From NCBI GenBank assembly GCA_964188305.1, contig OZ076890.1: DNA of 64,000 bases, one strand, 5' to 3'. Below are positions 1 through 64,000 of this stretch, piece after piece. The notes under the pieces were generated by a model. That model had not been told where the DNA came from. It saw only the letters and a list, made by a program, of their open reading frames with translations, and searched no databases. The stretch is from Podarcis bocagei. Its lineage: Eukaryota. Position 1 is the first letter of the stretch; the number at the start of each line of letters is the position of its first letter. Made by a program: the position numbers and the translations under genes.

Positions 1-611
1 AATAAATGTATTATTATTATTAGAGCAAGTTTGTAAGCTTCTGTGACTAATCATTCAACCTAGTCTATTTCTTTTTCTGAGTAAGACTTAAAAGTGTCTG
101 GAGCCCTCTTCAGGAATTTCTTGCCAAACACAAAAGGGTCTGCACCCTTAACAACATGTATACCTTCCAATGTAATACAAAAGTTGCTTCTCCATTAATA
201 AAACTTTTTCACAGGAGCTTTCTAGTGGGAGCAATTGGGGCATTATTGGGAAGGCCTGATAAGTCACCAAGAGAAGAAGATATTTAACTGAGAAAGTGAA
301 TAATGTGAAAAAGATAAATACCATAAATTATCTTATTTATTTGAGAAGCAAGTTTTTTATAACAGTAAACCCCTGTGAAAAAGTTTTGTTAACAAAGAAG
401 CAAGTTTTGCGACATAAAAATCTCCCGTAAAAATACGAAGATAAAATTCCATTGGAACAAGCCATTGCCTGCACAGATTGTTTTCATTTTTTAGAAACTC
501 ACACATGCAATTCCTTAGTTTAGTTGAATGTTTTTGCCGCTTTTCATGTTCAGCAGAGCCAACAGCTGCCCTTGACTACTTGGCATCTACTTTTATGGGT
601 TTCAACCCATC

Positions 612-1094
612 TTGAAGGACACTGACAAACTGGAACGTGTCCAGAGGAGGGCAACCAAAATGGTCAAAGGCCTGGAAACGATGCCTTATGAGGAATGGCT
701 AAGGGAGCTGGGCATGTTTAGCCTGGAGAAGAGGAGGTTAAGGGGTGATATGATAGCCATGTTCAAATATATAAAAGGATGTCACATAGAGGAGGGAGAA
801 AGGTTGTTTTCTGCTGCTCCAGAGAAGCGGACACGGAGCAATGGATCCAAACTACAAGAAAGAAGATTCCACCTAAACATTAGGAAGAACTTCCTGACAG
901 TAAGAGCTGTTTGACAGTGGAATTTGCTGCCAAGGAGTGTGGTGGAGTCTCCTTTTTTGGAGGTCTTTAAGCAGAGGCTTGACAACCATATGTCAGGAGT
1001 GCTCTGATAGTGTTTCCTGCTTGGCAGGGGGTTGGACTCGATGGCCCTTGTGGTCTCTTCCAACTCTATGATTCTATGATTCTATGATTCTATG
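612..1094 (+). mobile_element. 5'-truncated CR1 LINE (ORF2 C-terminus, 3' UTR, (ATTCTATG)n tail)
   Basis: ORF 612-914 [16 protein letters not shown]...[11 protein letters not shown]...RTRSNGSKL is the typical CR1 ORF2 C-terminus; ends in ATTCTATG repeats; near-perfect flanking repeat aacccatc (604-611) / aacctatc (1095-1102). Confidence 0.95.
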
Positions 1095-1821
1095 AACCTA
1101 TCAGTAATAGAGAAAGTCTGCATGCTTTCCTCTAGAACTTTAGATTAGTAAGTCAAATAAATATCTTTGCCCTCTAGGAGTACATCTTATACTATGTAAA
1201 AAGAAGAAATAAATAAGGAAAACCCACATTGTCATAGGCAATTTACAGTAAGTGTATTAAGTATGTGGCCAAGTCTGTTGTCTGGAATAACTGCCTCAGA
1301 AGCATTAGTCTTGCCTCAAAAGGGGGTGTATGATGCTGTAATTTCTTCGAAAAACAATTTCTGTATGTAGTTTCAATTTAAAAGCAAATTTTTCAGGAAC
1401 ATGTGAGAAATCAGACTTGTATGGTGAGCCTGTACACTGTTGTGTGTTTTTTAGCCCTATTACTTATCTTTAGGCCCATATATGCACCAATCAGCAGAAG
1501 TAGTTTGTGAACATTTATCTTTGTATTCGAGCTCTTCTGGAATCCAATTTCTCCTGATTACTATTGCCTCAGGCCATGTCCCATCTGCTCCAAAGGTAAA
1601 GAGAGTTCAGCACACACAGAGATATAGATATCAGGGGGTTTTTTTCATGTCAATACTATAGAGGTGGGTGGAGTTTGAAAGCATATTACTGTTCTCATAC
1701 AGAACTTCTATTGAAGTTTGCTAGGTATAGTTTTATCAGTGTTCCCAGTAATCTTCTAATCACCAAAGAGGGGGAAATGTGTCAGACAGGTATTGAAGCA
1801 CATTGGGGAGGATGTGTGTGA

Positions 1822-2112
1822 CAGGGATGAAGGAAAGGGGGTGGGTGGGTGCTGGCCGCCTTGGGTGTCACCGCAAGGGCTGCAGCACACCCAAGCCACG
1901 TGTCTCTCCTGGGAGAGACACGGTGGCTTGGGCTCGCACAGGCTTCGTGCTGCCCAAACGGTCCGCCCTCTACCTCTCCCCAGCTGTAGGGCGGCTGAGT
2001 GGGAGGAGGCAGGCAGACTCCAGAGGTCCTGTGGTGCACCCCGCCCCTATGGATGGCTTGCCCCGCCCCTGGGCACGCCGCCCATGCGCCCGAGCAGCTT
2101 CTTCCACTGCTG
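1822..2112. mobile_element. GC-rich non-autonomous DNA transposon, hAT-like
   Basis: CAG...CTG ends with degenerate TIR (cagggatgaagga / tcttccactgctg); 8-bp TSD gtgtgtga (1814-1821) / gtgtgtgt (2113-2120). Confidence 0.55.
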
Positions 2113-2881
2113 GTGTGTGTTCTTCTTTCAGAGCAATATTTTCCAAAATAATGGCATTAAAAATGACATTAAGACATTACTTACCATGTATGAATGGATC
2201 TGTAACAGATGGCCCAAGTCATGTGAAGTGGTGCCTGATAGAAGATAGAACAACCCATAATGTTAAGGTTCTGGGAGTGGTAGCATAATGAGTAGTCATA
2301 ACAGATCTTCATCAGTTGCTGTTCATGTTTTGTTTCTTCAAAGCAGAAACAAGGGATGGAGTCAGAAAGTCAGATGTCATCTCAACACATCCAGGGGCGA
2401 TCTGGAGCCAGAGTTGACAGGTGTCAGCAGATAGAGAAGAAGCAAGGCTGGGTTGAACAGTAATATGGCTCAGGGCAACAGCAAAGGCAGACACAGATTT
2501 AAGCAGCAGCCTATCACAAGGTTTTCTGATATTGTAGAGTTAGATATTTGCTCTTGCTTTCTCTAAGTCAACATTTCGACAGTTTCTGGGGCAATTAGTT
2601 TTCTTCAATCACCTGAGATCAGGGTGGCTAGCTGTGAGCTGCAAGGTAGAGGCAGCTGTTGGCAACTATGTTCCCACTAATCTGAAGATAAAGAATCAAA
2701 CATGACGCCTTGGGTATCAGATACAGATCCTTTAATCTCCTTCATGTGGCAGCACAGAGATAGCATTCCTGAGTTCCAGTGCTAGGAAAGGAATTTCAGG
2801 TGCTCAGTAAGAAAAAATCAGGGTAGTGCTACAACATGCTGATTCATTTTCCTTCCTCCTCTTCATCAACATTTTCCAGAC

Positions 2882-3108
2882 CAGGGGTAAACAACCTTTC
2901 TGGGACCATGGGCATATTTGCAAACTGGAGGAACTGTTGGAGGTACAGCATGCACCCTGCAACCAAGCAGACACCTCAACCTGTTCTATTGACTACAAGT
3001 GAATGCTTCTTCCAAGTCAAACTTTGGGTAGGGGAGGGAATCACATAGGCATCAGGGAAGGTCTATGGGACACATGAGCTCACATGAGCACTATGTTAGT
3101 GAACCCTG
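2882..3108. mobile_element. Old hAT-type MITE
   Basis: caggggtaaacaac ... gttagtgaaccctg termini; 8-bp TSD ttccagac / ctccaaac (6/8). Confidence 0.55.
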
Positions 3109-4389
3109 CTCCAAACAAACACTGGAAAACAATTGTTTCCATATCAGAGCTGGATTTCCATGTCTGAAGAACTCAGTATTTCCTCTGCTATGTTACTGAC
3201 CTAGTCCCCACCAGCAAACAAGTTATCACTGCTAACAGCACTGACTATCTGATAGAATTGAGTTCACAATTTTATATTGCTATCTTTCCCCCTGTAAATT
3301 GTTACTTTATTTCATTTCTACCTGGTCTGGGATTGAAATATTGAACGAAGAGTGGTTTATATAGGAAACAACAACAATTCTGATATAATGGTGAGAATCC
3401 CACATGAAAATTGTTTTTTGTGTGTGCAATGTTAGACTAAGGTTCAAGCTGACAAACCTATTTACTTAGAATAGTTCCTTTAAACCCCCAGCAACGTATT
3501 TTGGGGTAAACAATTTTATATTCTGTTATGATTGATAGCTGCAAATATACACTATTTTGATAACAATTGCATTATAAGAACACAAACCAAACAAACTCCA
3601 ACTTTTCATAACACAAAACATCATAGATAAATAAGGTCTGTATGCCCATGTACAAATATTGGCAACATGACTTGGCATTGGGCATTGTGTAGTTTCTTAC
3701 CCACTATTAAAGTATACACAAATATCAAGTTATTTGTTATATTGCTGTATTTATACTTTATATTTTCCTCTTATTTTCTTTTATTTTATTGATGTTTGAC
3801 ATTGCAAAGTATTCTGAGTTGCACTGTGGCATGCCTACTTTTAAAAAAGTGTTCAGCATGTAATAAAAGAATAGTTTTTAAGAGTCTGTGTAGGCACACA
3901 GCACATATTCCCTTTTCCTGACAGCTGTGCTATAGGTAGATCAATTCCTTCACCATAAACCTTTCATTTTGAAAGCTTGATACAATTCAGTCAAATGAGT
4001 AAGCACTATATCTCCTCCCACTGTAATGCTGAAAGAGACCTAACCTTGCTTGAAAACTCTGCACTGAGTATGTCAAATATGTACATAAAGCAGAAGCATA
4101 TTGAGTCAGAAATTAACTGCTTCCTAATCCATATTTCTCACATCCCTTTTGAAAGCTGCACTGACTCACTCATAATAAGCTATTTTCTTCCCTGGAATTT
4201 GGCCTGGTTTGCAGTGCCCTGGGCAGTATTTAAGTGATTCTGAGTATAACTTTCTAATAACTGCTTTTAGTTTACATATCTTCCTAGAACATAGACATTT
4301 TTTGTGCTCCTGTGAAGGTTCAGGGTTGAACAGTGCTTCTGTGAAGGTACGATTTGTGTGCCATTGTCAAAAGATTGAAAAGCCATACT

Positions 4390-4870
4390 AGCTTAGATGC
4401 TTTAACTCCTTTTTAAAAGAGAGTTAGGCAAATTCATCATACGCAGTGCTGGTACCAGGCTATTTTGTGCCATAGGCAAGGGTGACTACTTGCACCCCCC
4501 CCCCAAATGGTTAACTTCAATTGTCAGAAACAGGTGTCTTGTAGAAATGACACAATATTAAAGAAAAGAAAAATATTATCTAAAATTTATAACAAAAAAT
4601 AATCTGTATAAAATCATGCTCCGCAAAGGTCAGTACTGTGCCTCTCTGAGGTCTGTGCCTTGGGCAACTGCCTAGTTGGTCTAATGATAGCACTGGCTAT
4701 AAGCAATATCCAGGTTCAGATGTGCCTTGCCTCTGACCACCAACTGCTCGGGAGCAACAGCAGGAGAAGGCTCTTGCCCTTACATCCTGCCTGTGGGCTT
4801 CCCACTGTGGATAACAGGAAATTGGATTAGATGCACCTTTGGTGAGTTTCAACAGCATTCCTCTTACGTG
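4390..4870 (+). mobile_element. Old CR1 3' end interrupted by a DNA transposon (4444-4695)
   Basis: CR1-like ...tttaaaagagagttaggcaaattcat continues after 4695 as a CR1-type 3' UTR similar to 8955-9110 and 54310-54470; insert has cagtgct / agcactg inverted ends. Confidence 0.5.
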
Positions 4871-6284
4871 TGATTGAAATTCTCTGTGGGCTACAGTACT
4901 TGCGATTGCTTGATGACAACAGTGCTTTTTGGAATCATAGGCATTGTGGAAACCATAGCAGCCATGTAGTATGGTGGGGTCAGTTCACCTAACAGTGCTT
5001 CTCTGTCAGTGCACCTAATCGTAGCTCCCATCTGTTTCTGAGGCGGGAACATGGGTTTTGGCCCTGGGAAGGTATACAATATACACTTACTAGAAAACAA
5101 TTGTGTTGTTGTATATAAGCCAAATTTTGAAGCTGACTAATTCCCTCAATGAACGTCAATCCAAAGCTTCTGAGAGAAGTTCTAGTCATTGTGCTAATGC
5201 ACATCAAGAGCAAAGGAGGGCCAGGGGCAGAAAGTCAGGCACCATCTTGACACCAAGGGGCAGTCCAGAGTCTGAGTTGAAAGGAGTGTGGAGACGGAGA
5301 AGAAGCAAGTGTAATTAGGAAATAAAACACCTTCAGTACTCTTACTTGAACAGATCCTGCTATTCCTCCTACTCCCCAAACTGGGGCTATGAGTCATCCT
5401 CCTTGAAACCCAGTTTAAGGCTCGGATCACCATTTCTGTAGTGAGGCTGTGGCTCTGCAATAAGGGCAATAAGAGAAGGCTGGGCTCCTTCCTTTATGCC
5501 AAGGTTGGCCAGACAAGACACCTCTGCCTTTTCCAGGTGTTAGTGCTGGGTTTTCTCCTACATTTGGGACTCTCCCTGAGCTACATCCCTTTGCCCCAGG
5601 CAACATGGACAGTTTCTAAATTCTTTGCTTCAAAATGCTTCAATGCTTCAAAAGTTAAATCAGCAATGCCACTGAGAAGGACAGAATTGCATGTTATTTA
5701 ACAGAGCAGAACAATTTATAGAGCAGCAATATGGACATTCTTTGACAGACTGGGTGTCTCCATTTAGAATGTAATCCTGCTTAATGTGCCTGCATAATAA
5801 GAGCTATAAAATACAGCCAGCCTGCTTCATTGTATCTAGTCTTTAGCGATATTTGTTTTATTGTTCAGGAACAGTTTACAATGATCACATTCCCATTGTT
5901 TCTGGGGAAAGTGTTGAGCCTAAAGAATGTCATGGCAACCTATTCACTTCTGCTTAAGGAGCATAGACACATAATGTCTAATCTAACTATATTTTACAAA
6001 ACTCAGTAAACTCCTAGAACACTCAGAATACACACACACACACACACACACACACACCAATGAGGTGCTTCAATTGGCTTTTGCATTTTCTGCTTCATAA
6101 TTCAGATGTAAAATCTACACTATATACTGCTATTGTTTACATGGCTTAGACAGTCATATATAAATTGTATATAAAACATTCTAAATAATATAATGTAAAT
6201 TCAGATGTGCATTATTTATTTATTTTAAGAAACACTTTATTCCTTTCTGTACTGCTTTAGACAGAATTTGCTAACATGTTGATG

Positions 6285-6374
6285 GTCTACACTTCCCACC
6301 ATCCCTGTGTTGGCTTGGGCTGATGGGATTTGGAGTCCAACAACATCTGGAGGTACAAAGTTAACCAGCCCTGC
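6285..6374. mobile_element. Truncated copy of the palindromic hAT MITE family seen at 7670
   Basis: Shares cccaccatccctg...gatgggatttggagtccaacaacatctggagg...ccctg with the 7670 and 57264 copies. Confidence 0.6.
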
Positions 6375-7450
6375 ATTAGAACTTTCAATAGATGAAGGCT
6401 GCAGCCCCAAGCATACCTCCTTTCAGTCTTAAATCCTAATGGAATCAATGGGATTAATTTCTGAGTAAATCTGTTTAGGGTGTAAGACATTTGTGGTGTC
6501 AGTTGTGAGACTTATCTGGAATAAGTTCCTGAAATCACACCTGGCACTTTAATTATTTGCAGAAAACATTATCTGGCTTAGTCCAAATGAGATGGTAAGC
6601 TGGGTACGGTTAAAGTATATAGTCAACTGAAGAAGAGAAGCTAATACCAGACATGAGAAGCAGGAAAAGCAGTAAAGCATCGGAGGCAGTGCAGAGGTCT
6701 ATGAATCAAGAAAGTTGTGTTTAATGTAAAATTTAAAGGGCACACCAACTGCAATACTAAAATTAGGGCATAGTAGTCAGCTTAAAAAGCACCTAAAGCA
6801 AGGGGGAGGGGAACTACTTTTACACACAAGTTTTTGGTATTACTCTGCCACAGGCGCACTTACAATTGGCTCTTCTTTTTCCTTGTGCTTATTCTTCATT
6901 ATAACAACATGAGACTTCACATTTATAAAAATATAAATTAATATCTATGTAAACAACACTGGTACCTACAATTCAAAGTGCTAATTTTAACCTTTATGAG
7001 CCTCAAATGCCTTTTTTTCTACAAACAATGGAATTTTCACATAATTACCATCATCTGCTAAGGTACCTTTTCTCATCTGCTGTCCACACAAAATCACAAG
7101 AAGACTGCCAATCAAGTCCTCAGCTGTCCATTCTTTTTACAAGTTTATGATCCCACTACATGTATGGCTAGTGGCTCCAAAGTTAAAACTAACAATGGGC
7201 ACAGGGGATAGCCATGCCTCGTCCTTCACTGGAGAACTATATGTTTGAAATCCAAATAATTCTGATTTTGGTCACCAAGTTTTATTTTGTTGACCTGTGT
7301 GTGTTTGTTTAGTTAGGCACTTATGCAATAGTGTGCAGTTGTAAGAGCGACTGAGGATGCTAGGAGAGGGAGAATGAAGTTTCATGCCTGGTGGTGTGAA
7401 TTTTGCCACCAACCTTGGATGTGAGAAAGCAGGGGATTGGGTGTAGTATT

Positions 7451-7472
7451 ACACACACACAGAGAGAGAGAG

Positions 7473-7527
<55 letters not shown>
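7451..7527. repeat. (CA)n/(GA)n compound microsatellite
   Basis: Direct observation. Confidence 0.95.
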
Positions 7528-7531
<4 letters not shown>

Positions 7532-7669
7532 TACAGTGTGAGCTTAATTAGTATTTTTGCCTCCTAGCTTTTGCCTCCTGTGTGAGAGGCACTGGTTTTT
7601 GCCCCAGGGTGAAAGCCTATTGGTGGAAACTGCCCCGCTGGATGCAAAAAGGTATTGGTGCATCTACAC

Positions 7670-7805
7670 CAGGTATAGGCAAACTCAGCCCTCCAGATGT
7701 TTTGGGACTACAACTCCCATCATCCCTGACCACTGGTCCTGTTGGTTAGGGATCATGCGAGTTGTAGTCCCAAAACATCTGGAGGGTTGAGTTTGCCTAT
7801 GCCTG
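7670..7805. mobile_element. Palindromic hAT MITE (136 bp)
   Basis: Nearly fully self-complementary (caggtataggcaaactca ... tgagtttgcctatgcctg); 8-bp TSD atctacac / atctacat. Confidence 0.9.
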
Positions 7806-8725
7806 ATCTACATACCAAGGGGAAGCTTTGTTTCTTTTTCTTTTTTTGCTGTGTCTTTGCCACAGAGCTAACTGTTGTTCCTAATATCATTCAAATTATC
7901 GGTTAGCTGGGAGCCTGTACTTATTGTAAATGTGAATGACATGTGTGTTAAAGAGTGATAGGAAGAATGGATTAATGTGAGTTGGTGTGTGAGTGCAGCG
8001 GGATGCTGTGAGTATGGTGTAGATGGTTGCACTCTGTCCCCCTTTCTGGTTTCTTAATCAATCCCAATGCACCTGGCTGCTATTCCACTGAGCTTCCTGC
8101 TCAGTAGTGCTGTTACTCAATGCCAGGTCCATTTGGAACAAGACTGCACTCATTCATAATTTGATCATGGAGGAGGAAGCCAATCTGTCATGCATTACTG
8201 AGACCTGATTAGATTAGCTGTGTGGGCCAGAATTCACGGAGCTTTACCCAGCTGGGAACTCTGTGCAGAACCAGGCCAGACTTGAGGAATGGTGGTGGTG
8301 ATGGTGGGGATTATTGTGCTGATCTTGAGAGATTATAGCTGATTGAGGGAATTGGCAAGTATCTCATTGGTAAAGATGTTCAATTGGTCAAGATGCTGGG
8401 ACACTTGAAATTCACTTATAAAGTCAATTAAATTTCCTGAGTGGGGCTGGGCTGCAATTTCATTAGTAATTATTTTTTTAAAAAAAGAATCTTGTATCTG
8501 TTTGGCTATAATGATCTAAGTTTATGCTGACCTTAAGAGCCACCTTGAATGTGAGGTTGATGTTGGTATCTTCTATGGTTTATCAGGTGTTGAGGTTGTG
8601 CAGTACAAGGCATGTTATGATTATGGAGTTGGCACTGAGGGAATGGAAATAATTCCCCCTCTTAATGTTGGTGGTATAATCCCCCCCCCAAAAAAAAATT
8701 AAACAAATAGTGCCTCCAAAATGAG

Positions 8726-8953
8726 GAGTTTGGATTTGATATCCCACTTTATCACTACCCGAAGGAGTCTCAAAGTGGCTAACATTCTCCTTTCCCTTCC
8801 TCCCCCACAACAAACACTCTGTGAGGTGCGTGAGGCTGAGAGACTTCAGAGAAGTGTGACTGGCCCAAGGTCACCCAGCAGCAGCATGTGGAGGAGCGGG
8901 GAAGCGAACCCAGTTCACCAGATTACGAGTCCACCGCTCTAATCACTACACCA
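8726..8953 (-). mobile_element. tRNA-derived SINE (Squam3-like) inserted in an old CR1 3' UTR
   Basis: Minus strand begins tggtgtagtgatt (A box) ... gggttcgcttccc (B box) and ends in a tccaaac-type tail; flanks tgcctccaaaatgagg / agtgttctgcctctgaataccag read as a split CR1 UTR. Confidence 0.8.
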
Positions 8954-8954
8954 T

Positions 8955-9110
8955 AGTGTTCTGCCTCTGAATACCAGCTGTTGGGAGCTGCAGGTGGGGA
9001 GAGAGCCATTCTGGTAATGGCCTGCTTGCAGGCTTTTCAAAGGCATCTGTTGGGCCACTGTGAGAACAGGCTGTTGGTCTAGATAAGCCTTTTGCTACTC
9101 GTCTTATTTT
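8955..9110 (+). mobile_element. Old CR1 3' UTR fragment
   Basis: ctctgaataccagctgttggg...ggccactgtgagaacagg...ctagat motif is shared with 54310-54470. Confidence 0.6.
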
Positions 9111-10132
9111 TAACACAGTGACAACTCCACTGAAAAGCAAAGGTGACGGCAGCATCTGTGCCCAAGTGAATGAAGAAGCTTCCTGAAAGCTAGGCAAATT
9201 TCTGTTGAACAAACAAATTTGTGTGTAGCTGAAAACAACTCCTAGAGAGCACAGATGGATGGTAATAAAAAAGCATTGCTATTGATAGGTAAGGAAGAAA
9301 GAAAGAAAAGACTAAGAACCGTAGGTATCTCTATTTGTGTTTAAAATTATGCCTGCAAAAAAAAAAGCAATGCGCAATTTAGGTTTAAATATCTCTGCAG
9401 GACTAATGACTTATTTACCTTTTGTTGACTACAGTGTGTCATTGTGATCTTATCACATTTGGAATAATTAGTATCTCAAGTGCCGTTACAAATGCACACC
9501 ACTGATAAATATAAAAAGCAATGGGAGCCTTCAGAACAAAGCAGCAGCATTCACAAATAGTGCTATTTCTAAAGCAAGCATAAGATAAGAAAGATGAATA
9601 TCCATGGGGACATTTTCAGCAAGGCACTTAGGGAATTAAACAAATGACTCCTGTTACTTTGTAATGTGCTAAAGGAATCTATTCCTGATAATTTTCTTCC
9701 TACCTGAGCAATGTGGACATAATAGAAAATCCTTGCAACTTCTGTATTATGAATCCCTATGAAAAGGTAGTGAGCACGACCCTGGTGGGTCTATGATATT
9801 CTAATATGAGATACTCTTAAGGTAAAAAATAATAATAAAATGCAGGCAGAAAATGGGGTGAAATCGTGACTACATCATTTGCTAATGCTACCTTTGCCCC
9901 CAAATAGATGGAATAACAATGGTGCTTTCAGAATCATTTGTTCAAGGCCAACCTGTCTTTTCTATCCATTCTAAAAAAACTAGCACTAATGCTCCATGAA
10001 TTTGAGCTTGTTCAATTCCAGCAAGGGATCACAGAAAGACAGAATGCTCTTGCTTGAGTGAAAAATATAATAAGGAAAGCCAGATAAACATCAGAATCAT
10101 ACAACAGATGTAGACAAGAAAACACTAAAGGA

Positions 10133-10179
<47 letters not shown>
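10133..10179. repeat. (ATT)n microsatellite
   Basis: Direct observation. Confidence 0.95.
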
Positions 10180-10180
<1 letters not shown>

Positions 10181-10195
10181 TCCAGCAATTTCCAG

Positions 10196-10542
10196 CCTTG
10201 GCCCAATATACCTGAAGGAGTGTCTCCACCACCATTGTTCTGTCCAGTCACTGAGGTCCAGCACTGAGGGCCTTCTGGCGGTTCCCTCACTGCGAGAAGC
10301 AAGGTTACACGGAACCAGGCAGAGGGCCTTCTTGGTTGTGGTGCCCGCCCTATGGAACGCCTTCCTATCAGATGTCAAAGAAAAAAATAACTATCAGACT
10401 TTTAGAAGACAACTGAAGGCAGCCCTGTTTAGGGAAGCTTTTAATATTTGATGAATCATTGTATTTTAATATTCTGCTGGAAGCCACCCAGAGCGGCTGG
10501 GAAAACCCAGCCAGATGGGCGGGGTATAAATAAATTATTATT
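10196..10542 (+). mobile_element. L2-clade LINE 3' end (young)
   Basis: Encodes an L2-type ORF2 tail (GPIYLKECL...TRQRAFLVVVPALWNAF) followed by ...gatgggcggggtataaataaattattatt terminus. Confidence 0.85.
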
Positions 10543-13115
10543 CTATACCCTGACTCAAAATCTAACTTGTTTGGAAGTCTACCCTCATTTCTACCTGGAC
10601 TTCCCTTTTTCACCCAGAGATTGCAATTCTTACACATTCTAATTTACCTTGCTGGTTATTGATCTCCAAATTGTAAGGTTTCAGCACTCTAACTTGGTGC
10701 TGAACTACTTGGCATCAGGCTTCCCAGCTGCTCTGTGAACAGCTAAACTGAAGAGAGGGAGATGGTGACCACTCTTCTTCTGCAAATACTGGTTCACCTT
10801 ATGTCATTAAAGCTGAACTGATGATGAGAATGGAAGATGTAGTAGGCAGAGACCTTCAGTGCTGAGAAAGAAATTGCATGAGTTAAGGTGTCAGAAGAAG
10901 ATGACACAAAATTTAGTAACACTCACTTGGCCTGAGCTGGAAGCATGGCTTCATATCAGTAGGAAGGAGGGAGAATTTTATTTAGGTGTCTGCACTTTAT
11001 TATCCTTTGGACTTTGCACTTCCCAAAATTTTGTGATTTAATTGTCAGAAAAAAAAGGATTTTAGGGTAAAATACGTTTCAAAATGCATACATTCAGATA
11101 AAATTCATTATTTCAATAAATAAATATGAATTTTCATACAGACTTTTAAAAATGAAATCTCAAAGGTTAGTGACAAAATGGGGCAGAATGGACTTATGAT
11201 TGAACATGTGCAAAATGGACATGGACTAAATAAAGACAGATTCATCCATCCCTATTCCAGGCTAAGTTTGGATACAAAACAAAGATAAAAGATTCAAGTA
11301 GACCCTAGTTTAAATTAGAGCCCATGCAGATCTTATTCCAGCTAACTCTGCAAATGAGATGTCTGTCTGTTCATCAGAAGAAGAACCCATCAAAAATTTC
11401 CTCTAATCTTACAGGAATAGCAAAATTATGGTTTGTCCTCTCCACTCCCCCCAAATGCATGTAGACCATTTGTGTTAACAGTTATTTCTTTGGGCTGGCC
11501 AGTTATAGCAGCCCTTCATAAGTAACAGATTCAGAACCATTGACTATGCCACATGAAACTAGTGTCTTCACATTTGTGTTTTGGTATGTTCAAGTATTCT
11601 GCATCAGTCCTGCTTTATTGTAAGTAAATTATGACGTTAAAAAGAGGCTTGCTGAACAAGTAATCAGAGAAGCGTTTTCTTGTGCAGATGGCATCAGAAA
11701 ACAAGATAACATTTTGAAGCACAGAAATAGGTAACTGAAATTGACCTAATAAAGTAATACCTTCAGGAGTGTCTACTGAGCAGAGTTTAATGTCTGGAGT
11801 GCGGCAGCTATAATTTCCCCATCTCTTATCATTAGAGCATGCTGTGACTCCTCACCCCCATATTAATATATTTAGAAAGCATCCACTGGGTGTATATGTA
11901 TATGTGTGTGTGTGAGTGTGAGTGAGAGAGAAAGAGAGAGTGTATGTATATCAGGATATGATATCACAGTGAGCAGAAGATGTATTTGGAATTGTCCATC
12001 CAGAAACTAACTGGTAAAAAAATAATTTAATTACTTGTCATCTGATGGCTTAAAATGAACGAAGTTGATTATTGTGGTTTCCTTTATAGCTTTAATTAGA
12101 TGAGGTTTTTAAAAAATTTAATATCATCTTGGTCTTTTCTTGAGCCTTCCAAAAGAAAGAAACTGTCTAATTCACTTGAATATCAATGTGGAATGATAAT
12201 GTTTGCTGTGTGGTGATGGAAATAATAGTTTAATTTTTTTAAATAGTGGGTTATTTGCAATAGGAATGGGCTTAGGGCTGCACACTAGTGAGGATGGGGC
12301 CATATCTGAAAAGTGGGTGGATCCAGATTAAACAATCTCAGATGAAAACAAGTGAACAATTAGAACAGCGTTTTAAAATCCTTTCCATTCCTTTTTAATG
12401 TTAAAATTGATATTAGGGCACGCATCATGACGGGCATTGCAAGCAGGCTCTCAGGGAACATAGGGCAGATACAGAAATATACGCTTCCTAAAATCCTTAT
12501 TGAATACTTCATTTTGTACTTCTCCTTCCTTCTTACATTATTTTATTTGTTTCCTTTTATTTGCCCACCTTCCCTCCTCCTTGCATTACAGTATTTTTCT
12601 CCTTCAGAGCACAGAGCTGTCATGGCTGCAGCTGATGCTTTCAGTCTGATGCACTGAATTCAATGGACTGAGTTTGATGTACTGAAAACAGCAGCAGGCA
12701 ACAATAGAGTGACCTAGGCAGGGTGCTGAACAGGTGCCCTGCTTGTCACTTCTACGGTCAGAAGAAGGGAGACAACAGCAAAAGCCAGCAAGGAACAACA
12801 AGATCAGCATGAAGCTCAGTGGATAAATCAACCAGAAGTTAAGTTGGGGGGGGGCAGCTGGGAAGTCAGGCTTCTGAGCAGCAGTAAATTAACTGGTGTC
12901 AACTGCAGTGGTACTTTTTGTGGAAGAAGAAGGCATTCAAGCAATGGACCACGTGGGACAAGGACTGTCAGTTGCCAGTGTAATTGACACAGTCATCAAT
13001 AGTTATCATGGGATGTTTTGCCTCTTTTCAGAGTCACAGGGGACACCCCCCCCCCATTTTTTTTATTCATTCATTAAAAAAAACACCATTGACATAGGAC
13101 ACTAAAGTCCTAGGA

Positions 13116-13433
13116 CATGGGTAGGCAAACTAAGGCTGGGGGCCGGATCTGGCCCAATTTCCTTCTAAATCCGGCCTGTGGATGGTCTGGGAATTAGCAT
13201 GTTTTTACATGATTAGAATGTGTCCTTTTATTTAAAATGCACCTCTGGTTTATTTGTGGGGCCTGCCTGGTGTTTTTACATGAGTAGAATGTGTGCTTTT
13301 ATTTAAAATGCATCTCTGGGTTATGTGTGGGGCATAGGAATTCGTTCATTCTCCCCCCAAATATAGTCCACCCCCCCCCAAGTTCTGAGGGACAGTGAAC
13401 CGGCCCCCTGTTGAAAAAGTTTGCTGACCCCTG
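13116..13433. mobile_element. hAT MITE with internal ~70-bp tandem duplication
   Basis: TIR catgggtaggcaaact / agtttgctgacccctg; perfect 8-bp TSD tcctagga (13108-13115, 13434-13441); unit tgtttttacatga.tagaatgtgt...gtggggc occurs twice (~13200-13262, ~13271-13333). Confidence 0.92.
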
Positions 13434-15049
13434 TCCTAGGAAAACCTTAACACCATTAACCTTTGGGAGCCCTGTATGGCTATTTGTGTCAACATAAAGA
13501 GCCTGAAGCTCCAGCATTTTCTGCACATTAGGTATCTGGTCCCTCCTCCATCTGGGAGCACACAGAGCACTTCTCACCTCCCAAGCCTGCAGGAGTGGAG
13601 GAGCCCTAATCCATTGAGTGTCACCGTGACGATCATGTGAAATAAAATATAGGCTGCAACCCACCTTCAATGAATATATTTAATACAGACTTAAACTGGT
13701 TAACATTCATGTCCTCTTTCTAGGAAATCCTGGGGATTGGAATTCAGGGGGTTCACCAGGGATTCTTTTTATGTGTCATGGAAAAATCGGAACGAATAAA
13801 TCCTTTGAGTTAACCAGGACCTGCAATAAATTAGGTGGTGGAAATGCTTTTTAAAATTGGCCAGGTAGCAACTCTGACACCTTCACTGAAGGTCAACAGC
13901 CACTTTTTCTGATCTAATGTGAGCTTCTGCAGCTCATTAGCCTTGGAGAACAGTATGCTGGGAAAGGTGGAGCTTTTAAAGATAAACCTTGTTGTTTCTT
14001 GTTATTGCCAGAGTCTTATCTGATATAAATGCCCAAAGGCACGTTTCTTGGTTCCCTATCACAACCACATTCCCTAAAAGCCATTGTGTGATACAGCAGC
14101 ATGTCAAAGCTCCTGTTTATTATTGATGTGAATAAAATGAGCATAGTGTATTTATGCAGTCTGCGTTGGGGGGGGGGGAGTACTCAATACTGCAAGATTG
14201 TCCAAGGCTTTTAAAATTGAATATTTTCCCCTTGTAAGTTTGAGTATTGTCTGTAATTATATTTTACTACACGGCAAGTTCTGCACAACTGAGATAATAT
14301 CTTTTGAATGTATTTTTGAAGGCACTTAGCATGTTGTGAAGGCTACACCAATAAAAAAAAAGAGTAATACCTTATTCACAAAAGACACAAACATCAATAA
14401 GAGCAGCTGGCAGAAAATGATGCACTATATTCATGATAATTTCTATATACAAATACATTTGTGACAAAAGAATGCACTTGTTAGCAGGAAGGGATGAAAT
14501 TGGGAGAAAGAGAAGCATGCAGTTCATTGATGCTGCTGTTATTAATAGAAGCAATTTATGAAAAATAATGAAATATTCTGAGGAAAGCCGTTAAAGTAGA
14601 TTAATTCTTTTAGGAAAGTGAATTAATTTCCATGTTCTGCTTTCATTAAGAGGTCCTACTCTGACATGCATGGTGTATTATAGCTAGCTGAATAACTTTT
14701 AGTTACCCACACATCCTAAGTGACAGTCTAGTTACTAGGAGTATATACTGACTACAAGATTCAGTTCAAATGCTGAAATGGTGTTTTAGAAACAACTCAT
14801 TGAGACCCAAATGACTTCAAAGGCTGCTCAGTTAAGGGGCTGAGGTGGAGTCCACTTTTGGGGAAAGTCAGGTTTTCTTCCCTCTACCCCATTTACTATT
14901 GGAAAATCAGTAAAAGGTTATAATTTGTTTTTCCTTTTAAGGCAATGAAAAGGTGCTGATTCTAAACTTTAAAGCCATATATAGCTTGGGAACCAGATCC
15001 TTTAAAGATCCCATAGGTTCCTTTCTGTAAATGTTAGTCAGTATAGTCA

Positions 15050-15152
15050 CACAGGAAACTGTCTTATACAAAATCAGATTGTTGTCTGTCTAGTCTGGTA
15101 TCACTGAATGGCAACCAGCTCTCCAGGATTTCAAACTAGAACCTTTCTCAGC
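15050..15152 (-). mobile_element. Old SINE fragment (same family as 23146, 29850, 51944, 58245)
   Basis: ggaaactgtcttatac...tcaga...tctagtc...ctgaatggca..agctctccagg motif shared among copies. Confidence 0.55.
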
Positions 15153-15199
15153 ATTCATGAAAGTGACCCAAAGTGAACTACAAGTTATATAACCAGTTA

Positions 15200-15850
15200 T
15201 AAAAACACATTGATGCATCTAATTGATAGGATTTGCAGATCCCACCTCACTAAAAGAGTCCACAAATGCACGAAACCCTTCAAATTAAGGGCCAAAAGCC
15301 TGAGTAAAAAAAGGAAAGGTTTTGCCTTGCACCTAAAAGATGGCATCAGGCGTGCTACTGAAAAGGACTGTTTTTGTGTTGCTACCCTCCAGACCTCCTG
15401 TGAAGGGGGCACAAAGATAAGGGCCTTGGAGGATGAACACACGGTCCAGGTCAGTTCATCTGGGGAAGGCCTTATGTGTCCTTAGTCACATAAGGCTTTT
15501 TATGTCAAAACCAGCACTTCGAATTGAGCCAAGAAACTAATAGTAGGCAGTGCAGTTGGACCAGGATTGGTGTTACATGCAGACTGTGAGCAACCTGGCA
15601 TGCAAATTTTGCACCAGTTGCAGTTTCCAAATTATCTTCAAAGACCACCCTGGGTATAATGCATTGCAGTTATATAACCTAGAGATTATTATAGCATAGA
15701 CGAAAGAATTTAAGCTATATCACTTTAAAATAGGAGCAAAGCTGGGCCACCAGCTAATGGAGGAAGGCATGCCAAGCCATCAAGGCTGCTTGAAGCTTGA
15801 GCGGCAGTGATGGATCCAGATATGCAAGCTGCATATCTGCTCCTTCAATT
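15200..15850 (-). mobile_element. Decayed L2 LINE ORF2/3' fragment
   Basis: Minus-strand translation has L2-like words (VATQKQSFSV; tctaggttatataactgcaat resembling SRLDYCN). Confidence 0.7.
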
Positions 15851-18527
15851 GCATTGTCCAAATCACTTTTTTATAATGTAGCATTTAAGAAAAAAGAAAA
15901 GAAAGAAAGAAACCAAAGCTGAAGAATAGCAGATATTAATAAATGCACAGTCCCCATCCAATTGCTTCAAAGTGTGCAGAAAATGTTTCTAAACTCTTGT
16001 GTTTTCCCTATGTCTGTTGCTTTGCATAATGTTTGCAGGTCTGCAACAATTGCATCTCTATAGGAAAACACTATATTTAGCACCTAGTTTGATAACACTC
16101 TTGCTTAAATTAAGTGAAAAAGCTCCCATGTGTATCATCCAAGTGCACAACAGGGCCTCACAGAGACAAAAGAATAGGATATACTCATCGTTTCCTATTT
16201 TAATTTGTCCCAGTGGGACAAGTGTTCCAGTCTGATGAAATTTGCTTCCTTCATATCTTTTATTTGAAAATGGAAAATTGAGCAAAATGATGACCAGATC
16301 TGTTTGAAATACCTAGAGCAGATGGTACCACCAGACTTGGTACTTCACATGTTTGCTAGGGTCCTGTGAGATAACAATGAAAATTGTTATCTAGAAGCAT
16401 TATTAATCTCACCCTTCAAGATCGCTATAGCCCTCTCCAGACACTCAAGCAATTGCCATCATGCAAGGGGCACTGGGTGCATGTGGTAAAGAACCATTCC
16501 TTCCCTGTGTCCCCATTTCCTTACATTTTTCAGCCCCAGGAATCAAGGGATAACCATTCCTAATTGTATGTGAAAAGCAAGCAAACAATATTGCTAACTA
16601 GGTCCCTGCCTTTTGTTTTAATTCTTTAAGTCTGTACAGCTAATTAAGCTTTATGATATGTTTTTTATCTGCACTATACATCTGTAAAGCTCCTCTGATT
16701 TAGTAAAATTCATGACGTAATCACATGTCAGCATTGTAACTCGGCAAACTGTGATGCTGTTCACCCCCTCCTCAGCCTAGCTCAAAACACTCTGGTTCCA
16801 AAACATGTGAAACAGCCGTCTATATTGTTTTCAAAGAGTGGGAAATATCAAACTCGTGACCAGGATCTGTCAGCAGTGAGTATCTTTTTCCAGGCTGTGA
16901 GAGCATTATGACTCAGATTGCTCATGAAGAGTGCTGGCTGTTATTGCACAATCTGTGAGCCATGCACATTCTGACCCCAGATATGCCTGGTATTTACTGG
17001 GGTTTGGAAGTCTGTGTGTGAAGAAAAACTGGTCACACCAGCAAAAGGAGCAAAGTTATTGACTAGGCACTTGAGCTTGCTACATTAAAGCAGTGCAACA
17101 TAGTTCAGAGGAATACTGGTCATTGACCATAATAAAGAGATTATTACTTTTGCCACAGGGGACAGGAAAACCTGTCCCACTGTCCAGCAGGAATGGGTAA
17201 ATGTGTCTCTGTCAGTTTCTATCAGCTTCTTGTTTTTCCAATATTAAGTTATGTTCTCAACATTTCTACATCAGTTTCATCAGTTTCTGATTTTTTGTTA
17301 TAGTCCTCATGAAGGTTTGTAAACAAATAAGAACAGATACTCAATAAAGACCAAACATAATGTATCCACCACATAAAATTTGTGCAAGCAAATCAGGGTG
17401 AGTGCTGAATAAAGAGGTCATCTGGAGGAACCCATAGATAAAATAATGAACTTGCTGCTCAGGCACAGCTAAGGACACGGGTTTGTAAAATGCTTGACAC
17501 TCTGCAGTTCCTTTTAACACCTGTGGTCAGATCCTTCAAAGTTCAATAAGTCATCACATCAGCTTTTCATATTAATTCAGCCAATTATTTTGGATCCAAA
17601 AGGCTGAGATTTTGTCAGAAAATCCATCTGAGAACTCTAAGCCAGCACAGCAGCACCAGTGATGACCAATTAATACTCTGGTGTTTTGTATTGCTATTTT
17701 TAAACTAAAGAAAATTCAAGATCGGAGCCATGCAGTTGTCTGATAGTGGGGGCTTAATGTGTAGGATAAGTAACTGGTGAAAGCTGGCTTTCTCTTTGTA
17801 CACTAAACAGGAAAGAAATCAATGTCACTTTTTAAAAAAAAAAACTGGCCCCTGGCCACGGCAATCTGTACAGCTGAGTAACTGACATTTATTATTCATA
17901 CTTAATACTTATGAGGGGGAAAGCTTTAAAAAGAAAACAAGGATGGTGAAATTAGGGGGAGGCATTCTACAACTCCTGTGGTGGCATCACATTGAATGTT
18001 GTACCCCCCATCACCACTGCCCACTCATTTTTATCAGCTATCTTTAGTCATTTAGCTGTTCACACCAGGTACTTCATATCTTATTTTTGCCAGCTTTTAT
18101 TTACTCAGCAAGGAAAATAGTTGACCTGTCTGAAGAGCTGAGCTTTGTTATTATCATGTTGCAAGCTGCTGTTATTGTGCAACGGCATTGCGGTCTAGCA
18201 TTACCAGTGATTGATGCTGGTCTGAAAGGGTGTCGTTAAGAAAGGAAAGATACTAATTGGAATACAAATGTCAGATTTATGACTGGTGCGCTGGTTCTCA
18301 GATTGTCATATTTTCCATTGATTCAGGTTAATTGCTAGCCCCATGCATGGCCAATGGCTAAATTGCTCTAACACTGTAAATAGAAAGGGCTGGAGTTTGT
18401 ATTACAGATGAAGCAAATACCCGTGATTTTCTATGGTAAAATTGACACATTTGCTGTTGCAGATGGACACCCTGAGCATGTTTATGAATATTATGGTAAA
18501 ATCCATGGAGAAAAAACAGCAGCTTAA

Positions 18528-18621
18528 CAGCACAATCCTATGCATGTTTACCTAGAACCAAGCGCTGCCATTTTCAGTGGTGCTTACAGCCAAATACGTA
18601 CACAAGCATAGAAATGCAGCC
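18528..18621. mobile_element. Short ancient MITE with TTA/TAA-like flanks (PIF/Harbinger-like); related copies ~6397-6487, ~24590-24680, ~61945-62015
   Basis: acagcacaatcctatgcatgtttac...gcatagaaatgcagcc imperfect palindrome recurring in the window. Confidence 0.45.
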
Positions 18622-19133
18622 TTTATTGCTCTTGCTGCTGCTTCAAAACTGTTATGAACAGACTGTGCACTAGGATAGCTCAAGAGGCTCTCTCCTCACA
18701 TTCTTCTTTTGTGATCCTTTGATTTATTATAGTAGCAATTCAACAGGACCTTGATGAATATTTTACAGTTCAATAAATGTGCCATTATTTATTTTATACA
18801 ATGATTCCAGACTTCTTTTTCATAGGTAGCGCAATATTTCTGTTGCTGGGATACCACATAACCCCTAAACTCAAATGGCAGTATTTGGTCACCTTGAAAT
18901 GCACTTCCACCCTAGCCCCTTGCCAAGTACATCGGTTGCAATTCAGAGTGCTGTGTGGAATATGGTTACACTACTGTCATTTTATCCTGTTGGGTAATGC
19001 TTGTGCTTTGCATGTGAGTGACTCCTAACTGTGTGTTGATGTAGCAAGTCTTAAGTATGGGTGACACATCTGGTGGGTTTTGTTTGTTTGGGGCTGCCAT
19101 TTTGGTATTTTTGCTTTTAAAAAAGAAACAGCT

Positions 19134-19134
19134 T

Positions 19135-19202
<68 letters not shown>
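19134..19202. repeat. (TG)n(GA)n microsatellite
   Basis: Direct observation. Confidence 0.95.
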
Positions 19203-19204
<2 letters not shown>

Positions 19205-20744
19205 TGATGCAGCCTTGTAGATAGGCTTCCTTGTTGGGTGGTGTATTGGAGGAGGGGGAGTCACATAACACCAGCCACCACTACCCCACTCAGTGGTGGA
19301 GAGAATGTGAGAACCATGCCAGTGTAAGAAAAAGGAAGTAACCTTCACCCTCACTTATCATCCATGAAAAGAGTGTGTTATGAGCTATGCAAAAGTCAGC
19401 TTAACTAAAGAAATAGCATTTAGTATCTGAATAGGAATGAACTTTACTCTTTTTGAGAGCTCTCCAAGAATACCAGACTCAAAACCTTGAATTTTCCTAT
19501 AGCTGCAGTCCTCTTTCCTCTCGATTCTGTGTTCTCATGTTTCACAAACTGAATTACTTTGCTAGGAACAATGAGCTCCTGACTTTGATGCTGCATTAGG
19601 TATCTACATTTCAGATCCCACACAAAAAGCAAACAAACTTGTTCATACTAAAAGTGTGAGGAGCAGCAGAGAAACAAATAAATACTTTAGGATGATGTGT
19701 TTGTTAACTCCCCCTTAAGGGTCTTTCCTTGCAGTCTTGTCCATGACCTTTCCTTTTTCTTCATTGTTGGATAAACAAGGGAAACTTTTAAACTTGCTAT
19801 ATAATGCACCATACAGAGGACTGCAGCAGCAAAGGAAGGTGAGAGAGAGGAAGCTAGCTGAAAGAGGGAGACTGGGGAGCTTCAGGACAGGGGTTATAGT
19901 AGCTTCTTGACATTTCTTCCTGAGATAACTGGCTTTGGGTTGAGGCTACTTGTTTGCAAGCAGAGGCAGCTGTCTATGAAAGGCTTTTGCTCCGGGAGGC
20001 ATTTAACATCAGACTAAGTTCTGTTGAGGCTGTATACCATCTGCCTGAGTGGCTACAACGCCAAACCAGCACACATTGCATTGGTGCTGGGGAATGGAAG
20101 ATACAATGCAAGGATGCTGGGGACAGGAGGCTGGGCTGCTGGTGGAGTTAACCCCAAAGGCAGTCATGTCTTTGTACTGTGATAAGCACAGGGGTAGATA
20201 GAGCAAAGGAACGTCCAAGGGGTGGTGTGTAACTCTAGTTCATATTACAAAGTTCTAATATTTAATACTCCAAGGACCATATTACCATACAGGCTGTTTG
20301 TTTAAAAAATAATTATAAGTTGATGGTGATGTGAAAATGAAAAATCCACCCTCGGTCAGGAAAAGTCTTCACTGAGCAGACTTTTGTGGGCTCTTCCAGC
20401 TGAGACTTTTATGGTGTACTCACCCTGCCTTCACTGAATTTTTCAAAGACACCAATTATCCCAGTTCTTAAAGCAAGCTGTCATTTTATAAATTGAGGCT
20501 GTCATTTTCTATCATATTTGTGTGTGTGTGTGTGCAGGCAAATCATAGCTAAGGGGGAGAATTGCACCCATTCCCCATACCCAGCAACAGGCCTGGTGTG
20601 ATGGCATTGGGTAAGAAAATGCATGTAACCCTGCTAATTGTGCTTTGTACCTCCCCAGTTGCTTGTAAGTAAGGCAAGTGATAGGTGCATATAATTTCTT
20701 TTCATTATTAGAGTAGTTGCTAGTGTACTCTGTGATCAATGCTC

Positions 20745-21242
20745 GTTAATACCTTTACAGCCCCTAATGGTTTTGGGACCAAGTTATTTGAAGGATGTCC
20801 TGCACCCATATTAGTCTGTCTGACTGTTGATTGGCTGGGGATGTCCCGTTTGCAAGCCCATCAATAAGATTCGTCAGACTACAAGAGACAGGGCCTTCTC
20901 CGCAGTGGTCCCATCATTAGGCATATTCCTCCCTTGGAAGTATGCTTAGGTTCCTCATTGACTGCTTTTAAATGATAACATCTGATTTTAAATGATTAAC
21001 CTGAGGCTATTCCAGGCTTTTTAAAACAATCTAATCACTGCTGCTATTCTTTTCTTGATTTTTTTGTTTTGTTTTACTCTCTCCATCCGCCCTGTCTTTC
21101 CCATTTTTAATGCTGCTTTTAGATTGAATTCTTCTTTTATTCTATTCTATTATTTATTCTTTTAATTTGTTTTATGATGCAAACAGCCTTGAGGGGGCCA
21201 CATAAGCCTTGAATATCAATGTAAAAATACCTAAATAAATAA
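20745..21242 (+). mobile_element. Decayed L2 LINE 3' end
   Basis: gggaccaagttatttgaagga ... gacagggccttctccgcagtggtccc (RAFS motif), T-rich UTR and taaataaataa tail. Confidence 0.7.
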
Positions 21243-23145
21243 GTTAACAAATCTGCTGTGACCTTTTGAATTTCCTGGCAAGAACAGTTGCTAGCTAAAC
21301 AGCAGCCCTTTAACAAGTCAGAACAAAAGACAAAATGGCATTCCTTTGCAGTGTTATTTATTCAGAAGTGCAGATGGTGATTTTGAAACTTGCCTATGGC
21401 ATTTAATAGATCTGACAGAGGTCAGGAGGCAATCTCTCATCCCTAATTCATTTGCTATTCAAGAATAATTTAAAGTGAGGACAGAGGAGGAGATATGCAC
21501 ACAACTTGCACCTTAATGTCCTCATGTGCTGCCCACTCAGTCCATGGTTTTACCATGTTGAACAGGGAAGTTAAACCCTTTGCACAATCGGGGACTCTGA
21601 CAAAGCATTCAAGTGCATTCTACTTATGTTAAAGTAAATGTGAATAAAAGCGTCCTCTGAACCTTCCTGACTCAACAAAGGAAAGTTGGACTCAATGCAT
21701 ATTTGGGTTGACATGAATGGAGACAGTAGAAGTGAGCCTTGCATGTGCATCCCTGCTCCCATCCCCACATGCCTGAACATGATTTAAGTGCCCTTCTTGG
21801 ATCCTTTGAGAATTTTGCCTGTCATGGGCTCTGTTCAGAGCAGTAGCCATGTTTGTCTCCTCCAGCAAAAACAACTGCTTTATAGAGTCCTTTAAAATTA
21901 CCTATGCTAATTATGGCATAAGCTTTCAGGCGTCTGGGATATGCAAGAAGTGGTAACCTCATTACATATACCATGCGTGCAGAGAAGGAAGGTGGAGAGA
22001 TGTTTGTCTGAAATGGCTTAAAAAAACAAACAATAAACACCCACTCCCTTATTTTTCTGTGCAAATTGGCTTAGATTCACAGAAGGACAAGCAGTGAGGG
22101 GTGGCATATCCCATTTCACTGCTTGAGGCAAAATGGGAAATGTTGTGCTGCAGCTGCTGCACCTCCTGCTCTGCCACATCTGCCTCTGGTAGATAAGTGG
22201 TGCTGCCATTGGCATTGATTTCAGGTGAGCTTGTGCCAGTTTGGGGTGGGATCTTGCTGCCAAATGGATACAATCTCACCTGAAATTTGTGCTGATGCCA
22301 CTGGTGGAGGTGGCAGGGCACATGGGGCACCCATGGATGTGTCATCCTGGGGGCTTCTGTCACCTGAGGCAGTAGCCTCACCCTGCCTAATGGCTGGGCT
22401 GCCCCTGCAAGCCATGTTCCATTCAATCAGTGTTAGTATTTTGTAAGAGGAACTGAAATGCAGAAACAGAAGTTTAGGTTTCTCCAATTAAAGTTGATAG
22501 AAGTTCTTCATCACCTAGCACAACAAATCTACTTTAAAAGCAACCAAATTTTTTGTGGTTAGGAAAGTGATAGGAAAATGTCCTGAAAAGTGTGGGATAA
22601 ATGAATGATTAATGGGAATACTTGTAAGTACAATGCAAGGAAACCACAATTTATTCAGGATGAGTACTTACTGTTATCTAACATCCCCACATGCTTGATA
22701 AAGACAGGGCATAGTCTAACCTAGGGGTAAGATTTGTGCAAGTAAATCAAGATGGGTGTTCAATAAACAGGTCATCTGTAGGAGCTCTAAGAGGTCTTTA
22801 TAGGAGCACAAGGCTTTCAGTTGTTTAAAAAACTAGTGTGTGCTTCTGCCTGCTTTTATGTCCTTTCCCCCAACATATAATGAAAACAGAACAGCTAAAG
22901 TTTTGCAGGAACTGTGATCCAACTTGGTATGAAGTTTATTGTGAGAGCAGATCAGTCTTGTTCAAACAACATACTGGCTAGTAAATGTGTTCCAGCCCAG
23001 AGATGGTAGAGCACAACAAGGTGTTATACAGAACTCAGTAGTCGTGAATAATAAGCATGTGGTATCTTCAGCTGTGTGTTAAGATTAACATGCTTGTCTT
23101 CATTATAAGATGGATGGATAACCTTCCATTTGGTACAAGATTGAT

Positions 23146-23321
23146 GGGGCTCACATCAGCATGCACAAAGAAGGACCAAGGTTCAGGTCCCAGCATCTGC
23201 AGGTAGGGCTGGGAGAGATCCCTGTCTAAAATCCTGGAGAACATCTGCCAGTCAGTGTAGACAATACTGAGCTGTATGGACCAGTGGTTTAACTCAGCAT
23301 AAGGCAGCTCCCTCTGTTCTT
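23146..23321 (+). mobile_element. Old tRNA-derived SINE (MIR/Squam2-like)
   Basis: ggttcaggtccc B-box-like head; body ctgccagtcagtgtagacaatactgagct...ggacca...actcagcataaggcagct. Confidence 0.7.
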
Positions 23322-25248
23322 ACCTTTTGTCTTTGGAATTATTATATTTCAACTTGCATATTGCTGAACGTTAAATGTAGATTTATTTATTTTTAGGGCA
23401 GTAACATTAAAGAAGTATGATACAATTTGCAGTTCAGTGCCACTCTAAAGTGCAGCCACCTTTTAAAAAAGTGTTTTTTATTTCTATTGTACCAAAACTG
23501 AAATACTGTAACTGCCAAAAAGTATCTCCTTAACAATCAGCTCGGTAACAAAAAATGGGCCACACTGATTAACCTACTGATATAAAACTTGCAGCCCTAT
23601 TTTTTAGCCTTAAAAACAAACTAATAGGAGACTAGATGTATGGATTGTTTAAAATCTGCTGTGTTCTTGCAAGATTTTATATTAATAAAAGCTTTTGGGT
23701 TCTGTTTTTGTTTTCTGTTGAGGTTGTTTCACTTCCAAAAAGAGATATATTGAATACAGTCCAGATTGGACAAACTTGAACAAATCTAGTTGATGCTATT
23801 ATTTTTATTTTTAAAGTGAAAGGAACAAAAAGCCCCAGGGGGGGGGGACTCAGAAGGGACGTATCTATTTTAGCTACATCTCATCTAGATCTTTGCACAA
23901 AAGAAATTCCTCACTGCAATATCTTGTTTAATGCTTCTAGCATTTCTTATTGGAGCCTCAATCAGCAAGTGCAGGAGCCATAATGAAAAGCAGAAAGGTG
24001 GGAATGAGAAGTGAGATTAAAAGAGAAATGCTTGAGCAATAAAGAAACATATGTAAGAGAGACAGGTGGGATTGCAGTAGTTAAGGATCTGTCAAGCCTT
24101 TCATTACTGCAGCACGGGAGCCCTAACTGAATGTTAATATAAGTGAAGACATACCCTGCCTGGATAAGTCTAGAGAAATGGTTGAGAAAATGAGACAGGC
24201 TAAAAATACATGAGAAATAGACAAGGTGTAAGGAGGGGGGAAAGGGAGATAAGGCATGCTTGAATAGCAAGAGCAAGAAATGGGTCTATATGAGTGAGAA
24301 ACAGGAGAAGAGAGAAAATTAATGCATTTATCTCATCTATTTCTCCTTTTGTGTCTGAGCAATAAAACAGAAATAAATGAAACAATCTGAGAGCTCTTGC
24401 ATGTGTATGTTTGTTTCCTTGCCTGATGAATCAGGGTTAACCTTTTATCACATATTTTAGGAGAGGGACCATGATCTAAGTTTAAGTTCACATATGCCCA
24501 GTTTGGTGTTCAAACAATTTTTGATCTGATTTCTTTTCCAAACAAGCCCTCATCCCCCAAATGACAAGAGAATAATCTGACAGAAATTAAGCTGTGTTCT
24601 ACACAGTCTCCTGAGAGTAAGTCTCATTCAACATAGTGGGACTTGCCTTCAAGTAAATATGCTTATGATTTGCACTGTTAGGCAGTTTTATATCTCAGTG
24701 GTAGCAGAGTTCCAACGATAAGGTCTTTTGATGGGGACTGCTTTATCTAGAATCCTTTCAGATAGTGATAGCAAGCAACTGAAACAATAAGGTGTGGCTA
24801 TCTATTTAACATATTATATTCAATTACAAATTAAATATTGATTCTAAATGGAATAGCATCAAGGCTTATAGGAAACAGTGTCAAATGTTTTATTGGGCTA
24901 TCATTTCCACCAAATAAGTGGTTGGCTGCAAGGGCTGCTTTTCGTTGAGATTTTGTTGGTGCAGAGATGCTTGAGGGTTCTGACTTAATGTGCAAATTAG
25001 AACATAACTAACCACTAGGTTTGGCAGTTCTCTGGATATTGCAGCATAACTTACAGCTCAAAAAGCATATGGATTTTAACATGAATCCATATATATACAT
25101 ATTGAAAGAAAATAGTTTAGAAATTCATAATGGGATAGTGATATTCCAGGGCAATCCATTTTCTATTGTAGGGATTAGCAAGCCTATCCAAAACTAGTTC
25201 ATTTTAGAATTTGTCTAATAACTTCCAGAACTAAGACACCACATTTTA

Positions 25249-25335
25249 TGGTAGCCAATTCCATAGTTCAACTCTGCTCTGCTCTATATACTTCCTCTTG
25301 CCTGCCCTGAATCTCCCACTATTCAGCTTCAGATT
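25249..25335 (-). mobile_element. Short CR1 ORF2 C-terminal fragment
   Basis: Translates KLNSGRFRAGKRKY...ELWNWLP. Confidence 0.65.
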
Positions 25336-25687
25336 TTGAATTGCAAGCGAGGGAGGGAGAAAATCTGTGTTCATTCCTTCCTCAACAAGCATACCTCCAC
25401 CTTCATTGTAGTCATGGGCAGACTTTGGAGGACAAAATTTGGGGCCACAGCCCCCCAAAATATTCTTATTTTCGCAATAATTCTTTTTTGTACAATTGCT
25501 TTTTTGTGGATCTTCTCAGTAGGTACCTGTATAAATATAGGGATGATGATGATCATGATGTGCGCCCTTGGCTCAGCCTGTCTTGTGGGGGGAACCGCCT
25601 TCACCACCCTAAATCTGGTGCTGCTGCAGTGCTCTCTCTGGGTGTGGTGCATAAAACTGAGATGAGCTGTTGTGCTAACCATACTAG

Positions 25688-26043
25688 GTAAAGGTAAAGG
25701 GACCCCTGACCATTAGGTCCAGTCGTGACTGACTCTGGGATTGCAGCGCTCATCTCGTTTTATTGGCCGAGGGAGCCAGCGTACAGCTTCCAGGTCATGT
25801 GGCCAGCATGACTAAGCCGCTTCTGGCGAACCAGAGCAGTGCACAGAAATGCCATTTACCTTCCCGCCGGAGCGGTACCTATTTATCTACTTGCACTTTG
25901 ACGTGCTTTCAAACTGCTAGGGTGACAGGAGCTGGGACCAAGCAATGGGAGCTCACCCTGTCGCAGGGATTCGAACCGCCGACCTTCTGATCGGCAAGTC
26001 CTAGACTCTGTGGTTTAACCCACAGTGCCACCCGCATCCCGGT
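25688..26043 (-). mobile_element. Full-length Sauria SINE
   Basis: Head gggatgcgggtggcactgtgggttaaacc...ggttcgaatccc (B box); tail (ACCTTT)n; 12-bp TSD taaccatactag (25676-25687, 26044-26055). Confidence 0.95.
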
Positions 26044-27778
26044 TAACCATACTAGACTCAGATAAAAACAGATTACAAGAGGTTGAAAGTTCCACTTGCA
26101 ATGACCTGTTACATGTCATCACTCTCCACTTGGTCACCAACATTCCCCATGCTGCATAGAGAAGGTCCGTATGGGCCTTTTACTCACATTCACTTGAATA
26201 TGAATCCTCTGCATGATCATGGACTCTGCTTTATTAGAGTTCTCACCGGCATGTTTCTACTTGCATTCAAATGACCATGAGTAAAAGCCCCATGCAGCCC
26301 TGCCCCATACAATAGAATGGGGGGGGGGGTAGGATGCGCATAAAGATGTTGGGCATGGGCTTGCCTGTAAGTCCCCCCACTCCCATCCACACTTTGACAT
26401 TTGCATGTTCCAGCAAACAGCTGGACACAGGCCATGAAGAACAGAAATGTGCTCTATTTGTAATAAGAGAGAATGCAAAGCACAGAGCAGAAGACACAAA
26501 ACATTGCCATTATAATAGAATCTCCTGATTAGAGAACTGAGGATAAATTCTGCATTTCTCTATGTATTTAAGGCACAGTATTTGTGCATATCCTCCTACT
26601 AACCTTTTGCATTTTTCTTTTTGTTCTCACCGTAGCCTTTATCGAAATGGCATCAGCCCATTTTGAGAAATCAGATGAAATATTCATTAAAAAGTATAGA
26701 TAAAGTAGATTTATACCTTCCTACCTGCTATATTTCAGGACATCTAAGCTTTTATGGTGCAATTTCAGTGGTTAGTCTCAGGAAAATGCCTGAATCATTC
26801 ATTAGGAATAATTTCAGAATTTGCCACCCGTATTATTAGTTTTCATCTGAGAAGTGAGGTCTTTCCAATGGCTGACATAATATTCATAGTTATGCACTTA
26901 GCAGAATTTGAATTCCCATCAGTTAACATAGTGGAAATTTAATAATGTGTTTTGCAGCCTCAGAAAATATTAGCTGAATATTGCAAGTCGACACAATGAT
27001 TCTGTTTCATTTGTTCCGACAATGAGTCATCATTTCCCTTACATTACATCTTGCTGGATGCAGATCTGGATCACTGCAACCTGAATGTAGAATGAGAATT
27101 CTTCAGGCAAGTCTTCTCTGTAAGATGTATTGGACAAAATGGGTTATCTGTAAAGTTACAATTACTTTTGCTGGCAGGGCTGGGGGTGCAGGTACAAAAT
27201 GCTTCAGAACTTTTTAATGACTTCATTGTCAAAACAATTCTAAACACGTGGAAGCAGCAGTAGAAGGGGAGACTTTGCATTATAGCTGTCAAGATAGCAG
27301 TCCATGGTAAATAAGTAGGGCACAGTTCTTTGTTGATTGCTATTTCCCTTTATCTCGCCCATTTTATCATGGTCTATAGTCCTACAGTCACAGCAGGTAC
27401 TGTAACCTTTTGACAGTTTGACTTCACCTGCAAAGGTGAAGAGACAGGCAGATGCCATCAAGCAGTCATATCATATAGCAACATTCAGATGGTTCATGTT
27501 GGTCCACATGCAAGGGTCTGTCAGTGGCACAGTCCTCTCTCCATTGTTATTTTCTTCTAGAATACCCTCTACTCTGAAAATACCTACTTATACAGCATAT
27601 ACCTTTCAGCCTAACCTAACTTAGATAGTTGTGAGAATAAATTGTGGGAACAAACATGCAGACTGCTATGCATGTATTAACCTTCTGTACCTTTTACTAC
27701 ATCATACATCCCATGCAGTATTGTGATCTTGAAGTGTGTATGCACATTCATGTACACTATAATTTGATAGTTCTAGTT

Positions 27779-27960
27779 ACAGATAGGTAGCCGTGTTGGT
27801 CTGCCATAGTCAAAATAAAAAAATTCCTTCCAGTAGCACCTTAAAGACCAACTAAGTTAGTTCTGTGTATCTGAAGAAGTGTGCATGCACACGAAAGCTC
27901 ATACCAAGAACTAACTTAGTTGGTCTTTAAGGTGCTACTGGAAGGAATTTTTTTATTTTG
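27779..27960 (+). mobile_element. Penelope-like element remnant (pseudo-LTR with inverted 5' copy)
   Basis: Perfect 54-bp inverted repeat (27811-27864 / 27907-27960) enclosing a hammerhead motif; 16-bp flanking direct repeat tttgatagttctagtt (27763-27778, 27957-27972). Confidence 0.85.
27867..27904 (+). ncRNA. Minimal type I hammerhead ribozyme motif
   Basis: GUAU-CUGAAGA-A-GUGUG(CAUG)CACAC-GAAA-GCUC^AUAC: intact core, stem I GUAU/AUAC, stem II 5+ bp, palindromic AGCU stem III. Confidence 0.85.
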
Positions 27961-29299
27961 ATAGTTCTAGTTCTCCATCATGAATCCTACAAATTCCATG
28001 ATGCCGTGTAATATACAAATGGCACAATAATGGATCTGCCATATTCCAAAGCAGATCCAAACTTTCACTTCCATGGATCTGAATCAATAGAACTCCCAGA
28101 GTGAGATTTTGAAGCACCATGAGGAAATATTTTCCAGGTTCTTTATTATTTATTACTATATAATGCTTCCATGCTTCATATATTGTTTTCTTCATACTTT
28201 GTTCCAGTTGTGTTAGAAATTTTCTTTCAAAGTTATCATTATAGCACAACCAACTAGTAAAAGTTCATTTCCCCCATGCTTCCAGCCATAGAACCACGGT
28301 GAGAATTTAAAGCTGAAAGGTATATATGGTTACACCAAAAGAGTGCGTGTGTATGTGTGTGTATACCTGATTACAACAAAAGTTGCAATGGGACAAGGCT
28401 TTCATTTTCCCAAATAGATTTTGCCTTGGGCATCTCTTTGAGCCGCAAAGGATTGAAGCTGATTCTAAAGCATGATGCAGCCTTACTGCTTTGATGTTGT
28501 CTACCTGGAAAGGATGAAAGCTATGAATGCATTTTGTCAATCTATTGAGCCTGCCCATGTTAAAAGCAAACTAAAGATATTCCTGTAATGGTAGTTTGGA
28601 TGACAACCAGGAATAGTGGTCTGGCTTACACTGCACTTTGAATACACCTCTGCTGAATTACAGCATCACTCATAATTCAGTATATGGTCAAGATTATGAG
28701 CACTTCTGAGCTTCCTAAGCAATCATTAATAGTATAGAGTTCTTGCTACTTAGAGCTGTGGCAGGTACATTTACCATCATGCTTCCCACCTCATCTAAGG
28801 CAAATATGGCACAGGACAATAAATTATCATATGATTGTTCCAGATTTTATCCTTAGATTAGTAATCAGAAGATGAAGGAAGGAGTTGCAGGGGAGGAAGA
28901 AGTGGTGCTGAGAAGGCAATCTGATAAACTTTCAGGTTGCCATTGCAGAAGAATGGAATAAGGGCATTTCTATCTTATCTTGAATTTGGCCAGAGTTTGA
29001 GAAACAGAAATTTTATGCACAATGCAGATTTAGGCAAGAACTAAAAAAACCCCTTCGAATTGTTGAGAAATGCAGTGGGTTATGAAGTACTGAAAAATGG
29101 AAAGTAATAAACCCACAGATAATGTCATCTGTGGATCTTTGGGATAGTTAGGACTACTTCCGACCCACTGAAATTAAATTAATCCGACAGTTCTCACCTC
29201 ACATAAAAATTTGCTAATTATTACTTATAAATGTGATATTACTGCTTAACATTTTTCTACTAGCATAGAATGTATGCACATTGGGCTGGATCCAGACTT

Positions 29300-29435
29300 A
29301 GTTATGATGAGGGTGCTTGGCATCCATCTGCCTTGGAAGACAATGGAAGTATGTGCGTTTGGGGGTGAAGTCAAACCGCTGGAGAATTACAGTGCCTACT
29401 ATGGCTGTAGAGACTGATATGGGGAGAGACAGCTT
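29300..29435 (-). mobile_element. Probable RTE-clade LINE 3' UTR fragment
   Basis: ggcatccatctgccttggaagacaatgg...gtgaagtcaaacc resembles reptile RTE 3' ends (recognition only). Confidence 0.45.
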
Positions 29436-29849
29436 AGGGTCTCTGAAATTAATGGGAATTAATTTAGTTTTGAGTAACTTAAATCTAGATCCAAGTGAGA
29501 TTTTAGAGATACTGGTTGAAAATTTGTACATAGTCCTCCCCCCCCTTCCTGAATTAAAGGATACGATATTAAGAAATTATTTAAAGAAAAAGAAAGCAAA
29601 TCTCCATCAGATTTTATGACTTTATTACATTTGTAACCTACTTCTGCCCCCAAAGAGCTCAGGCTAGCATGCAATGAATTATTCCTTTCTATCCAAAAAT
29701 AATCTTGCTAAGTAGATTGGATGAAGAACTAAACCCCTTCATATGTTATTCATATGAAGGAGGAATTCTACAAAGAATATACTCATTGGGCACACTACCT
29801 GGCCCTGTCTGCAGACATCTCTATGTTAGTGCAATTGCTTGAAGCAAAT

Positions 29850-30020
29850 AAGACTATTTACAGCTCAGTAGTAGAACACACACTCTGCATGCAGAAAGCC
29901 CCTTATTCCACCCCTGATCTCTCTAGGTAGGACTAAGCAGGGGTGGGGGGTGGGGTGGGGAATCCTGTCTAAAACTCCAGAGGGTTACTGCCAATAAGTG
30001 TAGACAATACAGAATAAGCT
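29850..30020 (+). mobile_element. Old tRNA-derived SINE (family of 23146)
   Basis: agctcagtagtagaaca (A box) ... ctgccaataagtgtagacaatac. Confidence 0.65.
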
Positions 30021-30427
30021 GATTCAAACATAATGCTTACCCAAACTGTGGCCTACTGGAAACATACAAGCATTCAAACTCTTGGAGAGGAAATCATGGC
30101 CGCTTTCCCCCTTCTCTGCTGTTGCTGCTGTGAGTCCATAGTTTAGCTTAGCATGTCACCTGAACCTGGACTTGTGCTTTGCCATGCACTGGCAAACCAT
30201 GATCTGTAGATATGGTTTGTTCTTGGGTTTACAGGCTGTTATTTGTTTGGAGTAGACGAGCCATTGGCCCAGGTTCAGACAACATCCTAAATCAAACCAT
30301 GGCTTAGCTCATGGCACCATAGCAGCAATAGGACTGGGGGAGGAGTGCAGCAGCTGCCATCTCCTCTGAGAGCCCACACACATGTTTCATTGAGCCATAC
30401 CTTGACTTAGATTACATGCAAATCAGC
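30020..30427. mobile_element. Decayed palindromic DNA-transposon derivative
   Basis: Nested imperfect inverted repeats (ctgaacctgg / ccaggttcag; caaaccat / atggtttg). Confidence 0.45.
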
Positions 30428-31134
30428 TCAACAAAATGGACCAATTTTCTGATTCAGTATAAGGCAGGTTTCTATGACGTTGGTGTACCGTACTGTACAG
30501 TGGTAGGGACTGCTCCATGGAGTTGAAAAAGGGTGTCAGCTTCTGAAACAAGGGGAAATGGTTTATTCTCTGGAATTCTAAAAAGAAAAAGGAAATAAAA
30601 AACTTTTCCCACAAGGAAAATTTCTTAAAGTAGAAGACATTTGGCAGACTTACAAGGATTTCTAATTTATTTACACTTTCTCCTCTCCTTGGATAATCAA
30701 GTGGTGTGCTCTGTTTGCACATTCATACAACTTCATTAAACATAGGCGCCTAGCAATCAAAGTTTTCCAAAGTGTGTTAAGCCTGAAATCTACCGCATCT
30801 TCTGTATGTTGCATTACTGCATAAAGTATTTCCCTGTAGAGACCGACTATGAACATCATTGCACAGAGAAACAATCAAAATCTAAACCACACTGACAACA
30901 AAAATACTTCCATGCCTCAAACAGAGCTACAGGCTAAGTTGACCAATTACTTTGCATGAATAATGTCAGCTATGGGTCTCATACTGTTGATGGAACTGGA
31001 GCAGATAAAGTGGCCCAGCAATGACAGGTGAAGCAGAGTTCCCAGGATACAATACTCTGAAGCTGAATAACTGTGAGAAAAGAAATGAATAATTGACTTG
31101 TGAAATCCTCTTCCACATATTGTGCTGCTAGCTT

Positions 31135-31600
31135 GGTTATTTATTTATTAGTTCCATATAACAAGAATGTAAAAAGTAAATACAACTAATGGTCAAATAC
31201 AAACCAGCAAAAATATGTATCTAAACACCACTTAAAAAGTGCAAAAACCACTTAAAAACATCAAGAGTTATCATTTGGCGCAAGAATAAAAAGGCACCAA
31301 GTGATTATGCCCACTGTAATTAAAGGAGAACCAAAAGGTCTTTACTTGGTGATGCAGAGTGGGCACCAGGCAAGTATCCCTGGGAAAGGCATTCCTTTAG
31401 CAAGACTCCACCACTGAAAAGGCCTCCACGTAATAACCATGCACCTCATTTCACTAGGCAGGAGAACTTAGAGAAGGACCTCTGATTAGATTTTTAACTG
31501 AGCAAGTGTATATGGGAGAAGATCATTCCTCAGGTAACCTGGTCCCAACCTATTAAGGGCTTTGAAGGTTAGATCTGGTATTGGATGTTGGCTTGGACTC
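31135..31600 (-). mobile_element. Decayed L2 LINE 3' end
   Basis: ttatttatttatt tail, ccaccactgaaaaggcc (RAFS motif on minus strand), aggtaacctggtcccaa. Confidence 0.7.
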
Positions 31601-31604
31601 AGTT

Positions 31605-31617
31605 AGATATATATATG

Positions 31618-31666
<49 letters not shown>

Positions 31667-31670
31667 ATAT
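31605..31670. repeat. (TA)n(TG)n microsatellite
   Basis: Direct observation. Confidence 0.9.
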
Positions 31671-33439
31671 GATGAGTTCATCATGAATAGGGCTTTTGGT
31701 GGCTTTTCACAATTTCAATATGTACACCACATATATCTGAGTATACAGTGTATACAATATGTCTATATCTGATTGAGAGATGCAAGAGAAAAACAACAGG
31801 GAATAGCCATCACTTTTTTCTTGCTTGTTTTTTAAGCTTCCATAAAAATATCACTAGAAGATATTATACATAGGTGATTTTAAAAATGATTTTTTAACAA
31901 TATGTTTTCAAGGTCTATTGCCTTGACATGACTGTGAAAGGAAGGGGGGCGTTGAGAACCGAGACAATGAGGCCATTCATACATACTTAACGTTGGTTGA
32001 AAAAGCATGAAATGAGTTTTAATCCCTCAAAAGCTTCAAGAGTTAACTGGCTTTTTCAAGTTCCTTGTCTGATATTTCCCACAAAATGTTCAGTGGATGT
32101 ATGCTGGTCCAATCTGCCTTTCTCTGTGGGGTGGGGTGTTCTGATTGCTTCTCCCTCTTTTGTGGGGATTGCATTGAGCAATCACACCTAAGTCCTCCTC
32201 CTTACTACTTATTGCATTTGGCCTTTCCTGACCAGACACTGCGCTTGTTGACTCTGCTGCATAACATTCCCAAGAATGAGGTCAGGGGTTCACAGCAACC
32301 TCCCTTTTAGTGTCTCATCTGTAACTCTGAAAACAATTTTATCCCTTATCATCTTGCTCATCAGGGAACTGAACTCACAGCTATTTGCGTTTATGTTTTC
32401 TTCAATAAAAGGTTGTTCCATGTTATGTCTCTCTGAGATATTTGATATATAGCAGAATGTGTATTTCTCAAACATGGGCTTTGTGTGGGCAACTGTCCTC
32501 ACTGATATCCTCATTGTTAGAAGTAAAAAGTTTAATCACACCTAGGACAACATGGACCCAATAGTGTCATATTGCCATTTGTGTCTTCTTGTGCTTTTGT
32601 TCTGTTTCTGTTTCTTTCAATGAGTTCAAACTTTTCCTTTATGCTTCATTGCAATTTTTCCATGATGGGTGATTTTGCAAAATTAATGTGAAAGATCATG
32701 GAGCAAGTGGTACAGCATGTAAAAGCTTGCAAGGTTACATCTAACTGTGTCTAAGGGATGGATGATAATGGTCCTGTAGAGATCTTTCACATCAGAGCAG
32801 CCTACTTACCTGCCCTGCAAGATATGGGGACTATGGCCTAAATTCTAGTAAACATCTGTATGGGCCATACCACCTTAGACTGCAGCAACAGGCTTGTGAC
32901 TAGTAGAGGGTTGAGGAGGTATGTGCTCCCTAGCACCTGGGTTCATCTCTTTGAGGAGTAACTTCTGGCCTTACTGCAGGTCTGGAGTGGCTAGAATTGG
33001 GCTGGGACAAGTCTCAGGTTGGTCATTGATTACCCAAGGGTATCCTGAACTAAGTGGGAGCACACTTGAACCAGCAAACCCCTTTAGTATTTTATATGGG
33101 GAGAAGGGGGGACAACTGTTGTGTCCATGCCAGGATGTGACTACCTATACAAACTGGATAGAGTGAGTGGCACAATCTGTTCCTATGATCACTCACACAG
33201 ATGCTTGGGTTCAATACATACCTGCAAAGGTGAAAGAACCTGCATGTTGTTGAATGGGAAGGACCAGAAAAGTCACACTGAACTCCTGGTAGAAATGTGT
33301 TGTAAAAAAGAGGATGCCCTAACAATTCTCATTTTAAATACCCCTGCTATATGTAGGCTATAGAAGCTGTGATATATTGCTGAGGGGGGCAGGAAAAGAG
33401 AAGAGGAAAGCAAGTCTTCAGCCACCAGTTATGTCTATG

Positions 33440-33558
33440 TCTCATCCAGAAAGTATAGCCAGAGACATTTTGGCAAATTTAAAAAATCCACCCGGACAGA
33501 AATTTTACCCCTGAAAAAGAGGACGTGTCTTGGAAAAAGAGGACACATCACAACCCTA
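33440..33558. mobile_element. hAT (Blackjack-like) terminal fragment
   Basis: Repeated aaaaagaggac subterminal motif ending ...cacaacccta. Confidence 0.45.
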
Positions 33559-34059
33559 CGTGTAAAATAAAGAGATAGATAAAAAATCAAAATTGCATGG
33601 GATCCTGGCTGTGACAACATGTTTTTTAATGTAATAAATGTTGCTGATGGATATTAAGTTTGCACCTCTGACATCAATATCATCAAAGTTTCCTTCATTA
33701 GCCAATCAGCTGCCTCTACAAACTTCATTTCCTACTGTGACATCACAGTATATCAGCTAGTGCTGAATGGATAATGGATGAGCAAGGATGAATGGTCTGA
33801 CTCAGAATAGTACAACATCCTATGCTCTGGCACTGGCCTGTGTTGTGCATGAGCCTATAAGTTGTGGGAGGTTTTGCAACCTCTCTTTCAACAGAACTAA
33901 AAAAATGTATGCAAATTGTGTGTCAAAGTTGTGAACCGGACCACTTGTCCAAAATGTCCAAAAACTGAACATAAGAGGCATAACATGGAAAATGCTTCCC
34001 AGCTGGGATGCCATTTTGATCTAGAGCTGGCACTGCAGCATACAGTTTCATCCTGACAG

Positions 34060-34191
34060 TTAGGAAGGATAAAGGACCGCAAGAAGAAAGAGGCGAGAGG
34101 ACAAGGGAAAGCTTTTATGAGAGAATCAAATCCAGCCATCGTATTGGCAGGCCCTTAGCTCGTAACAATAAAAGTAAATATCACTATAAAG
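34060..34191 (+). other. Candidate 132-nt phase 1-1 exon, product unrecognised
   Basis: tttcatcctgacAG acceptor, AAG|GTAAGT consensus donor, open frame RKDKGPQEERGERTRESFYERIKSSHRIGRPLARNNKSKYHYK. Confidence 0.3.
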
Positions 34192-35275
34192 GTAAGTTAT
34201 GAATTCACTTGAGAACGATCTTTGGTATGACAGCCCTGTGGAAGATAAACACCCCAATACATAACAACATCATGGCAAGCGGAACACTGAACAAATTAGT
34301 CAATTATTTTCCTGGATTATTCTGCTGCGACCTGGCAACAAAGGAAAATATATTCAAAGGGCTGGTGTTTACAAGCTTGACAAATATTCCCAAACCTCCT
34401 TTGTTACTTTTCAGCACCAGTGAAAGTCAGCTTGTCAGATAAGGGGGGGGGAGAGAGAGAGCAGACAATAAAGCAGCTCCCCCACCCCACTTTTTGTCAC
34501 ATTAATCGAGGGCTGCCTTCCCCAACCTTGTGCCCTCCAGATGTTTTGAACTACAACTCCCACCATCCTTGATGAAGCTGGTTGGGGCTAATCACTGCTG
34601 GTGCTGGCCACCCTTAAAATTCAATTAAGAGGCCAGAAATTTGCCTCCAGTTCATAAGTAGCTGATCTGAAGGAGCCATCATCTTACCTGACACATTCAC
34701 CTGCCAGCTGGTATTCAGCAATAGAAAAGGAAAAGTCTGAGTTTACTCTAGTTTTACCCTGGAGAGAGGTGAGCTACAGCTGATTTTTGCAAATGGCCTG
34801 CAGACTTGCTGGGCCCCGTGTGGGATATTTTACCACTTTGTGACTGTTTCCAGCACTGCTTCATCTCTAGGCTTTCATGTTATTCCTGTGCCGGACACAT
34901 TTCTATAAAATACCTAGAATCAGCCTCTTTTTCTGGTCAGGAATAATGGCCTGGGTGGTGGAGAGGAGCCACAGAGCCATCTTCCTAAGATCAACATCAC
35001 TGTTTATTACCTGGATGAGGATGATGATGGGTGGGCAGGGGGCAGGGCTGTGCAGGTGCACTGGAAGGAGCACCAAATTGGATCCATTGATGTGCCTCCA
35101 TGTCACTTCCCTTGTAGCTACACTCCCATGTCCCAGGTTCTGTCCAGGTAAGAAGTATTGATGCTGTTGTAGAGAGGATGACTTTGTCTCACCACACAGG
35201 CCATTCCTTGCTGTCCTGCCAGCAGGTGAAAACTTTATTGTTCCAAAAGGCTTTTGGGGAACTGTCAGTTTTTAA

Positions 35276-35383
35276 AATAAAAAAATTTTCTTCCAGTAGC
35301 ACCTTAAAGACCAACTAAGTTAGTTCTTGGTATGAGCTTTCGTGTGCATGCACACTTCTTCAGATACACACGGCTACCTATCT
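35276..35383 (-). mobile_element. Penelope-like element remnant (same family as 27779)
   Basis: Near-identical to 27779-27960; 15-bp TSD actgtcagtttttaa (35261-35275, 35384-35398); short inverted terminal piece acacggctacctatct. Confidence 0.85.
35330..35367 (-). ncRNA. Minimal type I hammerhead ribozyme motif
   Basis: Exact reverse complement of 27867-27904. Confidence 0.85.
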
Positions 35384-35456
35384 ACTGTCAGTTTTTAAGG
35401 AAAGGACTGGGGCTGTGATGTTTTTATTGCAATGCTCTCTCTATAATTTTTATATA

Positions 35457-35787
35457 CAGTGCTTTTTTATTTAAAAGAATGTTTAGGGGAACTCTCATTT
35501 TGACTCAAGAAAATCATCATTTTGTAGTTCAATTCAGAAAAAATAAACACAGTAAATACAACGAAACTGACCAATCACTGTGTTAGATTCCAACTCCTAC
35601 TTCACACATTAAATTTTTACTTCTTCCTTGAGATTCAGGAAATGAGGCCTCCATTGGGGGTAGCAATGGAACTGATGATTCACCATGCTAGAGAAGAAAC
35701 TAATTTTTAAAATGTTTTTAGTTTCTTCTCTCATTAGATTCACAAAATGTTTAGGGGTATGCGTCCCCCTAAAAAAAGAGAGCACTG
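35457..35787. mobile_element. hAT-type MITE
   Basis: TIR cagtgctttttt / aaagagagcactg; perfect 8-bp TSD tttatata (35449-35456, 35788-35795). Confidence 0.85.
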
Positions 35788-35797
35788 TTTATATATA

Positions 35798-36023
35798 CAG
35801 TGGTACCTCTGGTTACACATGCTTCTGGTTATGAACTCTGCTAACCCAGAAATAGTTGCTCCCAGTTGTGAACTTTGGCCTGGGATGTGAGTGGAAGTCA
35901 TGTGCCAGAGACACACACGCAGCAGGAAACACCATTAGCGAAAGCGCGCCTCAGGATAAGAACGGTTTCAACTTAAGAACAAACCTCCAGAACGAATTAA
36001 TTTCGTAACCAGAGGTACCACTG
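35798..36023. mobile_element. Tc1/mariner (Tigger/pogo-like) MITE
   Basis: Perfect TIR cagtggtacctctggttac / gtaaccagaggtaccactg with TA TSD on both sides. Confidence 0.92.
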
Positions 36024-36131
36024 TAATAGTTTTTAATTATTGCATTTTCAGTTTTAGCTGTAAACTGCTTTGAGTCCCTGTCAGGAAAAAAAGGCAGGAT
36101 ATGAATAGATATAATAATAAGAAATGAATAA

Positions 36132-36566
36132 TGCCAGGGAACTGCCATTGGAGCTAGAGGCGGAGGGAAGGCTCCAGAGGGATGCTGGAGAGGGTCCCAG
36201 TAGGGAGAGAGGCAGCCCATCTGCTGGGGAAGGAAATCAGCGTAACACCAGTGGAGAAGGGGGGCAGATGGGGGAATCAGAGAGGAGGCTCCAAGACTCC
36301 TCGCCGGAGACCAGCGGAGAGAGTATGGGTACTCCGCTGCCCACACCCTCCCTGCGCAGAAGACTTCCGTGCAGGCAGAGTAGGAGGAGACTTGGTGTCA
36401 AACAACTTTTATGCTGGAAAAGGTTCAAGAAACGCCCACTGACGGATTCTGCCAGCGACTGAGACAGTCACGATGCTGGAGGCTGTTCAGTCAGAAAGGG
36501 TTCAGCCAGGTAACCTAGCCATGAGTGGCGCCAACGTACGCACGAGCAACCCCTAAACCCATTACA
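36132..36566. mobile_element. Solo LTR (probably Gypsy-type)
   Basis: GC/CpG-rich block with TG...CA ends and 5-bp TSD aataa (36127-36131, 36567-36571) inside an A-rich LINE tail. Confidence 0.7.
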
Positions 36567-39184
36567 AATAACTAATAAATAAATAATAATTCTGTTTGTT
36601 GTACTATGTTTATTCATGCTTTTGGCATATTTGTGGAAATACATACGCTTCCTTTGTTTTGGATTATGTAGAGGCAGCAGTACCAGCAACTGCATGACAA
36701 ATACATACCCTACTCATTCTACTGCAAGCACCAAGTGTCAGCTTTCAAATCATCTTTTTGAATCTTTTAGGTGATTTCAAAAATGACCGTAATCAACAAT
36801 GCATATGTGAAAACATTAAATAACTTGGAGTGTGGAACAGCAATCAATCAATCAATAATTTAACACACACAAATCAATAATTTAACACAAACCTTTCAAG
36901 TCTGCAAAACATTTTTTTTATATATAGCAAGAAAAGTGGGGGAAGCAAACAAACAGCTGGATGCATTGGTAGGAAAAACAAACAAGCATAGAATCACTTT
37001 TTAAGGAATAAACACCAAATCATGCTATGGTCTGGTATCACAATAACTACCATTTCACATATAAGCATACTGAAAACAATACTTTGTACCAGCATTTATG
37101 TGCACACATAATGTCTGAGATCCAATGTTATTGATTTACCAGTCTGCATCTGTACTGGAACTATTTTTAAAGTGCTTTCATATATAGAATGGCTTAAAAA
37201 TGTTGGGTTTGTTTTTATATATTGAATTGTTTTTAATTCTTTTAACACTTCTTTGTTTTATGACTAATTGTTTCATTTCCTTTAATAAATGTATATTTTA
37301 TTGGTGTGACAGCTTATGGTAATGGGTGGTCAGAAATCTCATAACTAATGTCAGTTTGCCAGTGGAACAGTTTACCACTTGCACAACAGAATTTCCCTTA
37401 TTTTGTGGCCCCATACTTCTGTGTGTCCCGCTCCAATCAGCTCTAGATGAGTATGACTTAGCTGGATATCACTCTTAGGCTGAAAACTGCAACCCCATTA
37501 TTTCAGGGGCCCATACATGCAGCAAATTCCATAGGTCACCAAATAATGAAGAGTGCAGTGTATTTTTTATTGTTCACTGCACTACTTCTAACATAGAATG
37601 AACAGCTTTAAATCATTTTTACTTTATATACACATGTACTTCTGTTTTTCTTCTTCCCTGGATGTGAATAATCCAGAGGCTTTGGGGATGTGGGGGGCAG
37701 TATAAGCACTGGTTATCACAGCACTTAGAAGGTACCAGTATAAAAATTACTATTCTTTTACAATAATAATAAGATTTTTCTCCTAGTAAGTGCACATTGA
37801 ATATGTTTCCTGAACAGATTAATAACTCAAATGTGTAGATCTTTCCTTCCTATTCATAGGACTTAATATTCCATCACAAATGATTATTGGTACCATCATG
37901 TTACCATCTCAAGCAAAAAATATTTTCCTAGCTTAGGTATTAGTTCAGGTGATAAAACACCCCTCTCTTCATAGTCATTTAATTTCTCTTTTCTGTGAAT
38001 TTAAACCATAGTTGAAATTTCACTTGCTCTGAAATATGTGGGCAGAGGGTGTGTGTGTGTGGGGGGGGGATTCTTGAAGGATTCTGATTTGTAAAGCTCT
38101 AATGCCCCATCTCACCAAACTCTCTGTCAGGAAAGAAATCTGTAACCTGGGTGGGATGGAAAATGAATATCTCTATTTCTAACGCACAGTTTCCTAATGG
38201 TCATGGTCGTATACTCAATAAAAATAGCAAACGTGGGCCAAAGCTCGGTCCTCAAATTTGAATGGTGCATTCATTCTCCACAAAAATGGAAAATGAGTTT
38301 CTGCTGCTTTGAGGGAAGAGGAAAATTTCTGTGAAATGTGCAGGGTAGGGTGCTCTCCTTACACTAAGAAAAGCTTCCCTTATTGCTGATAGTGAATGGG
38401 GATTTTCCAGTCCAATAATATTGTTTATTTATGTTGCACACACTTACAAGATACCCTGACATTTTACAGTCATATTTACTGGCAATGCTGATTTACGGTA
38501 TATATATTAAATCTATGAATAATATATTATAAATCCTATAGATTATATAGATTATTATTTATATATAAAATATGTTAAAATAGCCTTTTCAGCCTGTTTC
38601 CATAATCCTCCTTCTATCTTAAATAAAAGGAGGAAAAATGATATCCTACCACCATGTACATCTTTTTCTTACTCTTGAAACAGCCTCCTTCTCTGGTATT
38701 CTGAACTTCATCTTGAAAGTGAGTCCCTTTCTATAGCACTATGAACTAAGCTCTTGGTTGGTTTATAACCAACTAATTCATAATAAGAGTGAACCCTTTG
38801 AAATCCATGAACTTAAATTATATCCCCTTATTTCAATGGGACTACACAGAGTAATCTGGGAAGGGATGTGAAATTTTCAGCAACCCATGTCTGTCAAGCC
38901 ACAAGCTGTTTTGTGTGACTGGCTGCAGATGAGATCTCTTGCTTCTCTCAAGCACCAAGTACTAAAATGCTTTATGGTAATTTCTTCCTAACCTGCACTG
39001 GGACACATAAAGCTCTTGACCACAGTAAACAGCCCCCCCGCCATGTACATGGTGCCCTGCCAAGTTGCGATATCAATTAATACATTTAGTTGTTTTTGAT
39101 CTCATATATCTTAGAGAAGTTGCTGTGATCACATCTTGCTGTCCTTACCCTAGGAAGGCTGGCTGATGTCGTTGGAGAGATGAC

Positions 39185-39395
39185 ATGAGCAGATTGGAGA
39201 ACTGGGCCAAAACTGACAAAATAAATTTCAATGGGGCAAATGAAAAGTTTTGAACTTAGGCAGGAAGAACCAGCTGCACAAATATAAGACAGGAAACACC
39301 TGCCATGTGAAAAGAATATTGGGGTCTTAGTACACTGCAAGCTTAATATGAGTCAACAGTGTGATGCAGTAGCAGCAGCAAAATATATATTGTAA
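39185..39395 (+). mobile_element. CR1 ORF2 (post-RT) internal fragment
   Basis: Degenerate RLENWAKTDKINFN..K*KVLNLGRKNQLHKYK...CEKNIGVLVHCKLNMSQQCDAVAA. Confidence 0.85.
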
Positions 39396-40282
39396 GGATA
39401 TTCTGTTGTAAGGGTATTCTTCACCCACTCAAGTGAAAGGGAATGCAAATGAGAACGCCAGAAATTAACAACCACCAGCTTCAGAATGGTAAATCTCCTA
39501 GTGCTCCAGCAGTTCTTGTTATGATAAAACACATCTTGCATCTGTAAGCATGATTTTCAGTAAATGGGCAACCCTAATAAGCAGAAACACTGGGACCAAC
39601 TTATGTATATGGCAACCTAGTTAGTTTCCGTTAGGGACATTTATGTGCATTATATTTTCATATTTATTGCTTTAAAAACCTGTATCAAACCTCTTTATTC
39701 TATCCCAGTCTTCTATTTGCAGAAGTTAAGTAAACTGCACTTTTAACCTACTTGGACTGAAAACCTAAATTGTGAGCTTTGCAGAGCACAATGTATCAAC
39801 TTTGAAAAGAAATAGTTCCAGCCTTAGTGACTGCATAGCAACCAGAATAGAAGTTACATTTGTGTGGTGTGTGTGTGTGAATGGGTTTTGCTTAGAAGAA
39901 GGTTGAAGACAGGAGTGGCCAGGGATATGTCCACTAAGCTGGGCCTGTGATGTAGGCAGTCTGGACTTTTTGTTACTTCCCAATGCATGTGAAGAGAACA
40001 ATACTGAGACATTCAAACCTGGATCTTGGCACAGAAGAATACGTTTTTCACAAGCCATTTGGATTTCTGGATTCTAAGAAAGGAACTTTTGGCCGTTGAG
40101 ACATGTGACTATAAAAACAGATGGTTCTCAATGGTGAATTGGGCAAGAACCAATTCACAAAGGGATTACAAATTCAGAGAATACTACCCAGCAGAGATTT
40201 CAGAAGCCAACGTGTGACCATGGTACCTTTTCCTTCTGCCTTCTTATTTTTCCTTTTTTAAATGAGGCTGCCTTTCCAAGAT

Positions 40283-40285
<3 letters not shown>

Positions 40286-40335
<50 letters not shown>

Positions 40336-40351
40336 GTGTGTGTGTGTGTGT
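40286..40351. repeat. (CT)n(GT)n microsatellite
   Basis: Direct observation. Confidence 0.95.
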
Positions 40352-40644
40352 CTGTCCCACTCCTTGGCTTGAGCATGGATTGGTTTGGTTAGTGTGCTAG
40401 TAGGATAATTCCTTCATTCCAAACTTTATTCCACCTTTACAGGGCTTTTCTTTTTACAAGGAATATAAAGGTCCCATTTTAGGCAATAAAAGCTTTGAAT
40501 TCTAATGATTCCCTTGTACCACCCTAGTATCCTTGCATTTCCTCTTGCAAAGAAAGATTGTGATCGAGGACCCGATCCCCGCTTGGGGAATAAAGACACG
40601 TGGACACAGAATGTAAGGTTAATGGGTAAGGTAAAGGCCACAAC

Positions 40645-40650
40645 TTTATT
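40645..40650 (-). promoter_or_regulatory. Putative polyadenylation signal of the YR element
   Basis: AATAAA on the minus strand ~90 nt from the terminal CA, followed by U-rich sequence. Confidence 0.55.
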
Positions 40651-40989
40651 GATTACAGCATGTGAGAAGGTATTGGCTTAGGCATTGGACCACGGAGCAT
40701 TAGACTCCACCCACTCGTAGAAGGGTGAGTCTGAGGAGGCGTTAACCACCAGTAGGGGAAGCCTGTTGATACTAATCCAACTATAGGCTCTCTTCCTGAT
40801 GTCACCGAGGGTCGTGCCATGGCCCCCCGCCACATGGGCATCAGACAGGATCCACGACCGCCAGATTCCTTTAGTGGAATACCCAAAATTGCCGGGGAAG
40901 GCGATGGCCACACCTTGCCCCCCGAAACACCAACAACACATTCCAATGCCTAACCGCCACCCGAGCCAAAAGGCTCGCCGCCAATACCC

Positions 40990-41564
40990 TCACAGCTGCA
41001 ACCAATCCCTAAGACTATTGGATATGTTAGCCAGCCATATGTCGTTTCCCCGATTTGAAAGATGAACGCCGTCATCCCGGAATAGGGTCTGGTCGCCAAT
41101 CTGGATATCATCATGAGATATAACGAGGCCATTCATAAAATGCACTTTGCGCACTACCGCGTGATTCAAGAGTTTCCTGGATTTCTCGATAGCCATAATG
41201 TTATGTGCACCGCGCCAAACCTTTCTCTTCAAGAGAGAGGACCAGAACAGGGTTGTTATGGGGAATAAGGCAGCCAACTCGTCCAAGACCTTACTCATGT
41301 TCCACAACAAGTCTACACTCTTCCTGCTAGCCAGGTCGTTCTCCCCCAGCTGAATGATTAGAATGTTAGGGGGGCCCAACAGTGAAGCTTTTGCCTTCAG
41401 CAGTGGCATGAGTTCCTGCCAGCGCATGCCCCTTCTTGACAACCAGGAAACTCGCACCCACGATGGTAGCCCCAGATTAGGCATGAAGCCGGAACTTGCT
41501 GCCTAGAGGCGGGCCCAATGCACGATACTGTGGCCGCAAATCCACACTGGACTACCGAAGACAG
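40990..41564 (-). pseudogene. SGNH/GDSL hydrolase ORF of the YR retrotransposon (one premature stop at 41503-41505)
   Basis: Block I VWICGHSIVHWA (GHS at 41527-41535), block II RRGMRW, block III IIQLGEND, block V DDGVHL, all in one frame. Confidence 0.9.
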
Positions 41565-42275
41565 CTAAGAATAAAGAAAGAAAAGACAGGTAAGTGAAGC
41601 GTTCTCAGAATACTTTTGTAGGCATTCGATTTCCAGCAGCCCATCTCCTTGATCCTGTCTGCCAGAAGGCCCATGTGTGTGGCCGTTGTGGCCACACCAA
41701 TCCTATATGAATGTGCCGTGTAGTCTTTGGAAGGGAAGCCGCAGGCATCTATCACTTTGCGAAGTACCCTGGTGAACTGGTGCCTCATCAATTGGGATCC
41801 ATCCTCATGAATAAAGAGCGGGCCAAGGCCGGGTGGTCTGAGGTAAAGGTATCGCCTGGTGTCATTTACTGGGTATGGGCCCTTCTGGCCGGAGACCTTG
41901 AGTTGGACTATGGTGCCCTTACCACCCTGGTCCATCTTAGACTGACGCACCCACACCATCACACCTGAACTGGACACGTGCACGTCCTCCAGGAGGAGGC
42001 CGCACGTTTTCCCACTTGAGGTAGCTTATGCTACCACCTCACCGACCCTAAAGGCACCAAAGAAGGCTATAGTGTATGCTGCAGAGAACAGCTGGGCCTC
42101 AAACTTGGACCAGCAAATTGACCTAAGTTTCATACGTTAGGGGAAAGGGACGATACTTTGGACCTGAAACCCGTGAAGTCGCACCATACTTTCTTATAAG
42201 ACCTGAGGGTAGAGGGTGCAACAGACGCAAATACTCCCTTGATCACTTCGTGTCTCCAAAGTTCCATAGGTGATC
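41552..42275 (-). pseudogene. Tyrosine recombinase (frameshifted, partly deleted)
   Basis: SVAPSTLRSYKKVW N-terminal part; AFFGAFRVGEVV (catalytic Arg); SKMDQGGKG; AHSYRIG (HxxR); MGCWKSNAYKS. Confidence 0.92.
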
Positions 42276-42349
42276 CGGTAAGGGTTCTGGCAGCAGCTGA
42301 GCCCAAGGTGCTAACGGCACAAATGATTGAAGTAGGCGAGACCCCTCTC

Positions 42350-42830
42350 GGAACGCGATGACTGCTAGCCAGTATGTTAACCACCACCTGGTTATCAGTT
42401 CTGAAGCACCTGGCAATTCCGGATCTCCTCGGTCCATATGTGAACAGCCACAACTATGAGAAAAAACTCCAGAAAAGTAAGATTCCGCATGATGGCCTCC
42501 CCTTGCCACTCCGCTGGCCATTGTTGCACGCACCAACGTCCCTTAAAGAACAGACCAAAGGCCAGGGACCCTGCCAAATTGGGGTGGACCTGGAAATCAG
42601 AGGCTACTTAAGGATTTCCTGCGATAGGGAGACTCCGTTGCAGTGTTCCAGAAATCTGATCCACATCTCAAGGTCTGCCTTGACCGACTTGGGGAGTCTT
42701 GCTCTATGGTGCGGATGTTTGAAGGCCCGCTGACAGCCTGTCTAAGCAGGAGCAAAATGGGTGGCCCAGTGAAACTACCTTACACGCAAAGTTAAAATGA
42801 TATAGCAAGGACTGGACCTGTCTAAGAGTG
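42350..42830 (-). pseudogene. RNase H domain (decayed)
   Basis: AGSLAFGLFFKGRW...NLTFLEFFLIVVAVHIW...TDNQVVV, typical of DIRS/Ngaro RNase H. Confidence 0.88.
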
Positions 42831-42859
42831 ACCTATTTATTTATATATATATTTATTTT

Positions 42860-43650
42860 AGGGGAAGGGTTTGATGAATTGTTTCCTTAAGGGCAATTAT
42901 TTTCTCCTCTAGCAGGCGGGCGGATTGAGCTGCTGTGTCAAGCTCTATACCCAGGTAAGTAAGGCGCGTTGTGGGTCCGTCTTATCTGCCTCGACGGGAA
43001 CTCCCAGCTCCTGGGCTAAAGCTGAAAAGGCCTCCAGAAGGGGTATTGGGCTTCCCAACGAGTAGAAAGTCACTGAGGTAACGCGTTACCCCAGGTGAGT
43101 TGGTTCTGTAGCGCAAGGCCCAGTCCCAAAAGGTGCTAAATGTCTCAAAGGTCGAGCAGGCTACAGATCAACTCATCAGCATAGCCTTGCCAATGTAATA
43201 TTTCCCTTGAAATTTGAGTCCCAGCAAATGGAGGTCATTGGGATGAACCGGCAATAGACGGAAGGCTGACTCTGTGTCACATTTTGCCAAGAGTGCCCCA
43301 TGACCAAAATTCTGGATAAGTCTTACTGCCTGATCGAAGGTGGCATATTTTACTGAGCACAATTCCGGTGGAATGGCATCTTATACTGGGCCACCCTTAG
43401 GGTAAGAAAGGTTGTGGATTAATCTGAACTCACCATGGGTCTTTTTGGGTACAATACCAAGGGGCGAGATGTGCAGGTTTGGGATAGGGGGTTGTACGAA
43501 TGGACCAGCCACCCTCCCTGCGGCCACTTCCTTAGCTATTTCCTTTTCTGCAACCTCAAGCGTTTCCCTTACTGACATCTGGTTAGGGGAATCCTTTGCA
43601 ATTAAAGAGTTGGTTACTGGTATTCTGAAACCCTCTGAAAAAACCCTTCC
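42860..43650 (-). pseudogene. Reverse transcriptase (stops, catalytic YLDD mutated to YLSD)
   Basis: EGFRIP; KEVAAGRVAGPF; ISPLGIVPKK..EFRLIHNLSYP; AKCDTESAFRLLPVHP; YLSDF at 43069-43080. Confidence 0.93.
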
Positions 43651-43728
43651 AAAGAAAGGATGCTGCGCTTTCGTCTGGATAGCTAGACAAGAGGTTGCGG
43701 AGAGGAGGGAGCTAGATCAGTGAAAATG

Positions 43729-44436
43729 CTAGACCCGTCTGTTCCCTGCTGCGGGGGCTCCTCTGGAACTAGAATGGTGGAACCCCCGACCTCCCTGAAA
43801 GGGCTGCTTCTCTTTGTAACACGCTGCGGCTGGGTGTACCCCTGCACACCTCTCACACTCGTGCGGATACTTACACGACTGCCTTTGGCCTGACCCCTTA
43901 TTGAATTCCCAACACACCTTGCGCTTTGGCTCGCCTCTTATTGCTTACCCATGCAAAAAGAATCTAATGGCTTCTTCTCAACATACGGGATGACCGCCAC
44001 CTCAGCTGTCTGAAGCTCCCCCTCCAGCTGCTGTTCCTCCTCACCGGCCGACGAGATGCCCGATTCTGGAAGCTGGAAGCTGGACCCTGGACTGCTTATT
44101 CTGTGAAGGACTGAAAGAACTGGACGCAACAGGGTTATTGACACAGGCCGGCGGCCTCTGCGCAGGCAACCCAATGCTGTTCTGAGGACCAGATGATGCC
44201 AAGTGAGCCCGAAACATAGTATGCACTGCCGCCGCTACTGCCTGAGAGCTTGGGCCTGTGCCTGAGAACTGAGCATCGTTGAAGAGGGCGGCAGAGGTGC
44301 CTGGGGGGTCATCAACCTGGGTGAGAGGTGGGCTCTCCGGAACCCCCTGGGTATCTGGCATCATATCAGGGGTAGCAGTGGAGGGCATGGGGTTAAAAAC
44401 GCTGCTCATAATCATCAATGAACGATCTAAAGGCAT
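43729..44436 (-). pseudogene. Gag-like ORF1 with C-terminal Cys/His Zn-finger (frameshifted)
   Basis: P/S/A-rich N-terminus; CWEFNKGS.QRQSCKYPHECERCAGVHPAAAC motif directly upstream of RT. Confidence 0.8.
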
Positions 44437-44744
44437 TTAGGATGTGTGAAATAGGTTTGGGGTTATTATCCCGCGACGAATTACGGCTATTGGCACCCAT
44501 GCAGCCTGAGGTGTGAGCTGATTCCGCCGCACAGTGCTTCCTCTTAGGTGCCATGGATAACGCGCTGAAGCAACTTCCACAAATGCGTGCTACTGTTTAC
44601 AAGCGGTTGTACAGGCACGTGTTATTGATTCTGAAATGAATGTGCTAAATAATGATTGATTTACTTATAATAAATAACGATTCTTCCAAGTATTCAATTA
44701 CATGTTTAATTGTTTATCCAATTAGCATGTGCGTGCGTGTGTTA

Positions 44745-44746
<2 letters not shown>

Positions 44747-44787
<41 letters not shown>
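44747..44787. repeat. (TA)n microsatellite flanking the Penelope-like fragment (resumes 44940-44951)
   Basis: Direct observation. Confidence 0.9.
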
Positions 44788-44789
<2 letters not shown>

Positions 44790-44939
44790 TTTCGTAGATT
44801 TTCACGGGTACAGGAATGCAGGTTTTGGTGTCTTCGGGTATCTTCCCGTGTAAGAGTTGGGGTGTCTAGGCGACGTTTCGACGAGGTCTCACTCGTCATC
44901 TTCAGGCTGGTGCTTTCGGCTTCTTGTTACTAGAACAGA
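44788..44939 (-). mobile_element. Penelope-like element 3' fragment (second family) in a (TA)n tract
   Basis: Hammerhead core followed by ...cccgtgaaaatctacgaaagc-(AT)n; TA repeats on both sides. Confidence 0.7.
44868..44909 (-). ncRNA. Minimal hammerhead ribozyme motif (stem I weak)
   Basis: CUGAAGA-U-GACGAG(UGAGAC)CUCGUC-GAAA-CGUC^ with palindromic ACGU stem III; only 2 bp of stem I evident. Confidence 0.7.
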
Positions 44940-45052
44940 ATATATATATATTCTTCTTTTTTATTTTTATTTTTATTATTTAGTTTATTTTTTATTTATT
45001 TATTTATTTATTATTATTAAAGATGCTTCCTACTTCATATTATAATATTTCA

Positions 45053-45208
45053 TTCAATCCCCTGCAATGCAGGGATATGCAGGGGTCCCATACCGGGATC
45101 AAACCAGCAACCTTGGGCTTATCAGCACCATGCTCTAACCAGTTGAGCTATCCAGGCTCTCTAGAATTGTGTGGGACCCCGAGGGTCATTTAGTCCAACC
45201 CCTTGCAA
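45053..45208 (-). mobile_element. tRNA-Ile-derived SINE with CR1-like tail, in permuted order (tail then head)
   Basis: 45085-45157 reads gcctggatagctcaactggttagagcatggtgctGATaagcccaaggttgctggtttgatcccggtatgggac (tRNA-Ile-like); 45161-45208 matches the CR1 terminus seen at 1021-1070 (ggggttggact.gatg.ccct..ggt). Confidence 0.8.
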
Positions 45209-45292
45209 ACCCCTTTCAAACCCCTTTCTTGACTCGAAGAAAATGTGTGTGTAATGGTGGGGATGGCTGGCGCGGCTGCGTTTGAGCAGCAA

Positions 45293-45345
45293 GCCACGCC
45301 CCCGCGAGCTTCCCTGTTGGGTGCCCAACCAGGGAGGGGCGTGGC
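45293..45345. promoter_or_regulatory. Inverted pair of GC boxes (GGGGCGTGGC), putative promoter of the YR element
   Basis: gccacgcccc...ggggcgtggc with inner tccctgttggg/cccaaccaggga stem, ~60-110 nt inside the 5' terminus. Confidence 0.4.
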
Positions 45346-47188
45346 ACGCCAGCCCTGGAGTTGAAGCAGGGGGCAGAGCATGACGCAGGAATCGTCTCCC
45401 GATCACAACCCCTTCCCTTCCTGGGAGGAGGAAAGGCTTTTCCAAATTGCGTCTCGGCTGGCACAAGCAAGGCTGTTGTTTACAGTTCACTATCCAGTTC
45501 CATGCCCAAATTGGGCTATGGAATGCTCCCCTCCCATATTTCTCTCAAGTGATCTGATAATGAGGGTTTGGCTGGGAGACATCTCCCCCTCACTAAGCAG
45601 GTGTCCTTGAGTGCTCACCAAAGAATCTCTCTCCCCTTTAATAATTTTTGAATGCAATATTTGCTGATTAATTGATGGATAATCTTAAAAACAAAAATAA
45701 AACTAGGAGAAATTTTCAGCACAGCACTAGTTTCTACACATCACCAGAGATTCATTGGCCAAAATATTTACCCTGTGTGTCCATATAAAAATGGCTACCT
45801 GCCAAGTGCTCCACTTAAAGTAATATGTTACAATTTGTTCTTAGAACACACTTCAGTTTACTCAGCCTTGATAACAATGTTGAGACAATGGAGGGTTTAG
45901 CTGCTTATTCAAACGATAACACCTGTTGATAAATAGCATTTCTATATCCCATAGCACTATATCAAAATCCATATTTTGTCAGATACAGTTACTCACTTTT
46001 AGTAGCTTCACCAAAGTTCATTTCAGGCTGAAAGCAATATTACTGAAGTAAGAACACAAAAATTGTTGTAAAGCTTTGTTCTAATTGCCTTAAATTTGCA
46101 TTATACAGTTTCCGAACACTCATATAAACTGTTCTTCTCAGCAAAGTATTGTTTATTTTCCCTAAGATGCCAGCCATGCAGAGATGACTCAAAATGTTCT
46201 AGAACAACCAGAGGGGAAATAAAAATAATAATGTTTCTTCACCTTTCTGCATCTCTTTCCGTCATCAGCACAAAGTCCCTTTCTCCCTAGTTTGTCTTTG
46301 AGGTGTTTCTCTAAAAAACATAAGCTTCATCCAATCATTTCATCCTGGGCTAAGAGTAGGGCAAATACATTCTGGGCCAGAAAATAAATGCTGCTCATTC
46401 AGAAATATGGTTACCCTTATACAATAAGGCTTATAGTGATGTTTGAATGATAAGTTTGTAAACTTAGCTGTATCCAACATTCAAGGATGTTTCAATATAT
46501 TTGAACCTCCTCTCCAAATGTATTGCATTTGTTTTCTTTAAGGAATTAGCCTAAAGAATCACAAAACGTAACATATGGAAATTGTGTAGAAAATACTATG
46601 AAGGTAAAAGAAAAAAGTGGGGACCTTGTATTTACAATAACTGTAATCAAATTTATGATAATAGATTCCAAATACTCTTGTGCTCTTTGTTGCCCTGGAG
46701 CTATTAAAATGAATACATTCTTGGGGGAAATTCCTTCTCTACATATGATCTTATCTGTTCCTTTTGTACTAATGAGGTTTCAGATTTCCATTGTATTTTG
46801 ATGATATATTTGGCCCACAGCAAATGCTATTTCCTTTGAAATGTTTTCCATGTCAGAGATGACATGGAGTCTTCAAAATCCATCAGAAACAAACTAGGGT
46901 TAAATTGTAATCTCTTACATAGTTTCTTGAAGCAGCATAAATGTGCAATTCTAGAAAGGTCTTTATGGCCTACACCTTAGCTATACCTTTTGATTGTCAT
47001 GCTATTTGTGCTTCATTTTTTGAATAAAAACTCAGCTGAATTTGAAGTCCTGGCCTGCTTAATATTAGAGTAGGTAACTGTCTCTGTGTGTTCCAAGTTA
47101 GAGGATGGGTTTAAAATCTAAAGTCCTTTTTTTCTGATGGCATGGCTACCCTTTCAATGGCAGCTACCGCCTAGGACTGATTCAAACA

Positions 47189-47194
<6 letters not shown>

Positions 47195-47259
<65 letters not shown>
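47195..47259. repeat. (CT)n(CA)n microsatellite
   Basis: Direct observation. Confidence 0.95.
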
Positions 47260-47264
<5 letters not shown>

Positions 47265-48164
47265 ATCTCCTGACATTCACAAGCCTGATCCAGATATTTG
47301 CATTTCTGATCCATGTGACTTTCATATATGTTCACACATAATTCTGTTCTGTTCTATATCTGCATTAATCTATGGATTAAAAAAATCTGCACGAAAGTTT
47401 GCATTTAAATAGTGTGTATATAATTTTGGGTGTCTTTTCTTCCAAAGCACCTTTTTAAACATACCCATATGATTTTTCTGAGCTGAGAAATGCATTGGAA
47501 TGATCATGTAAGTGTGAAATCAGATGGATGGCTTATACAGTAATCCATAGACTAGTCAGAGAGGTGTGGATCAGGTCATTTCATATAATTATTTTTTTTG
47601 CAAAGATTGAATTTCTCTAGTATCCCAAGTTTGAAACAGAGTGCCAGCTTCAATTTTGTTAAGGAGGACATACTTTCAGATAACTTGAGATGTGCATATA
47701 AGGATGGACTAAAGAATCCTCTTCATCAATGAGTACTGCAATAAAGTTAATATTTTCTAAGGCTGAACTGACATTGCACCCAGCCTCCATCGATATTCTT
47801 ATCCTGATGAATGAAAGATAATGGTAATGGCATGGTGAGCTTGCACCATTTTATCCTGTGAAGCAGCAGGCTTCTTCAGAAGGTGGCAAGCCCTTTCAGC
47901 CATAAGCAAATGTGAAATGTATTGGAAAATAAAATTTAACTCCAGTTCCCATCTTTAAATCCTTTGACTAATGGACACTGCTATACTGAATTGTGAGCAG
48001 CTATCGTTTGTGATAATGACAGTAGAGGGAGTAAAATGAGACTTAAAAAGCAAAGCAACATGCATTACCACTTTCAGACAATGTACAACACTTTTGATTT
48101 TGCTCTCTACCAAGTTAACCATCCAAATAAAAATGGATGTTTAATCAGGGGGAAATAACACTAA

Positions 48165-48206
48165 CACACACACACGCACGCGCGCGCACACACACACACA
48201 CACACA
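48165..48206. repeat. (CA)n(CG)n(CA)n alternating purine-pyrimidine tract
   Basis: acacacacacgcacgcgcgcgcacacacac; Z-DNA-prone type. Confidence 0.85.
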
Positions 48207-51200
48207 TCTGAGTTGCAAAATGCTGGAGTGGTTGCTGATTATAAAAGTCGCATGGACAATTTCCTACAGGCTTTTACATAAAACATTCTTACTGGTGGTG
48301 TCACAAATGATTTGTACATGCTGGAAAGACTAAAACAACCTATTTAAGTGTAATTCCAATCAATCAGTTCTGTAGATGGTTTCCTAGACACTTTCGATGA
48401 ATCAGTTCTGCATACCGTGGGCTCATCTTGAAAATGTAAACATCTTTCTAAATTGCCCTGGTGGTAGACGGCAATAATAGAAGAGAGGAAAAACATTCAT
48501 ATGCTTCCTGTGGCAGATATTGAAGATTCTGAATTGGATCCTTAAACCTTAAAGAAACAATCTGTAGAAATGGTGAGATTGACCTTACATGCCAAAATCA
48601 AACACAGCAGTAATGGAGTAAAAATGCATAGGACCCACCTGAGAAGGACTCAAAAGTTTTCATTATATTTGTGCACATAAGACATTATGTATTTATTCAG
48701 AAGAAAAGAAATCAGTTTGCTTATTTGACTGCCAATAAATTGATTTTGACACCTAGGTAATTTTGTCTGCCCCTTAAAAGCCACGGGGAACATTTGTCTT
48801 TATAAGAAAACTGACCAACAACAAAACGACAGACTCCATGGGCAAAAATTATGGGTGTTCTAAAACAAAGATAAAGATAATGGATGTCGCCCAAGAAACG
48901 TGTATGCCCCTACCCCACCATTCAGGAGGCACTAACTATTGGGTGCTTCTGAATTTTTCTGACCACCTGGACAGGATTCTTCTGTGATACTGCTTTTCAG
49001 TTTGAAATGTTATTAATATATATATTATCACTGAAAACTGCTTCAAAATGTCTTTTTAATGGTAAGTAGAATAACAATATTCTTAAATAAATAATAAAAT
49101 AAAATGAGACAGCTTAAGAAGAAAAAACACTCAGATTACTCCAAATATTGACTCGTCTCCTCCACTATTATCAAGGTGAAGTAAAATACCTTAAGTAGCA
49201 AACACACAACAATGAATTACTAAACAGGTGAATTCCTGCATGTTAAATGTCAAAAGGAAAGTTAATACAGTTTGCTTACCTGGAAGATACCCCATTGAAC
49301 ACAGTAAAAATTACTTCTCATATATATGCATTGAAGAAGAATAAATTGGAACAATTATAAGAAAAGAGATTAAAATGCAAGGTAAAGAACAGGTGATCTA
49401 TGCTGTTAAATATTCAATGCAATTAGTGTTGAACAGAAAATAATTTCATGCACTACTCTATACTTAATTTATCAATATGATCTCGTACAAGGTCAAATAA
49501 CTGGCTGAAAGATAATGAATTTTCCAGCCATTTATGTAAAGAATTCTAGCATTGAGTGGGATGCAGAATCAATAAGAAAGCAGCTAACATGCTGAATGGA
49601 AACAGTCATAGTTGTTTAATATGTGAGTCAGGAATGGTGCAAGTCTTCAAAAGAAGGAGCTTGCAATACACTTTCCTCCAAGCGGGACATTAGACAGGAA
49701 GGATATATGATATGGCACCTCTCAGTTCACAAGCACTATGCCTTTCCATATCAATAGACAGAGGACAAGTGGAAGAGTGTTCAATTGGTTTTCAGGATGA
49801 GCTGGAGAAATCTTGTACAATAGGGGTGGGACAGGATGGGGTCAGATCTGTTGCCTGAGGCAATGACTTCACCTTGTCTCATTGATGGGCTGCCCCTGCC
49901 TCCAGGTTAAGACTTCCAGGGACATTATGGGCCTCTCCATGAGCAATATGAGAATATTGTTGATCCTTAACTTCATGTTTTACAACATAAATTTCCATTA
50001 AAGTATGAAAGATTCTTTTCCAGTTTCTCAGCAGCTGGAATGCACTTGTATGTCCTATTATTTTAACATCTTTTTGCATCTATGTGTTTGTAGTCTTTGC
50101 CTTTAAAGGAATTGACATTAATTATAAAGTGTAGAAGTAATTTAATATGTCACTGCAGAATTTTACAGCTTGAAACAGCTCATCCTTCAATAATTAAGTC
50201 AATAAAGTTAACTTAATTCAATTTAAACCGTGCTGTTTTTTTAGGCCTTGTGAAGTGATTACAATTAGTAATTCATAATTAGTATTTTATTGATGTCCAT
50301 ACACCGGATTGCCAGGGATCATCAAGATACAACGATGATTGGAGGTAATTTGATAAACATTCAGAACTGTTGCATTAATGACATGCCTCCCAATTATGTC
50401 TAGAGTTAATGAATGCATTTAAATATTATGGAGATGGATTTAAAGGACAGCTCAACCTTAATTATTATACAGTTTTTCCCTCTAACATTCTAATTAGAGT
50501 TCTTCTGGTTATAACCCTTTTGTTTCTCCTTTTTTTAATAGAAAGAATGGAAATTCGGAAAAAGTCATAGGAATGACTATAAAGTTTCGTCAATTAAAAA
50601 AAATCAACATATATCAATAAAAATAATTAGCCAGATTGGACAATGCCTGTCTCACAAATCAACCCATTGTATGAAGGGCAGTTGGTGCATAACCTGTTCT
50701 CTCTATGCTTCCAGTTTGCAGGCTCTGCTATCCCTGCATATCCATGCAGGTACAGAATGTCAAAAGATAATCTGCAGACATAATTCTGCTGCTGTTGTCT
50801 GTTGATTATCGGTTCTTCAGTTGTGACGGTTGAACAGGGTCATTTTGACCCAGAACTATGGAAACACGGCTGCGTTCAGTTAAGAACAATAGTAGAAAAC
50901 CAATATATCCGAACACTGGCGTATGCATTTTCAGTGTTGTCATGCAATGTGTGTGGCAGTCAAAAAGGTAATACTTGTTTAATCCACACTCAGGTGACTA
51001 ATGAGTCCGGGCAAGAGCTTACCAAATGAGCTGGTACATTGTGTGGACAAGTGTTTTGCCTCTTTATTCTGGATGTGGGTGCCAACTATTACCTGAGATC
51101 ATGTTGGAAGCCTCACACAACATATGTGTCATCAAGAAACGAAAAAAGGATGATTGCTGACCACTTTGTTGTAATCTTTACAAGTAGGGAGAAATTTGGT

Positions 51201-51943
51201 TAGGTCCACATTTTAATACGAATCTACTTAGTTTATGCTTCCTGAAACTAAGTGTGCAAACTGAAATGCAGCTACTGTTTGAAATATGCAGGTTTTTTTT
51301 AATTTTTGCAATGTACCAGTAGCTGACCAACCCAAAAATATGTTCAAAATGAATGTGTGTGTGTGTGTGAATGCACACATCAGTGAAAATTTGGCAGCAA
51401 CTGCATATGTAAAAATGTTGTTGTTGTTTTTACAATTAATTACCTACCCTATACCCTAAAGTCCCATGGACAGTTACAACAATCAAACATAACAATTAAA
51501 ACTCAGCATTAATATTAAAGCACAACATCACACAATATTAAGAACAGTTTAAAACAGCTTAAAATTATCAGGAGAAAATCACACTAAAATGCTGAGAGAT
51601 TCTCACAAGGACTTAAAAAACAAAACAAAAAACACTGCTTCAGACTGCAGAAATGTGGCAAATATATTATTGGGAAAATGAGGCACTGAGAGAAACCGAA
51701 GTTGACAGATTTGTCCATCTATACTTTCAGAACCATCTGATATTGTACAGTGAGACTGAGTGACTGGCCTAGGGTCAGCTACACCCTGGCAGTGGTGACT
51801 TCCCAATTGGTAGCTTAGTCTGGTAGCCACTATGTTATAGTTCAAAAGAAAAAGTAACCCATGCTAGTACGGTACTATATCTCACCCTTGCTATAGTGTG
51901 CCATGATCTGATTTTATTTGGGATTTTTGAAAAACAGAAACTG

Positions 51944-52138
51944 GAACATAGGAAGCTATCGTATACTGAGTCAGACTATTGGTTCATCTAACCTAGTAGT
52001 GTCTGCACTGATTGGCATCAGCTCCCCAGGAGTTCAATGGGGGTTCTTTTCCAGTGCTATCTGAAGATGCCATGGCTTAAACCTAGTACTTTATGTATGG
52101 AAAGCAGATCCTCTGCCTCTCTGTTACTGCCCTTCCCA
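51944..52138 (-). mobile_element. Old tRNA-derived SINE (family of 23146)
   Basis: gaacataggaagct...tatactgagtcagac...gtctgcactgattggca is the reverse complement of the 23146 body. Confidence 0.7.
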
Positions 52139-54309
52139 GCTGGGGAAGGGACACTAAGGAATGGTTCAACATTTGTCATAGTATTTAAAAAAGCCCAAAA
52201 CAAAACAAAAACAAGGAGCTAAAACTGAAAGATGCTCAGGAATAACTTTTCATCAATGGCCTTAGGCTACAGCTATAAACAGGGCAAGAGGAAGCCCCAG
52301 GTGGTCATCTATGAAACTGGAGTCGCCTTCTCTTGTACTTGCAAGCGTCAAACTGTCAGTGCTGATAGTTAATAATAACTCTGCTGCTCAGCATGCAAAA
52401 TGGATAGGCACATGAAGGATGCCAGCCACTGTGAGGAATAAGATAAGAAATAAGTAGTCTGCTTGATATATCTATTAAGTTTCACGATTGCATGAATTTG
52501 CTCTGGAAATCACAGTTGAAGCCTCTTCCTTACAGTAAGCTTTGGTCTTTTCTATTTCAACTATATGGGTCTACAGAGTGCAGGACTAATGAGAGTAGGA
52601 AAGCCACCTGGGTATACCAAGTTCATGATTAAAAACGATAATTTGGGAACATCTGTCAGTTTAAAGAAGTTAAAAAACATTCAAGCAGGTTATAGAATGC
52701 TCTCTCTCCACTCCCTATTTCACAAACTGTCAACAAGCTTCTGGACTAACTCTAGTTGTTTAAAATGTAGTTTTTGTCTCAGAACCTTTTCAGGTAAACT
52801 GGTTGTTATTGCATTATTCAGTGTGTGTGTTGCTGCCCTCTTCTGGATGGTTTCAACTTTGTGTTCAAATCCACATAGCCCTGCTAACATCTCTTTGCTA
52901 ACACAAAATTGAACAGACTTCTGGAACAGATTCCTTTTGAGAACCAAGGTACGACTGTACAGGTATAAGCCGGAGGGGGAAATGTTTGGAGTGATTGAGC
53001 ATTTGGGGGAAAGGTCAGTGGAAGATTCTGGGAGTGAAATGTACTAAAGGCTAGGGTGTAGCTACAACAGAGCAGAGCCCAGTTCCATTTCTCCCTTGAA
53101 GCATTATGTACCATAGACTGTTTCTTCCATCCAGCAAGGAAAGACAGTATCTCCATTCCCATAAGTATCCAAAGCATGCAACCATACGCACAGACATAAA
53201 GTAACCTGCCAGCACATCTATTCTCCATGAGTAAATCCTGCATATCACTGTTCAAAGGGGCCAGGTTTAGGAGAGTTCTGTGTGGTTGTGATGATGGTGC
53301 TAGCAGCAGAAAGCAACATAAAGGTGCCTAGTCCCCTCTTTCACCTACCAAGTAGGGTGTGAGTGTACCCTCCTGTTGCAATGCCTTTGCAGCTTTGACT
53401 GTAGTTGAAAGCCAAAGTGTGCTAACAAGCTCCATGGGCAGCTTGTGTATCCATCTACTCCCTGTCGCTTCTGTACCTAACTTTACAGCTAGACTGTATA
53501 CTATCAATAAATGACAGTATGGATACAAGTAATGTGTGTTGTTAGGGCTCTGTGTAATGGGGATAAAATGTATCATTTCAAAATCCTTCATCGTAGGGGT
53601 TTCTGCGACAGCTCAGCAAGCTAAAAGAATAAAAGCTAGTGGATGAAGATCCATGCCCCAAAAGGTGTAGTTACTGTATATTCCTAGTCTGTTACATCAG
53701 TAAGCAAACTCTACTGAGTAGGCTGGAGAAATGAACTTGAAAGAAAGTTGTTCCAAAGATTATATGTAGCAGCAGAGAATCTGGAAAGCTTTACCATATG
53801 GAAAGATTAGAAGGGAAGGGCTGATTTTGCAGAACATGTCGGCATTTTGATTCCAGATTCAAGAGGTGAGCAAGATAGTCACTTCTCTCTCTCTCTCTAA
53901 CTTAGGTGAAGCAGAAATTCCACAGGTAATACTTTTATCAGCTTGGTAGGCAGACATTCAACAGGCAATACTTTTCTATGATATATAGTGATAGGAAATG
54001 TTACACCACTTGAATTTCTTCCTGCCATGCAGTTTTTAATAGTGTAAGAGTCCAGAGAGAATCTGTCTTCCTATATATCCATCCATCTAGCTGAACACAG
54101 AGAGAATTGTGTCTGTCTGAACCATGCTGATATAGAGTTATTTACTGGGCATGATACTGTATCACAAAGCTATACCCAATACGAAAACACAATTTCACGT
54201 GCCATCTAAACAAATGTGTACACTGATATAGTTGGGTGTTTTTTTTTTATTAAAGAAACCTAAATCAATAAATTGAACTACTACTACTATGTAACTGAAG
54301 AACTTGAAT

Positions 54310-54472
54310 TGATTTATGGTGTGTCTGAATTCCAGTTGGGAGAAGATGAGTGCTATTGTGACCATATTCTCCTTCTGAGCTGCCCATAGGGCATTTAGTT
54401 AGCCACTGTGAGAACAGAACGCTGGACTAGATAGGCATTGATGCTGACCCAGCAGGGCATTTATTATGTTCT
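54310..54472 (+). mobile_element. Old CR1 3' UTR fragment
   Basis: gccactgtgagaacagaacgctggactagat...ccagcagggc...ttatgttct. Confidence 0.65.
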
Positions 54473-57263
54473 GATACTCCTTTATTAAGCATAAATATAT
54501 TTACATAATTTGTAGATACTTAAGTATCTTCTTTAAACACTGAATATAACACAATATTTAATGAACAAAAACTCTCACATTCTTAAAGGTAAGGCTGCCT
54601 TGTAGAAAAACCTACAAAAATTATTGACCAATCAATTTTTCCTTAGCCTGCTGCAGGACTAGTATTCTGTGTGCCCTTTTACAACTGGCATGGAAATGCA
54701 GGGCACTAGCCTCTTAGCAAGCAAATTAGAAAACAAAAATTAAAGCCTTCTACCCAGCACGTTGATAAAGGAAAGGTGGAGGGACACTTGTTTGGGCAGA
54801 ATTCTTTGTTTACCAGGTGAATTGGTAAATCAAGGCTGATGTATGAACTTTGATATTTTATTTTTATGTTTTCCTATTATAGCAAGGCACCAACTCTGAA
54901 ACAGCTTGATTAAAATGTTTCTTTGTCAATAGCATTGGCTGTCACTAATTAATCAACTAAAGTTTTCCTTGATATAGCTAGTGAATCCTTGCTACAGTTC
55001 CCACAAGTAAACATTTTTTTACAATGTATTTCTATTCTCAGTTCTGGGCTACCAATGCCATCTCTTAAATTCACGTAAATTCAAGTATATTCTTTGCACA
55101 GCAATGCTTAGCTTTCACTGTCAACATCCTGAGGTTGATCTCCCGGCAGGTAGAACTAGATCTGCCAAAAGATTTAAATCTCCCTCTGTCTCCCTGAACA
55201 AAATATGTACCAAGAGAGAAGCATGACTGTGACACTGTCAACACTTTCCCATTTATACCATAGCTTTTTTAAAAATTGCAGTCAATTTTCAAGGAGTTCA
55301 GCAAGTAAATGCCATTACGCTTCATCACATATCTGCTCTGGTCATTGCCTTCAAATCAAAACTTTACTCTTTGTTAGGGTACATTGTCATGTTTCTTGTC
55401 AGAAGATAGGCTTTGGAGCGATGAAGTTGTCTTCTCAACCAAACCTTTCACTGTTCTGAACTTCTGCTGGAAACCACAAATGTTTTTTTTGGCTGCCAGA
55501 ATACTCATTCCCATCACACTGCGCCAGAAGCAGTTGTTGTGTGGCCATGGCAGGGGCTGGACTCCTCTTCCCTCAGCTTCAGTGGAAAGGGAAAGGACTT
55601 TCCACTTCCTTTTGTTGCAGCAACTGCCGAGGACACGCCTTTGTTGCCAGTCATGGGAGCAGGAGGGGCCAGGGCCATGGAGCAGATGGGGGGACATTTC
55701 CCCCTTCTAGTCTGCTTTCTGGCTATATAAAGTTGACTGCTCCTGGGCCTGGACCCTGGATTCCTCTCCCTCCCTCCCTCAGTTTCAGGGATTATGGGCT
55801 GCCTGGAATTTAGGAGGCATTCCGTTGCCAGAGCTTGCTAATAGTTGCTGTATTTGGGGCCAGGGAGGAATTTTGCTTGCAGACCAATTGGGCCTGCCTG
55901 TGAGTTTTTGCCTCCTCATAGCAATGGTCACTATTCCTTGGCATGGAGCTGGATCCTTAGTCCACACAGGTGCATAACACTCCATATAGAAAATGAAAGG
56001 CCAGCTATTTGCGTCATCTCTGTGCTTGTCAATTAAACAAAAATAGTGTCTGTGGAGGGGAAGGGAGAATTAGAGAAGGACTCTGGTGTGTGGGGAGTTG
56101 TTTTCTGGTTGCAAATAACAGGTATAGGGTGATTCCAATTGGGATGGCAAAGAAGCTGAGGAGTTAAACCCTCGTCTCCTCACACAATACTTTCCTGATC
56201 CAGGTTATTTCATGGCCCCTTCCCCAGCTTGCTTTCTCTTTTTTAAGATTAAAATGGAGCATGCCAGGGCAAGATACATGATGAAATAATGTCTGATTTA
56301 TATGTTTTAAAATATTGTGGTAAATTCTCTTGATTTTCTTATTTTATCTTTTTGTAAACTGCTTTGAGGGATTTTCTTTTTTACAATCAAATGCTGTATA
56401 CATTTTATGAAATAAATACATAAAATAAAATATTCTGCCCTAACTCATCAGGCAGAATGCTGACATATGGGTTTTGCATGAAGGGTAGGCAGGACAATCC
56501 ACCAGGAAGCAGTGGGGCAGGACAGAGGTGGAGCCGCCACCATATCTGCAGATCTGTTGTGCATGCCAGGTGGGAAAGATTACTGGGGCCAGCCTGAAGC
56601 AATATTCACATTTAAAAGGAAGAATTGCTATTATTCTATCTTCCTTTATTACTCTAGGCCCACTCTCACAAGTAAGGGGAAAGAAACACTTTTGAATAAG
56701 CACTATACAATGCATGAGAAATTTCCTTAAATATATATATAAATGTGAGATGCTGGAGATATTCAAACTAAAGAACATGGATTACAGGCTAAATTGGTCC
56801 ATAGGAGGAGACCTTCAACCTTCAACTCCATGAAGCATTTTTTCAGGGCGATTGATTGATTGTTCTATCTCACATCTGACTCTTCTTTACTACATCATCT
56901 CGGGAGACTGCATTCTAGTCTAGATTTTAGTTTCTCAATCTGGAACTTGCCATTCAAGGCAGCACATTACAACTACTCTCCCAAAGGTCAAGGATCACTT
57001 AATTGGATTTCTGACAGTGATGTATGAAGACAGGAGAGCTCTTAGTAAAACAAGCTTTCTTCAGGTCCAGGACACACCAGCTTTGTAAACTTCATTGTCC
57101 CTGCCAGCTCAAGGGCTGAAGTTTTCATTTGTGACCAAAGCACTTGCAAGTAATACTGGTAGGCACTGAGCATCTTAGCCACAATCCAGAGAATATTCAG
57201 AATCCATGCATATAGGTACACAAATCTGGGATGGGTTGCTTATCGTGTAGCAACCCTCTACCG

Positions 57264-57399
57264 TAGGCTTCCTCAACCCTGGCCCTCTAGATGTCTTAAG
57301 ACTACAATTCCCATCATCCCTGACCACTGGTCCTGCTAGCTAGGGATCATGGGAGTTGTAGGCCAAAAACATCTGGAGGGCCAAGGTTGAGGAAGCCTG
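57264..57399. mobile_element. Palindromic hAT MITE (family of 7670)
   Basis: taggcttcctcaacc / ggttgaggaagcctg; same core as 7670; 8-bp TSD ctctaccg / ctctacca. Confidence 0.9.
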
Positions 57400-58244
57400 C
57401 TCTACCACATCTAATTTTGCAGAGAAAACAGACTTTGAAATGCAAGCAAGTTTCTCAAACGCAGTCTGAGTTATGATATAGGGGCTCAAGGAAAAGGAAA
57501 AGTAGTGGGTACACAATGTGTCCCCATGAATTGTGAATCCTTTGCAAATTTCAAAGTATGTCTTTTTTCAAGAAAGAAGATAAAGTATGTTCTATAGATG
57601 TCGAGGGATACTAGAAATAGGATGAAGTTATGTTTCTCTCTCTCATCATTTTGACCCTGAAGTCCACGTTTTGGGGTTTATCCATAAAGTGGGTCATCCT
57701 TTCCAAACATGTTAACTCTCTCCTCTTCTGCCACATGTTGCCCCACTATAACAAATGCTGCATCCATCTTTTGACACAATGTGCTCCCTTTTATCTTCAG
57801 ACGTGTGACATACTTTATGGATGGTCCCAAAGGGATTTGGGAATGCTTCCTCCATTAGGCAGCCATACTGGAACTATTTATTCTGTAAACAAATGTGGAG
57901 ATGTCCAACTGCCTTGAAGGCAAGGCTAGTTTGCAACACCCCATCTTACTATTCAATCCAGCTCAGCTCCTGAATAAAAGGAAACGCTTGTGGGTGAGAG
58001 TATGAGTGTGTGGCGTGTTTTTATGTGTGTGAGAGAGCGAGAGAGAAAAAATGCTGTGTCTGCATGTCTGGTGAATGTGCGTGCTGCCTGAATCCTGAAT
58101 GCTTATGTGCGGCAAGCCTGTGTGTTTGTCATCTGTATGTATTCTATACTCATGTGCTCATAATGCCCACTGCTGGCAAGTGGCCCTCAGAAGGGTAGCA
58201 GACTGTCAGGGTGGCCCTTAGGACAAAATAGATGAGCTACTCCT

Positions 58245-58385
58245 GGCCTACACTGACTGACAGTGACTCTCCATGGTTACACCCAAGGAATCTGTCCCAG
58301 TTTCTAGGATTAAGACTCAACCTAGAATGTTTTTCATGCAAGGAAGACACTCTGCTATTGAGCTACATCCCTACATGGCAGTCCT
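58245..58385 (-). mobile_element. Old tRNA-derived SINE (family of 23146)
   Basis: ctacactgactg...catgcaagg...ctctgctattgagctac. Confidence 0.6.
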
Positions 58386-58820
58386 TCACAAAGGCAGCAA
58401 GAGAAAAACAAGCAAGCCTCAAATCAATAATCAGAAAATAAGAGATGTATCTAGTGCGAATTCCCCCCCCCCCATAATCTTATTCCAACATGACACAACA
58501 TGCTATAAATAATGAAATCAGATGGCAGAATGAGATTGTGCAATATTTTCTGGCCCATGAAAAGGTGACTAGTGAAAGTATGTTGGTCATGTTAGACTCC
58601 ATCATAGATTTCTACGTTCTGGAAAAAGTGACCTCTTGATTCATCTAACTCTGTATAAGCTAGTTTAAATATGATTGCATGGAAATGGAGGTTGGGGAAA
58701 ATACTTATGCATGATGTTGATCCTTCAAGGCAGCTAGTATAGTGTTCGCTCATGTGCCTGCTTCTTTGATCACACCATATGCATTAGTTGGTTACCCCCT
58801 CACATATAAAAACTGTAGAA

Positions 58821-59409
58821 CAGGTATGGGAAACATCCAGCCTGCAAGACAAATTAGGCTCAGCAGGGGTCCTAATGTTGCCTGCAATGCCATTTACCCC
58901 AAGCCATGCCCACCTAGCTGATGTCATAAGATGTCAGGAGTAGCTGCAAATGAACAATAAGGAAGCTTAAAATATACTACCAATTCTTCCTTCGCACGAA
59001 TGGCTTCCATTAAGCACATTTTAAATAAAAGCCCTTTTGGAATTGGTTCCACCAAGGAGCTCCCAAGTGGTACCTTCCAAAATTGGAGCTTGCAGTCACT
59101 GCCGATCAGCAGTCATGTCAAGCCCTGCTGAAATCCCAAGTGTAGCCTATTCTGCAACTGTTGGGTTTGTAGTCAGACTTGATCAGCTGATCTCAGAACT
59201 GCAAAGGGAGTAAATAAAAAATCAAAACCCACTTGGACTGCACCCTTGGTTCTTTCTTTTAATTAATTTGGGTCACCTGGCATCATGGTGACATCAGGTG
59301 AGTGACAGATGAGTGGAAACACTCATCTGTCTAAATGGCTCACAGGTGTCCTAGATCCTTTTCACATGTGCCCTAGATCCCACCAGCTGGATCATGTTCC
59401 TCCCCAGTG
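58821..59409. mobile_element. Old hAT-type non-autonomous element
   Basis: caggtatgggaaacat / atgttcctccccagtg degenerate TIR; 8-bp TSD ctgtagaa / ctgtagac. Confidence 0.55.
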
Positions 59410-60689
59410 CTGTAGACATATGAGTAATATGAGTTAACCTGTGCATTGACAAGGGCAAATGTTTTGTCAGCATGCAAACAGCTGCAGTAATGTTTCGGTT
59501 GGTGCTTTACTCTAAAAGGCAAGGTTACATATTCAACACTCTGAATGTTTCTCAAAGCAAAAATTAAAAACTCTCTCTCCATGCTGATAACTGGCACATT
59601 GGTGAGAACAGTGCTAGTCTAGCAATCTTCCTGGTGTACTAGTTTTCTTCATGTTGTAATTGTAAAGAATGGATGAGTATTGGAAAATGTGATTTTGCAC
59701 CTGCAGTTTGAATAGTGTACTACCAAGGGACTCTACTGATCATGCAGCAATTTAAATCAGGTAAGGCAACTATGTGTGTAGAGCATCCTCTCTTCTTCAG
59801 ACCCTCCTCTCAATTATGTGGGTAGTGGCAGGATTGGGCCAGAGGAGCAGCCCTAGTACTCATTAACACAATTGTAATTCTGCAGAGCTGATTGTGGAAG
59901 ATGTGAATGAACAAAATAATGCTTTATCTTCTTGTACCCATAATAAGGGTAACAAGTACTGTTCTGTTCTCGTCCAAATTACATTTCCCATTATCTACTG
60001 AAATTCAATGTGCATTATTTGCTAGCTAAGATCTCCATGGTCCTCATATTCATAAATTAAAATGTTTTACAACTTTTAACTACCACCCAGGTGTCCTGAC
60101 CAACCCTTATTAATTTAATATTCTTCCTAATGCTCTGATTTTTCATTGATCCATTTAGCACTATATATACTGCAGATACCATTTGCTCTTCACCTCACAG
60201 TAATTCAAGGGGTAGTAAAGCAGCAGTAAAGCAAGGTGTTAATAATTACTGCCAAAGTGAGTCATGGAAGAAACACAAAGAAGGTTAAAGAGAAGGCATT
60301 AACTATGAGTACAGATTCTGAGAAGGAAAGGTCTCGTGTATTTTAAAGCCAAAATGGCAGTTATGACTTTCAGTTCTGATCGAAAGTAGAAGGATTAGGA
60401 GCTGTCCAAGGTCCTAAAGTGCTCTGATCATCCTTTCTCAGTTACAAGCCAGTAGTCCTACAAAACAGAACTGAATTCCCTTGTATGACTATATCTATTA
60501 GTATATAACTAATAACTATTTTGATCAGATCCAGAGAAGACACCAAGGATCTGAACCACCAACTTCTATTAATTTATATATGTGCTGAGTGATCTCAGGT
60601 TTTGCTGAATTTATTAGAAGCTTGATTTTTTAATCTCTCTCTCTCTCTCTTTTCATGAAAATGGGTCCAGAAGACCACTTACAATAATA

Positions 60690-61135
60690 AAACATTTAAT
60701 TTTATACACACATTTTAGATCAATTTCAAAAGGAAAAGAAATGTGAAACTGGGGAAAGCAGCAGGAGCAACAGGCAAAACTAACTTTGAAAGACCTGTTG
60801 GAACAGAAACACATTGTTCTAGAAAGCTAGAAAAGATCTAATCCTAAAAACTTTATAACAGATAGCTATATAATAGCTGAGGTGTCACTACTGAAAAGGT
60901 CCTGTACATCAATCTTGCTTCAAGTAATATAGCAGATCACAATTACATCTTACATTCATAATGGCTGGAGAGGCTTCTAAGGATGAAGAGGTTCTCTAAG
61001 GCACTCTGGAATATGACCATTAGGGCGCTGGGGAACAATCCTAAGTATGTGAGTATATATTGCACTTGCTCTTAGTTCCTATTTTAAATAAGGTTTAAGC
61101 TTATAATTAGGCATTTGGGATCTATATTACTAACA
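60690..61135 (-). mobile_element. Highly decayed L2 3' fragment
   Basis: gtcactactgaaaaggtcctg (RAFS-like on minus strand) in similar context to 31135-31600. Confidence 0.45.
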
Positions 61136-64000
61136 GAGCAATACAACACCCATTACTCTGGGCTGGGTGTTTGTTGGATCAGGTGGATCTAACCCTTCAC
61201 TCACCTGTCCCAACTGAGAGAGTCTTCCTTCAGCATCAGCGTCCCTCTTCTGCCCACCAAACATTGGGTTGGTAGGATGGGTACTAGCAGGAAGGTTCCC
61301 TATTTGGGTGTTTTGAATGTGGAGCTATCAACAATATCTGAAGTTTCCTGCTAGGAGGTTGTTGTTTTCTTCTTCAAAGGAATATAGTAACAGACTTAAG
61401 TGTGGGGTGCAAAACAGGACAAAAAGTTGGTTGTTGAAATGTACAGAGAAGAAGCTTTGTGCTGGCTTGGAAATGCACGATGAACTTGGAAGAAGGCTGG
61501 GATAAGTGTTTTGAATTAAATATAGGGTATAAATTAGAGAGAAGTTTATGGACTGTTGACTGCTGTAAATCGGATGCTTTCTGCTCAGAGACTCTTTTTG
61601 GCAGAAGTCCAAAAAGTCCCAGGAGGTATAACAGGTTAGACCAGGAAACTTAAGGTGGTATAGGGAGAAGCAGAAAACTCTACTGCTCTTGTGATTGGCC
61701 AGAGTTCAGCAGAGGAAGTAGATATAAAAGTGAAAGAAAGTTGTTGGGGAATTCAAGGGGGGAAAGTGCTAGAAGTCTGAAGAAGCCAGGACAGTGAGGG
61801 ATGCAGCGAAATTCAAAATTGCCTTATTGCTAGGTCTTTGTAACTAGTAGAGTCTCGGTATAGATGGGTAAATCTGGACTAGATTTAGATGGGTGGATTT
61901 TTCCATTTTATTTTCATATTTTACGATGTATCGCTATGTACAATTTTATGGGAGTAAAGCCCTACTGAATTCAGTAGGCCTAACTTCTGGACAGGCATTC
62001 ATAGAATTGTAGGGTTTATTGTTTTAAAATCTGCCCCCTATTACAAAAATCTCTTCCCCCCCCCCTTGTAACTATTTTATTAATACTTCCCAAAACCTTT
62101 AGCAAAATCTAAATCTTGCCAAACCCAGCATCAGAAAGGCAAGTGATTCTGGACATTTGCAAAGTACTCCCTCCTTGCAATTGACTGAATATTCCTAAGA
62201 TGCCTGGATTTCGGCTTGCAGTTAAGAGATGTTGCTTTCAGGCATGTTTGAGACCCAATACCTCTCAGTTTATGATTTAAGCACTGCAGAGGGTATGTTC
62301 ACATATCATGTCTGACCAGTATAGAAATATAGGTGATTTCCTTCTAAGTTGTGCATAACCATTGATTTATTTGTGAATGTTACAAGAATTCATCAGCAGG
62401 AGAGCTGAATTCTGCCACCTCAGGGAAGCTCGTCAAGGTCTTGATGAGATGTAAGCTTTTACTGCAAGGTTTCATTATGATACATGTTTGTGTAATAAAA
62501 TGCACATATAAAAATTGTCAATAGTATTGATCCAAATTCCCTCATTCTGCTCTTTATCAGTCACAGTGGAACAAATGGCATTCACTTTGACAACACTAGA
62601 AAACATGGAGTTGTAAAAAAACCCCTGCTTTCAAAGAAGCAGGATTTCCCCAGTCCAAAGAAATCACAGCCCCTAAAAGCTTGTCATCTGTCTAAAAACA
62701 AAATATCTAACCTGACATTAGGTTAGAGGTTAGGTTACTACACAGATGGATGCAAAGAGTGTTTTATCTTGATCCAATCAAAAATCCATTATGGGAAAAC
62801 CCATGCATTTAAAGGGTGTTAAGGCTCTGACACACACTGTGGAAAGCTTTTTTAAAACAAACAAGCAAACAAACAAACCTAAGAGGATTTCCAAAGTTAC
62901 ATGTATATCGGTGAATATCTTGGGTCGCTTCCAGACAACCTTTTTATTGAGCATTTATCCTGATTTATTTTCACAAAGCTTGCGTGGAGGTTATACGATG
63001 TCCTCTGTTTATTGGATATTCATTCTGGTTTGTTTGCTTAGTTTCACTTGTCAATAAATACATGAGATGTAATCCAAACTTAGTGAATCTGATGTGATTC
63101 ATATCTATTACAATGAAAGCATTATCAGTATATTTATTTGCAAAATTTATAGACCACTAAGCAATACAAATGCAACAAATAACACATATCAAAACAGTTT
63201 ACCAAAAGACATCTGATTTATTCCCCTTGAAATCAGTGAATTCTCAGAATCCATTTCTCAGAATAGTGGACCATTCATTACAAAGATGGGACACCATCAG
63301 GCCAAAGTTAAGTATTTCAATATGTGAGTTAGAGCACATGATTCACTTTGCCACTGAAATAAATATAAAACATAAATGCTTAACTCTGGCTGGATTGTAG
63401 CTCTAATATTTATCTAGTTAGATGTGAATTTCATTACAAACATTATTTAATTTAAACAAAACCTGCCTTAGGGAGTTAAGAAGTACACTGAAGACCCTGA
63501 TTTCATCTTAATGTTGAACCCATTAAAATGCTTTATATGTTGTGGCTGCTGGCAGAATACTATGGCCTCTGCACAGAGTGTGCATTCAGTTGCTGCACCG
63601 AATGCTTTCTCAATGATGCTGGATCAATGAAAGTTGTTAATTGGGTATAGGACACTAATTACTTATCAGGGCCATTTCTTCCAAAAACCATGTGTAAGCA
63701 TCAAACATTACCACCTTTTTCGCTATTGTCTGAATTCTTCTGATTTCTTGTGCATTATAAAAAACCAAGGAACTGTTCCTAAATGAATATTTAGGTCTTT
63801 TATGGTGCTCCAGTTTCACATGCCAAAATCTCTTTATGGAATTGTAATTTGCAAACCATTTTCCAATGAAATATTGTTGATCAGTCCCATAATATTTTAG
63901 GGCAATGCTCCACATAGAAACTAATGGATTGCACAATTCAGCTAATTTTATTGCCAGCAGCAGTTAGCATATTCCAACCACATAGGGTGTTCAGTAACTT

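Follow-up and report, generated by a model that had tools for sequence, protein, structure and literature searches.

The window, a stretch of 64,000 nucleotides from Podarcis bocagei (contig OZ076890.1), harbours on its minus strand a whole but decayed copy of a tyrosine recombinase (YR) retrotransposon at positions 40557..45409. Its layout, A-[gag-RT/RH-YR-SGNH]-B without a duplicate of A2 or B, was deduced from the CpG content, the inverted ends, the domain map and the absence of repeats; the element coincides with a CpG-rich block, and its flanks are CpG-poor and at host level. The domain map confirms the order and position of the coding cassette given in an initial annotation of this DNA. 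A gag-like ORF1 remnant (43732..44554, start codon at 44554), located by tblastn with the homologues P0032 and P0001, has lost its central part of roughly 220 codons and shows a weak CCCH zinc finger near its C-terminus (Pfam zf-CCCH_10, E 0.008, below cut-off). The RT/RNase H remnant (42246..43735; 77.5% over 200 aa to Podarcis muralis P0001) is interrupted by stops and ~7 frame changes; its catalytic motif is disrupted, and 35-50 codons are deleted at the C-terminus. The motifs of the catalytic region are still recognisable in the tyrosine recombinase remnant (41603..42327; Pfam Phage_integrase, E 3e-4, below cut-off; 59-77% to P0029-P0033), from which ~78 codons are missing at ~42133. The cassette is completed by an SGNH/GDSL hydrolase ORF with one internal stop (40990..41571; Pfam Lipase_GDSL_2, E 3.5e-4, below cut-off) that matches residues 176-368 of P0029 at 77%. 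The copy is dead; it has accumulated at least five stops and ~7 frameshifts, lost three internal blocks and taken up nested insertions.

The non-coding parts on both sides of the cassette carry the signals that had suggested an LTR. The putative A region (45201..45408, minus strand), recognised by its fold and motifs, is GC-rich and strongly folding (45195-45412: z = -3.2, 1/200 shuffles). It has no TATA[AT]A match, and the GC boxes reported just inside the left end are present at 45344-45336 and 45302-45294, both in inverted orientation. The purine run preceding the 5' TG, previously read as a PPT, was likewise recovered as a 14-nt run in the left flank (45409..45422, minus strand), with no retroelement internal region upstream of it; its probability at this given position is 0.0023, and elsewhere in the window 15 other runs of at least 14 purines are followed by a TG within 0-2 nt. 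On the 3' side, an AATAAA polyadenylation-type signal (40645..40650, minus strand) lies ~87 nt before the 3' end, close to the ~90 nt first estimated. It is preceded by a long-range inverted repeat (40658..40999, minus strand), in which 40999-40980 and 40953-40942 pair with 40689-40658. This repeat includes the SGNH stop, and 8 nt separate its end from AATAAA. The 12-bp perfect arm of this repeat was reached by 2/300 shuffles; taken as a whole, the 3' region does not fold significantly (z -0.74). Through this stem the SGNH stop is linked to the 'LTR' half.

The two termini form imperfect inverted ends of 24 and 25 nt, the left at 45385..45408 and the right, the end of putative B with a small hairpin of its own, at 40557..40582 (both minus strand). 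Comparison of 45408-45385 with 40558-40582 gave 20/25 matched columns, in line with the ~24 bp originally described. The perfect part, said to be 8 bp counted from TG and CA, is in fact 9 bp long and reads TTG..CAA, so that TG..CA is only one possible cut of a longer palindrome. The window contains this 9-mer at two places, one per end, and two occurrences are reached in 2/100 shuffles. In 101x101-nt windows with the ends (chosen post hoc) at their centre, 0.3% of 2000 shuffles equalled the 25-nt match; in a space of 701x640 nt, 16-17% of 500 did so. We rate the significance of the inverted ends as moderate. Independent support for both ends comes from a drop in CpG density, from 3.7 and 4.3 per 100 bp over the inner 300 bp to 0.33 and 0.67 outside. 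The junction trinucleotides of this single copy, GTT (45409-45407) and AAT (40559-40557), differ in their first bases and appear to resemble the trinucleotide ends of YR elements, which lack a TSD and often end in NTT..NAT, with partly complementary outer termini of 9-36 bp (PMC3266345).

Self-comparison over ~10 kb on each side gave neither split direct repeats (SDRs) nor an internal complementary region (ICR) above shuffled-query scores, and no TSD of 3-8 bp was found at boundary offsets -3..+3; the absences noted in the initial annotation thus hold. A direct match of 23 nt (78%) at 40624/40894, considered as an SDR, is within the chance range, and under lenient scoring the A region showed a longer inverted match, with gaps, to 40748-40850 (1.1% of shuffles, 11.8% of real pairs), which was not counted as evidence. 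A Pfam scan of 48 flanking ORFs, a selection from the reading frames, detected no integrase or other retroelement domain; a weak MGS-like match at 46549-46779 was unsupported by PDB sequences and treated as noise. None of 183 homologues had a credible match outside the element, apart from one stray HSP at E 0.025, and a plasmid tblastn was without match. When two reading frames of the A region served as protein queries for predicted ORFs across a B/A junction, a weak test over 34-121 aa, no candidate was obtained, and a motif search of the supplementary data of PMC6681497 (12/13 files) and PMC11303007 (one file) yielded no match.

The presence of RT/RH and YR without a DDE integrase places the copy among the YR retrotransposons (order DIRS), and the lack of a TSD agrees with this order, although an old copy could also have lost it. 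Gag, RT/RH and YR share one orientation, YR directly follows the end of RH, and no methyltransferase domain was found after RT/RNase H; the homologues carry PF00078 and no Dam family (n=18). This is the Ngaro-like arrangement, and the SGNH ORF after YR puts it with the hydrolase-bearing subgroup (PMC9210276). The split direct repeats A1...B1-A2-B2 are absent from 40557..45409, and we therefore file the copy as a Ngaro-like derivative and not as a demonstrated canonical member. DIRS1-like elements (PMC3266345, PMC7192593) share with it the YR, the missing TSD, apparently the NTT..NAT type of junction trinucleotides, and partly complementary outer termini; in contrast to them the copy has an SGNH ORF and lacks a methyltransferase, an ICR and ITRs of ~66-316 bp, its inverted match being only 25 nt.

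RT and YR trees of the kind proposed at the outset both group the copy with Podarcis/Zootoca proteins, in trees that include no named Ngaro, DIRS1 or Gypsy reference (lacertid RT group support 90/97, not starred). To lacertid RefSeq proteins (Podarcis muralis LOC144326428 and LOC144329169, Zootoca vivipara LOC118096659) it is 77-78% identical in RT and YR stretches and 77% in SGNH, a comparison of proteins and not of element termini; several related families exist in the Podarcis/Zootoca genomes. In 4/14 distant related loci (RT 38-51% identical, from collapsed-looking assemblies) the order is SGNH, non-coding DNA, gag, with the 3' end joined to a 5' end, an arrangement that would also arise from tandem or LTR-type copies. 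In one locus, L013, a 414-bp unit starting just after AATAAA is duplicated; the L013 stretch examined contains no YR. The 9-mer is absent from 14/14 related loci. A palindrome in the joined non-coding region is significant in one of three relatives (reached by 0/100 shuffles in L002, 90/100 in L008 and 39/100 in L011), which lends the idea of a palindromic junction weak outside support.

Taken together, 40557..45409 is probably a dead copy of a known class, namely a lacertid YR retrotransposon whose coding part is arranged as in SGNH-bearing Ngaro elements. Its parent had most likely the standard Ngaro order A1-ORFs-B1-A2-B2, and the copy would have lost one repeated end block. The 3'-to-5' joins of the distant relatives and the duplicated unit of L013 are suggestive of such a parent. 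With promoter-like GC boxes in A and the polyadenylation signal in B, the two together resemble an LTR divided by the cassette. The standard layout already holds such an arrangement, and loss of A2 and one B gives exactly the observed form. The likeliest route would be a recombination between B1 and B2 by which A2 and one B were removed and only A-ORFs-B was kept; integration of a one-junction circle, or a collapse in assembly, could give the same product. With three internal blocks already lost and the reading frames broken as described, one more repeat-bounded loss would be ordinary. The inverted ends are presumably the two halves of a near-palindromic B/A junction on which the YR acts, which would account for the lack of a TSD. 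For Xenopus, PMC9210276 reports partial SDR loss in many copies, and copies 5 and 10 of DIRS-54_XT possess SDRs that are missing from the consensus. Against loss of A2 and B, searches over ~10 kb on each side recovered no trace of A2 or a second B, the junction trinucleotides differ, and the left purine run has no explanation. As this is the single copy of the family seen at the DNA level, the SDRs of the parent are putative.

The initial annotation had considered a YR lineage of undescribed terminal architecture. Such a lacertid lineage would be devoid of SDR and ICR and bounded only by the ~25-bp inverted ends, its single-junction A-ORFs-B circles being excised and re-integrated by the YR or its ends restored by another route. 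The clean ends at the CpG boundaries agree with it, as do the absence of any trace of A2/B1 and an 18-bp perfect palindrome like a YR site that forms when the ends are placed head to tail, an argument that is circular, since the inverted match itself determined where the ends were joined. The literature also acknowledges other repeat arrangements (PMC8969392, PMC2632668). We nevertheless consider this lineage rather unlikely and less likely than loss of A2 and B: it is drawn from a single, heavily deleted copy, the cassette relatives show 3'-to-5' joins, and the Xenopus relatives have SDRs (PMC9210276). In addition, AATAAA lies inside the 3' end and there is no internal template, so that an RNA copy could presumably not restore the termini; in DIRS-1, deletion of the ICR abolishes retrotransposition (PMC7192593). 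Similarly unlikely is the related proposal of A-ORFs-B monomers devoid of SDR/ICR, representing either an SGNH-bearing YR lineage of lacertids or a recurrent product class of one; their inverted ends would form a palindromic recombination site on circularisation, and the element would move as a YR-excised circle.

It is improbable that chance contributed to the inverted ends and that the true termini are eroded or at other positions. The frequency of the match in the wide shuffling space and two CpGs ~45 nt beyond the left end speak for this, the sharp CpG drop at both ends and the restriction of the 9-mer to these two places against it. Two further proposals of the initial annotation are very improbable. 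Capture of the cassette in a Gypsy/ERV LTR that carries it would fit TG and CA near the ends, the purine run, and GC boxes and AATAAA in LTR-like order; it fails on the missing TSD, on the 48 ORFs without integrase, and on the partner LTR, of which none was found within ~10 kb on each side or by blastn in the window. Upstream, beyond 45408, no continuation into an integrase region or Gypsy-like internal region was found in the window, the flank being AT-rich with host-level CpG, and the perfect match extends past TG/CA; the reading as an integrase-type LTR is unsupported, TG..CA behind a purine run being present but embedded in the longer TTG..CAA match. A one-off insertion of the cassette into an unrelated solo LTR, equally improbable, would explain the LTR-like size and signals of the joined ends, and the 5' part did gather secondary insertions; it is weakened by the 3' junction near 40980, which falls in the arm across the SGNH stop whose pairing partner is 40658-40677. 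A TSD would be expected of a solo LTR, and none was found; a PPT lacking an internal region upstream is not expected of one. Furthermore, solo AB units are normal Ngaro products (PMC8547959), and since ordinary Ngaro elements should likewise give rise to joined A+B units that stand alone (PMC8547959, PMC6681497), a search for a stand-alone LTR does not discriminate.

If the copy arose by loss of A2 and B, close parallels exist. Solo AB units resembling solo LTRs are published for Cafeteria Ngaro (PMC8547959), and SIRE of VIPER corresponds to A2B2 (PMC6681497); both are LTR-like A+B units from SDR elements, and the present copy, with its ORFs between A and B, may be regarded as the counterpart product. 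Xenopus DIRS-53_XT and DIRS-54_XT (PMC9210276) show the same order of gag-like, RT/RH, YR and then SGNH without methyltransferase, and partial terminal-repeat loss is common there; the copy differs by the lack of A2 or a second B, by its lizard host and by short imperfect inverted ends, which the part of that paper considered does not describe for Ngaro. As a dead copy of a known class the locus would matter little, but annotation can be misled by A-ORFs-B derivatives of SDR elements, which look like a cassette enclosed in an LTR. Should the inverted ends hold across copies, the B/A junction would become a candidate for the site bound by the YR of a eukaryotic retrotransposon; PMC7192593 states that experimental tests of DIRS-1 YR specificity were lacking. 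If intact lacertid copies indeed lack SDRs, end restoration would be a real open question, and a true A-ORFs-B lineage would expose a eukaryotic YR attachment site and represent a third terminal architecture for YR retroelements.

Note that the initial annotation mentioned neither the heavy decay and the 3' long-range inverted repeat nor the secondary insertions at the 5' side. These comprise (44748..45020, minus strand) an A-rich tract, a fragment with a hammerhead-like core (44905-44876) and (AT)20. The core has no Rfam hammerhead match, and a literature search for hammerhead/Penelope in lizards found no paper; the fragment is probably Penelope-derived. A second insertion (45050..45200, minus strand), which we presume to be of SINE/CR1 type, consists of a LINE/SINE-type tail fragment (~45200-45162), 75% identical over 48 nt to positions 1021-1068 of the window, followed by a tRNA-derived SINE head (45150-45092; Rfam tRNA 27 bits, E 0.0016, gathering score 29 not reached).

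The tyrosine recombinase (YR) retrotransposon at 40557..45409 (-) lies in vertebrate-type, AT-rich DNA with microsatellites and short repeats. The gag-RT-RH-YR-SGNH cassette of the initial annotation was confirmed on the (-) strand, where homologous proteins map the domain order as a gag-like ORF (from 44554), RT/RNase H (43735-42246), YR (42327-41603) and SGNH (41571-40990), and Pfam matches of window fragments to the cassette domains lay under curated cut-offs. Its closest matches among RefSeq proteins come from Podarcis muralis and Zootoca vivipara, which makes a lacertid lizard the likeliest host, and the identity to lacertid proteins reaches 77-78%. The element has the defining features of a YR retrotransposon, and its coding content is of the Ngaro type, with the same ORF set, including SGNH, as that described for Xenopus Ngaro-like families (PMC9210276). 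Since this copy lacks the split direct repeats (SDRs; A1-ORFs-B1-A2-B2) of Ngaro elements, it is classed here as a Ngaro-like derivative and not as a proven canonical member. The RT tree was built from one single-frame window stretch, 17 of 33 homologous proteins and 12 of 14 related DNA loci (L012 and L014 omitted); here the window is sister to the P. muralis protein P0001 (89/84), and both belong to a group of 13 rows that comprises lacertid sequences and one other protein (90/97, not starred). The YR tree, built from 5 proteins and 7 loci, places the window within a six-row lacertid clade (100/100). Neither tree gives a sign that RT and YR might have separate origins; as named Ngaro, DIRS1 and Gypsy references were in neither, superfamily placement rests on domain content.

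The copy is a poor witness to the architecture of its family. Compared with the closest proteins it carries at least five stops, RT/RH changes frame about seven times, and the catalytic motif of RT is disrupted. Three internal stretches have been deleted, in gag (roughly 220 codons, boundary approximate), at the RH end (35-50 codons) and in YR (~78 codons, four proteins concordant). Its 5' region contains a tRNA-derived SINE, an A-rich tract, a hammerhead-like core and (AT)20. At 45050-45200 (-) a SINE/LINE-type tail fragment directly precedes the SINE head, which itself has a truncated tail; the arrangement resembles a permuted or tandem insertion of a SINE. At 850-1100 (+) lies the 3' end of an element that is LINE-like and, in our view, CR1-like; its 8-bp tandem tail is shared with the fragment at 45162-45209. 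The hammerhead-like core (CTGA.GA, stem, GAAA) at 44876-44905 (-) lies between AT-rich tracts and had no Rfam hammerhead match; two others, at 27870 (+) and 35363 (-), belong to a palindromic repeat family (27810-27961 and 35275-35379). All are presumably Penelope-derived.

The inverted ends (45408-45385 and 40558-40582) match in 20 of 25 columns. They had been annotated as TG..CA; the inversion stands, and the perfect part is 9 bp and reads TTG..CAA, one base past TG..CA. When the comparison was confined to small windows around the two ends, 0.3% of shuffles equalled this match; in a wide search space 16-17% did. The terminal 9-mer occurs twice in the whole window, once per end. These inverted ends are real, though modest. 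Independent support for the boundaries comes from CpG, which drops from 3.7-4.3 per 100 bp inside to 0.3-0.7 outside. As annotated initially, we found no target-site duplication (TSD) at the ends, and no A2, second B or internal complementary region (ICR) scoring above shuffled queries. The junction trinucleotides, GTT and AAT, resemble NTT..NAT, the ends listed for several DIRS1-like elements in PMC3266345; the same paper also describes TSD-free integration and outer termini of 9-36 bp that are complementary at only 50-85%. The A region (45195-45412, (-)) folds far better than shuffles (z -3.2), and its two GC boxes form an inverted pair.

In the A1-ORFs-B1-A2-B2 layout the ORFs sit between the two halves of a first AB unit, and recombination of B1 with B2 would remove A2 and one B, leaving the observed A-ORFs-B form. 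The same form could arise from a two-junction circle resolved by YR and then integrated, or from assembly collapse; the observed structure fits all three routes alike. Most plausibly, the inverted ends are the two halves of a B|A junction, nearly palindromic, on which YR acts. AB units on their own, similar to solo LTRs, are described in Cafeteria (PMC8547959), and SIRE corresponds to A2B2 of VIPER (PMC6681497). Xenopus Ngaro-like elements have A1..B1-A2-B2 repeats (A 236 bp, B 152 bp) that are wholly or partly lost in many copies, and one consensus without SDRs, though some of its copies have them (PMC9210276). That the present family is genuinely without SDRs is, in our opinion, rather improbable. 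Since AATAAA lies ~87 nt short of the 3' end and the element has no internal template, its ends could presumably not be rebuilt through an RNA intermediate, and the ICR of DIRS-1 is experimentally required (PMC7192593); both speak for a derived and defective form rather than for a new design that is autonomous.

Less probable still is a hybrid in which an LTR carries the YR cassette, and an insertion of the cassette into an LTR is just as unlikely. The purine run (45422-45409) behind the proposed PPT-TG..CA signature is real and uncommon (0.0023 chance at any given base); however, 15 similar purine-run-plus-TG sites occur elsewhere in the window, and the inverted match runs past TG..CA. Upstream of a PPT, an internal region and a partner LTR would be expected; neither was found upstream of the run, where the DNA is AT-rich and CpG-poor. 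The 48 flanking ORFs scanned contained no retroelement domain, and 183 homologues gave no credible match outside the element. An integrase-made LTR is also expected to show a 4-6-bp TSD (PMC12440569), and none was found. Because 3' arms (40999-40980 and 40953-40942) pair with 40689-40658 (-) across them, the cassette end and the supposed LTR half look like one unit; the 12-bp arm was equalled in 2 of 300 shuffles, and the fold of the whole 3' region was not significant. This inverted repeat (40658-40999, (-)) spans the SGNH stop and ends 8 nt before AATAAA; speculatively, it might have a role in choosing the polyadenylation site between B copies. Elsewhere the window contains palindromic repeats that resemble MITEs, and a tandem duplication of 71 bp (7662-7813, 27810-27961, 57257-57405, 13200-13333).

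One scan of genome_contigs for this RT/RH type gave 14 loci, 38-46% identical to the query protein, on contigs of bacterial genome assemblies that most likely represent binned eukaryotic (host) DNA. In four of them (L002, L008, L011, L013) non-coding DNA and, beyond it, gag come after SGNH, although tandem or LTR-type copies would yield such joins too; in L004 and L005 SGNH follows YR and the sequence ends ~200 nt later, and the other eight are uninformative. L011 shows circular closure (141-bp overlap). In L013, whose available stretch contains no YR, a 414-bp unit is repeated (98%) from just after AATAAA, as would be expected from B-A'-B-A. No inverted match between 5' and 3' non-coding parts was found in L002, L008, L011 or L013, and the joined region has a significant palindrome in one of three tested relatives. 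The YR-SGNH gap exceeds 1 kb and is non-coding with internal repeats in L008 (1480-2770), L002 (5230-6415) and L013 (before 3250), unlike in the window element, L004 and L011. L002 also carries, ~140 nt past the SGNH ORF, two perfect inverted arms of 16 bp, separated by 10 nt (804-845; matched by 0 of 100 shuffles), which are shaped like a tyrosine-recombinase site.

Follow-up and report, generated by a model that had tools for sequence, protein, structure and literature searches.

A predicted spliced ORF1-esterase fusion in Ngaro-like tyrosine-recombinase retrotransposons of lizards and distant relatives

Introduction

By what route could an esterase be translated that stands last in a retrotransposon and has no usable start codon of its own? 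The question is posed by a decayed tyrosine-recombinase element in the window, the whole 64,000-nucleotide stretch of Podarcis bocagei DNA (contig OZ076890.1 of assembly GCA_964188305.1) analysed here. On the minus strand, from about 44554 to 40580, the element carries ORF1, reverse transcriptase and RNase H (RT/RNase H), a tyrosine recombinase (YR) and an SGNH hydrolase, in that order. An original prediction, made from the window's letters and their open reading frames, held that the hydrolase is expressed in an env-like manner from a spliced RNA, possibly as a fusion to the gag-like ORF1.

Results

The nearest relatives of the window element belong to lacertid lizards, the closest proteins coming from Podarcis and Zootoca (P0001, 91%). 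ORF1 (43729..44554, minus strand, as are all features of the element) is broken by frameshifts and stops; it has a basic start at ATG 44554, then a low-complexity N-terminal part and a zinc-finger region near 43920-43815. The zinc finger is the sole match of the ORF1-core profile to the window, the conserved core having been lost from this copy. The deletion point lies at approximately 44000..44003, since P0039 aligns from 44100 to about 44003 and P0001 from 44000; past the end of its alignment P0039 has a basic patch and an acidic run, neither of which is found in the window. RT/RNase H (42243..43716), broken by stops and frameshifts, matches the corresponding frames of loci L004, L025 and L037. 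The YR (41552..42315), also broken, matches PF00589 (E 3e-4), and the SGNH frame (40990..41564) matches PF13472 (E 3.5e-4), with all its blocks present: the serine in G-H-S, the glycine, the asparagine in G-E-N-D, and D-x-x-H. An in-frame stop at 41505-41503 in the esterase exon makes the window copy a dead one. The 3' non-coding region (40580..40989) holds a long-range stem and AATAAA at 40650-40645, with poly(A) addition near 40620 in related copies. Upstream of the element lie what we take to be a hammerhead-like motif (44845-44925, minus strand) and a stretch that is presumably tRNA-derived and SINE-like (45050-45160, minus strand); the former, near 44900, folds no better than its shuffles (z 0.0), and a search of the window against Rfam returned no match.

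The order ORF1, RT/RNase H, YR is seen both in the fragments of the window and in an intact relative, L037. No methyltransferase follows RNase H: the window RNase H abuts the YR, and ORF2 of L037, with RVT_1 as its only Pfam match, ends there. The hydrolase frame of the window element lies after the YR. In L037, direct repeats of 91 nt form two pairs whose order is the expected one; both pairs are truncated by the contig ends. Split direct repeats (A1 ... B1 A2 B2) were found neither within 34000-54000 nor against the whole window for this decayed copy, and we therefore term the element Ngaro-like rather than file it as a member. The record that contains L037, an intact retrotransposon of eukaryote type, bears the title of a bacterial metagenome-assembled genome; L037 itself is almost the same as L021 and L024, and is probably host DNA binned with a bacterium.

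The first open in-frame Met of the esterase, 41484, lies past the catalytic serine, and the in-frame ATG at 41625 sits within the YR and is closed by a stop ahead of the exon, so that no open in-frame ATG precedes that serine; this agrees with the original claim that no ATG stands between the end of the YR and block I. What does precede the serine, as also claimed, is a branch-like sequence, a pyrimidine tract (41599-41567; 21 of the 24 upstream bases are pyrimidines) and an AG at 41566-41565, the whole feature (41565..41599) overlapping the end of the YR frame. The exon so opened, from 41564, is in phase 1 and in frame with SGNH block I (Trp codon 41544, Ser 41529-41527). By acceptor and donor scores that were hand-made after the sequences had been seen, this AG ranks first among the 289 AGs on the element's minus strand and fourth among the 8702 on both strands of the window.

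A profile search at E 0.001 gave 2836 cluster representatives, and closer alignment of the distant matches gave 38 loci in metagenome and genome contigs, whose hosts, to judge from element structure and flanks, would be animals. Block I could be placed in 32 of the 38 (L027, L031, L032, L033, L036 and L038, in which it is missing or unrecognised, were left out); together with the window these form 20 families at 75% identity, a count from which three joined copies described below (L022, L026, L035) were withheld. Among acceptors in the 60 nt upstream of block I, the highest-scoring one is in phase 1 in 17 of the 20 families, sitting 5, 14 or 20 nt ahead of the block I Trp codon. The excess has a binomial p of 3e-6 against one third, a figure to be read with the shared ancestry of the families and the late devising of the score in mind. 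Tiled control windows gave background phases of 279, 308 and 341 and a median score of 0.85, against 5.4 at the real sites. A phase-0 best acceptor occurs in three families (L012, L030, L034), of which L012 has a second YAG in phase 1. Conservation of acceptor and phase thus extends to distant families, and the sequences identify the acceptor as a family trait, not a peculiarity of the window copy. One locus, L004 (2413-2483), passes from RNase H almost directly to acceptor and esterase, having kept the acceptor and lost the YR that is present in its relative L009. No relative was found in viral-contig scans with three alignments, in a first metagenome scan or in a tblastn search of phages with the relative P0026, and a protein atlas searched with the N-terminus of P0026 returned no match.

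The same position can be recognised in lizard-clade proteins, 52 in number, of which 51 are long enough for the comparison. Proteins called on unspliced DNA show a run rich in Phe, Leu, Cys and Ser, which is the translated pyrimidine tract, followed by a residue with a codon that could end in YA and, seven residues ahead of the Trp of block I, by Gly or Ala, precisely the phase-1 position of the window acceptor. A codon starting with G stands at that position in 43 of 51 proteins and at its two neighbours in only 8/52 and 8/51; positions 3 to 5 also show 29-31 of 52, owing to a conserved Val and Ala. Varied upstream sequences converge on this junction motif. In 19 of the 52, a basic, disordered N-terminus of ORF1 type, ending in a Lys/Arg patch and a Ser/acidic run, is joined there to esterases 44-99% identical to each other; in five (P0001, P0002, P0009, P0010, P0052) the YR runs up to the motif, and some other models bring host genes to it. 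These fusion proteins are gene models and may copy each other. The window's own subfamily yielded no model with an ORF1 join, its members P0001, P0002, P0017, P0039 and P0040 joining the YR instead, and the same splicing would thus operate in the window's lizard family by extension from its relatives.

Genomic copies joined at the acceptor were found in two families. L022 and L026 are 91-95% identical to the unspliced L016, L020 and L023, with the identity beginning exactly at the acceptor: compared with L016/L020, 45 of 45 nucleotides are equal from the acceptor on, against 9-10 of 35 before it. L035 compared with L029 shows 42/45 and 8/35, respectively. With only about 64% identity between the L035 family and the L022/L026 family, the join has at least two origins; in both families the copies break at the AG with one base of overlap. 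Where the YR would stand, joined copies have a TATA-like promoter and an ATG, with a short basic exon whose beginning resembles that of ORF1 of the intact L037; none of the three has a match to the ORF1 core, RT or YR. The frame is open in L022 and L026 from the ATG through block I, with stops or frameshifts further on, and L035 has a frameshift within the first exon. L022, L026 and L023 share one end point, but the 3' flanks of L022 and L026 differ. No unspliced, donor-bearing copy of the L022 or L035 family was recovered among the loci, which leaves the 5' side of the join unmatched to a GT. The simplest reading of these alignments is that joined copies are reverse-transcribed spliced RNA, and their first exon would be the ORF1 start of the same element. 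A GACGTCA motif lies ahead of the TATA-like box (L022 762 and 2356, L026 12 and 1692, L023 1628, L035 1399, L032 1306); found upstream of the first exon, it recurs at the 3' boundary of L022, L023 and L026, and could be a promoter element or a recombinase joining site.

Given the conserved phase-1 acceptor, the exact joins in genomic copies and the recurring gene-model junction, the esterase is, in all likelihood, produced as a spliced fusion to the N-terminus of ORF1 and not as a stand-alone fourth protein, much as the original prediction, with its possible Gag-esterase, had supposed. In working copies a fraction of the element's RNA would be spliced, with a phase-1 donor located in the low-complexity N-terminal region of ORF1 and the acceptor where the YR ends; this single intron would take out the ORF1 core and zinc finger, RT/RNase H and YR. 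In the product, the esterase would follow the ORF1 start with its short helices, disordered linker and Lys/Arg-rich patch.

The choice of donor in the original prediction fares less well. The site it named, with intron start 43948 (43943..43951), does exist just ahead of the zinc finger, in phase 1 and in the frame that matches P0001, where the residues at the site are retained; it is one of 26 donor-like sites scoring at least 4.5 on the minus strand between 40500 and 44800. A second phase-1 site, inside the YR with intron start 41922, scores 8.4 against 7.3 for 43948 and serves as the junction in the gene models P0001 and P0002. That the acceptor is real and its main donor is one of these two, giving a fusion with the ORF1 core or with a YR fragment, is improbable, even with five of 52 lizard-clade proteins joining at the YR site. 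A donor at 43948 would keep the ORF1 core, and the core precedes the esterase in just one of 192 homologous proteins; the remaining N-termini are of other kinds (at least 45 residues) in 105, short in 57, YR in 17 and RT in one, while 11 proteins have several esterase domains. Joined genomic copies have neither core nor YR, only the ORF1 start, and joins to the YR fall at several points (P0017, P0031, P0039, P0040), as expected of automatic predictions. The 43948 site is therefore unlikely to be the main donor, and donors probably lie before the ORF1 core. A full ORF1 start is available in three families (L037/L021, L025, L009); in all three, the donor-like site that comes first after the ATG is in phase 1 and before the core, an outcome with a chance of about 1 in 27 and thus suggestive only. 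By analogy, the natural donor of the window element probably lay in the lost part of ORF1. The first donor-like site past the window's ORF1 ATG, intron start 44044 (44039..44047), is in phase 1 in the frame that matches P0039 and is a second candidate. Several long proteins carry two to six esterase domains (P0042, from a gecko, P0060, P0061, P0063-P0065, P0067 and P0078), possibly the products of a domesticated, amplified gene or chained predictions.

It is very improbable that the esterase is instead translated alone, from an upstream in-frame ATG or by re-initiation, read-through or frameshift after the YR, with the pyrimidine tract a mere spacer. Five of the 20 families do have an in-frame upstream Met, so that the ATG whose presence was to count against splicing occurs in a minority; unspliced calls with their own Met are P0006, P0007, P0012-P0016, P0018-P0020 and P0028, and four reading frames overlap in elements of Xenopus according to the available text of PMC9210276. 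Yet the other 15 families have no such Met, its position varies where it is present, and the upstream residues are those of a translated pyrimidine tract ending at a codon pair compatible with YAG. Distances from YR stop to acceptor range between -13 and 177 nt, and all three relative frames are found across families; this free variation excludes a fixed read-through or frameshift from the YR. Independent translation also leaves the exact joins in L022, L026 and L035 unexplained. Barely credible is the last alternative, in which the joined copies result from plain DNA deletion and the gene models from a bias of the predictor: internal deletions are common (ORF1 of the window, the YR of L004) and the donor side is unseen, but the break falls precisely at the AG in two families independently, with a one-base overlap and after similar first exons, and deletion does not explain the phase conservation in unspliced copies.

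Transcripts were sought in RNA reads. Single-cell runs X7 and X8 represent one sample; about 12% of each was read, which gave 817 and 785 reads, respectively, on the window element, nearly all in its 3' region, mostly in the element's sense strand and with poly(A) after the AATAAA. Most are 90-95% alike to the window and so derive from other copies. Depth at the acceptor is only about 1, and at that depth no joint into 41564 was seen; contigs from runs X9 and X1 cross the acceptor region unspliced. The 3' stem (40655-40998, minus strand) has arms near 40998-40942 and 40690-40655 and a z of -4.05, with 0 of 100 shuffles as good. Related sequences retain both arms around a much shorter interior (joints 40689-40936 and 40691-40941), and the summed contig depth of the 3' region in run X1 is roughly a hundred times that of the coding part, which suggests abundant short derivatives of this region. 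In L032 the 3' region forms a 619-nt perfect direct repeat (272-890 and 1975-2593); a promoter-like motif and an acceptor-like tract lie ahead of the second copy.

Structure prediction, proposed at the outset as a check, was run on P0026 and returned two helices (35-69), a disordered linker and a confident SGNH domain with pLDDT above 90, whose Foldseek matches are GDSL/SGNH enzymes. By sequence, the solved structure that matches best is the ZfL2-1 ORF1p esterase (PDB 4C1B, E 4e-5). Of the 192 proteins, 174 have a recognisable block I, and among these the Ser is kept in 160, G-x-N-D in 162 and D-x-x-H in 140. Motif blocks and the modelled fold thus place the domain in the SGNH hydrolase superfamily. 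It is positively charged (net +6 to +12). No membrane-spanning segment was found in five of five fusion proteins, in which the top 19-residue hydropathy is 1.1-1.3, or in the P0026 model.

Discussion

The element is of a known kind. Two Xenopus elements, DIRS-53_XT and DIRS-54_XT, share the order ORF1, RT/RNase H, YR, SGNH, the lack of a methyltransferase and the use of a tyrosine recombinase rather than an integrase, as set out in the available text of PMC9210276. There the hydrolase is a separate fourth ORF of amphibian elements, with no proven function, and the letters "splic" do not occur in that text; here, in contrast, the frame behaves like a phase-1 exon to which the ORF1 start is fused; homologues are found in lizards and also at distant loci on metagenome contigs. 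In their available parts PMC9210276, PMC7192593 and PMC6681497 mention the hydrolase without function or mode of expression, and PMC9341512 and PMC6431247 add nothing further on esterase splicing. The literature searched held no account of a spliced esterase in YR elements, and this mode of expression was not found described there; older papers or Repbase reports may hold one, and the ORF table of PMC9210276 may bear on where its ORF4 begins.

Among other systems there is a likeness to ZfL2-1 ORF1p, in which, as described in the available text of PMC3905857, an SGNH domain lies behind an ORF1 N-terminus with helices and basic motifs; the domain here is likewise positively charged. The likeness is one of architecture and sequence. 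In ZfL2-1 the esterase is fixed in the sole ORF1 protein of a LINE, whereas here it is the predicted alternative, spliced C-terminus of ORF1 in a YR element. The element does not belong with the LINE ORF1p esterases (CR1/L2/RTEX), since its esterase follows the YR instead of lying within ORF1 upstream of RT. The ZfL2-1 esterase has been reported to cleave esters and to bind negatively charged liposomes (available text of PMC3905857). At the most speculative end of what we propose, the fusion might join the ORF1 particle through the shared N-terminus and there bind or cut membrane lipids, in line with what has been put forward for that LINE esterase; the esterase might have a role in assembling the ribonucleoprotein at membranes.

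Comparison with env holds in part. Spliced messages are the usual source of ORF3 products in LTR elements, and GDSL ORF3s, with the esterase last, occur in the bdelloid rotifer Vesta elements, as the available text of PMC5408684 relates; a 3'-terminal accessory ORF reached by splicing is common to these elements, to retroviral env and to the exon studied here. Homology to env was considered and rejected: unlike env, the exon has no Met of its own between acceptor and block I and encodes no membrane-spanning segment, and the donor would lie inside ORF1 coding sequence to give a fusion. What survives of the env-like proposal is the splicing, the product itself resembling a LINE ORF1p-esterase and not an env-type protein. 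Spliced fusion products of this sort would be closer to the multi-exon accessory proteins of retroviruses.

Esterase exons also end several host gene models (P0056-P0058, P0044-P0046, P0035, P0036, P0050, P0051, P0053, P0160), among them TSG101 isoforms in three Podarcis species, zinc finger 638-like and 318-like proteins and a cold-shock-domain protein. Repeated exon capture is a possible explanation. A parallel exists in the LAP2alpha exons of TMPO and ZNF451, where a YR-element exon with acceptor and poly(A) signal was captured as an alternative last exon (available text of PMC4495291); those exons come from a DIRS-like ORF1, unlike the esterase here with the element's own acceptor.

A broader picture, which taken jointly we consider possible but doubtful, is that alternative splicing yields two forms of ORF1 in the SGNH-bearing YR retrotransposons of animals at large, one full and one an N-terminus-esterase; that the second assembles together with the first and lends the particle a surface able to bind or cut lipids, a membrane route that needs no envelope and converges on the LINE ORF1p-esterase; that the spliced RNA becomes a mobile, non-autonomous element in its own right; and that the same acceptor has repeatedly given an esterase last exon to host genes such as TSG101.

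The Ngaro-like hydrolase has so far been annotated as a separate ORF with no proven function. Should it prove to be a fusion to ORF1 made by splicing, expression and assays would call for a protein with an N-terminus other than the annotated one, and removing a single AG would switch the esterase off with RT untouched, making its role directly testable. The finding, if true, would mean programmed splicing in an order of retrotransposons where the literature searched showed none, would widen the known host range of the esterase-bearing group and would explain the host gene models that end in its exon.
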